Notes: a model not told the origin generated them from the letters alone. Shown: positions 1 to 63,504, counted from the first letter of the whole stretch. The stretch is 63,504 nt of DNA, filler included, from Reticulomyxa filosa (GCA_000512085.1; 12 parts of 12 records of this genome joined end to end with filler, not necessarily neighbours in it), one strand, 5' to 3'. Translations and numbers: made by a program.

Positions 1-2676
1 ATTTTCTTTTTTTTAATAATATAGAATGTAGATTGTACTTTTATATTTAAATTTCTGTCCAATCTATTACATTAATTCTAATAATATTTGTCAACATATT
101 CATTTAATAATTTATTATGTATACTCCATCTTTTATCAGCACTTTTTACAATTTGTCTTTGCATAATTTTTTATATTCATTAATTAAGTTGTAGAATTAG
201 TATTGCTCTTTGTGCAATTAAAGTACCTTTATGAATTAGCATTGCAATGCATTTTCAAGGATCTTGCGCAAGTTATCATATTCATTGTTTCTGTGTCTTA
301 GCAGATTATATGTAAGTTGGTATATCTCGTTTTCGGTGCTTGTCGCTCTTGATGATAACAGGATCTCTCAAAAAAAAAGGGTTTTTGAGAAGTGAATAAA
401 AGATATAATCTCTTTTCAAAGAAAAAAAAATAAATTTGTTATCATATTGATGAAACATTTTGTATTTACTTCCAAAAAAAATTACAAAACAATAATAATA
501 TCTAATTACAAAAGAAGCATGTTCAAGGGGGTCTTGAAATTCCGTTAATTTGGTATAAAAAAGTTTTGTGTTGGGGCATACAGATAAAACATTGAGATAG
601 AGCAAATGCTGCAACAATTAGGACAAATAGTGGATAAACATTATAACACGCAAAACACCTCCAACCCGTATATCCCGTTTTCAAGGACCGTCAAGACTAC
701 TTTTGTCGGTTCAACAATAATTAACAATGACTACATACTTGAATTTCTAGAATGGTTATCAAAAGACAAAAACCACACAGGATGTAAAAGTCACGAATAG
801 TAACAAATTATGTGCCTACGACGACTGCAGCCGAAAAATACTAGCGGAGGCGAAACACTCAGTGCAATTATTTGTTTTTTTTGAAATGACGCTTGACATT
901 TTGGTTTCGAATAATGTACATTTTCATAGTAAGCTAAAGAAATTTGCATAATAAAAAAAAGGCATATTACAACATCTTTCCAAAATGGAAATACTTTAGC
1001 ATTCAGCTACAACCAATTTTGTGATGTAGAACAATGCTATACTAACAAGCTTGAATCGGAACGAGGGAGCAATCTTCACTGCTTTTACTTTCCTTGTTAG
1101 TGTGCTGTCTATCTTTTTATTATTTAAATAATTTCCTACAGTGACCTGTCCAATTTTTCTCAATGCAAAAAAAATTTTAATTTATAACTTTCCCTTTTTA
1201 GTTAGAAATTTTTTGCTTGATAAAAAAAATTTCGATTTCACTTTTGTTGATAATCAGCCGTGAAACAAAAAAAAAGGGTGCTATGATTATAAATTTTTTC
1301 TGTAGAAGAAAGACTTGTATTGCTTTGACAAATTTGATCTATTTTTGTATCTCTTTTTTGTACACTTGATTTACACTCGTCTTTCCAAAACAATGCTCTT
1401 TAAAAAAAGAAATGACATATTTGTGAAGACATAATGATAACATTTTGTTTTTTAAAAGGTATTGATAGTATTCCATTTTAACGCATTAAGATTTTGGGAT
1501 TTTATTGGTTAAAAATGTTTGATGTTGAATGCATTGGCTGAATTACTTTCCAAAAAACCTGAAAGGAATTGACTACTCTACTGTTGTCAGCCTTTTTTAT
1601 GTACTGTTAACGATCAAGTGTGCACCACGACTATATAAAATGACTATTTTGTAATGTCTTTTCTCTCTTTCGGCGTCTTTTTAGTGCATTAGAAGAACTT
1701 TTTTTTAATAAAGTATGAAATAAAACGCATGAAAAGATGTTTGCTTTGCAACACAAAGATATTTTTTTTTCATTAATATGAAAAACAATATAATAAATAA
1801 AATCATTGTAATTGTAATTATCGTTTCGTTATATGTATTCAATAAATTTTGAAGTAAACAATACATATTAATTTTTACATATTCAAAAAAAGAAATAAAA
1901 CTTTGTTAAATACAATCCCGGTGGCTAGACTTTAGGTACACAAGAGAACGACGAAAGGGAACAACTAAAACAAAAAAAGGAACATAAAATTTAATATACG
2001 AGTGCAATACCAATGTTACTACAAGATGGATCTGCTCGAGACAACATAAATAGCATTAATCTCGAAGTTAATGTTAGTGTCAAAGTTATAATCGTGCGTA
2101 CGTGTGCGTTTGCTGTCGTTTACTTAAGCCCCGTGGATAAATCGGAATCAAAGTTTCTTTGTGTAGACTCAGCACAAAATGTGTTAGAAGTATATGGCAA
2201 GGATGAAATTTTCAAAAGCAAGGAATGTAGAGATTGCGTGGAGTTATTGCAGTCAAGTCTTGAAAGCAAGAGATATGTTTGGTATCTGATCGACGCAGAA
2301 AATAGCAAGCAGGAAGTAGAACAGATATTTAAAGCTGAAGTATCTAGTGGAAAAGTATTTTGATTGTTTAATAAGAGCAATTTTTACTACTCTACAATTT
2401 GCGAACGCATGTGCCGAAATTGTGTTTTTTTATTTTTATTTTGGTAATAGAAAAGGAATTTAAGTTTAGAGCTATTCATAAATAGGAACAAAGCTGCCTT
2501 TTTTTTTTGAAAGGTGTTTCATTGTGTTTTTTTTTTGGATTTTGGACTTTTAGAATTGAATTTTTTATATTAAGAATTTTTTTTGGTGAAACCCTTTTTC
2601 AATCCAATAAATAAATAAATAAAAGACCAACGAAAAAAATTAAATACTGGACCATTTGAAACAAAAATAGTCAACA

Positions 2677-4526
2677 TCATTCCACCAAATACACTTCGAT
2701 TTCTTTTACTTCGAAATTGCTTGCGCCTGCCAATAACATATTGTCGCCACTTGAGCCATAGACTTGTTGCATGCATTGGTTCTTTTTACTTCTACAATTG
2801 TAAACTATAGTAATATCATATCCCGCATAACCTGAAATAACATAAACAAATACAAAATAATCAAATAAATATATCATTTGTCAAAATAATATAGACGCAT
2901 ACCAAAACTTGGCCCGTAATTACAGTAATTGCAGATGGCATAGTCGCTTTGATCCGGATCGACATTCCATTTTTGTGGCATGTGGTGTCTATTTCTCAGT
3001 GAATATACAAACGCTCCATCATCTCTGGCATATGCAATACATCTACTGGAATTCCACTCTGCGTTAGTAAAGCCACCAAACACATGGTTAAATTCGTCGA
3101 GTAAAATTATTAATGTTTTTCCTTTATTATCACATGCTTGGTGGAAATTCATTGCGTCAAACCCATCACGACTCCCACGATATAACAATATTAATTTGCT
3201 TTTATCCCCTTTTGGTAGAAATGACAATATTAATTTAGTTTCTTTATTTGTTAAAATGGTTGACATAAATTCATCTTCAATTGATGTATTAAATGTGATA
3301 TCATTTGAGAAATGAGTGAAACCAAGCCCTTGACCAAATGACAGTCTCATCCTTAACGTATATCTTGTATTCCATTCTAATAAATGTTCCTTTTCGTCAC
3401 CAACTTCAATTGTTGAATCAGATAATGTGTTTACAGGAATTTTTTTAAATATTTCCCATTGTCGAAGCTCTTTATCATTAAATCTTGTTACTTCTAATTC
3501 ATAAACAGATCTATCTTTCAATATGTTTTCAATATTTTCTGTCGAATAACTTAAAGATATTATTGGATTGGCATTAATTTTTGAACTTTCCTTTATTTTT
3601 ACATTGGTCAAAGTGATTTGCCCAGACTCCAAAATAATAATATATTGTTTGAGTAATTGCTCAGTCGTTTGAATGAGCTTTTCAACTTCTTTTTCGTTCG
3701 TAAATTGAACGTTCATATTCGTATCTATTTTTCTTTCATTGAAATCACCAAAATATAACGGATAATTATTATCATCTTGTAATAATTGCTGTAGTTGACT
3801 TTTTTTCTCATACATATCAGTATATGTATGAACGCATTTATTAATTTTGTCAATCCTGCTTTCTAACCCTTGTTTAATGGACTGGAACAGTAGCAATTTT
3901 TGCTCTAGTAGATTCATTTTTTCATTTTTATAATTTTCAATCTTTTGCAATAAATATTGTTGATTTTTTTCAACAGATAAAATAATGGATCGGCAAGTGT
4001 CTGTAATATTTTTTTTTGCAATGTTATAACTATTCTCCAAATCAACGACTTCTGATTGCAAGTTTTCAATCGTTGTCATGGTTTTCTTAATATCTTCATA
4101 TATCTTATCCATTTTACTATGATCATTTGAATTTAATATAATCACTTGCGAAATTGTTTTTGGTTCATTTTTTGCTTCGATGTCCTTATATACTTGCGAC
4201 TCCGGAATTTTTCGCAACGTCTTTAATAAATCCAACTTGCTGGTTATTTCGACACTTTTTGCTTTACATAAATCGCTATTTTTTTTTGTAGTTATGAATG
4301 TATAAAATAAATGAAAAAACACATTGAATAACTTAATATCATGCTCACTCATTTCCATAAGATCGCTTAAAGTAATGCCAACTTTTGTAAATATTTTTAT
4401 AGTTGCATCGGCATTTCGAATATTATGCTTGCTGAGAAACGTTTTAATCTTTGTAGCTTCGTCTTTAATTTTGCCTCTAGGTGTTCTCATTAAAATCTCT
4501 TTCAAGCTTTTTTCTCTTGTGTTCAT
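2677..4526 (-). CDS. TLDc-domain protein (SAM-like N-terminus, coiled coil, FN3-like domain, C-terminal TLDc); spliced
   Basis: ORF 2874..4526 has TLDc motifs LLYRGSRDGF, FHQACDNKGKTL, VFGGFT and GPSFG. After a GT..AG intron a last exon (~2677-2831) encodes GYAGYDI...LLAGASNFEVKEIEVY*. A short in-frame intron at ~4277-4333 reads through in the ORF track. Confidence 0.85.
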
Positions 4527-5689
4527 GGAATGCTTGTTGATTTTTTTAATTAAAAAAAGTTCAGTTTTGGTGAGCTTTGGACTACCTTGTGAATGTTTCT
4601 TTTTTTAAAAATTCAACAAAAAAGTATTGATCATTAAAGATTTAAGATTCTTAACATCTTTGTTTGCTTTTTTGCAAATAATTTAGCCGTTGAACGTAAA
4701 AGATAACTTATAAGAAAATCATTGCATTATTTATTAATTATTAGCTTTTGAAATTTGTGTTTATTTAGTATTTGAAAAAGATTTTAAGACTTGTGTTCAA
4801 CGTTTATTAATAATTATGTTTATATTTTCAAACTTAACAAGTATAACGTTGTCAACTTTTTTTTCATTTTAGAAAGGGACTTTTTGCGGACGTTGAGATT
4901 GTGCCTCCCATTTTTTTTCAACATTGATAATCCAACTTGAAAGTTCTTTTTCCGAAAAATAGAACTCGGATTAATATGATTGATTCTTTTTTTTTTCATA
5001 TTTTCTTTTATTGTTTGGTTATATTCTTCATTCTTCAAATGTTTGATCATAAATAAATCCAACATTACATATAATGTAATCAAGTATATATCCTGTTTGT
5101 CTATGGATATCATTCTTTGCTTTATTTAATATCGTTAATATTTTATTATTTAATTTTTAGGAATCAAATCTATCAAATAATCATCTACTTCGTACAAGAG
5201 CACTTAAAAAGCTAGTACTTGATTCCAATAAACTTGCATATTTGGATAATTAAGAAGATATAATGAAATAACGTATTTTCGTTGATATTAATGGGATTTC
5301 TAAATTATTTTGAGATGTTCAAAGTCATTGAATAAGATTTAGTAGCTCTTTTTATATTAAATAAAATTTTTCTCGAATAATTTAAAATAAGTTAAGCATT
5401 TGAAATTTCGAAAGTGCCAGTCTTTGAAATTATATGTTTTTTTCATAATATTTTTTTTTCTTTGTTGACAAAAGATGTGTTTTCCTGATGAAAAGATATA
5501 ATATTTTTTGGATGGAGATAATCTATTTATATTTTTTAGTAATCATTTATTATAAAAAATGTAAATAAGAACAAAAAAACATGTGCATAGTTCATAAAAG
5601 AAAATAGTTAATTTTCCTCTTTTTTAAATATAACTTTTTAGACACAAAAACTAGATATTTATTGAAGCAAAAACAGGAGAATAAGAAAA

Positions 5690-6060
5690 GAAAATCAAAA
5701 AGACAATCTGTTCCCCTCAAATCAATCACTGAGACAATCCACAAGTCATTCGATTGCAATTCAGACTTATGGAAATTTAAATATAACAAATTCAGATTGG
5801 TGCAATAAATGGAGATGTTAATGTATCACATTCAAAAAAGAAATTTCCAAAGATGAAATTGACATTGCAGCAATTAAACCTGAAGGAATGTGGACCATAT
5901 CTTGGATTCCCATATGACGCATTCCAAGCATAATTACGTATATGGCAAGGCAGCGAGGAAACTTAGACATTTGACTTATGCTGTCAGATAATTTATTATA
6001 CAATCCAAGTCTCGAGCAAGTATTTTGGAATGGAGTTAATGTTATTTCACCAAGCACCTC
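5690..6060 (+). mobile_element. Decayed non-LTR retrotransposon (LINE) reverse transcriptase/thumb fragment, copy 1
   Basis: Frameshifted translation gives DWCNKWR (RT WxxxW motif), LDSHMTHSKHNYVYGKAARKLRHLT and NLLYNPSLEQVFWNG, resembling the LINE thumb motif PxLEYxxxxW. Stops and deletions are present. Confidence 0.65.
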
Positions 6061-6477
6061 ACTCACACGGAATACAGTACTAAAATTAAAATATCTTACA
6101 AAGCAATCAATAAATACAACATTATGCATATTTACCAAAAACTTTAAAACGCACCGAATGAAAATTATAAAATAAACATTTATTCAAAACACATCAATAG
6201 AATTTACTTTATTGACGATACTCTTCAGTTTGAGGCGTCCTAAAAGACAATTAATTCATAGATGGGTTGCAGTGAGGGCGTGTCAAGCGTCGGACTACTC
6301 TCTCGCTTCATCCCCAACTTCTTTTTGCCCTCACAAACTCTTATAACACAAAAATAATTAAAGAAAATCAATTTAGATTGTCCTGAAAAACTCAAATATT
6401 TCTCGATTACGAACTTCGGTGCTCGATCCCCAATGATGAGATATTTCATCGACAGGGACAATATCGGAAGCAATGTC

Positions 6478-6805
6478 TGGACATTTGTCCAGCATGTCAA
6501 TTATGTTTATGGAAAGGTAGCGAGAAAACTTGGTTATTTGACATACTTATCTCATACAGACCGAGTTTATCCACATATAATTTATTACACAAGACCGTCC
6601 AAGTCTTGAGTATGCTTCGGCATTTTGGAATGGTGCACCAGCTGCTTATGACACAGTCAATGTTATTTCCCAACAACAAGAGGTAAATTTGTATCAGAAG
6701 TGTGATCATAATCTTGTATTGGCACACAAGATTTGGAATGAATCAAGACCAAAGACATTTTTGGATTATATCTCATGGATTGGTAAATTGTCGACATTAT
6801 CCAGT
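6478..6805 (+). mobile_element. Decayed LINE reverse transcriptase C-terminal fragment, copy 2
   Basis: Translation across frameshifts: TFVQHVNYVYGKVARKLGYLT / RPSLSTYNLLHKTV / PSLEYASAFWNGA..AYDTVNVISQQQEVNLYQKC. Clearly homologous to copy 1. Confidence 0.75.
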
Positions 6806-6857
6806 GGCTGGAACCTGAATCACATGCAATCCCAAATGTACCACCAATGCAAATTGC

Positions 6858-6915
6858 TTTTTTTTTTTTTAGCAGAATGAGATTTTATCCACCTCGTCCC
6901 AAAAGGAACACAGTA
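6858..6915 (-). repeat. Degenerate minus-strand copy of the retroposon 3' end (stem-loop plus poly(A)) seen at 14253-14315
   Basis: T13-agcagaatg...acctcgtcccaaaaggaacacag resembles the reverse complement of ctatgtccctttggggcgaggt...cattcttct-An. Confidence 0.55.
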
Positions 6916-6990
6916 CTCTAATAAAAACAAACAAAAAAATGGAAAAGATCAACAAAATATATCAAAAACTCACACAATAAAAAAAAAAAA

Positions 6991-7090
6991 NNNNNNNNNN
7001 NNNNNNNNNNNNNNNNNNNNNNNNNNNNNNNNNNTTAATTAATTAANNNNNNNNNNNNNNNNNNNNNNNNNNNNNNNNNNNNNNNNNNNN
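6991..7090. other. Artificial assembly spacer N44-TTAATTAATTAA-N44 (first of 11)
   Basis: Identical 100-bp spacers at 6991, 12010, 16998, 22467, 26712, 29127, 34476, 38063, 43390, 57757 and 61633. The core gives stop codons in all six frames. Confidence 0.97.
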
Positions 7091-7094
7091 AAAA

Positions 7095-8639
7095 TCATTC
7101 AAAACCTGGGCGTGTAATAGTGACCAACTGTACATTACTGTAGGGCGTGAATGAGATACGATTCGTGAAGCACCCGCGCATTCGAAATAGGTATTGATCG
7201 GAAATCCGAAACGAGTCGTGTTTGATGACCGCGGTATTGCTTTTGTTTTCGTGACAGAGGATATCCGCAACCTTGGCCCAGCCAGTCACTGCAGCGGTAA
7301 TCGCACTAACACTAGCACTAGCACTAGCACTAGCACTGCCAATACTAATGCTACTGCTGCTGCTGGCATTGGTATTCTCAATATCATTGGATTTCTTTTC
7401 GTCGATTTCATTGTCTTTTTTTTTTTTTTTCGACACCGACTTCATTTCCACTTCCAACACGCATTTGCCCTTCCAAATATCGTGAATGTCATCCGTCCAT
7501 TGCAAGCACACACAAGGCATGGGATTGTTACCTTTGCTATATTTTACCGTGGTTTTGTTTAATTTCACCGAGTTGTTTTCCAATATCACAATGCCTTCAG
7601 GAAGTAGCTATATACATATATATATGTATATGTATATAATGTATATATACATTATGTATACGTATACATATACAGATATCAATTGTTTGAATAAAATATC
7701 CCAAAACTCAACTTGTAACAAGGCTTCAAAGTCAGTGTTAACGTGGATAGATGTGCTGACAGCTAATGTGTCATCCCATTTCATTTGGTCAATCAAAGGG
7801 TCCTCGAGCAGCTTGGAAATGTAACCTTTTCGCTGCTTTGCTTCCAATTTGGGATTGGTCATACACTCGGTCAAAGCATCACTCAATGATTTGACCTTTT
7901 GTTGCAAAAACTGCAATTGGCTCAATTGCTTGGAAAGTATTTCTTTTTTGTCGTTTTTATACAAATCTATTTTTAACAACAAATCTTTTTCATAGCTTCG
8001 AATGTTGTTCACCAAGTCATCAAATGCTTTCTCAACTTTTTGTTTGCAACCATTGGAATTCTCTTCCAATCCCGCCATTGCTGTTTCCAATTTATTCACG
8101 CTCATTGATATATGCTTATATTTTTCTTGCAATCGATTCATTTTCTCTTGATCCTTCTCCACCACCACCACCACATATGTCTTGTTCCAATCTCGATAGA
8201 CGCATGACTCTGGAACATTACGAAGAGCTTTTATCAGATCTGCTCTTTGCAATGCCCCTATTCCTGCTTCTTTGCATATGTCTCTATTGATACATGTGTA
8301 TTGTATGCGTGTGCATCAAAGAAGGTACTTTTTTTTTTTTTTTCCCTCCCCCCCCCCCCACTCGGATTTTCGCATCTCCTTCAAAACATTCATTCAATTC
8401 TTTTTTTTTAAATATATCATATACATTTGTATATGTATTATGATATATTTGTCCTTCTCCTTCTTTTTCTTCTTCTCAAACAAACTTAACTCCAAGTCTT
8501 TTTCACGGTACTCGAGCAAGTCCGAAAGACCCACTCCAAGCTTTGACACAATCAACGTAGGATTTTTCACATTATGTTTTTGGAGAAATGTTGTCAACTC
8601 TTCTTCTTCATTCTGCTCAGACTTATCTTTTTCCGTCAT
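7095..8639 (-). CDS. Paralog of the 2677-4526 gene (SAM-like, coiled coil, FN3-like); spliced, 3' end possibly lost in the gap
   Basis: FLQKHNVKN..LGVGLSDLLEYREKDLE matches FLSKHNIRN..VGITLSDLMEMSEHDIK. DLIKALRNVPESCVY matches DLLKTLRKIPESQVY. YLFRMR..FTPYSN matches YTLRMR..FTHFSN. Exons correspond to ORFs 8394..8639, 7608..8252 and 7095..7589. Confidence 0.75.
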
Positions 8640-8875
8640 TTCCGATTATTTTTATTAGCGTGCCCTTTTTTTTTAGTTGAAAAACGTTGGCCCCAAACTT
8701 GCTGGCTTTGATGTAAACATTGAACACTTTAACTGCGTTTCTGGTTGTTTTTTTGAGAAAAAGTTGGCAATCCGGTAAAACATTTTCAAAAAATGCTTCA
8801 AATAAATCTTTTACATTAACCTTTAAAAAATAAAAAGAAAAAAACTTTGTTGAAAAGACGAAAACTCTATCGAAA

Positions 8876-8995
8876 AAATTATTTAAAATTTTGAAACAGT
8901 TAGGAAAGATGAATAAAAAACCAAAATCATATTCAAAAACTACACAATTCGTAGATATTTTTAAAAATTAGGTGTCGTTTCTTCGTGAAGAAAAT
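8876..8995. repeat. Dispersed ~120-bp AT-rich repeat (also at 15412-15533, weaker at ~16473-16555)
   Basis: Shared core aaaaactacacaatt(c/t)gtagatatttt..aaaaattaggt, with similar flanks in the same orientation. Confidence 0.7.
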
Positions 8996-9388
8996 ACAAG
9001 GAGATCTCAAATTTGAAAATTTGTTTTAGTTAAAAACATTATTCGCTTTATTTAAAAAATTTTCAAAAAATGTAGATCTTTTAAGAATAAAATTGCAAAT
9101 ACAGTAGAATGCAAAAGAAAGTTGATACTTAAAAAGGTACCTTATAGAGATTATTGTCAAAGATATTACTTTCTTCAATTCTTTTTTACAAAAAAAAACT
9201 AAAAGAAACAACTCAGAGTCTATCATGGGATAAATTGTATTTGAAACAATAACATTAATTCTTGTGCTTTATGTGCAGTATGTTTTTTTTTCCCCAAGAC
9301 AATAACAAGGAAGTAAATTTGTAATCCACAAAAACAGGCTCTATTATTTGAGTAAAATGCAATATATTACTTTTGTAAAAATAAAAAG

Positions 9389-10825
9389 CTACCAATAATC
9401 ATCATCTGTATCACTATTCTCATAATCTGTTGGTACCTCTGATAAAATATCGAGATAATCTTTTTCTAAAAATTTCAAATTTTGACGAGCTTCAAGAAAT
9501 TCTGTTTCTTCCATTTTCTCTCTAATATACCAATGAACAAAAGCTCGTTGTGAATATAGATAATCAAATTTCTCTACAATCCTTTTGGTGAACATTCGAG
9601 GAATAGCAGTATTATTGGCAATCATAACAGTACTCTTGGTCCATGCACCAATATCATCTACTTCCAAACTAGCAGCAGGGATTTCATGCAAATTAAGTCT
9701 AATTGGACACCAGTCTATCAAAGAAATTTTGTTATTTGTTTTAAGCCAGACATATCCAGCATTTGCTTCTTTGGATTTGATATCTCCACGAAAATTAAGG
9801 GTTAAGGCCATATATTTGTCTTCTATTGGGTCAAAATCAGTATATTGGACAAGCCAATTGGATGGTTTAAAACACTGATCGACAATGTCTTGCAAAGTAT
9901 ATGAGGTGCTGGATACATGTGTTTTGGGTACGATTGGACTCATTCCCGTAGTCAAAAAAGGTATTCGTGGAAAAGGAACCAAGGCGCTCGACAATTCATT
10001 CCAACTAACACTCAATTCTGTTTTAAATCGAATATAAGCAGTCATTGAAGATATCACTTTTGAAATCAAACGGTTCAAGTTATTTACATCAGGTTTTGTA
10101 ATAAGCAGCTTGTTTTGACAGATATCATAAATAGCTTCATTATCTAATACTAATGATACATCCACACGATCTACTAAGCAATGTGTTGCCAACAATGCAT
10201 TGTAAGGCTCAATCACACAAGTGGACAATGTCGATGATGGATATATATCAAATCCTATTTTTGATTTTTTCCTATAATCCATTACAAGACGCTCTAAGAT
10301 CAATGACCCCAAACCAGATCCTGTCCCTCCTCCAATGCTATGAACAATCATAAATCCCATTAAAGAATCAACATTTTCTATTATCTTTCGTATCTTGTCA
10401 TTTACTTTGTCCATCATTTGCCTTCCAATTGAATAAAATCCTCGTGCAAAGTTATTTGCAGCATCTTCTTTTCCAGACAATAAAAACTCACGAGAAAATA
10501 ATGCTGCAAGTGGTCCATTTATCACATTGTCAATTACACTGGGTTCTAAATCTATTCTTTTTTTTTTTTTTTATTGATTAATTGTGCAAACAGAACACCT
10601 CTGGATTGTATCAAAAACCTCAATTTTTTAAACTGCCAGATTTCGTGGTACAAAATGATCACTACTGGTTTCCTCAAAGAATGTTGTAAGTGGATCATCT
10701 CTTGACCTCTCATCTTTTCTTTTGCCTGTGTTGTCAACGTCATGTTCTGCGCAATATTGCTCCCATATTGCATTCCCAAGTTGAATGCCTGCTTGACCAA
10801 TTTCTATTGTTAGTATTTCTCGCAT
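9389..10825 (-). CDS. Divergent alpha-tubulin (foraminiferal alpha-2 type), one intron
   Basis: MREI..GQAGIQLGNAIWEQYCAEH, PRNLA/DLEP, GKEDAANNFARG, signature GGGTGSG, RAFVHWY, and an alpha-type end EARQNLKFLEKDY with an acidic tail. Confidence 0.9.
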
Positions 10826-12109
10826 TTTCTCTTAAAATAAACAAAAACAAGAATGTCTGGTAGAATTGACGTAAGTTTTTTTTCTACTTATGGCTAAAGA
10901 GATTATTATTAAAATTCAAACCGAAATTCTTTAATTATAGTGGTGGTAAAAAAAGATCCTAAATGAATCGTTTAAACATTCATAAGTTTATTTATGAAAA
11001 ACCAATATTTTTTCAAAGTTGTTTTTTGCATGATATCTATACACCCCGAAAATCCAAAAAATGCATTCAATGTTTAATAAAAGTGTAGAAAACTATGGAA
11101 AATTGTTGATGTCTCTATCAATTAAATTTCAATAAATATTATTAATCTTTACTTTTGAAAGAAGACTTGTGTTTCTGCACGAGCCAGCCGTCCAGAGAAA
11201 AAAAATAATATCTCAAAAAGAGAAAGAATATTCTCCATTATATTAACAAATTTTTTTTTCTTGAAGTTCTACATAAGTAAACTAGTTTTGTTATTGAAGA
11301 TAACAACGATATAGTGTTTTTTTTAATAGTCAAATTTGAGTTCAACTTTTGTCACTCCAACGGTGTGAAATTAAAAAAAGTCTTGTATTGAATTATGCAA
11401 TAGTTTCTTTTTTTCCATAAGAAAATTGAACGTCTTTCACACAATTCTAATAAGAGGAAAAAGTTTCAATGGTATAATGCGTATCATCAATATAAAAGTC
11501 ATATATGCAGTTGTGATAAAAAAGATGAAGAAAGAATGGCAGATTATTGGACACAAGACTGGTGAATTTAAGAACAAAGGCGAATTTACCGTTGCAAATA
11601 TCGAACAGAGTTATTTGATCCGATCAATGGGCGATCTTACAACGAGAAAGAAGATTGTAAGAAAGAGATAAAAAAAAAAGACAAATACAGCAAATTACAG
11701 AACAATACAAACAAGACAGAAAAAAAGAATATGAACGAATGTAGCAACTTTTTTTTTTTGAACAATTGAAAGGGGGAAAAAAAAAGAAATAAGAGCCAAC
11801 CAACCAAATTATTTTCCATCAGCACAAACAACAAAGTGTTTTGCTTTTTTCGTGTCCTTGCACTTCTCCCTCTCTCTTTCTCTCTCTCCTCCTTGCAACC
11901 CCCCCCCCCCCCCCGTCTCACTGTCTTTATTTATTAATTTTTATTTTTTTTTTTTTTCCCTCTTTTCTCTCTGTCTCTCTTTCTCTCTTATCTCTCATGA
12001 CCCTAATCANNNNNNNNNNNNNNNNNNNNNNNNNNNNNNNNNNNNNNNNNNNNTTAATTAATTAANNNNNNNNNNNNNNNNNNNNNNNNNNNNNNNNNNN
12101 NNNNNNNNN

Positions 12110-12373
12110 TTCTTCTTGTAATTGCACTTGTGATTGTGACTGTGATTGTTCCATTCCTTCCGACTTCTCTTGCGGAAGGGTCCACACCATGTCGCTCACG
12201 TCCCGGACTGAAACACATAGCACGATCAGGCAACACACTGCAACCACCAAACCTCCACACAACAGCTTCCTACTCTTCCAATGTTGCTGATCTTCTAGCT
12301 CTATTTGTGACGACTTTGGCTTTGCGGGGGACGACATTAGCGCGCCTTCTTGCTTGTATTGTCCCAATTCCAC
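12110..12373 (-). CDS. 5' part of a hypothetical type II membrane protein, truncated by the gap
   Basis: Basic residues followed by a hydrophobic segment LLCGGLVVAVCCLIVLCVSV, then a QS/E-rich stem running into the spacer. Confidence 0.4.
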
Positions 12374-13724
12374 TTTTGTTTGCAGATAATTAAGGTCTTT
12401 CGCTTTTTTTCAATGTTCACCTTTTTTACTTAGTAACACTGTTCTCGCAAACAAAACTCACATTGGAATCAACATGGAAACAATATTGCTTGTTGTATTC
12501 GTTGAAGGCTTTTTAATTTGTTCCTTCTTTCTTGTCCACTCTTCGTCAACTTTAATAGAATGGAAATTAAATTATGTTTTGTATTTTTTGCTTTGCAGGA
12601 GTAAAGTTAATTTTTGGATAAAACCAGTCAACATTATTTTTTTATTTCTTCAGCATGTTTAAAGTAAAAGTGTATTCCAATGAAAATATTCACAACAAAT
12701 GCTACACAATCATTGATATATTTTAAATTTTTGGGAATTCAAAAAACAACGTTTTGATAAATTTCAATTATTATTTCAAACTGTAAAAATTTGCAAATAG
12801 AAAAGTCAAACAAAAAAAGTTCTAATAATGTTGTCTAGAAGATACAAAAAGTAAAAGATTTTTGAGAAAAAAAAGGATCATGAATAGTTTTGAATTTGAA
12901 GAAAATTGGTTAACAATGCTTTTTAAAAGAGATTGTGTACTAGGACGATGAATTGTTAAAACAAAACATATACAAGATAGAGTGGCAATTTAAAACAAAC
13001 AGTTGGAATGAGATTGACAATTACATAAATCCAGATTCGATATATGAAAACGTCGAAATTGTTGATCGACGTTCCATCGTACTGACAGACGTCGCTGCAG
13101 TAAAAACACTTTATATGCTAAATATTTTTCATATGATCAAGCAAATCGTATAATCTTTGATTTTAACAAAATAAGAATAAAAAAATGCTGAAGCAAAAGA
13201 CGATTAAAAAGTGGCGCAGATTTTTTGATTGTACTCAAAACAAACAAACAGTGTATGCTATTCTCAAAATGTGTGGACACTCTTTAGTTTTTTAAAAGGA
13301 TTGGGCTGGACGTTCCTTTTTTGTTATTATCATTTGTTTTGTTTTACATGCTCGTGCAAATTTTTAAAAAAATATAAAAATGAGAAACGATATCGCAATT
13401 GAGGCAGCCAAGGATGTATAAAACATAGCGAGCAATACTGTGTAAAGCAGACGTTGACAGCAGTGGTAAAACAAGGATAGACAAAAGAAAGATCACTTTC
13501 AAAACCTTTTAAACAATATGTAGTAGCGAATTTGCGTATGAAAACGTAAAGTTAAATGTACTTTTCGCTGTTCAATTTTTTGTACAAGTATAAATAAAAG
13601 AAAAATAATCTAATATGATATTATTGCTGAAAATTGTTCACTTGAAGCAATATCATTATATGAGTTGTTAGTTCTTGAAAAAGTGTACAAGACAAACTTT
13701 GCTGATCCAAATACAATTAACAAA

Positions 13725-14312
13725 AAAAAAAAATCCTTTTCACATCTTATCATGCAAAGCTTCAGAAGCTAGGTGTCTGAGAAAAGGTGAACAGTATTGA
13801 CAACATCCTAGTACTATATTATGTTTTTGGACTTTCCTAACAACAAGCAAACACCTTACCATTCGGAAAGAAGACATGATCTTTCATGAAATCAAGAATT
13901 CGATAAAAGAAGAAATTTCGCATAACCAGTTTATCAATGATTATAGATGCACCAAGATGTTATTAAGTCTTTTTTTTACTAAATTTAGTTTGTAATTTTT
14001 TGATTATGAAATTTTTTGTAGATTTTGAGATAGTAGCCCGTTGAGATAAATCTCACGATACTTTCCCTTAAGCTAGCTGTTTGTGGTCGGTTGGAACAAA
14101 TTCCTCGCTGCGTTCAGATTGTTTGAGAATTAGCAAATTTTTTAATGATCTTTTAGTTCTATGTAAATTTTAGTTAGAAAAAAAGACATAGTGTTCAATT
14201 TGGTGTCATAATTTGTCCGTTTAACAACCTTTTCAATTTATTTACGTTTTTTATGGTTGGGCTATGTCCCTTTGGGGCGAGGTCCTATAACCATTCTTCT
14301 AAAAAAAAAAAA
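13725..14312 (+). mobile_element. Non-autonomous poly(A) retroposon (SINE-like or truncated LINE) with target-site duplication
   Basis: AAATACAATTAACAAA occurs at 13709-13724 and 14313-14328. The insert ends in a GC-rich stem-loop (14253-14294) followed by poly(A). Confidence 0.7.
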
Positions 14313-14339
14313 AAATACAATTAACAAACATTTATCATA

Positions 14340-14735
14340 TTACAAAATAATTTTCTTTCCAATGTGAAAAGACAAATTACCGATATTTTTTTTATGGCAA
14401 TTTGGAAAGAGTACAAATGGTCCGAAATGATTTGTAGGTTTTTGTGATTCTAAGTGACCACATAGAATCATTTTCATGTAAGTTTTTGTTATAACAGAAA
14501 GTTTGCTTTGAAAAACACTGATCGCGATCTAATTTGGACATAACAATATTTTTTCACCTGCATTTCACCAATCAATTGACAAATGTTTATTCTAACGTTT
14601 TGACTTGGTTTGGATTTTTCAATTTTATTTTTTATTTTTTATCTTTGAAATTAGTGTTTATTTTAGTACATTTTACAAACATTTTCTTTTCAATGTGAAA
14701 GATAAATTACCAACTTTTTTATGATACTTTGGAAA
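14340..14735. repeat. Imperfect ~65-bp direct repeat (~14345-14408 and ~14675-14735)
   Basis: ttttctttccaatgtgaaaagacaaattacc..tttttat..tttggaaa versus ttttcttttcaatgtgaaagataaattacc..tttttat..tttggaaa. Confidence 0.6.
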
Positions 14736-15249
14736 AATAAAAATAAGCATAAAAGAATAAAAAAGTAAAAAAAATAGTTTGTTCAATGCGGCACAAATTT
14801 GCGCCGCATGGATTAAACTTTTTCTTTTTCGCTTATCCACGCGCAGAGGTAATTCACTGGAAAAATATTCAAAAAAAAACAGGTTGGACATTCATTGACT
14901 TTATGACTAGTCCTTTGGAAGTTTTTCAAGTATTGATTTTTCTTTCAATGAAACAAAATCGCAATACTTAATCAATCACAAATCTTCTTTAAATGGACGG
15001 TAACTATAAATGAGGTTATTGTTTCAAATAAAGTAAAAAATAATTTTTTAAGATACTGCAGTTTGAGATGAACGTTTCATCCCCAAAAACTTAACAAAAA
15101 AAAATCAGAAACTTCTTTTTTTTTTTGCTGAAAGTAATACAATATTTGCAAAATTCTTAACTTTGAATATGATTACAACAACTCTTTCTAGACGAAAGGC
15201 ATACTTTTAGATATTTAAACATTTTTTTGTTTTTTCCACAAATATAGTA

Positions 15250-15585
15250 GAATACAAAGTAAAGTTGACACCTAAAACTGTAGTTCAGTATAGTTTGATA
15301 TTTGTGTTTTTTAATTCAAATGATTTGGCATTGAGCACTTTTTGAAAATGCTCATGGTTACGACACAGCCACTATTGTCAACTTTTTCTCGAAAATTTTC
15401 AAAAATGAATAAAATATTCAAATTTTTTAAACAATTAGTAAAGATGTAATAAAAAACTAAAATATATTTAAAAACTACACAATTTGTAGATATTTTAAAA
15501 AATTAGGTCTGATGTTGTTTTTTCATGAAGAAAGTCAACCATCTCTATAATATACCGTCTTAGGTGTCGACTTTACTTTGTATTC
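15250..15585. repeat. 33-bp inverted repeat pair (15250-15282 and 15553-15585), Tc1/mariner TIR-like
   Basis: gaatacaaagtaaagttgacacctaaaactgTA is the reverse complement of TAccgtcttaggtgtcgactttactttgtattc with 3 mismatches. The ends resemble TA-CAGT...ACTG-TA. Confidence 0.75.
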
Positions 15586-16004
15586 TGTATATTGTTATGA
15601 TTAAAATTTTAAGTCTTTTTATTATGCTCTTCAGAAACTTGACATCACGTAGATATAATTTTTTTAAAATGATAATAGTGTCTCTTTTAGAATTTGAGAA
15701 AAACACGTTTCTTTATTGTGAAATTTCGCCTTCAGTAGTTTGTAAAAAATAGGACGCCTAAAATGCTACTTTATTAAAATGATTTTTTTTTATTTGATAT
15801 TTGTGATAAAATTCAGCGTAAAGTTGTTATGACAGCGAAAGACTCAAAAAGATTATAGCAAAATTAAAGTTTTTTATCAATAACAACTAGGATTTTGAAA
15901 TTGAAAAGACGTCACTACATGTATACAGAAGTGATAGAGTTTGCTGTGTGGAAAAAAGGAGTACAAAATTCTAGTAGTAGAGTGGTTATAGAAAGGCCAA
16001 TGTT

Positions 16005-16435
16005 TGTGGGTGTAATATCACAGTATGTGAGTGCTTTGGTGCTAAAGGCGTTGAACTACTTGCAAAATTAATATGCGTTAATTGCACATTTATAACGAAA
16101 TATTACCAAATGAAATACTTAAAAGTATTACTATTGCTTACAATAATAGAAACTGGTGGATTTTACAAGATAACGCAAAATGCAGCAAATGTAAAGCAGT
16201 AACAAGAGGTTGAAAACAAAGTCGCTGTGATTGAGTTCATTTTAAATTCGCATGATCTTTGGGCAATGATTAAAGCAAAACTTTACAAGGTGATAAAATA
16301 AAAACAACAAAACAACTATTGAAAAATTTGAAAAAAATGGGAAAAAATAAAAGGGCATATGCGAAAGCTTAATTGAATCTATGCCAAAACAAATGAAAGC
16401 TATTATGACACCAAAGAAAATCTAACAAAGTGATA
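16005..16435 (+). pseudogene. Decayed Tc1/mariner (DDE) transposase
   Basis: Frameshifted translation: ITVCECFGAKGVELL (cf. VWGCFxxxGxG), YNEIL, WWILQDNAKC (cf. FQQDNAPxH), NSHDL-WAMIK (cf. SPDLNPIExxW), LIESMPKQMKAI..NLTK* (cf. LVxSMPxRxxAVIxxxGxxTKY). Confidence 0.8.
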
Positions 16436-19400
16436 ACTTGTTTAATCTAGAACGACTTTATTTAAAAGCCAGTATCATATTTAACTTCAACATTTGTAAA
16501 TATTTTTAAAAAAATTTGGATTAATTGTTTGTTTTTCATGGAGAAAATCAATTATCTTCATAAAGTAGAATTTTATGTCTTATTTTTTTCAAACTATTAC
16601 AGTACAACGCGGAAAAATTGAAAGACAAATAATTTTGGAAGCAAGCTTTAAACATGACGCAATCAGGTAAGCATAGTTTAATCTATGCTATTGTAGGGGA
16701 GACCCCACTGTTCAATGTCAAGGTTCAAGTGAACCTTGAAATCCCAGTTCTAAAACTTTCTAACACTTCTCTTTTCTCTTCTTCTTTCGATGTTGGTGTC
16801 ATTTATCTTTTTTGATTTAATTTATTTATTTTCTATTAAACGGCCGCTCAGAGAGATATCTTTTTGTATTATACTTTGTACCAGTCAGACTCCCCATAAT
16901 CACTTCACTTAATCTCATCAAAAGTGTGATCACATTAGACAATTTAACACAGAATTGTAAATCCTAATGCAGCCCAAATGCAAAAAACACTCAAACANNN
17001 NNNNNNNNNNNNNNNNNNNNNNNNNNNNNNNNNNNNNNNNNTTAATTAATTAANNNNNNNNNNNNNNNNNNNNNNNNNNNNNNNNNNNNNNNNNNNNGAA
17101 AAAAGAAAAAAAGAAAAAAGATAAAAAAGGATTTAAAAAATTGAAAAAGAGGAGGGAAATTGAAAAGAAAAAATGGGATATTATCCCAAAAATCATGGAA
17201 GAAATGCGCATTAGCGCATGGTTCAAAGGAGAAGATGAGCAGAAGAAGGTGAAGAGCGCCCAAGAGATAAAGCTTGCTACGTTCGGGCGAAGAACGAGTT
17301 GTTTGGTTTCCAATATCAAATCGCCACTGGCATTGTGTTGGATGAATGGCAGCCCTCTTCAAACAATGTAGTGTGAATGGCAAGTAGTAGCCGACGGCCA
17401 AGATATTGGATTGACCCAAAAAAAAAATCAAAGTTACGACTGTGTTGAATTGACTCGTGATCGTAAATGTGTTATGAAATAAATCGGCGTGGCTGACTTT
17501 GTCATGGCGAAGAAATGCTAGAAACCAAGCTCGATGATTGGTGGAACGATTGTCATGATGGGAGAAATGTTTCCAAGTTTACTACAAAAAAAGCTATACT
17601 TACTTTGTTATAATAATTGTGTGCATTTCAATACAGTGCGCGAAAAACCGTGGCGTCAACGTTTCATGGTAACACAACATAGAAAGACGTAAAGGAGAAA
17701 CTGGTTTCGTGAAAGGAGAGCTCGTTTGATTTGGACAAATGGAACTTGCGGCACAATGGTACATTGCAATGAAATAATATTTTGAAGCCAACATATGTCG
17801 TGATCACTTCATACAAAATGGCTTCATTTCTCAAGTATTGATCCGAAAATATCAAATGCGACTTCCAATTGAAACAATTCAAACTCGACAATCGTATAAT
17901 TTTTGTCAATGGAGTGGCGACAGATGGCATTGAATGCATTGGATCAAACTTTTCGGTTTCGTCTTGTTAAGATGCTGCGTCCAGGTAACGTGTGAAAAGT
18001 GATATCGTTGGTGCTGCCATCGTGATAGTTCGCGAATCAATCATCCAATTTAATGCCAACAACTTCGCTCTAGGCAAAAGGAAGATAACCAGATAAAAAA
18101 AAACTGTAAATGCAAAGCCAATTTAACAAATAATCGTTCCAGATTGATCAAATATATTAGATCGGACCACATCACTGATTGAGAGACCATTAACATTGAA
18201 TTGAGTTTGTTTGTTTATTTAGAAATAATTTTTTTAAATATATAATGATATGTTGCATTTTCTTTATAGACTTATGGACTTCTGATGATTAATCAATACC
18301 TATACTTTCAGGTTTGTTTTTTTTTTTGTGATATTTGTTTGATGTCAAAAGATATTTATCAATTGATAGTAACTTGATTCAAATGTAAAATGTAATGTCC
18401 AAAAAGAACAGGTACATTCGCCAAACGAAGATCAATTTTCAACGTTCAATCGGTTCCTGAAAGGATAGCAACATACGACATCGACGACAAAATGAAAGGA
18501 AAAAAATCCAGTATTGAATAGCGAGTGCTGGAAAAAAAAAAGCTAATCTGACTTTTTTTTTTCAAATGACGTATAATGTTAAAATTTGTAAAAATGGACA
18601 ATACCGTACATGGAAAGATACGAAAGGAGACGACGTACACGGCATTGGATAGAAAAGAATACCTGAAGATACCAGTGGGCAATGAGATACTCCACCTGCG
18701 GTTTGCTATTATTTGTCAAATACCATTGATATAAAAGGTAGGATAAAACAAATGAACAAAACAAACTTCAATAATTATGCTATTTTTTAATAAAAAAAGA
18801 CATGGACGGCAGCATATTTGTGCGGAACAACGTAATCAAGATGGAGACAGAGCGAAATTTCGCAGTCCACTTTTCGACCAAGACAACACAACTCGAACAG
18901 TGCTAACGGACGGTTTATTGGATGCGAAATACTTTGGACTAGTTGTATTATCACAACACTTGGAGAATGATGAATTAAGAGTCGCCAATTTGCATTCTTT
19001 TTGCATTGATATCACCTTTCTTGATATCTTACGTGATATGGTTCAAGCGATGGACTAAATCAAGATTATATCATCGGTAACAAGAAGGAGAACATGTGCA
19101 CAAATGATAAACAAAATAGCAACAATTCCTTGTGTCGAATGTGCCTTTAATTTCAATGACACTTCTTCAATCAAGCATTCCGTTATTTTGGACGATTGAA
19201 GTTTTCATTGAAAAGCTCGTCACTGAGCTACCATTTTGAGTGAGACCTTGTCAATATCAGACCATTATACTTTTTGGATCAGAGTCATGGTTTTTGGTAG
19301 CCGGACAATTCGTTCGTATCACAGCGACAATGTCTTTGGGAAGTGAGAGTAGGTATAATGCAATCGACTGGACCATGTATCCACCACGCATTGAAGTATT

Positions 19401-21400
19401 CATTGCACTATTTTGCCAAATGATGGAGCGACTTTTGAATCGCTGATCCGACTATCAACTGTCACGACGTTGTTGCGTTTTGCAACAAATGACGCAGCTC
19501 TTCCGCACACACCAAATCAATTCGCTCGAATACAGCAATGGTATCCAAATATTGGCGCACACAACACCAGTTCAATGTCTCGAACCAATTGACCAATAAA
19601 TAGAAAAGCATGGACTGCGTCGTTGTCACCATTGTCACAGTCATCATTGGGTATTGTCACACCAGTCAAGCAGCTTTCATTGGGGGGAGGATGCATTATG
19701 TGATGTTGGTATATTTGAGGATGCGCAAAGTCGCCAATCGTATGTTTGGATAGTCATTCCATAGCAAGATAAAGCCGACATACTATCTTTTTTTGTTTAA
19801 AATAAATCAAGTGCGGTATGGTCACGAATACTTTTTTTTCTTCATCCTCTTCCTACTTCTCATAATCATTATCTTCTTCTTGTTCTTTGTTTTCCAGTCC
19901 AGTAGCTTGCTGCAGTAATATCACACTACGAAGTCCATCGCCGTCGTCGCCCTTGTGATGAGGGACGCACCTTAGCCTTGTCGAATGGGCGCAAACATTT
20001 CCAAAAAATACTATTATCCAACGTTTGAATATGTAATACAATGAGCGATAGTATCAATCTTTTTTTTTCTTCAGTCTTGGGCTTATTAGTTGTTGTTCTT
20101 CTTTTTTTTTTTGCGTTGGATTTGATTGCATAAGAACCTTTGGCGCAAGCAAAAATCAAGTTGAAAAAGTTTTTTTTGTGTACATAACATCTTTATATGT
20201 ATGTATGTCGTATGTGTTGTTTGAAATTTTGAATAGATATTTAAAGGAGGAGATGGACGTACATTGCATGAGTTTGGATTAAATATGTGCGAGTTGTTGC
20301 AATTTACATTGCTATTGGTCTGTAGTGAGTCTCCAGCAATGATTGTAATAATGATAGAGCGGCGTGCATCGAATATGTATTATGGTATTGCGCTTTGAAT
20401 TGCGTATACTTTAAAAAAAAAATTGAAAATCCATATTGTGTAATGTGCACATGATTATTTGAAGAAAATGAACAATGGAAAGTAGTAATCTGATTATTAT
20501 CGTAATTCCAAGTTATAGCATTTTCTTATAATGTGATGAAAACATGTACGATCAATACACACTTATATAACGCAGATCAATAACTGTCTATTGAGCAGTT
20601 GGAAAGTGGTGGTTGCAGTGCCGGTAAGCAAAGATGAAGTAAAGTTCCAACGCAAAGTTGGTGGCATATTCTGTTGTAGCACTTGGTACTGTCTCAAATT
20701 TTTTAATTAAATTTCTGTCTTTTTGTGGAATTCTTGATTTTTTTTAAATAATTTCAACGCACTTCCTCCAGCTCACCTAATATCTTTCTCACAAATTATA
20801 TTCACAGTAAAAAAATTTCTGAATTTGTATTTTAAGTGTAATTGTGTCTTTGAAAAAACTGACAACTAGAATTAATGATTTCCATTGTTAGAGTTAGGCA
20901 AGAAAAAAAATAACATTGACAGTTCATTTATATTAAGTACTACAAAAGAACGACGTGTAAGTGTCTACTGTGTAAAATAGGAATTCCTGGCAAAAAAAGA
21001 TTTAAAGCTGTATCTTCTGCCGTCATGTAGGTAGTAGAAAGTAATTGAATAAATTTTCTCGAAGATTGAGTAGCAAAGATATGATTGTAATACAAAAAGT
21101 ACAAGTTTGCAAAAAAAATATCAAAGCATAATGCCAGTTTATAATATTTAATTGTTTCCATGAGTGGAATGAACTTTTGATGGTTCAACGTTTACAAAAA
21201 AAAGGAAAAAAGAAAACCAAACAATATGTCTGATCAATACAAATCCTTACAAACGACATATTTTTTTTGGTTATAGAATAGCTCTAATCAAAAAAATGTT
21301 AAATTGCTACTCTGTAAACGATTTATTTAATTGTTTCTCTTTTAGTTTATTTCTACCATAATATCTTTTATCAGTCGAATTCAAATGTAGAGCTGATGCT

Positions 21401-21680
21401 CTAAAAGGCTCCAGCGCCTCCCATATCCATCTTTGGAGCATCACTTTTTGGAAGTTCTGTAATAACAGCTTCAGTAGTGGTCATCAAACTAGCAACACTT
21501 GCGGCATCTTGCAAGGCAGTACGAACCACTTTAACGGGGTCAATGACTCTTAATTTGTGTAAATCACACCATTGATCAGTGGCACAGTCATAACCATATC
21601 TTGAATCTGCTTTTGAATTTTTCAGCATTTTTCCAGCAAATATACTTCCTTCTTTACACTATTTTGGATAATTGCAACTG
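21401..21680 (-). pseudogene. HSP60/cpn60 chaperonin C-terminal fragment
   Basis: GYDCAT..VIDPVKVVRTALQDAASVASLMTTTEAVITELPK..MGGAGAF*. There is a frameshift in the upstream AIIQNS/KEGSIFAGK and no recognisable HSP60 sequence further 5'. Confidence 0.8.
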
Positions 21681-22566
21681 TTAACAGATTTTAGTGTTGT
21701 GTATGATCATAATGAAGAAATGTATAACACTAAAAAAAATATATTATGCACAACTGATCAACATTGACCTAATTCAATGCGCAATTCATCAAACTCATCA
21801 TCACCAATATTTGTTGGTAATGTAATTGGGACACGTTGTTAGTGAGAAGCATGCCTGATTGCATCAGACTATAGCGGACTATCGACGTATTGCAATGGTG
21901 TGAAGGGGCTATGACAGAGAATAAGATACTCCCTACGCACGCTATTGTCGTGTGTCAAGATTTACCAAATATCATCAATATGCTCGCTTAACGGTCCATA
22001 CAGAAAGGCATTGTTTCAACGCATTGACCAAAGTTTCATGTCAACATTGTGAGGAACAGAGATGTTCATATTGTTGTGTGAGTTGTCCGTACTGTTCTGG
22101 TGACAAGCGCTTTGATTTCTTTTCAACCTGTCATTTCGACAGCTATGTCACTTTATTTTTTTGGTATTATCTTTGCCAAGTGCATCAACACCATGCAAAG
22201 TGCGTGTTTCAGTCGCCAACAACTCGATCCATATTTTCCTCTTGATTTTCCATTACCGTCTATCTGGATCATTCGTTTCCTATATGCTTGTCGAGGGTGT
22301 TTCTTTTTTTAGTTTCCCTCCACAATGGTCCAAATGCGGTCGACAACATGGTAAGCTCGAACTTTGAAATGAGATATGTGTGTTCAAATACCAATTATAT
22401 TCACTTATCCAATTCGACAATATTTTTTTGTTGATCTCTTTCACATCTTGGTCATCCCCAAGCAAANNNNNNNNNNNNNNNNNNNNNNNNNNNNNNNNNN
22501 NNNNNNNNNNTTAATTAATTAANNNNNNNNNNNNNNNNNNNNNNNNNNNNNNNNNNNNNNNNNNNN

Positions 22567-22606
<40 letters not shown>

Positions 22607-22663
22607 TCACTTTGGTCTGAAACTCTGAAAAGGACGTGTTGATTATGAACCAGCATTGCATGT

Positions 22664-22977
22664 GTGTATGTGTGCAATCAAAACAGAGAGCCTTGTTCGG
22701 GTGTTGAAATAACCTGCCTCGACAATGGAGTGGCAAGGAGAAATGGGCCGAATGTGCAATTCAACAATTTCTTGGAAGACTCGAAAGCCACGAATACAAA
22801 GTCTGCGAACACAGTCTCTGGTGATCACCGCACTGGCAATAATGAAAATGTTCAGAGCCAGTCTTTGTGGTCAAATTTTTTGACTCCGTCCAAACAAAGC
22901 CAAGTTCTTTCCCCCTCCTCCCTTTGCAACTTTGTTTCTCCTGGATGGCCCATAACAAAATGTATGTGCAATCCATC

Positions 22978-23015
<38 letters not shown>

Positions 23016-24672
23016 CTGTGATTAAAAGTCTCGACCAACCCATACGAGCATCATGGACATTGACGTCACGGAAAACAAAGTCGAAAAAGAAAAGACATGG
23101 AACAAGGGCGCCAATACGGAGACGCTGTCAGTCAAAGGCCAAGAAAAGCCGAGTCAGCTCGATCTTGAGATGACGACTGCGGAATACTCGTTGGAAACTC
23201 CAAAGACGACGGAGGTGAAGATGGCGAATGACGATGAAAATGCAAGCGAAAAGAACAATGGTGTCGTCCAAGGCCTTTCAAATGAAACGGACAGCGATGT
23301 GGTGATGAAACAGGAAGGTACTTCCGATCTGCCAAATCTCACACGGCAAAACTCAATGGCCAAAGAAGAAGTGATGGAGTGCGACGATGCCTCCACTGTC
23401 GCTGTTGTTCAACATTCACAAGAAGGAACCAATTCCATGTGGGATTTGATGTTCCCAGACGAGCCCTTGCCTAATTTGGCCGGTGACTCTGTTTTACAAA
23501 AACTTAACGATGCTCAAAAAGATAACAAACGCAGTTGAGTTTTTTTAAACAAAAATATTCCCCCCCCCCCTCCCCCTCCATACTCAAATGTGTTGTTTTC
23601 AATGTTGCAAACACAATGTAACAGAAATTCGCGTGGCAGCACTCGAAAAAGCTGAAAAGACAAAGCAAAAATTAGCCAAACAAGAAAAAGAAAGAAAAGA
23701 AAAAAGAGAGCTTTTGCTGAAAATAAGAGAAAACGAAAAAGAAAAACAAAAAGAAAAGAACAAAGTCAAAAATGTACCAAAGGACAAAAAACCAGTGACC
23801 ATCAATACTTCGAAACCACTCACCACGACCTCCAATAGCAATCTTGTCAAAAATAAAGACAACAATGTCAATGACGCGATTCATGAAAACAAACGTTATC
23901 AATCCAAGACATCTGCAGCCTCTGCATTTCAAAAAAAAATCCTTCCAATCTTCCCAAACCACTCAAGGTTTGACTCTTTTTTTTTTTTTTTTTTGTGTGA
24001 TTACAAAGAGTTGGTTGTGCTGCTATCTGCTTTCTCTCGACATACTCAAACAGTCTTTTTGTGGATATGGCTGTTGTGTGTGAAGCCTATAAATAGCACC
24101 AGTAATGACGAAAAAACTTCAGAACCACAAAGAGTCATTGCCGAGACTAATGGTCTAGAGTGCAACAAGGAAAATAACGCCATCAGTACCAACGCCAAAC
24201 CTGCTTCTCCATCAAAACAACCCAACCCAACACTTGTATCTACAAAAAGTGAACCACTTCCAGCTGCCGATTCTCAAAAAGAATATGAAATGTCGGACTA
24301 TGAAAGGTATTTCCATCTCATATGCATTGACTTATTTTAAAAATGTGACATCAACTTTCTACCAAAAAACAAAATATCATTTTGCTTAGTGACTGTTCTG
24401 ACAGCGATATGGAAGAAGATTCAAATAATAAATTTGTCCCTTCTTGGGCTCATTCAAAGGAATTCATGTCCACAATATGGAAGCAAGATATAACCGATCC
24501 TGAAGACGTTTTTGGTCCAATGTTACTGAAATGTTGTGATTTAGAGAAAATATTCCGTGATTTCCCACAAAAGCCCAGATACCGCAAACGATCAAAAAGT
24601 GGAGATTGGAGTGAAGATAGAGTGACCTGGATGGAAGAAGTAGCCTACAAAAAATGTATGGGATGGAGATAA
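22664..24672 (+). CDS. INCENP-like protein with C-terminal IN-box (Aurora kinase binding); spliced, 5' end uncertain
   Basis: Low-complexity and charged coiled-coil exons, then EYEMSD..SDSD..VPSWAH..DPEDVFG..DLEKIF..RKRSKSGDW, matching the INCENP ARK-binding consensus. GT..AG introns at ~23534-23624 and ~24307-24389. Confidence 0.75.
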
Positions 24673-25312
24673 TCTTCTTTCTTCGTGCTTCTCTTTAGGT
24701 TTTGATTTTGAGTTGCATTGTTGAATTCATTGGAGGTTGTTCATATGCTGTTGTGCTTTTTTTAATTTACTCTATTTAATTTTCGGTGAACTAAACATCA
24801 ACAAAAGTCTTGTCAGTTTTCATATGCATATTTTCATTACGTGCCCATTTTGTGGAAATGTTTTGCTTTCATAACAACTTCAATCTTTTTTAAATAACTC
24901 CAATAAAATGGTTTTATGCTAATTTTTATTTGTACTGGTTATCATTTTGTCGCATACTTAATAGATCAGAAATTATTCTCAAAAGTGTCAGATAATACAA
25001 TGTAAAGAATATCCAAGTAGCAATAAAAGAGACATTTTGGCTCGAGAATAATATTCTCAAGGGGAAATATATGTACAAATTTGCCAACTTTGCAAAAAAA
25101 AAAAGACCATTTTTGTCCCAATTAAGTGTGACATCGATTTTGTTATTGACTATTTGGTTGAAAGGGAAGTTGAAAAGAAAAGATTACAAGTTATAGCAAT
25201 GCTAACAAGTTAATTGAAAAAAAAGAATTGGAACTAGTTTACCCATACATTCTTTTTTTTTGCTCTTGCTTTTTAATGACACAAATGAATAGCGTTAATT
25301 AAAAGTGTGTCA

Positions 25313-26147
25313 TTACCTACTGCACGCTGGAGAGCTTCCTTCGTACGCTGCGCAAACGCAAGATAGTAAATCAGCGTCACATGCATTCTAAAACAAGTAT
25401 CAAAGGGGAGACGAAAGAGAAGTAATAATCAAAAAATTCTTGCAGATGTATGTTTTTTTTGTATACGTCTTTTTTTTTACATTACCTGTTCTTGTTGGGT
25501 GTGAGCACCGTTCAATGTGATCCAGGGAACTGACTGTATAACAAGAAATGCTGGTAAGTCAACAGACAAGACAAAACAAAGAAAATAGAAAACTAAGCTG
25601 TTAATGCAGGATTTAAGTCTTCTGTCAGTTGTGCCTGGAATAAAACAGCATAATCTCCTTGTGATGTCTGCACGCATTGATTGATTTCATTCCAGCTCAT
25701 TTGCAAATCCTGAGCTACCAGTTCTGCATATGGAGTTGGATCACAACATGTGGCGTTGTAACACCCTATTGCGTTAAGTTTTATTTCCAAATTCATTATA
25801 AATGGAATATACACAGTCGGATCAGAATTGGACAATTGAATTACGCACGACTCTATTCGTTGGCCCGCGCATTCGTTTGGTCCATGTTGACAAGTGAAAG
25901 TGTATTCTCCATGGCTTGATTCGTTATATTTTTCATGCCCATAGGGGACCATCACAATTGATGCGATATCAGTAAATCCTGGCGTGTTGTAGGCTGGAGC
26001 AAATGAGTCCACAATAAATGCTTGTGAGAACGGGCAACAACTTTCAAAGTACACGCCAACTCCTACCTTTGGTGCTGGAGTTGTCACTGCCCAAAGTTTA
26101 CTGACAAACAGGGACAAACATACCAATTGATAAACAAACTTAGTCAT
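25313..26147 (-). CDS. GILT-like (gamma-interferon-inducible lysosomal thiol reductase) protein, 3 exons
   Basis: Signal peptide, VYFESCCPFS active-site region and CQHGPNEC signature. Exon 2 (25486-25533) encodes SVPWITLNG; exon 3 (25313-25387) encodes LLSCVCAAYEG..PACSR*. Confidence 0.9.
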
Positions 26148-26455
26148 GTTACTGAATTTTTATTTTTATCAAACGTTCGTATTTTTGGCAAGGTCTTTTG
26201 AAAGGGTTTTTAAAAGTCAAAAACACAAGTAGCTGCATCTTATGCATGTCTAATAATTTTTAAAGTTGAATTCAACAGCGTAATCGTACAATACAGAAGG
26301 AAAGCTAGTCGAAACGCTTTTTTACTTTTTTTTAAAAAGCCCCTTTTTTGGTTTAATTGATTACCGCTACCCTTGTTAGCAAAAACATAGCAAAAGTAGA
26401 TTTGGATCCGAGTTCCACTAGTAAAAGCGTTTTAGGAAAACGCACATTTGCGGAA

Positions 26456-26601
26456 ATGGAGTCATCTAATGTTTCCTCCGCTGACCTTCAAGGTTTTGAC
26501 GACAATAACTCCGATAATTCCTCTCCTGGCAAGCCCAACAGCAGCAAAAGAAAAGCTCGCCAAGGAAAGACTTGCAATATCAAAGTTGCCGTTCGTTGTC
26601 G
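26456..26601 (+). CDS. First exon of a kinesin motor protein (possibly kinesin-5/BimC-like), rest lost in the gap
   Basis: NIKVAVRCR, the conserved first motor-domain strand, followed by a GT donor. The start codon is uncertain. Confidence 0.6.
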
Positions 26602-26813
26602 GTTTGTTTTTTTTTTTCCATTTATAAATTAATGCCATCGGCAATTTGCATAAATGTTTTTGAATTTTTGTAATTTTTCTTTAAAGTGCGATCAAAAACA
26701 CTACATTAAAANNNNNNNNNNNNNNNNNNNNNNNNNNNNNNNNNNNNNNNNNNNNTTAATTAATTAANNNNNNNNNNNNNNNNNNNNNNNNNNNNNNNNN
26801 NNNNNNNNNNNCG

Positions 26814-27855
26814 GATTCATCAAAAGGTGTATTCATTTCGAATATCGATGTTCAATTCATACACTCAAATCAAACTCCATTGTTGCCAACGGTGTTTGCA
26901 GTGTATGTCGCTTCGTCAAACGAAAACATGTTTGCAAATGGAGTGCTGGTGCACAATGGAAGCGAGCCAGAGCAAAAGACGGCAGTGACCATTGAACCCG
27001 CTATTATCAAAGTGAAGGCCTTGGAGTTCCCCCTCTGTCTCGAATGCCAATATGATGAACTCATGGATTGCTCGCGTGTTGTTAGAGGAATCTACAAATG
27101 CTCTCTTTGTGATCGAAGTAGCCTTCCCGAATCCGTGGTGTATCAATGGTAAACATAAATATGTACGTATATGTATACGTATACGTATATGTATATATGT
27201 ACATATATATCTATCAAAACAGCCCGAAAAACTCAAGGCATATACTGTGTGAAGCATGTGGGAAAGAAACACTGAAATTTGATGAAATGGACGGTTTCAG
27301 TGTACCTTTGATTCGTGATAAACGCTACCCTGTTCGTGTGACCTTGCAATATTACAAGGCCACAAGCAATGGAGTTGTGACGGATGAAGTAATGACAGAA
27401 ATCAAAGCTCAGCTTGACAATTCTCAAAAGCAAGCAGATTTCATTGGCTCTTTGGTCACTGATGGCTTGACTGAAAGACCCACTGATTGGGAGGCCAAAG
27501 AAATTGAGAAAATTGCATCAAGTTTATCTTTCAATTGAATTTTTTACATCACTTTTTTTTAAAACAAAAAAAATGTGTATACGTGTATATAGACAGTGAC
27601 AACGACAAACATGTGAAAGAGGCATTGGTTAATTTGGGATTGTTCAACACTTATTATGAAAGTTTCAAATCCAATGCAGTTGATGATAAAGCATTGTTGG
27701 CTTTGACTGAAAATGATTTGAGTTCATTGTTGCCAAAGATTGGGGATCGTGCCAAATTTCGACAATGGTTGGATGAATACAAGATAATGCGCAAACTCTT
27801 GGATGAAGAAGAACCTGATACCGATTTTGGAGTGAATGATAATATCTTCTTTTAA
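26814..27855 (+). CDS. 3' part of a multidomain protein: Hint (intein-like) C-terminus, Cys-rich zinc-finger-like insert, RDxRYPVRVTLQYYKATSNG domain, SAM domain
   Basis: Open frame from 26814 reads VFISNIDV..VFAVYV..NMFANGVLVHNG. GT..AG introns at 27149-27222 and 27522-27592 keep the frame. The last exon is SAM-like (YYESFKSNAVDDKALLALTENDLSSLLPKIGDRAKF). Confidence 0.75.
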
Positions 27856-29226
27856 CTCCTTTTTTTAAAAAAAAATGGTGTAAGCACTTTTGATTGAAGG
27901 GCAAACTTTACTTTGCAATGTACTTCAAGGCACGTTTGAATGCAATTATTAATTCTAAATTGAAATGCTTTTTTTGACGCTGTAAAACAGACCGAATGTT
28001 TTTTGGCTCATTGATACACTCAAAATGAAATGCTTATCCGTTTATCTCTAATTCGTCGTTATTATTGCAAACTTTTACAAACTTTTTCTGATACATCATT
28101 ACATTAGCACATGATTATCTCAATGAAAATATTACGCAACAAAAATTGTTTCACCTTGATTACAGAATGCACAAGATACTGTAAAAATACTGAGAGTTTT
28201 TTTAAAAAATTAATAACATATTAGCTCAGCGCTATTTCGGAACAACAAAACTGTTTGGTACAGTCATTTAACTACTTTGTCGTAAAGTTGAAGTTAATAC
28301 TCATTTACTAACCAGAACATTGGGTTTGTGTTGTTTACTTTTGTCTCTTTTTAAAAGCAAGCCTTTACACGTTTATTTTTTAAAATAAAAGTGACAACTA
28401 AAAAAGGCTATCGACAGATAATTGCAGCTGATACTATCAAAAAGCTAATATTTATAGTTGTCGAATATAAAGATCGTGACTGACCAGAAACATAGAAGGC
28501 ATACTGAGTAATTTCATCGACGTATACCATACTGAGTTTACCTAGGAATAACAGAAATATGTAAAGATGATTCAGTCATTATTTTGGCATTGAACAAAAC
28601 TTGGAGCGCTTTAAATTCGGACAAAGTATTTGTTGATAGAATGCTAATGTAAAATATTAAAATAATTTCGGAAACATAAATAAATAGACATATACATCAA
28701 AGTGTTTGCATTCTATACATATATGATGCAAATACATTAGTCTATCCTGAAGGCGCACTAGAACAAGTGTATCTTTACGAAGAGGCGATCACATTGCAAA
28801 GACTGACTGGTCAATACTAGTGTCGAAGCATATATTGATTGTAAGAAAATGACGCAATATTGGCCACGTTGACGCGGGTACTGTGGAATGTGTATTGTTA
28901 GTTCAAATCAGCAAAAAAATTTTGATTTGAGATTACGTCATCACCACAATATGCAGCGAATAAAAAGTAAAAATCACTTTGGAAGATGACGCAAACTAAG
29001 TCATTAACTTGCTAAATATGATTTGTTACAAAAGTCTTGGAGTTCACAAAGTGAAAATTATAAAACGTTATTTTTGTTTGTTTGTATTACCTTCAAAAAT
29101 CCTTTTTCTGAAACGATTTTTACTGTNNNNNNNNNNNNNNNNNNNNNNNNNNNNNNNNNNNNNNNNNNNNTTAATTAATTAANNNNNNNNNNNNNNNNNN
29201 NNNNNNNNNNNNNNNNNNNNNNNNNN

Positions 29227-31916
29227 GTGTTTGGTTTTGGGTTGAACATTTTCCAATCGATTTTGTGGTGGCAATAATTTGCTAAATGTTTCGTGTCCCA
29301 ACAAAGAGGGCAAGGAGTGCATGTTGGTGCCAACAATGACACTAATTCCTTCGCTTTGCAACTTGGACAGGACATTGATGTCCTCTTCACTCAGTGCTTC
29401 GCTGACGACAACGACTTGCGGATAAATGGAGCGTGTTTGATCAATGACATGGTGTTGATTTTCAACGTGATTAACATAAAAGCGGACAGCAGTGCCACAC
29501 TCCAATGGACAATCTCCAAAGCCAGCAATGGTGGATCTCGTGTCGACCAAAGCGGTTCTTGCACGTTCGCTAATGATCCGGGTCAGTTCCCTCGTCATAG
29601 CCGCCTTTTCGGCTGTGTTCGGACCCAACAACAGCATTGACGCTGGTTTATCCAAGTTCGACCAAAAGTCAATGGCGTCATGGATCGGATTTAGTTTCGG
29701 CGTCCACAATCGACCGATTCGATAGCTCAATGCCGTTACGCCATGCTTCGCCTCATTGCGATCGCGAATCACCGCCGTCACTTGATGCAAGCGATATCCA
29801 GTTGTGTTTTGAGGATCCAATATACCTGTCAGTCGACGTCCGTTTGGAATATTCATATATTTCTTTCATATGTATGTGTATATGTATATATGTAAAACTT
29901 ATAAAAATGTGGAACATATACATATATATATATATATAAACGCAACTTGTAAGCACTCAATGACTTGATCAAAATCGACAGATTGAGTAATAGCAACATG
30001 TCGATCACCAGAAAAGCGGACAATAGGCCAACAGCCTCGTTGCAAAAGGATGTCTCGAATATGGTCGTGAGGGTTGTTCAGTTGCTCTTCGAATATGGGC
30101 TGGGCCAATTCGCTTGGGAAGGCATCGAGCAGATCTCGCAGCGCGGTGAACCCGTGGGGACTGTCCTGCACTTTGTACACCAAAGGAGCGTTGGGAGGTT
30201 TTTCCATCGCTTGTCGAAACGATAGAAAGCTATTCCACATATTATTCATCAATCCGTCATTGTTCGCAGAGTCCCCACCGTCATTCCCCGTCACATTCGT
30301 CGTCATTCGTCGTGCCAATGTCACCATTTCATTCATCATCTCTTTCGCCTCTCCGTCTCCAAAGTCCAACTCTTCGCTTCCTTCATCACTATCTTCATCC
30401 AGTTTTCCCTTTGTTTTTTTATTATATGTGTATATATATATATATATAATTTATTGAACTTTTTTATAATTGTGTCCCCTTTATATAAACTTTATTGGCA
30501 TGATCGACGCTAAAGTCATCTTCAGAATCACGTGGAAATTGAAGTTTAGTCTTGGGTATGGATCCAGCGCTGTCATTGTCTTTGTCACTTTCGAAATGGA
30601 CTTCGTCATCTACGGAAAAGTGGATTTTCGAGGTTCGTGAGGAATGCAAGTTGAAAAAAGCCTTTGGATCGACGCCCATTGCGATTTTCGGTTTTTCATT
30701 TTCCGGTTTTAATCCAACGTACGTAGGGGCATTTCCTTGGCCGACTTCTTGCATCACCGTTGGCAAGTTACGCACATTGCCATTGTTATTCCCCGTCGTC
30801 GTCGTCGTCGTCGTCGTAGCTACTGCAGTCGATGTAGGTTGTGTGGTTCCAATAGGAGTACCCCCACTCATTGACATCGAATTCGACATTGTGTAGTTAT
30901 GTTGCGTATACGTACCGCTGCTCATTGTATTCGCTGCTCCATTCGACGCCATCATTGGTCCTTGTGCCAATGCTTTCTTTTCTTCTGGTGTCTTTTTAAT
31001 ATTTACAAAATGCATACACATAAAATTTAAAAAAAAAAAAAAATAATTATTTCTCCCACTTTTTTTTTTAATAATAATAATAATATAAAATACCATGAAT
31101 TTGGGTTGAATTTGAAAAGACCCATTTAATCTCAATTCCAACTCGCTAACGTAATCGACAGTGAGACTATTGCCAATTTTGGCCAATTCACCGAACAAGT
31201 GTTGTCTAGTGATATGAGAAGGTAATGTCTTTGGGTCGATGCTTTGCACGAAATTGTTCAATGCTTGCGCAAAGTGTTGTCTTTGATACGTTAGCAATTT
31301 TTGTAAAAACTCACTGAATTTCGGTCTCAAATGAATTGGCAATACAATATTATTATCATTATTATTATTATTATTATTGTCATTCTGTTGATTATTGCTA
31401 TCATTTGAATGGTGATCTTGTCGATACAAATTCAATTGTCTTGTCTTCAAATCCAAGGCTTCTTTCAATTCGGCCAGTTGCTGCTCTTGTTCCATGGCGC
31501 GCTTGGCAACCAGACGAGACCCATCACTAACCATTCGAAAGCTCTCTTCCAATTGTTCGATTTGGGAGGATCGAATCTCCAATTCATCGATCAGTCTTTC
31601 CCTTTCGCTTTCCAATTCTTCGATTCTCAATTCCAAGTTTTGGACGTCTTTGCTTTCGCCTTTGTTCTTTTTTTTTTTCTTTGTTATCTTTCTTATTGGC
31701 TGTCCCTTGTTCACTCTCATTTCCTGTGTTGCCTGTGTTGTTTGTATTACCCCAACCCCAGCTACTATTTACACCCATTGCAAGGCGTGGCGATTTGCTC
31801 TCATTCTCCTTCTCTTGGCCTGCGTTCAAATCCATTTCGAATGATGCATTTATGTCTGTTTGCGTATTTGGGCTGCGTGGCTCACTCCCGTAATCCACCT
31901 CATTGTTTTTCCTCAA
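29227..31916 (-). CDS. Coiled-coil protein with C-terminal Ycf45/SpoIIIAA-like P-loop ATPase domain (degenerate Walker motifs); spliced, both ends uncertain
   Basis: DLLDAFP, ILLQRGCWPIVRF, LHQVTAVIRDR, LSYRIGR, VDTRSTIAGFGDCP, QHHVI, PQVVVVSE and EGISVIVGT are collinear with Ycf45 motifs (LHRISAIRNR, LTCRVGR, VDTSNEIAGDGDIP, QHxVM, PEVIVIDE, ERGVxLVAT). Confidence 0.7.
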
Positions 31917-32414
31917 TTTCCACCAGCTTTGTCTCTGTCACAAACATTTCGTTTTGTGTTTCTTCAAAGGTCCATGAGTGTCTCTACAATGAAAACTACA
32001 TTACCTTTTTTTTCTCATTCTCTTGAACGCCAGTTTTCGACATTTGCTAATGCTCTTCCAGTCAATATAAACAATATATTATATTTTATTATTGAACCTT
32101 GACTAAGAAGGGGCAATGTTTTTTGTTTTGTTTTTTTGAAGTTGATTACATTTCTTCCATAAACTTTTGAAAATCAACATTGTTGACGGAATGCTGTTAA
32201 AATTTTGACATATTCGAAGAAAACATAAAAAAAAACCACCACCAACAAAAAAGAACGAACGAAACATTGTTTGGCCCTCTCACCCACGATGAACAAACTT
32301 ACAGACGAACAAGGAAAATAAATGGACAAAAAAATTACATATGAATATTGAATTTGTTTAGTTAAAATTGTGTGGTTTTTTTTTTTTTTTTTTTAAGAGA
32401 GGGAAAAGCAAATG

Positions 32415-34475
32415 CTATTGCCCTGATGCTTCATTGGTCTTTTGTCGATTTCTTCTCCAAGCTCCGAAGAATTTGGCACCTCCTTTTGGTTTGTCACGTT
32501 TGGCAGTGGTTGTAGCGGCCGTATTAGTAGCAGGAGCAGAAGAAGGTTGCAATTTGGACTCCAAGGCGGCGACCTGTTTTTGTAGTTCTTCAATTCTTTC
32601 CTGTGCCTTTCGTAAGGTGTCTTTCAACTTTTTATTTTCAGCTTGGTATCCCTCCATCGTCATCGGCAAGACCCGACGACTATCTTGGTCCATGAGCACC
32701 ATGTGCACACTTCGATTTTTAGCTCGTCGCAATTTGGATCGATCCTCGGCAGACAAGTCGGGATTGGTAAGTTCTTTTACCAACACTTGTTGGACCTGTT
32801 CCGGCGTCGGTACGTTGGCATCGTCTTCATCTTCGTCTTCGTTGTAGACAAGATCGTGCAAATCGTCGGCCTTGATATCTCCCAAGTCAAACTTCACTTT
32901 TTGCTTGAATTCGGGATGAAACTCGGCGTCCACCGATTTACGACGCTTGGTTTCGACGAGCAATAGCAGTAGTGCATTTCCTTCGATGTTGTAATCGGAC
33001 AAGGTTCGATTGTTTTCCAATGTCACTTTTTCATAGATTAATCTTACAAATCAAACACACACACACACACACGAATGTATATATACATATATATATATAT
33101 GTATTATGTATATATATATATGTATATATACGTTTGTGCATCATCAGGGATATTGGTTTGGAAATCAATCTTTCGTTTCAAAGCGGTGATGGTATTTCCG
33201 GTTTTGCAATGGAGTTTGAGTTGTTCGCCATCCGGAGCTTGAATGCGAATGGTGATATTTTTGGACGTGTATTTGCTGGCAATGATGGGAGGCATGTCGT
33301 GGGGGTTGTCGAACACGGGCACCCACACTTTGAATTGGATGCCTTCGAGCGCGATGAAGCTTCGAAAGTTTTTGGTGATTTTCAAAGCGCGAACTTCGTA
33401 TGCTTCGCTGAACTCAAACTCGCTGGCCCTGGCGCCGTCGGCAGGGGGCTCGCACTTGAACTGAACGAGATCAGCCCCTACGGCAACAAAGGAAATGAAG
33501 CAATATCTGGCGGATTGCGACAGCGTGCATTTGAGGAATTCGAGAGTGAACTTGACTTTTTTGCCCTCCAAGGCCTGCAAAGACGCAGCTTTAGCATTGG
33601 TATTGGTATTGGAGATGGGTCCATCGGTGACAGTGAATGAAGGTTCGACAACCAGTGTGCCGACTTGGTCATTAGTGCCGGTAAGGAGAATAGGCAAGGT
33701 AATGGGTTGAGTGGGGATGTCATTATTGGCAAGGACGAAGCGTGCAACGCCATAGCAAGCATCGACCTGAGCAGGTACAAAGGGATCGTCGTCCATGGTT
33801 TCGGTGGCAATGATTTCTCCGTCTTGCTTGGCCAAATCATAGTAGCGTTCTAAGGACGTGAGCATTTCCTCAAAGTGATATGGGACCATTTCGAACTGCA
33901 ACTCGGGCTCGGTGTAATGACACTCTCGAAGCACCAAAATACGCTCAGCGATGGTGTCTTTGAACGAGTCAAAGTACTTGCACGTGGTCACATTGAACAA
34001 TAGACCGCGGTCCAGTTCCAACGCCATGGCATTTACTGTTTGCGTTTTGTCCGACAATGTGCGAAAGTCTTGCATGAATTGGTCGTGGATCTTCATCATT
34101 CCCCATTCGTCTTCGTTGCCACTTTGCTGCGATGATATCTGCTGCTGTCGCTTGAATGCCACTTGCGCTTTCATCTTCTCCACGTCCAAGTTCTCCACGC
34201 GATAGCACTTTTGTTTGAATCGAATTTCCAACAGTTTGTCAAACACCACCAAACTGTCGACCGGCTTTTTGAACAAAAACATTTGCTCTTTTTCGACCAT
34301 GTCTTTCATATCCGTCTCTGCTTTTTTGCGTACGTTTTTTTTTTTCAATTTCGTCATTGGCTTGCAGTGGCACGATCAATTGGAACAACTGACGACTTCC
34401 AAACAGCACGTTGTCTCCATTGCTTATTGTGGTGGGCTCAAATCGCACGCGATCGCCATTCACAAAGATCATTAT
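32415..34475 (-). CDS. Kinesin-3-like tail: FHA end, stalk, DPF region, ubiquitin-like domain, C-terminal coiled coil; 5' part lost in the gap
   Basis: IFVNG..ISNGDNVLFGSRQLF is FHA-like. DDPF..YGVARFVL..VGTLVVE resembles kinesin-3 tails. ITIRIQAPDGEQ..LKRKI..IP..Q/LIYEKVTLENNRTLSDYNI is a UBL split by an intron. A frameshift lies in the T11 run at 34335-34345. Confidence 0.6.
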
Positions 34476-34575
34476 NNNNNNNNNNNNNNNNNNNNNNNNN
34501 NNNNNNNNNNNNNNNNNNNTTAATTAATTAANNNNNNNNNNNNNNNNNNNNNNNNNNNNNNNNNNNNNNNNNNNN

Positions 34576-35256
34576 ATTATTATTATTATTACTATCAGCA
34601 GCAGTTGGAACAAAAGTAATTGTCGTGTCATCTTTTTTTTCAACGATTTGCATTTCGATAGCGCTTGTACTTACCGTTGCGACTGGCATAGCCTTTGGTT
34701 GATCATGTTTGTTATCATCGTCTTCTTCTTCTTCATTCTCATCCTCGTCGTTGTCGTCTTCTTCTTCGACGATCTTGGCCACTTTGTCGACGGAGCTATC
34801 CTTGTTGTTAGGCTTCACGTTGAAGAACAGCGCCAACGAAGACAACACCAACACCAAACCAAAGTAGTTCAGCCATGGCGTCTTCACCGAACTATCCTTA
34901 GGCGTCCCCAACAAACCCCATTTGCCTGTCGCCCAGCCCACTAACATACTCGTCCCGCTCCATATTGCCAACCCCAATGCCATCCCCACACACTTGATTA
35001 TCACCACTGTCAACACGTTCCCTGTGTTCCATAGTATCCCTCCCACCATTGCCATCGGGTGAATCCAAGGACCGCTCTCTATTGCGCTTGACCGGATTAT
35101 TGTGTAAAACATTCCCAATGTCCAAATGCCCATTGCCATTACCAACTGAAACAGCATCCCGTCACCCATATCAAACTTTTTTACGGGTACATAATTGCTT
35201 CCAAACCCTACTGCTGCCACCATTGCGGCCACAAAGCCTGTTGCTGCGTTGCCCAT
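34576..35256 (-). CDS. TMEM144-like drug/metabolite-transporter superfamily membrane protein, N-terminal half
   Basis: GFGSNYVPVKKFDMGDGMLFQ, AMVGGILWNTGN, GMALGLAIWS and GWATGKWGLLG motifs; five hydrophobic helices. Confidence 0.85.
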
Positions 35257-36141
35257 TTCAGATTTTTTTACCGTTTGAGGTGGTTTTTTTTTTTTTTGCT
35301 CGAAATAATTTAGATTTTGTTTTTTTTTGCTAGACAAAGCTGCACGATTACTTTTTTTTTCTCTCAAAAAAAAAAACTGAGTTACAACACGTGCATTTTT
35401 TTTTTTTTTGGTGCATAAAATATATACAAACAGCTTACTGCAAGAAAACCCTTTGGCAGTGTGGAAAAAAATTGAAAAGAAGAATTGTGATAGTTTTGTG
35501 TAAGATTGACAATATTCAAAAGCTTAGCACACTGATAAAACATAGCTACATTCGCTTGCATAGCTTTATCATTTTCTTTTTTAGAAACACTTGTTAACAG
35601 CTCATCGACTTACAAATCTGAAAACTAGATTTTGCTAACATTTCAGCAAAGATGATAGCTATAGTTGCTTCGCAATCTCATTTGGCATAGTTTTTCAATA
35701 TTATGCGTGGGTAAAATTTGTGTTTATTTACTGGACGCTATCTTGTAGTCCAAGTCACTCTCTGGCAAAAGCGAAGTCCAATGAAACTTTTTCCCAAAAC
35801 ATTTTCAGTTCACTTTACTCACTTCTTGTTGGTTTTACTTTTGCTTTTTGTTTGGTAGGAATAATTCTTTTTTTAGTTGTTTAACTGAATTAATTTTTGC
35901 TCTCTAAAATTGCCTCTCTCGTATTACACTTAGTACTTAGCCCTTGAAAACAACAAGGTGTGCTTCTCGTTATTAATTGAATACTTTGTAGTGTAACTCA
36001 ATTCCAAAGTATTAAATCCTGAGACTAGTTTCAATAGATTACAAATACAGTTCTGTGAGAATATTCAAAAAAGACTTTTTTTTAAGTTCTCGCGTCCTCT
36101 TCCCCCCTCTAATAATTCTCTTATTTGAACGTCAATCGATA

Positions 36142-37372
36142 ATGCAAGCAAATCAATACTCTTCAGACATTCATTTCTCCGCTTTGCCTTCTTTGCCTCT
36201 TGCTCTGTCCTTTACGCAATGTGTTTGGTTCAACGACGAGTTAATCCTGTGTGGTGGACTAGAGAGTGAGGAGTGCATATCGTACCACCTGAAGAAGGAG
36301 GAATACAAAGCGATATGCAAATATCCGAAGCAAGTGGCATTAAGTGGCCACACGGTAGTTCGCTGCGAGCACGCGAACGCCAGCGACACAATTACACTTT
36401 TATCGATCGGAGGCGACCGCCACGGATGGAATGGGTATCATTCAATGCTATTGCATTACAAAAGTGTATGGTCTGATGACGATAATAATAGCAATAGCAA
36501 TAGCAACAGTAACAGCAATTCGTCACACGTAAACGAATGGAAATCATTGCCCAGTCACAAAATATTTGGGAAGACACGTCATCATAACTTGGAAGGAGTA
36601 CGTGGCTTGGTCGGGGGTTCGCACCAAAATTTATTGTTCCTCACACGCACACCCAATTGCATAGACGTGATAGATTTGTGTACGTATGAATACGTAACTC
36701 ACGTGACCAACACGGAGTTGCCACTGGAGACAAATAACTTTTCTTGGTTCCATTGTTTTGTTGCACTCAACTCGCATCAGTTCGTTGTTGTGTCAAAGCA
36801 CGAAACTGTCTTGATCCAGTACAATGAAGATAAATACTCTTTTTTTTATCAAAAGCTGTCTGCATGCCCTTCTTTGCAAGATTGTCACAAATTTTCTTTT
36901 GCTTATTTTCATCAACGCATCTTTCTTTTTGGTGGCTTTGATCAAACCTTGTCCCAATGCTTGTCTTCTGTTCACATGTTTGATGTGCAACGAAACGTTT
37001 GGACTACCTGTCCTTTTGCTCTGCCTTTGCCCTCTTTTGGGTCCGCTGCTGTGGTCGTGCATACTGCTCAACCCTCGGTTCATATCCTCGGCGGCAGGGA
37101 TGACTATGATCAACAACTTGATACGCATTATGTCATATTAATAAAAGAATTAGAAGGAGTTTACAAATCTTTCTTTTTTCTTTTTTTCCAATGGCTCGAA
37201 AATCATTTATTATTCATACTTCTTGTTTTTTTTTTTGTTTGTTTGTTTCTGGATTTTAAAGTGGAGTGCAAAGAAGGTCGAACTTATTGCCGAAAATTGG
37301 GTACGTTGCTCCTCCTTGAAACGGGTTGGATGGACTAAAGAGCTATGTGATATCGTTTTCACTTTCATTTAA
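36142..37372 (+). CDS. Kelch-repeat protein, 2 exons
   Basis: ELILCGG, LLSIGG, LVGG, IFLFGG and VHILGG repeats with downstream Y/W. Intron 37159-37261; last exon WSAKKVELIAENWVR..GWTKELCDIV. Confidence 0.85.
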
Positions 37373-37701
37373 ATAATTTTTGTTTCTTATTTTTTTTGTC
37401 TTTCTACTTTTAGTATTCCATTCGTTGTTTCATTTTTTTTCAATCATTGCGTTGGCCCAAACTTTCAAAAATTCACCTTTTGGTATCGCATTCTTCGGAC
37501 AAAACTCATTTACAAACAAGTGAACCGGAGAAACGTGTGCTCTGTCTTTTCAGTCGCGAAAACTTGCATGAGGCGTTAGTTTTAAAAAAAAAAATCAAAA
37601 ATATGAAATTTTTGTCAAGTTTCAACAAAAAAAAGACCAAAATTTTGGTGAGTTTTTTTTTTTGGGAACAGGAAAAAAAGGGAGCTACAAATTTAGAAGA
37701 A

Positions 37702-37965
37702 ATGTTGAAATCCTCATCCTTGAATTGGGTACTGCTACTTGCGTTTTTGCAAGTGCTGCAAGTATCATGTTTGAAAGTGTGGCCCTAGGTTTAAATTCAG
37801 GATATGAGATAATATCGGACGCAGCCAGTGCGTTCGGGCCAAGTATTTATAACGTGACAGGGAAGCTACGACTGATGGACCCAATTGACGCGTGTAACAT
37901 TTCAGGGACAATTCAAAAGATTTTGCAAAGTAGTGGAACAGCCAACTCTTCATCGTTTTGTAAAG
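37702..37965 (+). CDS. Secreted or membrane PA-domain protein, 5' fragment with an apparent 1-nt frameshift
   Basis: Signal peptide MLKSSSLNWVLLLAFLQV in one frame. ASAFGPSIYNVTGKLRLMDPIDAC (PA-domain AxFGP...PxxAC) follows in the adjacent frame after ~37785. Confidence 0.55.
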
Positions 37966-38025
37966 GAGTAAAGAGAGGGAGAGGAGGAGAAGGAAGAGTT
38001 TGAAATGAATCAAATGAACAAATGA

Positions 38026-38062
<37 letters not shown>

Positions 38063-38384
38063 NNNNNNNNNNNNNNNNNNNNNNNNNNNNNNNNNNNNNN
38101 NNNNNNTTAATTAATTAANNNNNNNNNNNNNNNNNNNNNNNNNNNNNNNNNNNNNNNNNNNNTTCTTCTTCTTCTTCTTCTTCTTCTTCTTCTTCAGAAA
38201 CAGCAACGGCAACAACAACAACAAAGACAGACTCAGGTCCCTCTACCCAAATAAAGCTTCAATGGATTGGCACTGTTGATCCAGAAAAAGAAGTTTTAAA
38301 TAAACCGATAAATAAGTAAATACAAATGCACCCTCCTTTCCTTTTCTTCCTTTCACAACTCTTAAATAATGTACGTGCTTTGTT

Positions 38385-39098
38385 GTGGGCTCTTGTCTGG
38401 TAAAGCGTGTGAAACCGAGAGAAGTAGCAATGATGGTAGTGCTAGTGCTATGCATGATTTACCGGTTCGATCTTGACTTGGACGATCCGAAAAATGCGTC
38501 TCCGGAAATCAACAACTGCTCCCATGTGTATACATTCCCTCCTTTGGCGTATTGGTTTTTGCCCATGGTGAAACACTATCTTGTCAAGGACAAAGACACC
38601 ATCAATGACTGTGCTGGTGGCTATACGCATCGCTTGTTCCAATGGAAGTTCACTTCCCAAAACAAAAACTTTCCAGGATCGACCTTAAAACGCATCAACG
38701 ACACCTTCATTCGATGGAAAAAACCACAATCTCAACCACGCACTAACATGCCTTCTTCTTCCTCTCTTTCTCACAAATACGCGAATAGCGACTGCGAACG
38801 TTGGGAACGTGCCATGTTTCAAACGAAATTGTTCCGTAATGGGGTCCATGACTTTGCAAATGTGCTCCCTTATCTCTTCTATCATGGCTATGTCAACGAG
38901 TGCGGACTCTTCAGTGCCATGTATCAAGATTTAGTGGATATCATCTCAACCAGGGTTGGTATGCAGTTTTCTCAATTTAACTCGCTGTCGGAAGATCTGT
39001 TGGAAGAATTAGCTTGCGCCTTGAAGCACAAAGGCGTTTGCGTTCAAACCCATGTTGCTCAAAAACATAAAGTTCCTTTTCCCAAACGTCTTTTTTAA
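38385..39098 (+). CDS. Hypothetical type II membrane or secreted protein
   Basis: 237-aa ORF with coding-like GC content and an N-terminal hydrophobic anchor; no family recognised. Confidence 0.5.
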   Translation: MGSCLVKRVKPREVAMMVVLVLCMIYRFDLDLDDPKNASPEINNCSHVYTFPPLAYWFLPMVKHYLVKDKDTINDCAGGYTHRLFQWKFTSQNKNFPGSTLKRINDTFIRWKKPQSQPRTNMPSSSSLSHKYANSDCERWERAMFQTKLFRNGVHDFANVLPYLFYHGYVNECGLFSAMYQDLVDIISTRVGMQFSQFNSLSEDLLEELACALKHKGVCVQTHVAQKHKVPFPKRLF

Positions 39099-41138
39099 CA
39101 AATTTTTTAAATTTTCCTTTGTTTTCTTGCGCACCTAAACTTCTTCTTGAACAGTCGTTACTCTTCAATTGATACAGTAATCTTTGTATTTTTTCTTAAA
39201 TTTAGTACTACAAAAAACGTGAAAGAAACAAATCCAAGCACTATATTTTGGTCAATGCAGAAGAAGCGTGGAGTTAAGTACTATGTGCAATACGAAAGAT
39301 TGCTCTTTCTATTAAATTTTAACAAAAAAAATAAATGTGGGAAAAATTTAAAAAGTAGTTTTAGAAATTCCCCAAGTTCTTAAAGCATTGCACACATCAA
39401 CGAAAAATTGTTCGATTTTTCGATTTTTTATTTATTTTTGGATGTCGTCGCCTACATGAATAGTATTGTCCGAGAACAATTAACAAAATAGATAAATAAA
39501 AGAAAATATTGGAGGGGGAAATTTTTCCCTTTTTTTAGCGTTAAGAACTGCCATTTTTTAGCTTGTTCTTGCCAATGTTGGCGTATTTCTTGCTAATATT
39601 GTTGGCGTTGTTGTTGCCATTCTGATTGACGCGCATTTTGCGCTTATTTAAATAAGGAGTTTAACCACTCCAAAACTTAAATTTAAAAACAACCCTATTT
39701 TTAGGGCAACATTTAAATTTAAAAATATTAATCCCATTTTTGGGATAATATTTTTATTTTCTAATCATATTTCTTCCGATAAGAAAAAATATTGATTTGG
39801 TTTGATATGATGAAGATGAAAAATTTTATATAGTGGGTGAGTAAGAGTCACCGACTTAAAGAGATTTGATAGAACAAGCCTTAAAATTCGCAATTCGGTA
39901 ACAAATCTTAGAATTTATTTTTTTAACTTATTAGCAAATACTAAATTTCATTATGTTGTTGGCAAAAAAAATGTTTATGTTCAGCAACAAAATATTTTTC
40001 TAAAACATTTCTTAAAGTTTACAAGCAAAAATAATTCAAATTTTAACAACTTTGATACAAAAATGAGAGGTTCGCAATTTTTTTAAAAAAACTCGATGAT
40101 ATTCGTTCTGGAGCTTATATTTTGTGAAAAACGTGATAATTTATAGTTACTCACCTCAAAACAATTTGAAGGTGGAAACATAATGAAAAAAAACAAGAAC
40201 GGTTCACCAAATAACACAGTTTAACATTTAACACCACACATCTTAGTGCTCACGATAGTCAACAAGAGAAAGAAGAATAAAACCGGCCCACGTAAGATAT
40301 TTTCTTTTGATGCTGTTATTTTTCTTCTACAATGTGAACCACTTGTTCCTCAGATTCACAATTACTGTTTAGTTTCTGTCCCTTGGATAAAAAAGCAAAA
40401 AACTGATTTTTTGTGTTTGTGATGCCAAAAGAAGACAAATTGGCTTTGAAGAGATTCCCTCAACAGTGAATGGGCCAATATGGAGGAATAACGAATAAAA
40501 TCGGGTAAATGAACGTCATTGCCACTGACTGTTTCCAAAAATTTTTTTGCTTGCTATTGCTATATAAGTACAACAAATATAGTCAAGTTATATGTGCGGT
40601 GTTCCATTGGAAAATATTTTTTTTGCTTGATTTGTCTCTTGCGTTTTCTTCGTTAGCTCAATAAAAATTTAAAACGTAAACAAGTTATGTTTTGTCACGA
40701 CAACAGAAGGAAAATTGTGCCGAGAAAAGACAAAAACATTAAGCATGATTTCATTAATTAACGAGAAGTACTGTTAATTTCGTTTTTTTTTATGAACCCC
40801 ATTGACATAAAAAAAGAACTATTTTTAGCACTAAAAAGAAAAAATATTTTCTCTTCAATTGTTTAATTTTTTATATCTTTGGTTGGGAAATTTAGCTTCC
40901 AAAACGAAGTTGAACTTTAAAAAAAAGTAGCTCAAAAGGGGCTGTTTAAAAAAAAAAAAGTGTCCAGTTTTCATTTTCTTTGCAAAACTAATTTGTGTTC
41001 TTGTTTTTTTTAATACAAAAGTTTACTATCACTTTATCAAAAGTTAAATTTGTTTGTGAATCTGAGTTTTGTTCAATGTGAACATTCCTAGAACTTGCGC
41101 AAAAAACAAACAAAACAATGCAAAATATAGAACACAAA

Positions 41139-41873
41139 ATGTCCAAAAGAAAAAAATCCGAACAAACGCAATGGTCAGATGTGAACTTGACTTCTCTGTC
41201 AATGAAAGATTTGAGAATATTGTCACAAACCCGAAAACTGTCAAACTTGCCATCAAAGCGAGCAGAGTTGGAAGATTTGTTGACAACAAAGGACGTTGAC
41301 ATAGATTACAATGACTCGATGACAGTCAGACAATTGCAAGCAGAATTGAAGTTGCGAGGATTGGACGAGACCACGGCAACCAAGAAAGTGTATCTCCAAC
41401 GTCTTCGCGGCGAGATTGCACCACCTGAAAAGAAAAGAGTGAAAAAAGTTCCAAAGAGAAAGAGAAGACATAAGGCATGGGGTGCCAAAATCTTTGTTGC
41501 AATGTATCAACCTCCTCTTGATACCGCAAAGGATGAGGATGGTATGTTTTTTTTGCACGTTTTTGTAACCTTTTTTTTTTTGATGTGTTTCAAACGTTTG
41601 AATGTTTTGGGGTGAAAAATGAATTAACGATGAACAGAGGCAAAAGTGTTGGGAGTGTTTGCTTCCGAACCACACGCTTACAATGCGTTGATTGAGAAAT
41701 TGTTGGAAGATTTGAAAAAGAAAGACGAAAAAGTATTCCATGAAATGGAAAAAGAACGCAACGAAAAACCTCCTTCGAGCGAACTTTTGCAAAACATTTC
41801 TGAAAAATGTTTGGCTGTTTTTGGTCAAGAAAGCGAACCCAATGGTTGGGTTGTTACTTCAAAAGTGGCCTAA
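41139..41873 (+). CDS. SAP-domain (tandem SAP-like) nuclear protein, 2 exons
   Basis: SLSMKDLRILSQTRKL..KRAELEDLL and SMTVRQLQAELKLRGL..KKVYLQRL are SAP-like. Basic NLS-like stretches; intron ~41542-41637. Confidence 0.7.
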
Positions 41874-42789
41874 ATTGAGCGGGATGTGTGTAGATGGGGC
41901 TACAAAAACACAAAACGTTGTAAAAAATGAGATTGGGCGGGGTTTGTGGGAGTAAAAAAAATTGGTCATTTTTTTTTAAAATCCGCGGGTTGATGGAATG
42001 TTGTCTCATTTTTCAACGAAATAAACTTCAAACTTTTTGTCGTTTGAACAAAATTATTTTTCGGACTTCAAAAAATACATTTTGATTGAGTTGAAAAAAA
42101 TCTGTCAAGGTTCTGTATCCTTTTTTTTTTCGGCCCCAAAGTTGAGAATCAGTTTGTGGAGAAACATTTTTGAATTTTAATTGGGATTATGTTTGGTTTG
42201 AAAGAAACTTGCCAAGAAGCTGCAGGACGTATGGCAAGGTGCAACAAAAAGTTGTTATTTTAAGTCGAATAAGTTTCTAAATTGTCCAATGTGACCATAA
42301 GGGGAGCATCACCAAATCCAGAACATAGTCAGCAGAAAATAGTTATTGTTTCATTAAAAGGTTCTTTTATACCCACTGAGCTTTAGTGCTTGCTAGAAAA
42401 AACTTTTCTGTGCAAGACTCGAAATGACTTTAAAATTTGGTCTAAGATTAATGACAACTGCTGACTGATAGGTTGTGAAATGTTTGGAAAAAGAAGAAAT
42501 ATCTAATTGCAACAATGTGTTTTATCGCTTGGATTTGATCTTTTTAAACAAACTAGATCTTGTGTAGTGACACATTTTTAAATATTATTCTATTATATTT
42601 AGGATTTTACTATTTTTGTGTCATTTCTGCGGCATTTTTCAATACATAAAATTTGAAAATTTTAATCAACAATTTTTTTAAATAATACTTTAGTTTAATT
42701 TTAATTGTTATTAGTAATAGATTTCTTCTTGTTTTTTGTGGTGACAAGTGTTTTAGAAAGGGTATTATTATTATCAGCGAGTAATAGCA

Positions 42790-43240
42790 ATGAGTGGAGG
42801 AGATGCTTACATATCGAAAAAAAAGGATGGACTTCCCTCAAAAGACGACGAGGAATGGATTCAGAATACTTTAGATAGTTTTACAAATCGGCAAACTGCG
42901 TTATTTAAGCGTTGGGTGAGCTGCAAGCTGCCTGGAGTGAAGGAAACGAAGAACCGGTTGATAGTATTGACACCATTGCGATTTTTATGTATTCGTAAAC
43001 GAGCATTTGGGCGAAGTATCCACAAAATCATTCGAGTGATTGATTTTATAGGGATTGAGGTGGACGGCAGCAATGACAAAGACACGGCGGTGACTATTGA
43101 GACCTGTCCATTTGCAGTGGACAACAGCATAATACAATCCCGTCAAAGCAAAAGTGTTCAGGTGTTGCAGTATCAATTCCGCTTTCTCAAGGACATTGAC
43201 AAAGAATTTTTGGATATTTTGCAATGGTTAAAAGGCGTAA
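42790..43240 (+). CDS. N-terminal PH-like domain protein (possibly CARMIL/LRRC16-like), truncated by the gap
   Basis: ATG-initiated ORF with KETKNRLIVLTPLRFLCI, a PH-like RxxVLT strand pattern. The family call is tentative. Confidence 0.4.
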
Positions 43241-43489
43241 ATATAAATACAAATACAAATAACGTACCCACTTAACAGAAAATATGCATATGGGAAAGGG
43301 AGGAGGGAAAAAATTGGGTATACGTACATATAAATATATACACCCGTTTTTTTTTTTTTTTTGTTAACAATAAAAGTTTTTAGAACGAANNNNNNNNNNN
43401 NNNNNNNNNNNNNNNNNNNNNNNNNNNNNNNNNTTAATTAATTAANNNNNNNNNNNNNNNNNNNNNNNNNNNNNNNNNNNNNNNNNNNN

Positions 43490-46400
43490 GCGCCTGACTT
43501 TCCAGTCCGAAGATTGTTTTCGTTGGTCGGAGTGCGTGGCGTAATCGTTCCCGTCCTCGTCGTCGTCTCGTTCAACTCTTCGTCGATATCCGCCATTTTG
43601 TTTTTTATCTTTCTGGTATCGGAGTCATTCACACTTCGTGACTCCCTCGGCATGTTGTTCTTTTGTCCGAGCAAAGGAGCTTGCAAAGACTCTTGGCCCG
43701 GTTTCGCTTTGGAAGCTCGTGGCTTTTGTGGTGGTGACAGATTTTTTTTGACGGCAAGGTTTGCGTTCAATTTCCTCTTTGTTCTGGATCCCTGTCGGAT
43801 TAGCGAAAAACCCTCTTCTGCTCCTTCCTCCTCTTCCTCTTCGTCCACCTCGTTCTTTTCCAAGTTTTCCTTGTCCAACATTTCCTCGATCTGCTTCAGT
43901 TCGCTGCTCTCCAATGTTTCATCCGTCGCGGTCGTCGGCACTGTCGACGACTTGATGTCTTCTTGACTGGATCCATCCGTTGCTTTTTCATTGGCGGTGA
44001 GCGAATGCGTGCTCTTGTTCGAATTGGAGGACGAGTCTTTCAGCTGCTTTGGCTCTTGCTTTTTTGACTAGGCAATGTCAAGGCTTTGGGTGCTTGAGTG
44101 GACTCAACGGATCGCGTTTTGCGACGATAATAGCTGTCGTGAATCGAGTAGTACTCGTTCATAAAGTGTTGCATAGCCTCCAATTTGCTCAACAGCTCCA
44201 TGAATTGTCGTCGATTGGGCTTATAAATGCGGAAGAAGTCGGTGTGACGTTTCAATATTTTACGCATTCGGTGCGGACCTTCTACGAAGTTGACGTGCCA
44301 CGACTCGTCCCAAGGCAATGCTGCCAATTGAATCCACAGCGCACTTTGCATTCGCAACTTCAAAATGATTAACTCGAACCACTTGTTGCGACTGAACAAA
44401 TCTCGATAATAGAATTGGTGATGTCTGGCCAATTGTCTGGCTTGTTCCACAGACAGCAACTCTTTGATAGTGGCATTGTCGAACATGATATTCATTGGGA
44501 TGCTCTTCAATTTGCCTTCATATGCAAACAAGCTCTGTTGTTGTAATTTGGAGGTGGCTTTATCTTTGTCAAAGCGCTCTCGCAATATGCCTTTTTCATT
44601 GGCATAGCGATCGTTCCACGGCTTCCCAAGCAGATTCTGCAAAGCGGACTGCGCTTTCGCCAGCCCACCTTTGCGCAGCCATTGCAAAAATAGTGTGCGT
44701 TTGGTCACAATTAAACGTATTTTCTCGTTCAATTCCATCTCTTTGCTCAAATAGCGATTCAAAAAGTGCGACTGATACATAAGCACGCATTCCCATACGT
44801 TCAAGCAATGCTGCACTAGACGCTCCTTCGTTTGCGATACATTGGTCTTATCTCCATATCGGGCAACATCAGGTAATAGCTTTGTCAGCACATGCATTAA
44901 TCCCAAAAAGAAAAAATCAGGCTCACTTGCATCCGTGAAGAACAATGCTTGTTGATATTCCATTACCAAAGGCAACAACTTTTCCAAGTGCAAATTCTTA
45001 TTGGCCAATTCCAAGGACTTGTGCATAAAAAAAATCAATACCGTTTGCGCCGATTTTCTCGCCACATTATACAAGGTCTCCAAGTCTTGCTGCGATGGGC
45101 CATTGCTTTGCTCCTCATTGGGCGATTCTCCGGCAATCATTCGATCGTCCAATGCCAACTTACAAATTTGCAAAATGTGCAAAAAGCGCTGTGCCATTTT
45201 TTCTGGAAAAGGAATCTTTTCCAAATATGAATTGTTATCATTGGAACGATAGGTCCCAATTTCCGAGGTTTGATTCACTTGTATTGTGCCGTGGTCTCCG
45301 CCAATTTCGGAGTCACCTATCAAAGCGACATTGTTGCCATGCGACGTCGACATAGCATTGTTCATTGTCGTGGCCATCAGTTTATCACGAAGTTGTTGCA
45401 CTTCGGCTGCGTTGCCACTGAACGAATGTCTCCTTTCTTTTTGCGGATGTTGCTTGTCCAATAGGATTGACGTCGAAGGCAATGGCGTAGGGGACGGAGA
45501 CTGGTCTCCAGTTTCATTAGCTATCGGTGTTAACGCCGACTTTTTGGCATTTGTGTGCCGGCGATGAGGCTTGTTTTTCTTTTTTTCTAATGTCGCTTTG
45601 CGTGGTAATAAATAGAATGAAAAGTTGTTTTGTAATGTCAGTGAGCATATCTCTATCAAATGACGAATGTTGCTAGCAAACATCAAGTTGTTCAACAGCA
45701 ACTCTATTTTTATTTTGTTATTGTTCTTTATGTATGCATTTTCTCTATTTTTTCTCTCTCTCTCGTTTCTCTCCTGCACACATAATACCTTTTTCGGTAA
45801 GGGTTTGCAATTTCCTTAAACAGCCGCACACCATTTTGACGCAATAAAATTGAATTAATTTCTTTTGGTCATCTGGTTGTTGATCTTTCTTAATGCGTCT
45901 TGTTGGAAATGACTAATAGAATCATCATTACAAATGCATATATACATATATGTACATATACATATATAAACATATATAAGACACAGTCAAGTTTAACTCG
46001 TAAGATACGATCCAACAATGGATAGACTTTATGCTTTCGAATTCTCTCTTCCAACATTTTTGTCAACAAAATGGCAATGACGTGATCTAACTCCGAGATC
46101 CCCATTGGGGGTAGATACAAAGACAGACGGCCACTGTTGTATTGTGTTCGTGGCGTCCACTGGTTCATCATCTTGGCATACGCGATATCAAATAACGTCG
46201 AAACCAAAAATTCGACATGCGCGTTTTCTTCTCCTAAAAACTCATCTCGCAATCGTTTGTTGTTTTGTAGCCCTTCCCACAAAAATTTGATCGCAGTGGT
46301 GGCATAGCCAAGGTCAATGTTGTGTCCGGAATTGGCCAAATGCACATAATCACGAACGACAGACAGCATTAATGCCAAACTACGATCCACGTATTGGGTT

Positions 46401-49400
46401 TGGAATAAGTTGGTTTTGGACACCTCGAATAGCTCATTCAAGGATTGAACGGTAAAAGGGAGTTGTGGAAGTGTGTTTACGGCACTGCATTTGACAGGCT
46501 CTGTTCCAAACAGCAAGCTGGAAAGAAATACCCACACGCGCGGATGAGGCTCCAATCTTGGCAAGAGCAGCGCCAGGATTTGAAACCCGCTCATTTCGCT
46601 GAATGATGTGATATAGCTATCGACCGTTGTCATTATCTTATTTAAAACGCACAGCGAGGCACGATTTACCTGAGCTCCCAATGCAGGCGATAGGAACTTG
46701 GCAAACCAAAAGATGTTTAGTTTTTCACACAGCCGTGTGAAATTGGAGGCGAATTCAGCATCAATTAGTACATTTCCAAATAAAAAGGCCAGCGCAGTGG
46801 CACCACTATCCCCAATCTTGCTCTTTGTTGGTGAGGTTTGGGGTTCGCGGTCATTGTCATTTTCATCGCTGTCGTCATCTTGTTCGGCGCGGTTATTTTT
46901 GTCTGCGGATCGTAGGGACTGTCCATTGTTGTTATTGTTATTATTATTGCTATTGTTATTATTACTATTATTATTGTTGTTGGATGCATTGTTGGCTTGG
47001 GTATCTTTTACAGGAGCCAGACCAAAGGCATTATTTCTCGTCGTCTCATGGAATCCACGCGTATGTATGATATTGTTGTGGATATACACATAAAATATTT
47101 TCATAAACTCCACCATAATATCTCCATATTTCATTGCATTTTCTGTTTCATTCCACATCAATGTTCTTTTTTGCAGTTCTCGCTTTTCTTTTTCTTTTTG
47201 CAAATCTGTGCCAATGCCTTGTTCGCTGGTAAAGTCTCCTCTGCTTCCTCCTACTCCTCCACTTCCTCCTCGGCCAAGGTTACCACCACTTCGTGCCTCC
47301 ATCGCCAAAAGATATCATCACTTGTCTTTGCTTCGTTCAATCGACCTGCCTTCACATCTTGTTTTACCTGCGCAAGATATTGCGTATAGTCATGCTCCAC
47401 ATCAACTGCGCTATCAGCGAGGAATGCCGCAATCAAATTCAATTCTTCCTCTCGAAAGTTTTCCATTACCAAGCGCTCCGCCAATTGGAACATTGCCATT
47501 TTGGTCTTTGTATTTACTTGTCGATGGGAGAGGATATACAAGATATCGTCCATAGCCTCCAAATCTCGCAAGCGCATAGCATTCCATTTCCTCGTGCTCA
47601 ACGTGGACAATATCTTTGCATGTGGCGTCGCCGATAGTCCGCTGATGCGACTCAGTTGGAATGCTTTTTGCATCCCTTCCATATTCAATATCGGCGGTCC
47701 ATTCACACACAATTCCTTCAGCCACCCATACAACGTATACTGAATGGCAGGTGCGACCTGGTTCCAAATCTGATAGTCCAGTATCACGTATTTCATTATC
47801 AAGGTGTTGGCAAGTATCACTTCCTCTTTCATGTATCGCTCATTGCTGCTCCACGTCCCTGCCGTCCGCGATGTGAAGTTACCACTCTCTTGTCCATTGG
47901 TATTGCTGTTGAGTTGCAAATATCGTCGTTCGATAACCACAGGCAATTCCAGCAATGATAATCCTTTTTGATGTAATTCCTTGTAATCCAAACACATGGA
48001 CACATCGTCACTTCCAATCATACCTGTCGACGCACTGTCATTCCCTCCAAGCTGACTACCCGTCAGGGAATCACTCATCCCGCTTTCTGGTGAATTGCCA
48101 TGCTTCATTGCGGTCTGAGTCAACACGACCGAGTCCATGGACGCCCCGTCCAGAGTTCGACTATGGATATTGCGCAGTCGATTGGCATTGTTGTTGTTGT
48201 TGTTGTTATTGCTGACCGAAAGTTCGGCCGTGCCCAGCACCTCGGCTACATTGGCGACTGATGTCTGGATCACCGCGTCAATGCGTTTTTTGTACGACGG
48301 GGCGGGAGAGCCAAGATGATAGTAGATGGAAATTTCGGGATCGGATATGCGTACACTGCGAGTGTAGTTGCGACTTCGTGCGAAATACTCTTGCATCACT
48401 TTCGGAATAGTGTTGGTCACCATCGATATCAAAATTGGCACCAGATCCATTGTTATCAAATCATTTTTTTCTTTCAACATGTTTCCAAGCATCTCGTATC
48501 CTCCAATCCTTGCCATGTCCATCAAGTTCCTTGGGTTGTTTGCCAAAAACGTTGCCAGTATTGCACAGTGATCGGTCAATGCTTTCGGTGAATGAACACG
48601 GGACAAAAATCCAAAGAGGTTCTATCCATTTATTATTTCATAATGACATATATTTTAAACATAAGACAAATGGAGTAATGTGACACCAAACTTCAATGCC
48701 TCCGACATAACGAATGGCATCTTCCAATGCCATTGGTCGCACAGATGCAACGCCTCCAATGAGGAAGGCATACGGTCCTTGATGAGTGATAGGTGCGTTC
48801 AAATCGTGGGCCGTGTTTTTGACGATCCCGCTCGAAGAGCGCAGGCCTGCAATGTTAACAATGTCTTGCAAAGGCGAAACTTCGATATTGCTAGCGTCTT
48901 TCAAATATGGTGACAACTCTTCCATGGCTGTGTCGGCACTATTGGATTGCAGTGTACGTTGTGCATCGGCAAAGGAATAGCACGAGTGTGGATGGAATGA
49001 AACTGCAATGGGAGGCAAGGTGTCAATGCGATTTGGATAATGGCTGACCTTTTCTTCTCGTTCTTGGACATAACTCACTGCCCTGGAGGAGTGAAACGTG
49101 CCGCTGTAATCCACGCCACCGTCCACAATCACGCCGACTTGTTTCAGTGACAAAACACCATTGAACAAAAAGATCGGTCCAATCCACCATATCACCGGTT
49201 GCGGTGCGACAACAATTTGATCTTGTTTGGACAAGTGTCCCGAATCCACGCCTAAAGAACAATAGTCATAAGTGAATCCTTCTTTTTATTTATTTATTCA
49301 TTTATTTGTTTAGATATGTTTGATTTGTTTTCTCCCATACCAATTGTTAATTTGCAATCGGAAGGTTGAAGTATCGATCCATAAATTTTATTATGCGACA

Positions 49401-52400
49401 TCGGATCCTCATCTTCCAACGATCTCGGTGTAGGCACATCCTCGTCCACGTCACGATCGCCGAGATGCTGCTTGTCTCGCTTGAACTTGGTCGTTCGTCT
49501 TCGTTCGTCTTTGTTCGCTGCCTTATTATCCTTGTCTTTGATCTTGAGGAAAATGGTCTCGTGGAAATGCTTGCATTTGACGCCATTGATGTACAGCAAC
49601 ACGTCAAAAGTTTGCTTGTTTTTGTTTTTCAAATTCACCATAGTCGGCGGGGACAATTGAAAGCTGATCACAACGTGGTACCATCGATTCAATCCAAATC
49701 GCACGTCCGTGCATACCAAAAAGTTGGGGGACTCTTGATTGGCCAATTTGATTGTCATGTTGCCATTTCCAGAATGGTATCTGACTTCCATTATATTCGT
49801 TGCGGAAGCATTGTCATTGGAAATGGTGCAAAGCAGTATTTCCGGACTGACGCTGCTGACACTGCGTAAATTGAGCCAAAATGCCAAGGAAAACCCTTTT
49901 TCGGGGACAACGTTAAAGCAAGATTGTCCCGCCATTTTGATGCACGCCGTGCGATGACTAAAGCATTCGAATTCGAAAAAAGGGAATTTGTGTTCGCCGC
50001 TCAAAAACTGCATTAAGCTGTGGTATCGACCGTTGTGTTCGCGAGCCCAATTGAAGACTGTGTTTAGTTCGGCTGGCGACAAGTGATGGGTTCCCAGTTC
50101 TGTGGTCATTGATTTATTTACAAAACAAACAAACAAATGAATGCATGAATAAATCAAACAAGCGAATTGAATAAACAATTACAAAGACAAGTTGAAAAAA
50201 TGAGAACCTATGATAAATTGATTCACAACTCTTCGCAACGGAGATGTAATTGGTGATTCCAACACCGATGAATAGAGATCGTAAATGTGTTGAATTGTAT
50301 CTTGCTACAAAATAAAAAAACCACATGTTTAAATGACGATTACAAAAAAAAAAAAAAAAAAAAAGAAAGAAAAAAAAACATAGTAATAATAATAATAATA
50401 ATAAAAAGAATTACATCGGCTAATAGCTGCTTGTTTCTAAGAAGTAATCGTTTTTCTCCATTTCCATCAACAACGGACAAGTTGATCAACAATAGCAATT
50501 TTTCAAAGATAACTAGCTGCAGTTGTTCCGGACAGAAACTCAAAATTTTCAAAATTACTAAAATGGCCTCTGGATTTTTCAGAAATTGGGATTTACCATA
50601 TTCAAATTCGTTGTCGTTTTCGTCTTCTTTTTGTTTTGGATCTCGCTTTTCTTCCTCACGTTTGGACTCGCGTTCAGGTTCCGCCGTCTTTTCCGCAGAA
50701 ATGGTTGTTGTGTCTCCATTGTTCTTCAACTCCTCCATCGCCAAATCGAAGAAGATGCGAAACACCCGCTTGTAGTGCGACGACTTTAGGACACCGGTGA
50801 CAATGATAGCATCTGCGATGCTGTTCCAAGACGTGTACCAAAAATAAGCGCGGTTTCTTGGATGGTTTTTGATGACGGAAATGATGACAATGAAAGACTT
50901 TTCAATCAAGTCCATCGCCAATTGTGAGGTGCGCTCGTCACAATTGGGCCACAGCGAATCTAACGACGCTGATAAACTTAGGACGGTAGCGAATCCCCCT
51001 AATTCGTGCCACGAGTTTTTGATTTTGCTCGCTGCCGTCGAATCGTGCATCATTTGTCGCAACGCCTCCAGCATGTTTATGCGATATTCATATGAGTCGC
51101 GTTCAGCGTTCAGTGAGGATAAAATGTCGCTCACCGAGTCATCGTCGAGTTGATTCCGAATCACTTTGATAGCCGCCTCAACGTGTGTGCGAGACTTGAG
51201 TAGTCCATACACTGCACGATTACAGCGTTTTTGTTCGAAACAGCTATGTAAATCAAACATATACATATATGTATATATATATATATATATAATGTTTAAG
51301 AGATACAATGGTCCAAACTTTGCAGTTTTCATCATCTCCTCGAAGGAGATTTTGTAAAGTATCCATTGCCAATAGACATAAATCATGGTGATCAAATAGC
51401 ACGACAGCTGAGTCCTTTGGACACACAAACGTGTATTGTTGCAAAGGGGATCTTCCGAACAAAAACATTCAATAAAAAAAAAAAATATATATATATATAT
51501 AACTTGTTTCAATTGGTTCAAACGTTCACGAATGATACTTCTTTCCGCTTCATCTTTTAAATCCATTTCATTTTGCAACCAGTCGTCATTGGCGGCCAAC
51601 AAGATTTGTCCGTTCATATTGAGATTCTTAATGATAGTATGAAAGCGATTGGCAAAGCGACCGTTGTCGATTTGGTCAAACCATTGCATGACATCTTTGA
51701 TTTGCCACAGTCTCACTTCCTTTGCCAAAGAATCGGATAAGTTGTGTTGCGACCTGGTTTTGGGAGATGTGGTAATGGGAGTAATATTATTCGCAGTAAA
51801 TATTGAAGATGCATCATCTTTGGTTTCTTGCCGCGCACTTTCTTCAGTGATATGTCGAGACAACAGCTCCACGTGATCCATTAAAACATCCACCACGCCG
51901 GTAATCGAAACGCTTGTTTATACAAAGGTTTTTCGATGATAATTTTTTTGATGGTTTGCAAGACCAATGTCACCATATCTCTGTCACTGGCTTCTCGCAG
52001 CAACTGCTTCAGCGCACTCAGCTCTCCCAAAGGGGGCACATTGGCGTCTACTGTTTGAATGACAAACTCCAAGATCGAAATAACTTTTTTGCGCTCCTCC
52101 TGACCGACGGTGGGCATTCGTAGCAACATAGGCTCGATGGCATGCAAGTCCAAAATCACCTGCACGTTGCTCGCTTGATGCATTATCATTAGAATACGTG
52201 TTAATATCTCCATGCGAGTCCATTGGCTCCACGTGCTGCTGTACACGCGCTCCAGTATGCCAAACGCTGCCTTGCTTCGAACACGAAGATTATTGCCCTG
52301 GCCCATGGACGTGTTGATCGAAGTACTGCTTATCTCCGACGTCAGTACGGTACCCTCTTCGGGCAAGTTGTTGCCATTATTATTTATGTCACCCAAATCC

Positions 52401-52408
52401 AAGTTATC

Positions 52409-52441
<33 letters not shown>

Positions 52442-54994
52442 GTCAATCAAGCCTTGTGAAGAAGAAGCAAAGGCCTCCTTGTTTATCATGGAGAACCGGT
52501 CACTAATGTCATCGTCGTCTTTGGTGCCATCGTTCAAAAATACCAAGTCGTTGATGATTTGCAACAGTTCATTTTTCATATCGATCAAGCAGGGTCCATG
52601 GACGATACCAAACTCGCGCATGCTCTGCCAATTGAAATTCACCTTTCGATTGTGTTCTTCATCGCTGACGGAAGAGGTGACCGTGAGCAGTCCTTCCAGC
52701 ATGGCAAACCCGTTTGATTGACGAAAATCGCGCACTAAGCGATATGTTGCCTTGGACGAAGACTTTGAGAATAGATGTAGCACGCCGAGTACAGTCACAA
52801 TTGAAGTGAGTAATCCCTCTGTCAATTCTGCACATTCAACAATAACAATAACAACAACAACAACAACAACAATATATACATATACATATATACATACATA
52901 TATATGTGTATATGTATTTATATATATATAATGCATATACATAATATATAGTTAAAAAGAGGACAGAAATATAATGACGTAACGTGGTCTAGTGGCCAAG
53001 ACTTTGAGAACAGATCGAATGTACTGCTTCTTATAAATATGTTTATGGATATCGTCCAAAATGGAGACCTGAGCATTGGCCAGGGCGCTTAAGACGACGC
53101 ACGAAATGGTCGGTGTGGTCAGCTCTGCAAACATGTTGCTGTTACCACTGTCGCAGTAGGTTTCGTCAGTCCAAGGCGACACTAAGGCCACAAAGAGGGG
53201 CTGCAGTTGCGAGCTCCGAACCAACTCCAAGGCACTGGACGCACTTTGAAAGATTTCCAAGGCCAGTTTCAACAGTCGTTTGATCAAAGATGGCAAGTGT
53301 TCGCCCAAGTCTTTGTCTCTTTTTTGAATGGCCCTCATTTCCTCCTCATTGCGTGGACTGACAATGCACAGCAGTCGCCACAGACAACTCGCCAAGCAGC
53401 CATATTGATTCATCACGTCGATGCGTTCTTGCTTGACTTTCGAATGTTCGCACTCGACAATGAACTGTTCGAACAGACTTAACAACGCTCCATATGGGTT
53501 GCTTCCGTCGTATTTCAACGGATGTGTCAACCGATAAAACATGTCTCTTTTTTTGTGATACAAGCCTTCCCACTCTTCTGTCCACCATCCCATGTCTTCA
53601 TCCTTCTTCTCACTGGTCTTTTCTTTGCTCGCAATCGCCGCTGCCGTCAACGACGATGACGATGACGACGACGACGACGGCGATGGCAATAACGGTTGTT
53701 CTTCTTTGTCACCGCCCAACTGCAATTCAAAATACATGCAGTCGCTCCCTTGCTTCGCCTTCGTCTTCACTTTGCCTTTGAGCTTCACTTCCGACTTCAA
53801 TGACGATGTCGATGTATTCGCGCTTTCTGTTTCAATGTCACTTGGGATATCTTTTCTTTCCGCTTCAAAATCCGTCAAATTATTATTGATATTATTATTA
53901 TTATTATTATTATTATTTCCTCCACTTTTTGAAAAAAATTCATCCGGTCGCTGCGATACACTGTTTTCTCGAGGAGAGGAAGAGCCCAACCCATCTGTTC
54001 CCAGTTGGTTCTGATACTTCTTGTTGCGGCTCTGCAACACGGGGGTTTTGCTATCTGTGCCTCGCGACAGCTTTTGTGCTAAACTGAAGCCGCGGCCGCG
54101 TTTGTTGTCCCCATTGCTGTTATTATCCCACCCACAAATTTTTTTTGTTTCGGTAATTCTCAAGTTTTCAGAAATGTCCAAACAAGTTTTTTTTTTTAAC
54201 CTTCAAAAAAAAAAAAAAAAAAAAGGGGGTCATAAAAAAAAATATATATGTATATGTATATGTTTATATAAGTATATAAATTTTTATGTATATTCAATTA
54301 TGTACATATGCAAAAAAAAAAAACAACACACACACACACAAACTTTGGCAAAGCAGTGTGCAACAAGGCAACATAGGGCCCAGATTCTTGGAAAAAACTT
54401 TGGGAAGACGAAGCTTGCGATGGGTCGGTGATTAGACTTGTCGTCGAGAGCAAGTGCGGCTCTCGAAAGTGAATGCGATTTTGCTCTTCGTTGGAGATAA
54501 TGTGACTGGTGAATTGATGAGATATTATTTTCAAAAATTGCAGTATATCTTGGCGTATGCATTCCTCTTCCATTTGCTGACTGGATATTCTTGGGGCTAT
54601 ACTCAGTATATGCAACAGCACCGCAAGTGGGTCATTTTCTATTGCTTGAGTGCCGTGGCCACTTTGTTGGCCATTGTCCTCTGTGTTACTTCCACCAAAT
54701 GATGAAAATGATAGGTCTATCACTGACGCCTACGTTTATGTACAAAAATACATTCATTTATTTATACATTTATGTATATGCATGCACACATTTCCATTTC
54801 TCTTCTTTCTTCTTTTTAACTTTTTCTTTATTTGTGGACTGGTTTTTTTCTGGTTCTTGAGACTGCACAAAAATACGAATGTAGGACAGTATTAGGGAAT
54901 GAAAAAGACTCCCTTCTGGGGTTGCCAGTAACACTTTTTCTTTTTCATTCCCACGGCCAAAGATGCCAGCTATAAAACTTCTCATTTTGCTCAT
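43490..54994 (-). CDS. Large BEACH-family protein (LvsA/WDFY3/neurobeachin-like), N-terminal portion; multi-exon, PH-BEACH-WD40 end not in this contig
   Basis: Chain of long same-strand ORFs separated by TA-rich introns. ARM-like regions (FRQSNGFAML, WHELGGFATVL, MARIGGYEML), a ConA/LamG-like domain (GFSLAFWL, RWYHVVISF, LLYINGV) and the pre-PH motif WHVNFVEGPHRMRKIL. Confidence 0.8.
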
Positions 54995-56841
54995 TCTGAA
55001 TTTACCAATGGCCTTTATCAGCAAGACCCAAACATAAAAATTTCTATTCCCCTTTTTTGACTAAAAAACTGACTTTCCAAATGTAGTTCAAAAGACATTT
55101 TTTTTTACTTTTGGTTCAAGCGAAAAATGATTGCTTTTTTTGAAGATTTTCAAAAAAACTTTACATTCTTATTAGAAAAATGCAATAGCACACTAATCTT
55201 TCAACTAGTGCCATTTAATTATATTCAATTATTTCTCTCAGTGGAGCTAATAGGTATTTTCTGAAAGTATACTCTTCATTTAATTTTATTTCGTGTGGCT
55301 GTCTTTTGGAATTTTCACTGTCAAGAAACTAATTTTCCAACAATTAGATTTATTGTCGTAAAAACGCATCCCACATCCGAATAGTCCGTCCATGCATAAG
55401 AAAAAACCTTAGATCATTGCGAATATGTTATACCAGTTTTATATTCATTATTAACTCAAGACCGTCGTAATTGTCCTGAAGATTACACTATTCAAATGAT
55501 TCTATCTACTAAGACGATTTTCCATCAAGAAACGTTTCTGTTGCATTTGTGAAATTTGCTTTTTAAAAAAAGCTGAAATAAACGTATATATTAATTGTAT
55601 TAGTGAAGCAATTCTATCAATAAACACATTGTCCAAAATTGAGAAATTAATTTTTGCAATGCATATCGATTTGCTGTGTTGAGTGTAGTGATTGTATTGT
55701 TGCTTATTCGGTATATGTTGATTTTTATCATGAAATATTTATTTTTATGATAAAAATTGATTTATCTATTGATAATCTCACTTTTGCATGATTTTCTAAT
55801 TTATAAACGTATTTATATCAGCGTCTTGATATTTTGTTGCAAAAATAGACTTTTTTCTGTGTGCTCCTTTTGTTGGGAGGGCATAAAGCTTTTTTAAGAT
55901 TCTCTTCAGTTAATGTGATCACTTGTCGACAAAAAATCGAATAAAATCTAATAAATAAATAAAATGTAAGCGATCAAAGAGTATCAGTTACACATCAGAC
56001 GAAAAAAGGGTGAAACTGTTCAACCCAATCAAAAAAATCAAATATTGAATAAAAAAGTACAGAACACGCCTTTTAGAAAATGTATTAAAAATGGATCTAT
56101 AAATTTTTCAACATCTTTGTAATTATTAGGCGACAATTACTGCAACAACAAACATTAAAGTGTTTTTATGATATTTTATTAAAAATAGGCTGATAAAAAC
56201 GGTAAAATAAGGGTGTCCACTCCAACGGCCAAAAGGAATTGAAACAAACGAGTGAAACCTCAATGAAAACGATCATAATAACCTTTTTAAAATGGTTATA
56301 TACACTTTTTTCAAGATTAAGTTTCAAACACTTCCATCACAACTCGAAAAACGAATTGTTTGAAAGAGTAAAAATGTCCACATATCAAACAAAGCGCCCT
56401 AAACAATACAGCAACAAAAACAAAAACAAAAATTTGAGAAAAAAAAAGTGAGAAGAACCGCACAACCAAAATTAATGGAAGCACAAAAAAAAAAATTTTA
56501 CAAGAGTAACTAATGAGCTACAACAAAAAAAAAGAAAAAGAAAAAAAAAACCAACCAAACAAAAACGCACAAACAGTAAATTTAAGAATACATATAATAA
56601 AAAAGTCGATGTAAATACACGACTTTCACAATTAAAATTGTCTTTAAGGTAATTGATATAAAAATACTCTTTTTTTCCCCATTTTTTTTATGTTCCACGA
56701 ATTTTCCAGTCAACACTTGTATAAGTTAAACGAGGCTGTCATACGTATATGTAGATGTAAAATTTATAAGTATGTACATGGGAGTCATTTTTTTTTTTAA
56801 CAAAGATTATCCATACAATTGTGATAAGGAAAAAATAAATG

Positions 56842-57722
56842 TTAGAAATGATTTCGTCGATCAATCTTTTGGAATGCAGAATGGAAATGGGACAGGTTTT
56901 TTTTGACAAGAGGATCATGAGTAGAAATACGTTCAGCAGCGATGTCATCTGGGATTGGTTGGTTGGACAAAATGACGCCGAGCGTGGGTTTGGTATGCTC
57001 CTGCACGTCGTCAATTTTATTGGCGTCGTTCACAAAACACGCCTCTGCGCGCACATCCAATGGCATAGATTCATTGCTACTGATCCCCTGGTCGAAGCTG
57101 GTGAGACGAGGGAAAGCCTCGACTTCTGCTTTCTCATTCTCTTTCTCCTTTTCCTTTTCTTTATCATTAGGCTTGTTTTCCACAAGTCTGTCAGCTTGAA
57201 TGCCATCCTCAACAAGTGTTCTTTTTTCCACCATCTTCGTTGAGGTTTCGATGTGAGGTTGGCACTCCACCTTTCCCAATGTCAGCAATTGCAAGCCCTG
57301 TCAATATGTATTGCGCGTTCATACACAAAAGTACTTTTCATATGGAAGAAAGGGGGGATTCTCATTTTAAAAAAAAAAAAAAGGGGGCCGGGAAAGGACG
57401 GAACAAAAGGAAAAAAAAAAAAAAAACAGTGAAAGCATTTAAAAGCATTGAATAGAATTTGTGAACGAAACAATTTCAGCTTTCTGCAGCGTGGTGAAAA
57501 CGGCGACGATGACATTGTGATCATGATGAGGATGGATTTCAATAAAAGATGGCTGATTGATACCAAAGTTCGACTTGAACTCGTGGATTGACGTGTTGTG
57601 GGACGTCTTGGCAGTGATCGAGTAGTGCTTTGTTGCACTTTGTGATCCGGACATGTCACACTGCTGTTCATTCGTCACGGACATTGTCACCAAATAGCGT
57701 CTGCCCATTCCATTTGTTGTTG

Positions 57723-57756
<34 letters not shown>

Positions 57757-58297
57757 NNNNNNNNNNNNNNNNNNNNNNNNNNNNNNNNNNNNNNNNNNNN
57801 TTAATTAATTAANNNNNNNNNNNNNNNNNNNNNNNNNNNNNNNNNNNNNNNNNNNNGTCATACATACACTCAGGTGTTTCAAACATTATCACCGGCGATT
57901 CATGGTAGTAGTATCCCAATTCGTGTCTTTCAAATTTTCTGGCTCCTGATGCCAGTCTGTTTTGGCTCTGCATTCTTGGCACAATGTCTTCCACCGCCAC
58001 TTTCAACATATATTTTGTTCTAGGCTGCAAGCCTGTCACGCGCTGAGACAATAAATCCACTCCTTTGCAAGCTTGCCATTCCACGTTTTCCTGATTTTTC
58101 AATACTGCATATTGCACCTGATATACAAATGTTGGACTGTGTCCTGCTGTCGGGCTGTTTAGCCTACTTGCCTTCCATTCTACTATTATGCTTTTCGCTG
58201 TCATGTGTGTGATCTGCACATCCCCTGGCTCTGTCACTCTTTTGTCTGTGTTGTCATTTGAGGTGTTCGTTTTCCATTGCTTTCCTACATATGACAA
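56842..58297 (-). CDS. Fibronectin type III domain protein, spliced and apparently spanning the spacer at 57757-57856
   Basis: PGDVQIT..SIIVEW..YQVQY..VTGLQPRTKYMLKVAV is an FN3 repeat. Across the gap GRRYLVTMSVTN looks like the end of another FN3 repeat, followed by an acidic exon on the same strand. Confidence 0.65.
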
Positions 58298-60930
58298 AGA
58301 CTACTGTCTAACTCACCCTGGCCATCTCCATCCATCTTTTCTTCATTTTGAACAGGTCGAGAAAAGAACAAGCTTGTCATCTTTCTAATGGCTTGTTTGT
58401 ATGAATTTCAGCCCTGTCAGTTTCAAAAGTGAATCGAGCCACACTCTTTCGAACAAACAATAAAAATGTTTGCTCAAATTTCTCTTGGAAAATTTGAATT
58501 TGAACAATCTTAATTTTTCAATAACATTTTCAAGGATAGTGAAAAAAATTCTAACAGTTGTTGTAAAAGAAAAAAACAGTTTTGAAACTGATTCTGAGTA
58601 AGACTATAAAGGTTGCTGTTGTATTCGTGTGTATTGCTTTTCTCTATAAGTTGATCCTTGCACCTCTAGAAAGAAGTATGATAGTTGTCCAAAGATTCAA
58701 TAGAAATTTCAACACGATTGCTATGGTGATCATTTGTAATAAATCCAATTCTTTAAATTTTTTGACAATGAAGAAACTCTGATTCTTCAGACATTGGACA
58801 ATATTTCTTCAAATGTACACACATTAAATTTCAAATTATTAATGTGAAAATTTAATCTTTAATATAAATTTCATTAGCAAATAAATGCAAATATTCAAAA
58901 AAGTATAAAAAGTGTAATTCATGTTAGTATATCATTATGTATAATTAAATTTCAAAATTAATAATATTTTATAAAAATATATCCAATTGTAGCCCAAGTC
59001 AAGGGCATTTCGTTTATATATTTTTATTTTTTTCATATTTATCTTAGCGGATCGTCTACAGAAAACGATCGAATATATACAATTTTAATTTACATGTATC
59101 ACACTTCTTTTGAAAATTATTTTTTGCAGAATAACGAAAATCTGAAATCATTTTTTCCCTTTGTTTTGTTGTAATAACGCTTTGTTTAGTCTTATTTTTT
59201 GTCAATTGCACATGATTTTGGAGATGAAGATATCAATTGTAGTGTCAAATTTATATCAATATTACTTACATATCACTAATAGATTTGTGCTAGTTATTGC
59301 AAGAATTCAAAAATTCGTTAATTTTTAATGAAATAGCTCTATCTTTAGTCTTGAATAAATATTTATATTGAATCGATAATAGTGTTAGAAATGTCTTCAA
59401 AAGTTTTGTTTCTAACGAAATAGAAATTGAAAGAAAAAAGATTTTGAACAGTACAAATCGCGCTATTTAATACATTTGCGCCAAAAGTTTTTATTACTCA
59501 ACAGTGTTACATATACATATACTTTGCTTTGCTATTGATTTGGGGTCAAGAAAAATATAAATGCATTATATGTCAACTTATTTATGTTATATCAGATCCA
59601 CAATAGTTGTTTTATTGAGCGCTTTTAGTAATTATAAGCTAGTTCCATATGCTTAAATAGAAATGAGTATATAATTGCTGTAGCAGGATCATAGTAGCAG
59701 ACAAACCGTCTTCAATACAAAGTAGTCACTCTTAAATTTAGTTTCTTTTGCTTAGTTTTCTGTCGCTTCTTTTTCAATGAGATCGTACACGAGCATTTGT
59801 TCAAAGTGAGATTTTTTTTGGCATAAACTAAGACATCATACATATATATTATTTTAGTTTCAAAAATTAAAATTTTTCATATATCAACTATTCCCGAATT
59901 ACAAATTTTGAAAAAGTTTTCACAAATTGAGAATTGAAAAATGTAATTTAAATTTTATCTGTTGCGATGTTCATGTTTTTTAAAAATAATTTTTTATAAG
60001 AAGTGTTATTCATGTGATTAGAACAGTACATATAAATATAATTTCAAAATCGAATTTGCAGCTTGAAAACATGTAAGATTGCTACCCAAGTAAAGTTCAT
60101 TTCATTCATATATTTATTTTTTGTTTCAATATATCGTAATATGCAGCATACATTAAAAGATTTAACATAGATAGCATTTTAATTTTGCGTTCATTACACT
60201 TCTTTTAAAATTTTTACAAAATAATTTAACATCTTTTTCATGACTGATAATAACACAATTAGAGATCATTTGTAACAAATTGGCAAAGTTATGCATAACA
60301 AGCAATGTTGCTTCAAAACTTTTGTAATAAATAGATTTAAGTTAGTTAAGTTCTGTTATAATTATTAAAAATAATTTATAATTTTAAGAAAAGAAAAAAG
60401 TTACTTATATGATATATTGACAAATAAATGATTGCAATATAAAGATCTGCCATCATATTATACTGTCGGCAAAGTCTAACAATGGCAGTTGTGTGAAATT
60501 ATTTTTTTTATTATTGTATTCATTACTTTCATTCATCTTTGTAGTCTCACTTTTTTTCTATTCAATATTAAAGTTTCGAAATGCTGACAATATCATTCCA
60601 ATTCTGGGCTTACCATACTCAAATGATCCATTAATTGCAATAAATTATTGTTTCACTATGACTTGAAGATAATGAAAGAGTTGAACAAATTATTACCACT
60701 TATTCGATTTTTTGAAGTGATGAAAAAATCAAAAAAATATTAGATTGCATTTTGAAAGATATAAAATAATTGTAGATAATCTTTATTATGAGTAAAATGA
60801 GCAATTTTCAATTTGAATCCTATTTCTTTTGATTCAAATGATTATTAACTTAAAAAACGTGCTTGCTGTAAAGATAGTTTATATGCTTTTTGTCGAAGAT
60901 GAATACGACCCAATTTCCTTGAGTTATAAA

Positions 60931-61585
60931 TTAAAATAAAGGCAAAGTCTTACAACATTTATTGGTGCAATGAAAAAGAGTCCTCATCATAATCAGTTTG
61001 CTCATTTTTACTTTTGCTTTTTTTCCTTTTTTTGTTTGTCCTGTCTTTTTTTGTGTGTTTTTTCTTTTGCTTCGTTTTGCAGCAGGTTTGTGCTTTGAAG
61101 TTTTGTCAAGGTCATTGTCCGTTTGATTCTCCTCTTTAATAGAGAAAGCTGATATACTCTCCACATCCAACCCAACCTCTGCCATTGCGTGAAGGCGTGC
61201 TTGTCTGGCCAGCTCATCGACAGGTAATTCTTTCGTTGGCAATCAATCACATATACACATCACACATATCCAAGGAATAAAGTAAACGAAGATAGGATTT
61301 GAAAGTCTTAACGTGGGTCAATTGTAAACGTATTTGCATCATTCGGATTGATGGCACTATTGTCGAAGTCAAAGAAGGGGAAATTCGATAAGATCTCTGT
61401 TTGCTTTGGTTCTTGTTGTTCCTTATTATAATTCTGAGGCGATGCAATTCCGTGAGCGGAAAACTGATGTTCTATCAACTCTTCAAGTGTTTGATAACGT
61501 TCTGGACATATAGTTTTTCTCAACCGAGCCCCAGATGCGTCAATATACGTGTCTTCATCTTCTTCTTCAATTCCTAGTTTCAAAC
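60931..61585 (-). CDS. 3' exons of a hypothetical protein with a Lys-rich tail
   Basis: Two same-strand ORFs (61308..61583 and 60931..61242) separated by a short intron-like stretch; no family recognised. Confidence 0.5.
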
Positions 61586-61593
61586 GTAAATAC

Positions 61594-61632
<39 letters not shown>

Positions 61633-61732
61633 NNNNNNNNNNNNNNNNNNNNNNNNNNNNNNNNNNNNNNNNNNNNTTAATTAATTAANNNNNNNNNNNN
61701 NNNNNNNNNNNNNNNNNNNNNNNNNNNNNNNN

Positions 61733-62076
61733 TTTACCTGGTCCATTATATCATTGTGCTGCAATACTGAGTGAAGAAGATAATTATCTACACATCATTG
61801 GAGGAGATAATGATAAAAATACAACAGTATCAACTCACATGAAGACTGAATTGCGTGTGTGGGATCCTTCACTGTTGGTAATGATTTGTTTATTTATTTG
61901 TTTTGATGAAATTAATTGACAAATAATAAATATTAAACATTAAATATTAAATAATAAATTGTTAACAGTCAAAAAAAGAAATAAAATTTACTATTCAACA
62001 TTGGGTTCGAATTTTAAAGATAAATTTAGGATGGATTGATGATTTTGATAAAATGATTATTAGATATAGCAGATAA
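61733..62076 (+). CDS. Kelch-repeat protein, 3' fragment
   Basis: LPGPLYHCAAIL..YLHIIGG..THMKT, an intron, then SKKEIKFTIQHWVRILKINLGWIDDFDKMII. Same C-terminal layout as the 36142-37372 gene. Confidence 0.8.
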
Positions 62077-62236
62077 AATAAATTAATTATGTTTTGATTT
62101 TTATTTGATAATTATGAAATTTTCCAAAGATAATTCAATGCAAGAAAAAAGAAAAAAAATTTCAAATAGATCACATATTTATTTCTTTGTTGAAAGATGA
62201 TATCATAATCAGTTTACCACTCACTACTTTCGTTGC

Positions 62237-62930
62237 TTATATTACTTTCCACAATGGAATTGTCTTATCATCAGAAAATGATACAATAATATTTCCATCT
62301 GATGAAATATCAAATCCTTTTATTCTCTCTGAATGTCCTTCAAATCCTTGTATTTTCATTCCTAATTTTATATCCCATAAACGAATAATATTATCTTTAC
62401 AACACATTAATATTGTTTGTTCAGATAGAAAATATTTTAATTTTGTTGATTCAAAAGAATTGTCTTTTTTTTTCACTTTCGTCTGTGATATTAAGTCTAA
62501 CAGTTCAATAGTATTATCTAAATAACGTACAATATTTAAACCGTTAGTAGAAAATTGTACCGCTCCACACTGCTGACTTTTTATTGTTCTTGTTTCACTG
62601 GATATTATATCAAAAACTTCAATGCTGTACTTGTTGCTACAAGGATTTTTTGATCATTGGATAAAATTTTTACATCCATAATATAATCATTATAAAATAA
62701 TGCTTTAATCAGTTTTCCAGATTGTATATCCCAAATTGTCGTTATTTTATTATTAAATGCTACTATCATCTTTCTATCTGATGAAAACTCTACATTTGTC
62801 ATTATATCATCTAAATATTCTCCAAATTTTTTTATCTCATTATATGAATTTACATCATTTGAACATGAAACAATCATAGTTCCATCATGTGAAAATTGTG
62901 CATCTCATTTACGCAATCTAAATGTCCATT
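62237..62930 (-). pseudogene. WD40-repeat pseudogene
   Basis: FSHDGTMIVSCS, FSSDRKMI..IWD, IRLWD, GHSERIKGFDISSDGNIIVSFSDDKTI; broken across frames by stops and frameshifts. Confidence 0.75.
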
Positions 62931-63504
62931 TGTCCGAAAAAAAAAATCCTGTCAGACTCCAAATTTGAAAAAAGACAGCCATATTGGAAATGGGTTATAT
63001 ATTAAAAAGAGAAGATGATCAAATCAATAATAGGTAATAATTTTGAATTATGAATTAAAATGAATAATGCATCCAAATCAAACAGCTAAAGAGTTGAGAA
63101 TAGTGACAACAACAACAACAAACAACAATGGTTATGAAGAAAGTTTTTTTGACAATGGCATCAATTTTGTTTCGATGAAGAGCAGCGACCAGTCCATTAT
63201 TGAACTCGGATTGATCAGATTTGTAAAGCAGAGGATTTCCACGTTTGTCATCAAATTTTGATTTTGGTGACATGGATACAAATATAAGCATCGGCCTCTG
63301 TCCGGTTCATTCGAAGCAAAAGGTCGATATATGATCCCAGCGCGATTGGTTGAGCTTTTTCAATGTGGTGACAAATGGCAACATGTCACTGCCGTCGACA
63401 TTTGTCTCTTCAGTGAACTCCTTCGTGGACAAACAATATCTTTGGATGACGGACACAAAAGGACACTGGCGTGGACGTGTGTTTGGGAAGTGTGCGCGCG
63501 CGCG

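Follow-up and report, generated by a model that had tools for sequence, protein, structure and literature searches.

Does a reading frame that opens at the very edge of a Reticulomyxa filosa contig encode the end of a Hint domain and, if so, what would that domain do to the protein in which it is embedded? The frame lies within a window of 63,504 nucleotides (the whole stretch of DNA that was analysed, filler included), on a 2315-bp contig (positions 26812-29126) that carries the 3' part of RFI_39747 (public model P0005), a nuclear gene of this foraminifer. The original prediction placed the N-terminus of the Hint domain in an assembly gap. The run of N preceding 26812 instead marks a contig end plus the linker of the scan: the contig, at 2315 bp, has exactly the length of the piece 26812-29126, and the Hint N-terminus of RFI_39747 therefore lies off the contig.

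The RFI_39747 gene and its Hint tail

Read in frame from 26814, the plus strand encodes DSSKGVFISNIDVQFIHSNQTPLLPTVFAVYVASSNENMFANGVLVHN and then GSEPEQKTAVTIEPAIIKVKALEFPLCLECQ... (GSEPEQ...; direct translation of 26814-27152). The penultimate His of the Hint-like motif is encoded at 26952-26954, the terminal Asn at 26955-26957 and a Gly at the +1 position at 26958-26960. Two GT..AG introns (27149-27222 and 27522-27592) interrupt the frame before it closes with a TAA stop codon at 27853-27855. Direct translation thus bears out the predicted Asn followed by a +1 Gly, in a frame that continues into further domains.

All exons and introns of the gene lie on the plus strand. Exon A (26812-27148), cut at the contig start, comprises the Hint tail, a short linker, a strand of the host protein and the first half of a zinc finger, and ends in phase 2 (TG/gt). 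The last 48 Hint residues (blocks F/G; 26814-26957), assigned from TIGR01443 and the paralogues, end in NMFANGVLVHN. They are followed by the linker GSEPEQKTAVT (26958-26990), which begins with the +1 Gly and a +2 Ser and places the predicted scissile junction at HN/G. The sequence spanning this junction reads ...VLVHNGSEPEQK.... Next come the host-family beta-strand IEPAIIKV (26991-27014), the counterpart of the DVEEAVIGHG strand located after the disordered linker in bacterial members, and the first part of a Cys-rich zinc-finger insertion (CLEC ... C ... CSLC; 27036-27148), which was read directly from the sequence. Intron 1 (27149-27222; 74 nt, GT..AG), likewise a direct reading, is a phase 2 intron whose split codon (TG/C) yields Cys, and it contains a TA/TG/TACG microsatellite. 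Rfam matches resembling mir-297 and mir-1277 within this intron scored far below gathering and were rejected as artefacts of the TA/TG microsatellite.

Exon B (27223-27521), assigned by BLASTP, completes the junction Cys, encodes the remaining half of the zinc finger (C-x8-CEAC) and adds the C-terminal core of the host family. Intron 2 (27522-27592; 71 nt, GT..AG) is in phase 1 and its split codon (A/AC) yields Asn. Exon C (27593-27855) encodes a SAM-like C-terminal domain (about 27613-27759) and an acidic tail up to the TAA. Outside the feature, the 3' UTR and an AT-rich non-coding flank (27856-29126; GC 27-39%) contain no ORF longer than 57 aa and no Rfam match.

Both splice junctions are found in the spliced paralogue model P0124 (...VIYQCPKDSAHILC... 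and ...KIASSSDNDKH..., the first reading YQ-C-PK), and the second (IAS-N-SDNDKH) is also found in P0005 from the same contig (...EKIASNSDNDKH...). For sequence searches the window exons were used singly, with P0124 standing in whenever joined exons were called for. In the public annotation, RFI_39747 begins at an ATG within intron 1 (MYVYVYVY...), so the Hint exon is missing from the public model.

Taken alone, the window tail is a borderline Hint match. In an NCBIfam scan of the three window exons the only match was sub-threshold, to TIGR01443 (intein_Cterm; 14.6 bits against a cut-off of 15.6, E 0.03), and a Pfam scan of the same exons gave no Hint-type match and only a sub-threshold SAM_1. 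A PDB sequence search with exons A and B produced matches at chance level only, and an ESM Atlas feature search with exon B yielded no usable match.

Among 1.84 billion representative proteins, phmmer recovered only three real relatives, all of them R. filosa paralogues. Paralogues are 64-88% identical to the window over the Hint exon (64% for P0002 and P0124). Two of them clear the gathering score of Pfam Hint (PF01079; 29.7 bits): P0002 (RFI_37977) with 33.1 bits and P0124 (RFI_21501), a longer member of the same cluster, with 34.6. The same two proteins align to positions 6-155 of the 155 positions of Intein_splicing (PF14890), the last of which corresponds to the terminal His-Asn. The original prediction had proposed checking the Hint, PT-HINT and Intein_splicing profiles: the paralogues pass the first and stay below gathering for the other two (28.8-30.4 bits against 35.8 for Intein_splicing and 22.7-24.7 against 27.7 for pretoxin HINT, PF07591). 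The TxxH of block B, also proposed as a check, is present as TTVNH(P/H)IFV on sibling contigs L001/L008 and L002 and as TTVNHPIF in P0002/P0124; the corresponding position of the window gene falls beyond the contig end. The best solved-structure match of the paralogue Hint, across the whole domain, is BIL2 of Tetrahymena BUBL1 (6Y75/6TMM; E about 4e-4, about 23 bits), from the ciliate BIL-ubiquitin proteins that the original prediction mentioned. Further PDB matches were to a Hint-bearing 1368-aa protein (8W20) and a Clostridium BIL domain (2LWY). An AlphaFold2 (AF2) model of the Hint domain with the zinc finger, built on a shallow four-sequence alignment, reached a pLDDT of 32 and was discarded, so the Hint fold is assigned from sequence profiles.

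The paralogue identity and the Pfam Hint matches make the motif more than a chance resemblance, and that reading was rejected. On these alignments, 26814-26957 is the C-terminal part of a Hint domain ending in His-Asn; the domain is of mini size, about 150 aa and endonuclease-free. Together with the two confirmed junctions, the Pfam result upholds the prediction of a Hint C-terminus in an intron-containing eukaryotic gene. Both NMFANGVLVHNGS and HNGS are invariant in all four aligned copies (window, L001, L002 and L003). Immediately after the invariant GS the next 4-12 residues differ in length and sequence in every one of these copies, which marks a domain boundary at this point.

Hint copies occur on five further R. 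filosa contigs (L001, L002, L003, L008 and L009), the longest being RFI_21501/RFI_37977, and exon A with its donor site is found on all five. The host family appears to have expanded in R. filosa into several Hint-bearing copies. In the draft assembly GCA_000512085.1 the contigs that carry the close relatives are all short. Contig L009 (RFI_30690) begins at the same base as the window contig and is 97.7% identical to it in a global alignment, the match being near base-for-base to about 28490 except in the intron-1 microsatellite. After window position 28323 a 170-nt stretch is present in L009 only, and beyond about 28490 the two contigs do not align. At the base where both contigs start, the assembler evidently broke at a point of divergence between paralogues. 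The L001 and L008 contigs are 99% identical up to the poly-A of intron 1 and divergent afterwards.

Several copies look damaged or chimeric. In L002 the reading frame shifts at the host/Hint junction and four in-frame deletions occur, exon A of L009 lacks single nucleotides at two places, and L001 diverges after exon A. These copies may mean that part of the family consists of pseudogenes, or they may be errors of the draft assembly.

The sole copies that reach the Hint N-terminus are L001 and L008. Across the 12 codons upstream of VSVNEKE (VSVNEKETKAIEEIAIGD) neither encodes a Cys or Ser that could represent block A, and upstream of those codons a T16 homopolymer brings both contigs to their end. 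The nucleophile must then be sought on an upstream exon, or is absent. An AG directly precedes the Val of VSVNEKE in both contigs, exactly where the partial NCBI model P0002 starts; it is a candidate acceptor site that could place Cys1 on an upstream exon. A possible DNA homology between L008 and L002 upstream of the Hint (shared AAACATGTGA) was discarded as not significant, the same score being reached in 140 of 1000 shuffles.

A conserved host family around the Hint

The sequence downstream of the Hint tail has relatives well beyond R. filosa. For the core RYPVRVTLQYYKATSNG...QADFIGSLVTDG..RPTDW (27323-27490), 186 homologues share 48-64% identity; most of them are bacterial, 400-520 aa long and devoid of any Pfam domain, and the bacterial members come from Myxococcota, Cyanobacteria, Verrucomicrobia and others. 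Family members begin with a long N-terminal part (...NVTWEDTGR..GPNISDMT...RDxHVLVSAQACFLP...NYQS...VLLIQVPLK), followed by a variable linker and then by SDVEEAVIGHGK.EG.F.EI....ERD.RFPVRVTVQFYKATSNG.... The family, recognisable by WEDTGR...GPNISD and RFPVRVTVQFYKATSNG, has no Pfam entry. Searches of NCBIfam, PADLOC and PHROGs returned nothing meaningful for it, and the gene neighbourhoods of two bacterial members revealed no conserved context.

Among the eukaryotic members are P0007, a 405-aa protein known from a Tara metatranscriptome, as well as P0006, P0014 and, in R. filosa itself, the paralogue P0058, encoded on contig L004. These proteins have a Cys-rich finger between the DVEAAI(I/V)KV strand and the RFPVRV core, absent from the bacterial ones, and a SAM-like tail. 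The finger weakly matches ZZ (PF00569, E 0.27) in P0007, a Hint-less relative, and C3HC4/zinc-ribbon profiles in P0124. The SAM-like tail of the window scores 19.7 bits against SAM_1 (PF00536; gathering 23, E 0.0011); the same match, likewise below threshold, is seen in the paralogues and in Hint-less relatives, and UniRef names P0005 a "SAM domain-containing protein".

A comparison with these Hint-less proteins locates the Hint domain within the family. The post-Hint segment IEPAIIKV...VVYQ is colinear with P0007 178-231, exon B matches P0007 247-333 (BLASTP E 6e-32) and exon C is colinear with P0007 359-405; RFI_39747 is also colinear with the Hint-less paralogue P0058. The IEPAIIKV strand itself aligns with P0007 178-185, with DVEAAIIKV of P0058 and with bacterial SDVEEAVI, and corresponds to residues 296-302 in an AF2 model of the bacterial member P0047. 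On the other side, L002 encodes a fragment of the host N-terminal domain (KLFNEKEDKHVIMPSQCCILLI...FNISLYNYQ) just upstream of the Hint, which matches P0007 15-53 (E 4e-10). The colinearity with P0007 and this upstream fragment thus place the Hint inside a family member, in its linker. The Hint ends about 11 residues before the conserved strand, and Hint-less relatives have unrelated linker sequence at its position. In another eukaryotic member, P0110, the same linker contains a ubiquitin-like domain.

The original prediction envisaged a releasable module of zinc finger, unknown domain and SAM. The parts are present, but they do not form an independent cargo: judged from the alignments, the sequence after the Hint is the C-terminal half of the host family, and the supposed unknown domain is its conserved C-terminal core. 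The sequence downstream of the Hint gave no match to a toxin or defence family, and the C-flank of the window gave no ubiquitin match.

The AF2 model of P0047, built on a 104-sequence alignment, has a pLDDT of 87.3 and a pTM of 0.87, the latter of which indicates that the two halves of the modelled protein are confidently placed relative to each other. Its only low-confidence internal stretch (residues 263-295) is the linker, exactly where the Hint sits. The core is modelled as a strand (326-335), a helix (342-357) and a second strand (361-364); as far as residue 360, its block-mean pLDDT is about 94-97. The modelled fold appears to be without a clear solved relative: a Foldseek search against the PDB produced no match with E <= 0.001, a VIA-wide fold search reached a best Z of 4.6 with generic beta-sandwiches, an Atlas fold search returned unnamed viral clusters only and an ESM Atlas search with P0047 gave no usable match.

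Predicted processing of the host protein

Comparison of the gene copies reveals how strongly each region has been conserved. The dN/dS of the Hint tail is 0.07 against L003 (dS 0.65) and 0.065 against L001 (dS 1.9), compared with 0.13 for the SAM-like exon, 0.26 for the core exon (exon B) and 0.55 for the zinc-finger part. Introns are 46-62% identical between copies; against L003, intron 1 is 46% identical and the exons 78-88%. The Hint tail, His-Asn included, is under long-term strong purifying selection, the strongest in the gene. The dN/dS of 0.07 and the invariant HN thus mark the tail as real and as the most constrained part of the gene.

What this conserved tail does is suggested by its junction. 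In related domains cyclisation of the terminal Asn, with help from the penultimate His, severs the link to the +1 residue and needs no nucleophile there, and canonical splicing requires Cys, Ser or Thr at +1 (PMC7765530, PMC8616854). The Gly at this position excludes canonical splicing and points toward a BIL-like cleaving domain, and its presence in an invariant GS in the four aligned copies sustains the original prediction of a cleaving rather than splicing type. We therefore consider it likely that a BIL-type Hint domain has been inserted in the disordered linker of a conserved host family and cuts at HN/G by Asn cyclisation, so that the Hint probably divides the host protein in two after translation.

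In the proposed mechanism, the terminal Asn would be converted to a succinimide after translation, the HN/G bond would break and a C-terminal fragment made up of the GS, linker, strand, zinc finger, core and SAM-like domain would be freed. If the Hint N-terminus carries Cys1, a thioester could form at the N-terminal junction and the N-terminal half would be released or transferred, with hydrolysis, low-efficiency rejoining as in type A BILs and transfer to a nucleophile as in BUBL BIL2 as the possible outcomes. Because the host looks like a single structural unit (pTM 0.87), cleavage may leave the two halves bound to each other in a non-covalent two-chain protein rather than yield a free cargo.

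An alternative is that the Hint is catalytically dead, or that the copies are pseudogenes, and that the motif persists as a structural remnant with no processing. The frameshifts, deletions and chimeric ends of several copies fit this explanation, as do the missing N-terminal nucleophile in L001/L008 and the omission of exon A from the public annotation. The window copy, however, has three open exons and intact splice sites, and introns and flanks have diverged freely while the Hint tail, including His-Asn, has kept a dN/dS of 0.07 at dS of 0.65-1.9. We regard loss of activity as unlikely on these grounds.

A true mini-intein, which would splice out and restore an uninterrupted host protein, is quite improbable. 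The domain does resemble one in its endonuclease-free mini-intein size, its block B and terminal His-Asn, and its position within an identifiable host protein, whose sequence flanks it on either side. Yet all four aligned copies (window, L001, L002 and L003) have Gly at +1, the insertion site is a variable disordered linker rather than a conserved host motif, and the domain is multi-copy in paralogues rather than confined to a single homing site; Intein_splicing scores of 28.8-30.4 fall below the gathering score of 35.8, and Cys1 is not seen in the copies that reach the Hint N-terminus (L001/L008).

Conjugation in the manner of BUBL, in which a thioester-activated N-flank is handed to a lysine or other nucleophile and Asn cyclisation frees the C-flank, would accord with the nearest solved relative being Tetrahymena BUBL BIL2, which forms isopeptide bonds in this way, and with the ubiquitin-like domain in the same host linker of P0110, but it is very improbable given the weak similarity to BIL2 (about 23 bits), a C-flank that is not ubiquitin-like and the lack of a visible Cys1 in L001/L008.

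Relation to known Hint systems and significance

The predicted cleavage at HN/G by a BIL-type Hint can be set beside several characterised systems, and by analogy the R. filosa domain would work most like a type A BIL or a ciliate BUBL BIL. Type A BILs are described as autocleaving domains of variable location that have a C-terminal His-Asn and need no +1 Cys, Ser or Thr (Amitai 2003 and Dassa 2004, via PMC7765530), and the same account reports low-efficiency rejoining (Dassa 2004, via PMC7765530). His-Asn without a +1 nucleophile, in a variable host region, is what the R. filosa domain presents. The hosts differ: type A BILs reside in hypervariable secreted bacterial proteins, whereas the R. 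filosa domain sits in a conserved family and is encoded by an intron-containing nuclear gene.

Like the R. filosa domain, BUBL1 BIL2 (6Y75, 6TMM) is eukaryotic (SAR supergroup), nuclear-encoded, endonuclease-free and about 150 aa long. Its C-terminus (...FFANGVLAH(N)) parallels ...MFANGVLVHN, and BUBL BIL2 acts without a canonical +1 nucleophile (PMC8616854). However, ubiquitin-like domains border BIL2 on either side, whereas the C-flank in R. filosa is an unrelated host half that contains a zinc finger and a SAM-like domain; since this flank is not ubiquitin-like, the locus is not a BUBL unit.

The remaining Hint classes are further removed. Canonical mini-inteins share blocks B, F and G, the terminal His-Asn and embedding in a host protein, but the R. 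filosa domain differs in its +1 Gly, linker insertion, multi-copy paralogues and sub-threshold Intein_splicing score, and the first two of these set it apart from a canonical intein. With the Hog/Hedgehog-type Hint domains of protists the R. filosa domain shares the Pfam Hint module (PF01079), the sole profile that the paralogues pass above threshold. Hog domains are C-terminal, are followed by a sterol/adduct-recognition region and have no terminal His-Asn (Burglin 2008, PMC2362128); the presence of His-Asn and of about 260 further residues means that the R. filosa domain is not a Hog domain. Protist Hint domains, including those of Rhizaria, are known, with Hog domains in Bigelowiella (PMC2362128). 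A sub-threshold PF07591 score and no downstream toxin domain likewise argue that this is not a pretoxin HINT.

The chemistry is thus expected, and what is new are the host context, the eukaryotic lineage and an unexplored host family. Our literature search turned up no link between Reticulomyxa and Hint domains, and Reticulomyxa and inteins were named together only in a coral comparative-genomics study. The eukaryotic nuclear BIL-type domains found in the literature are the ciliate BUBL loci, to which R. filosa would add a second, independent-looking case, in Rhizaria.

A more far-reaching proposal, which we think distinctly unlikely, sees in the Hint an active "protein scissor or transferase" specific to this lineage, which from its place in the host linker makes a two-chain or conjugated protein. 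Were it true, the N-terminal half would perhaps be handed on to a second molecule, in the manner of BUBL BIL2 and Hedgehog, and BIL-type processing would occur outside ciliates and could help reveal the function of the host family. Under this proposal, the ubiquitin-like domain captured by the same linker in another eukaryote suggests that modules for post-translational regulation may enter this linker repeatedly.

The analysis brings to light a large bacterial and eukaryotic family in which the linker tolerates a Hint and a ubiquitin-like domain and into which a zinc finger has also been inserted. For this family the Hint offers an experimental handle on how the two host halves cooperate. A BIL-type Hint in a different host protein, present in multiple copies and under strong purifying selection, would extend the range of roles known for Hint autoprocessing in eukaryotes.

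The host protein family and its linker

The core of the host protein, encoded in window 27323-27490, is matched by a large family comprising P0008, P0015, P0044, P0047 and 180 other proteins, mainly bacterial proteins of about 400-520 amino acids, with some eukaryotic members. Members share the strongly conserved motifs NxTWEDTGR, GPNISDMT, VSAQACFLP, IQVPLK and RFPVRVTVQFYKATSNG, and the family has no entry in Pfam, NCBIfam or PADLOC. An AF2 model of the family, built on the bacterial member P0047, is confident (pLDDT 87) and matched none of the solved folds (top Z 4.6). The gene neighbourhoods of two bacterial members revealed no conserved partner gene. Read by eye, the N-terminus of some members looks signal-peptide-like.

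The linker that carries the Hint domain in R. filosa holds a different domain in another member of the family. P0110, a 525-amino-acid protein from a Logan contig (L007:143-1720), contains a ubiquitin-like domain (PF00240, 38 bits) that occupies the equivalent linker.

Intron 1 and the public gene model

Intron 1 (window 27149-27222) is a TA/TG/TACG microsatellite. The public model of RFI_39747, P0005 (window 27146-27538), places its start ATG within this intron (MYVYVYVYVYVYMYIYIYQNS...) and thus lacks exon A, which encodes the Hint tail together with the first zinc-finger half. Sub-threshold Rfam matches to mir-297, mir-1277, mir-466 and others were obtained on both strands of the intron; we rejected a microRNA identity, as these matches are low-complexity artefacts.

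Hint-bearing and Hint-less copies in R. filosa

A sibling contig, L009 (RFI_30690), compared as a whole with window 26812-28650, is near-identical and has exactly the same start base. Its exon A lacks one base at each of two positions, opposite window 27039 and 27054. The intron-1 microsatellite differs in length, and L009 has 170 additional bases after window 28323. L009 may represent an allelic version, a recently duplicated copy or a product of misassembly.

Two further Hint-bearing copies, L001:650-2212 and L008:670-1391, are 99% identical as far as the poly-A run of intron 1. Beyond this run, L008 continues into exons B and C, whereas L001 continues into unrelated sequence and a low-complexity 372-amino-acid open reading frame. 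This divergence reflects either chimeric assembly at the homopolymer or a rearranged copy.

In L002:78-747 (RFI_35660), a fragment of the host N-terminal domain (...DKHVIMPSQCC...LYNYQ) is joined directly, in a different frame, to the Hint domain at ...YIRTIGDAV. Between them, the tail of the Hint domain, the zinc finger and the core contain four in-frame deletions, and the public gene model spans the frameshift at the junction with an invented intron. This copy has probably become a pseudogene through decay or rearrangement.

A Hint-less R. filosa paralogue from this host family, P0058 (RFI_24780; L004:19-1172), combines a Lys-rich linker with a ZZ-like finger and a SAM-like tail. A frameshift seems to lie in the finger, close to GYDLCD. 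This paralogue offers a useful 'empty site' comparison for the Hint-bearing copies.
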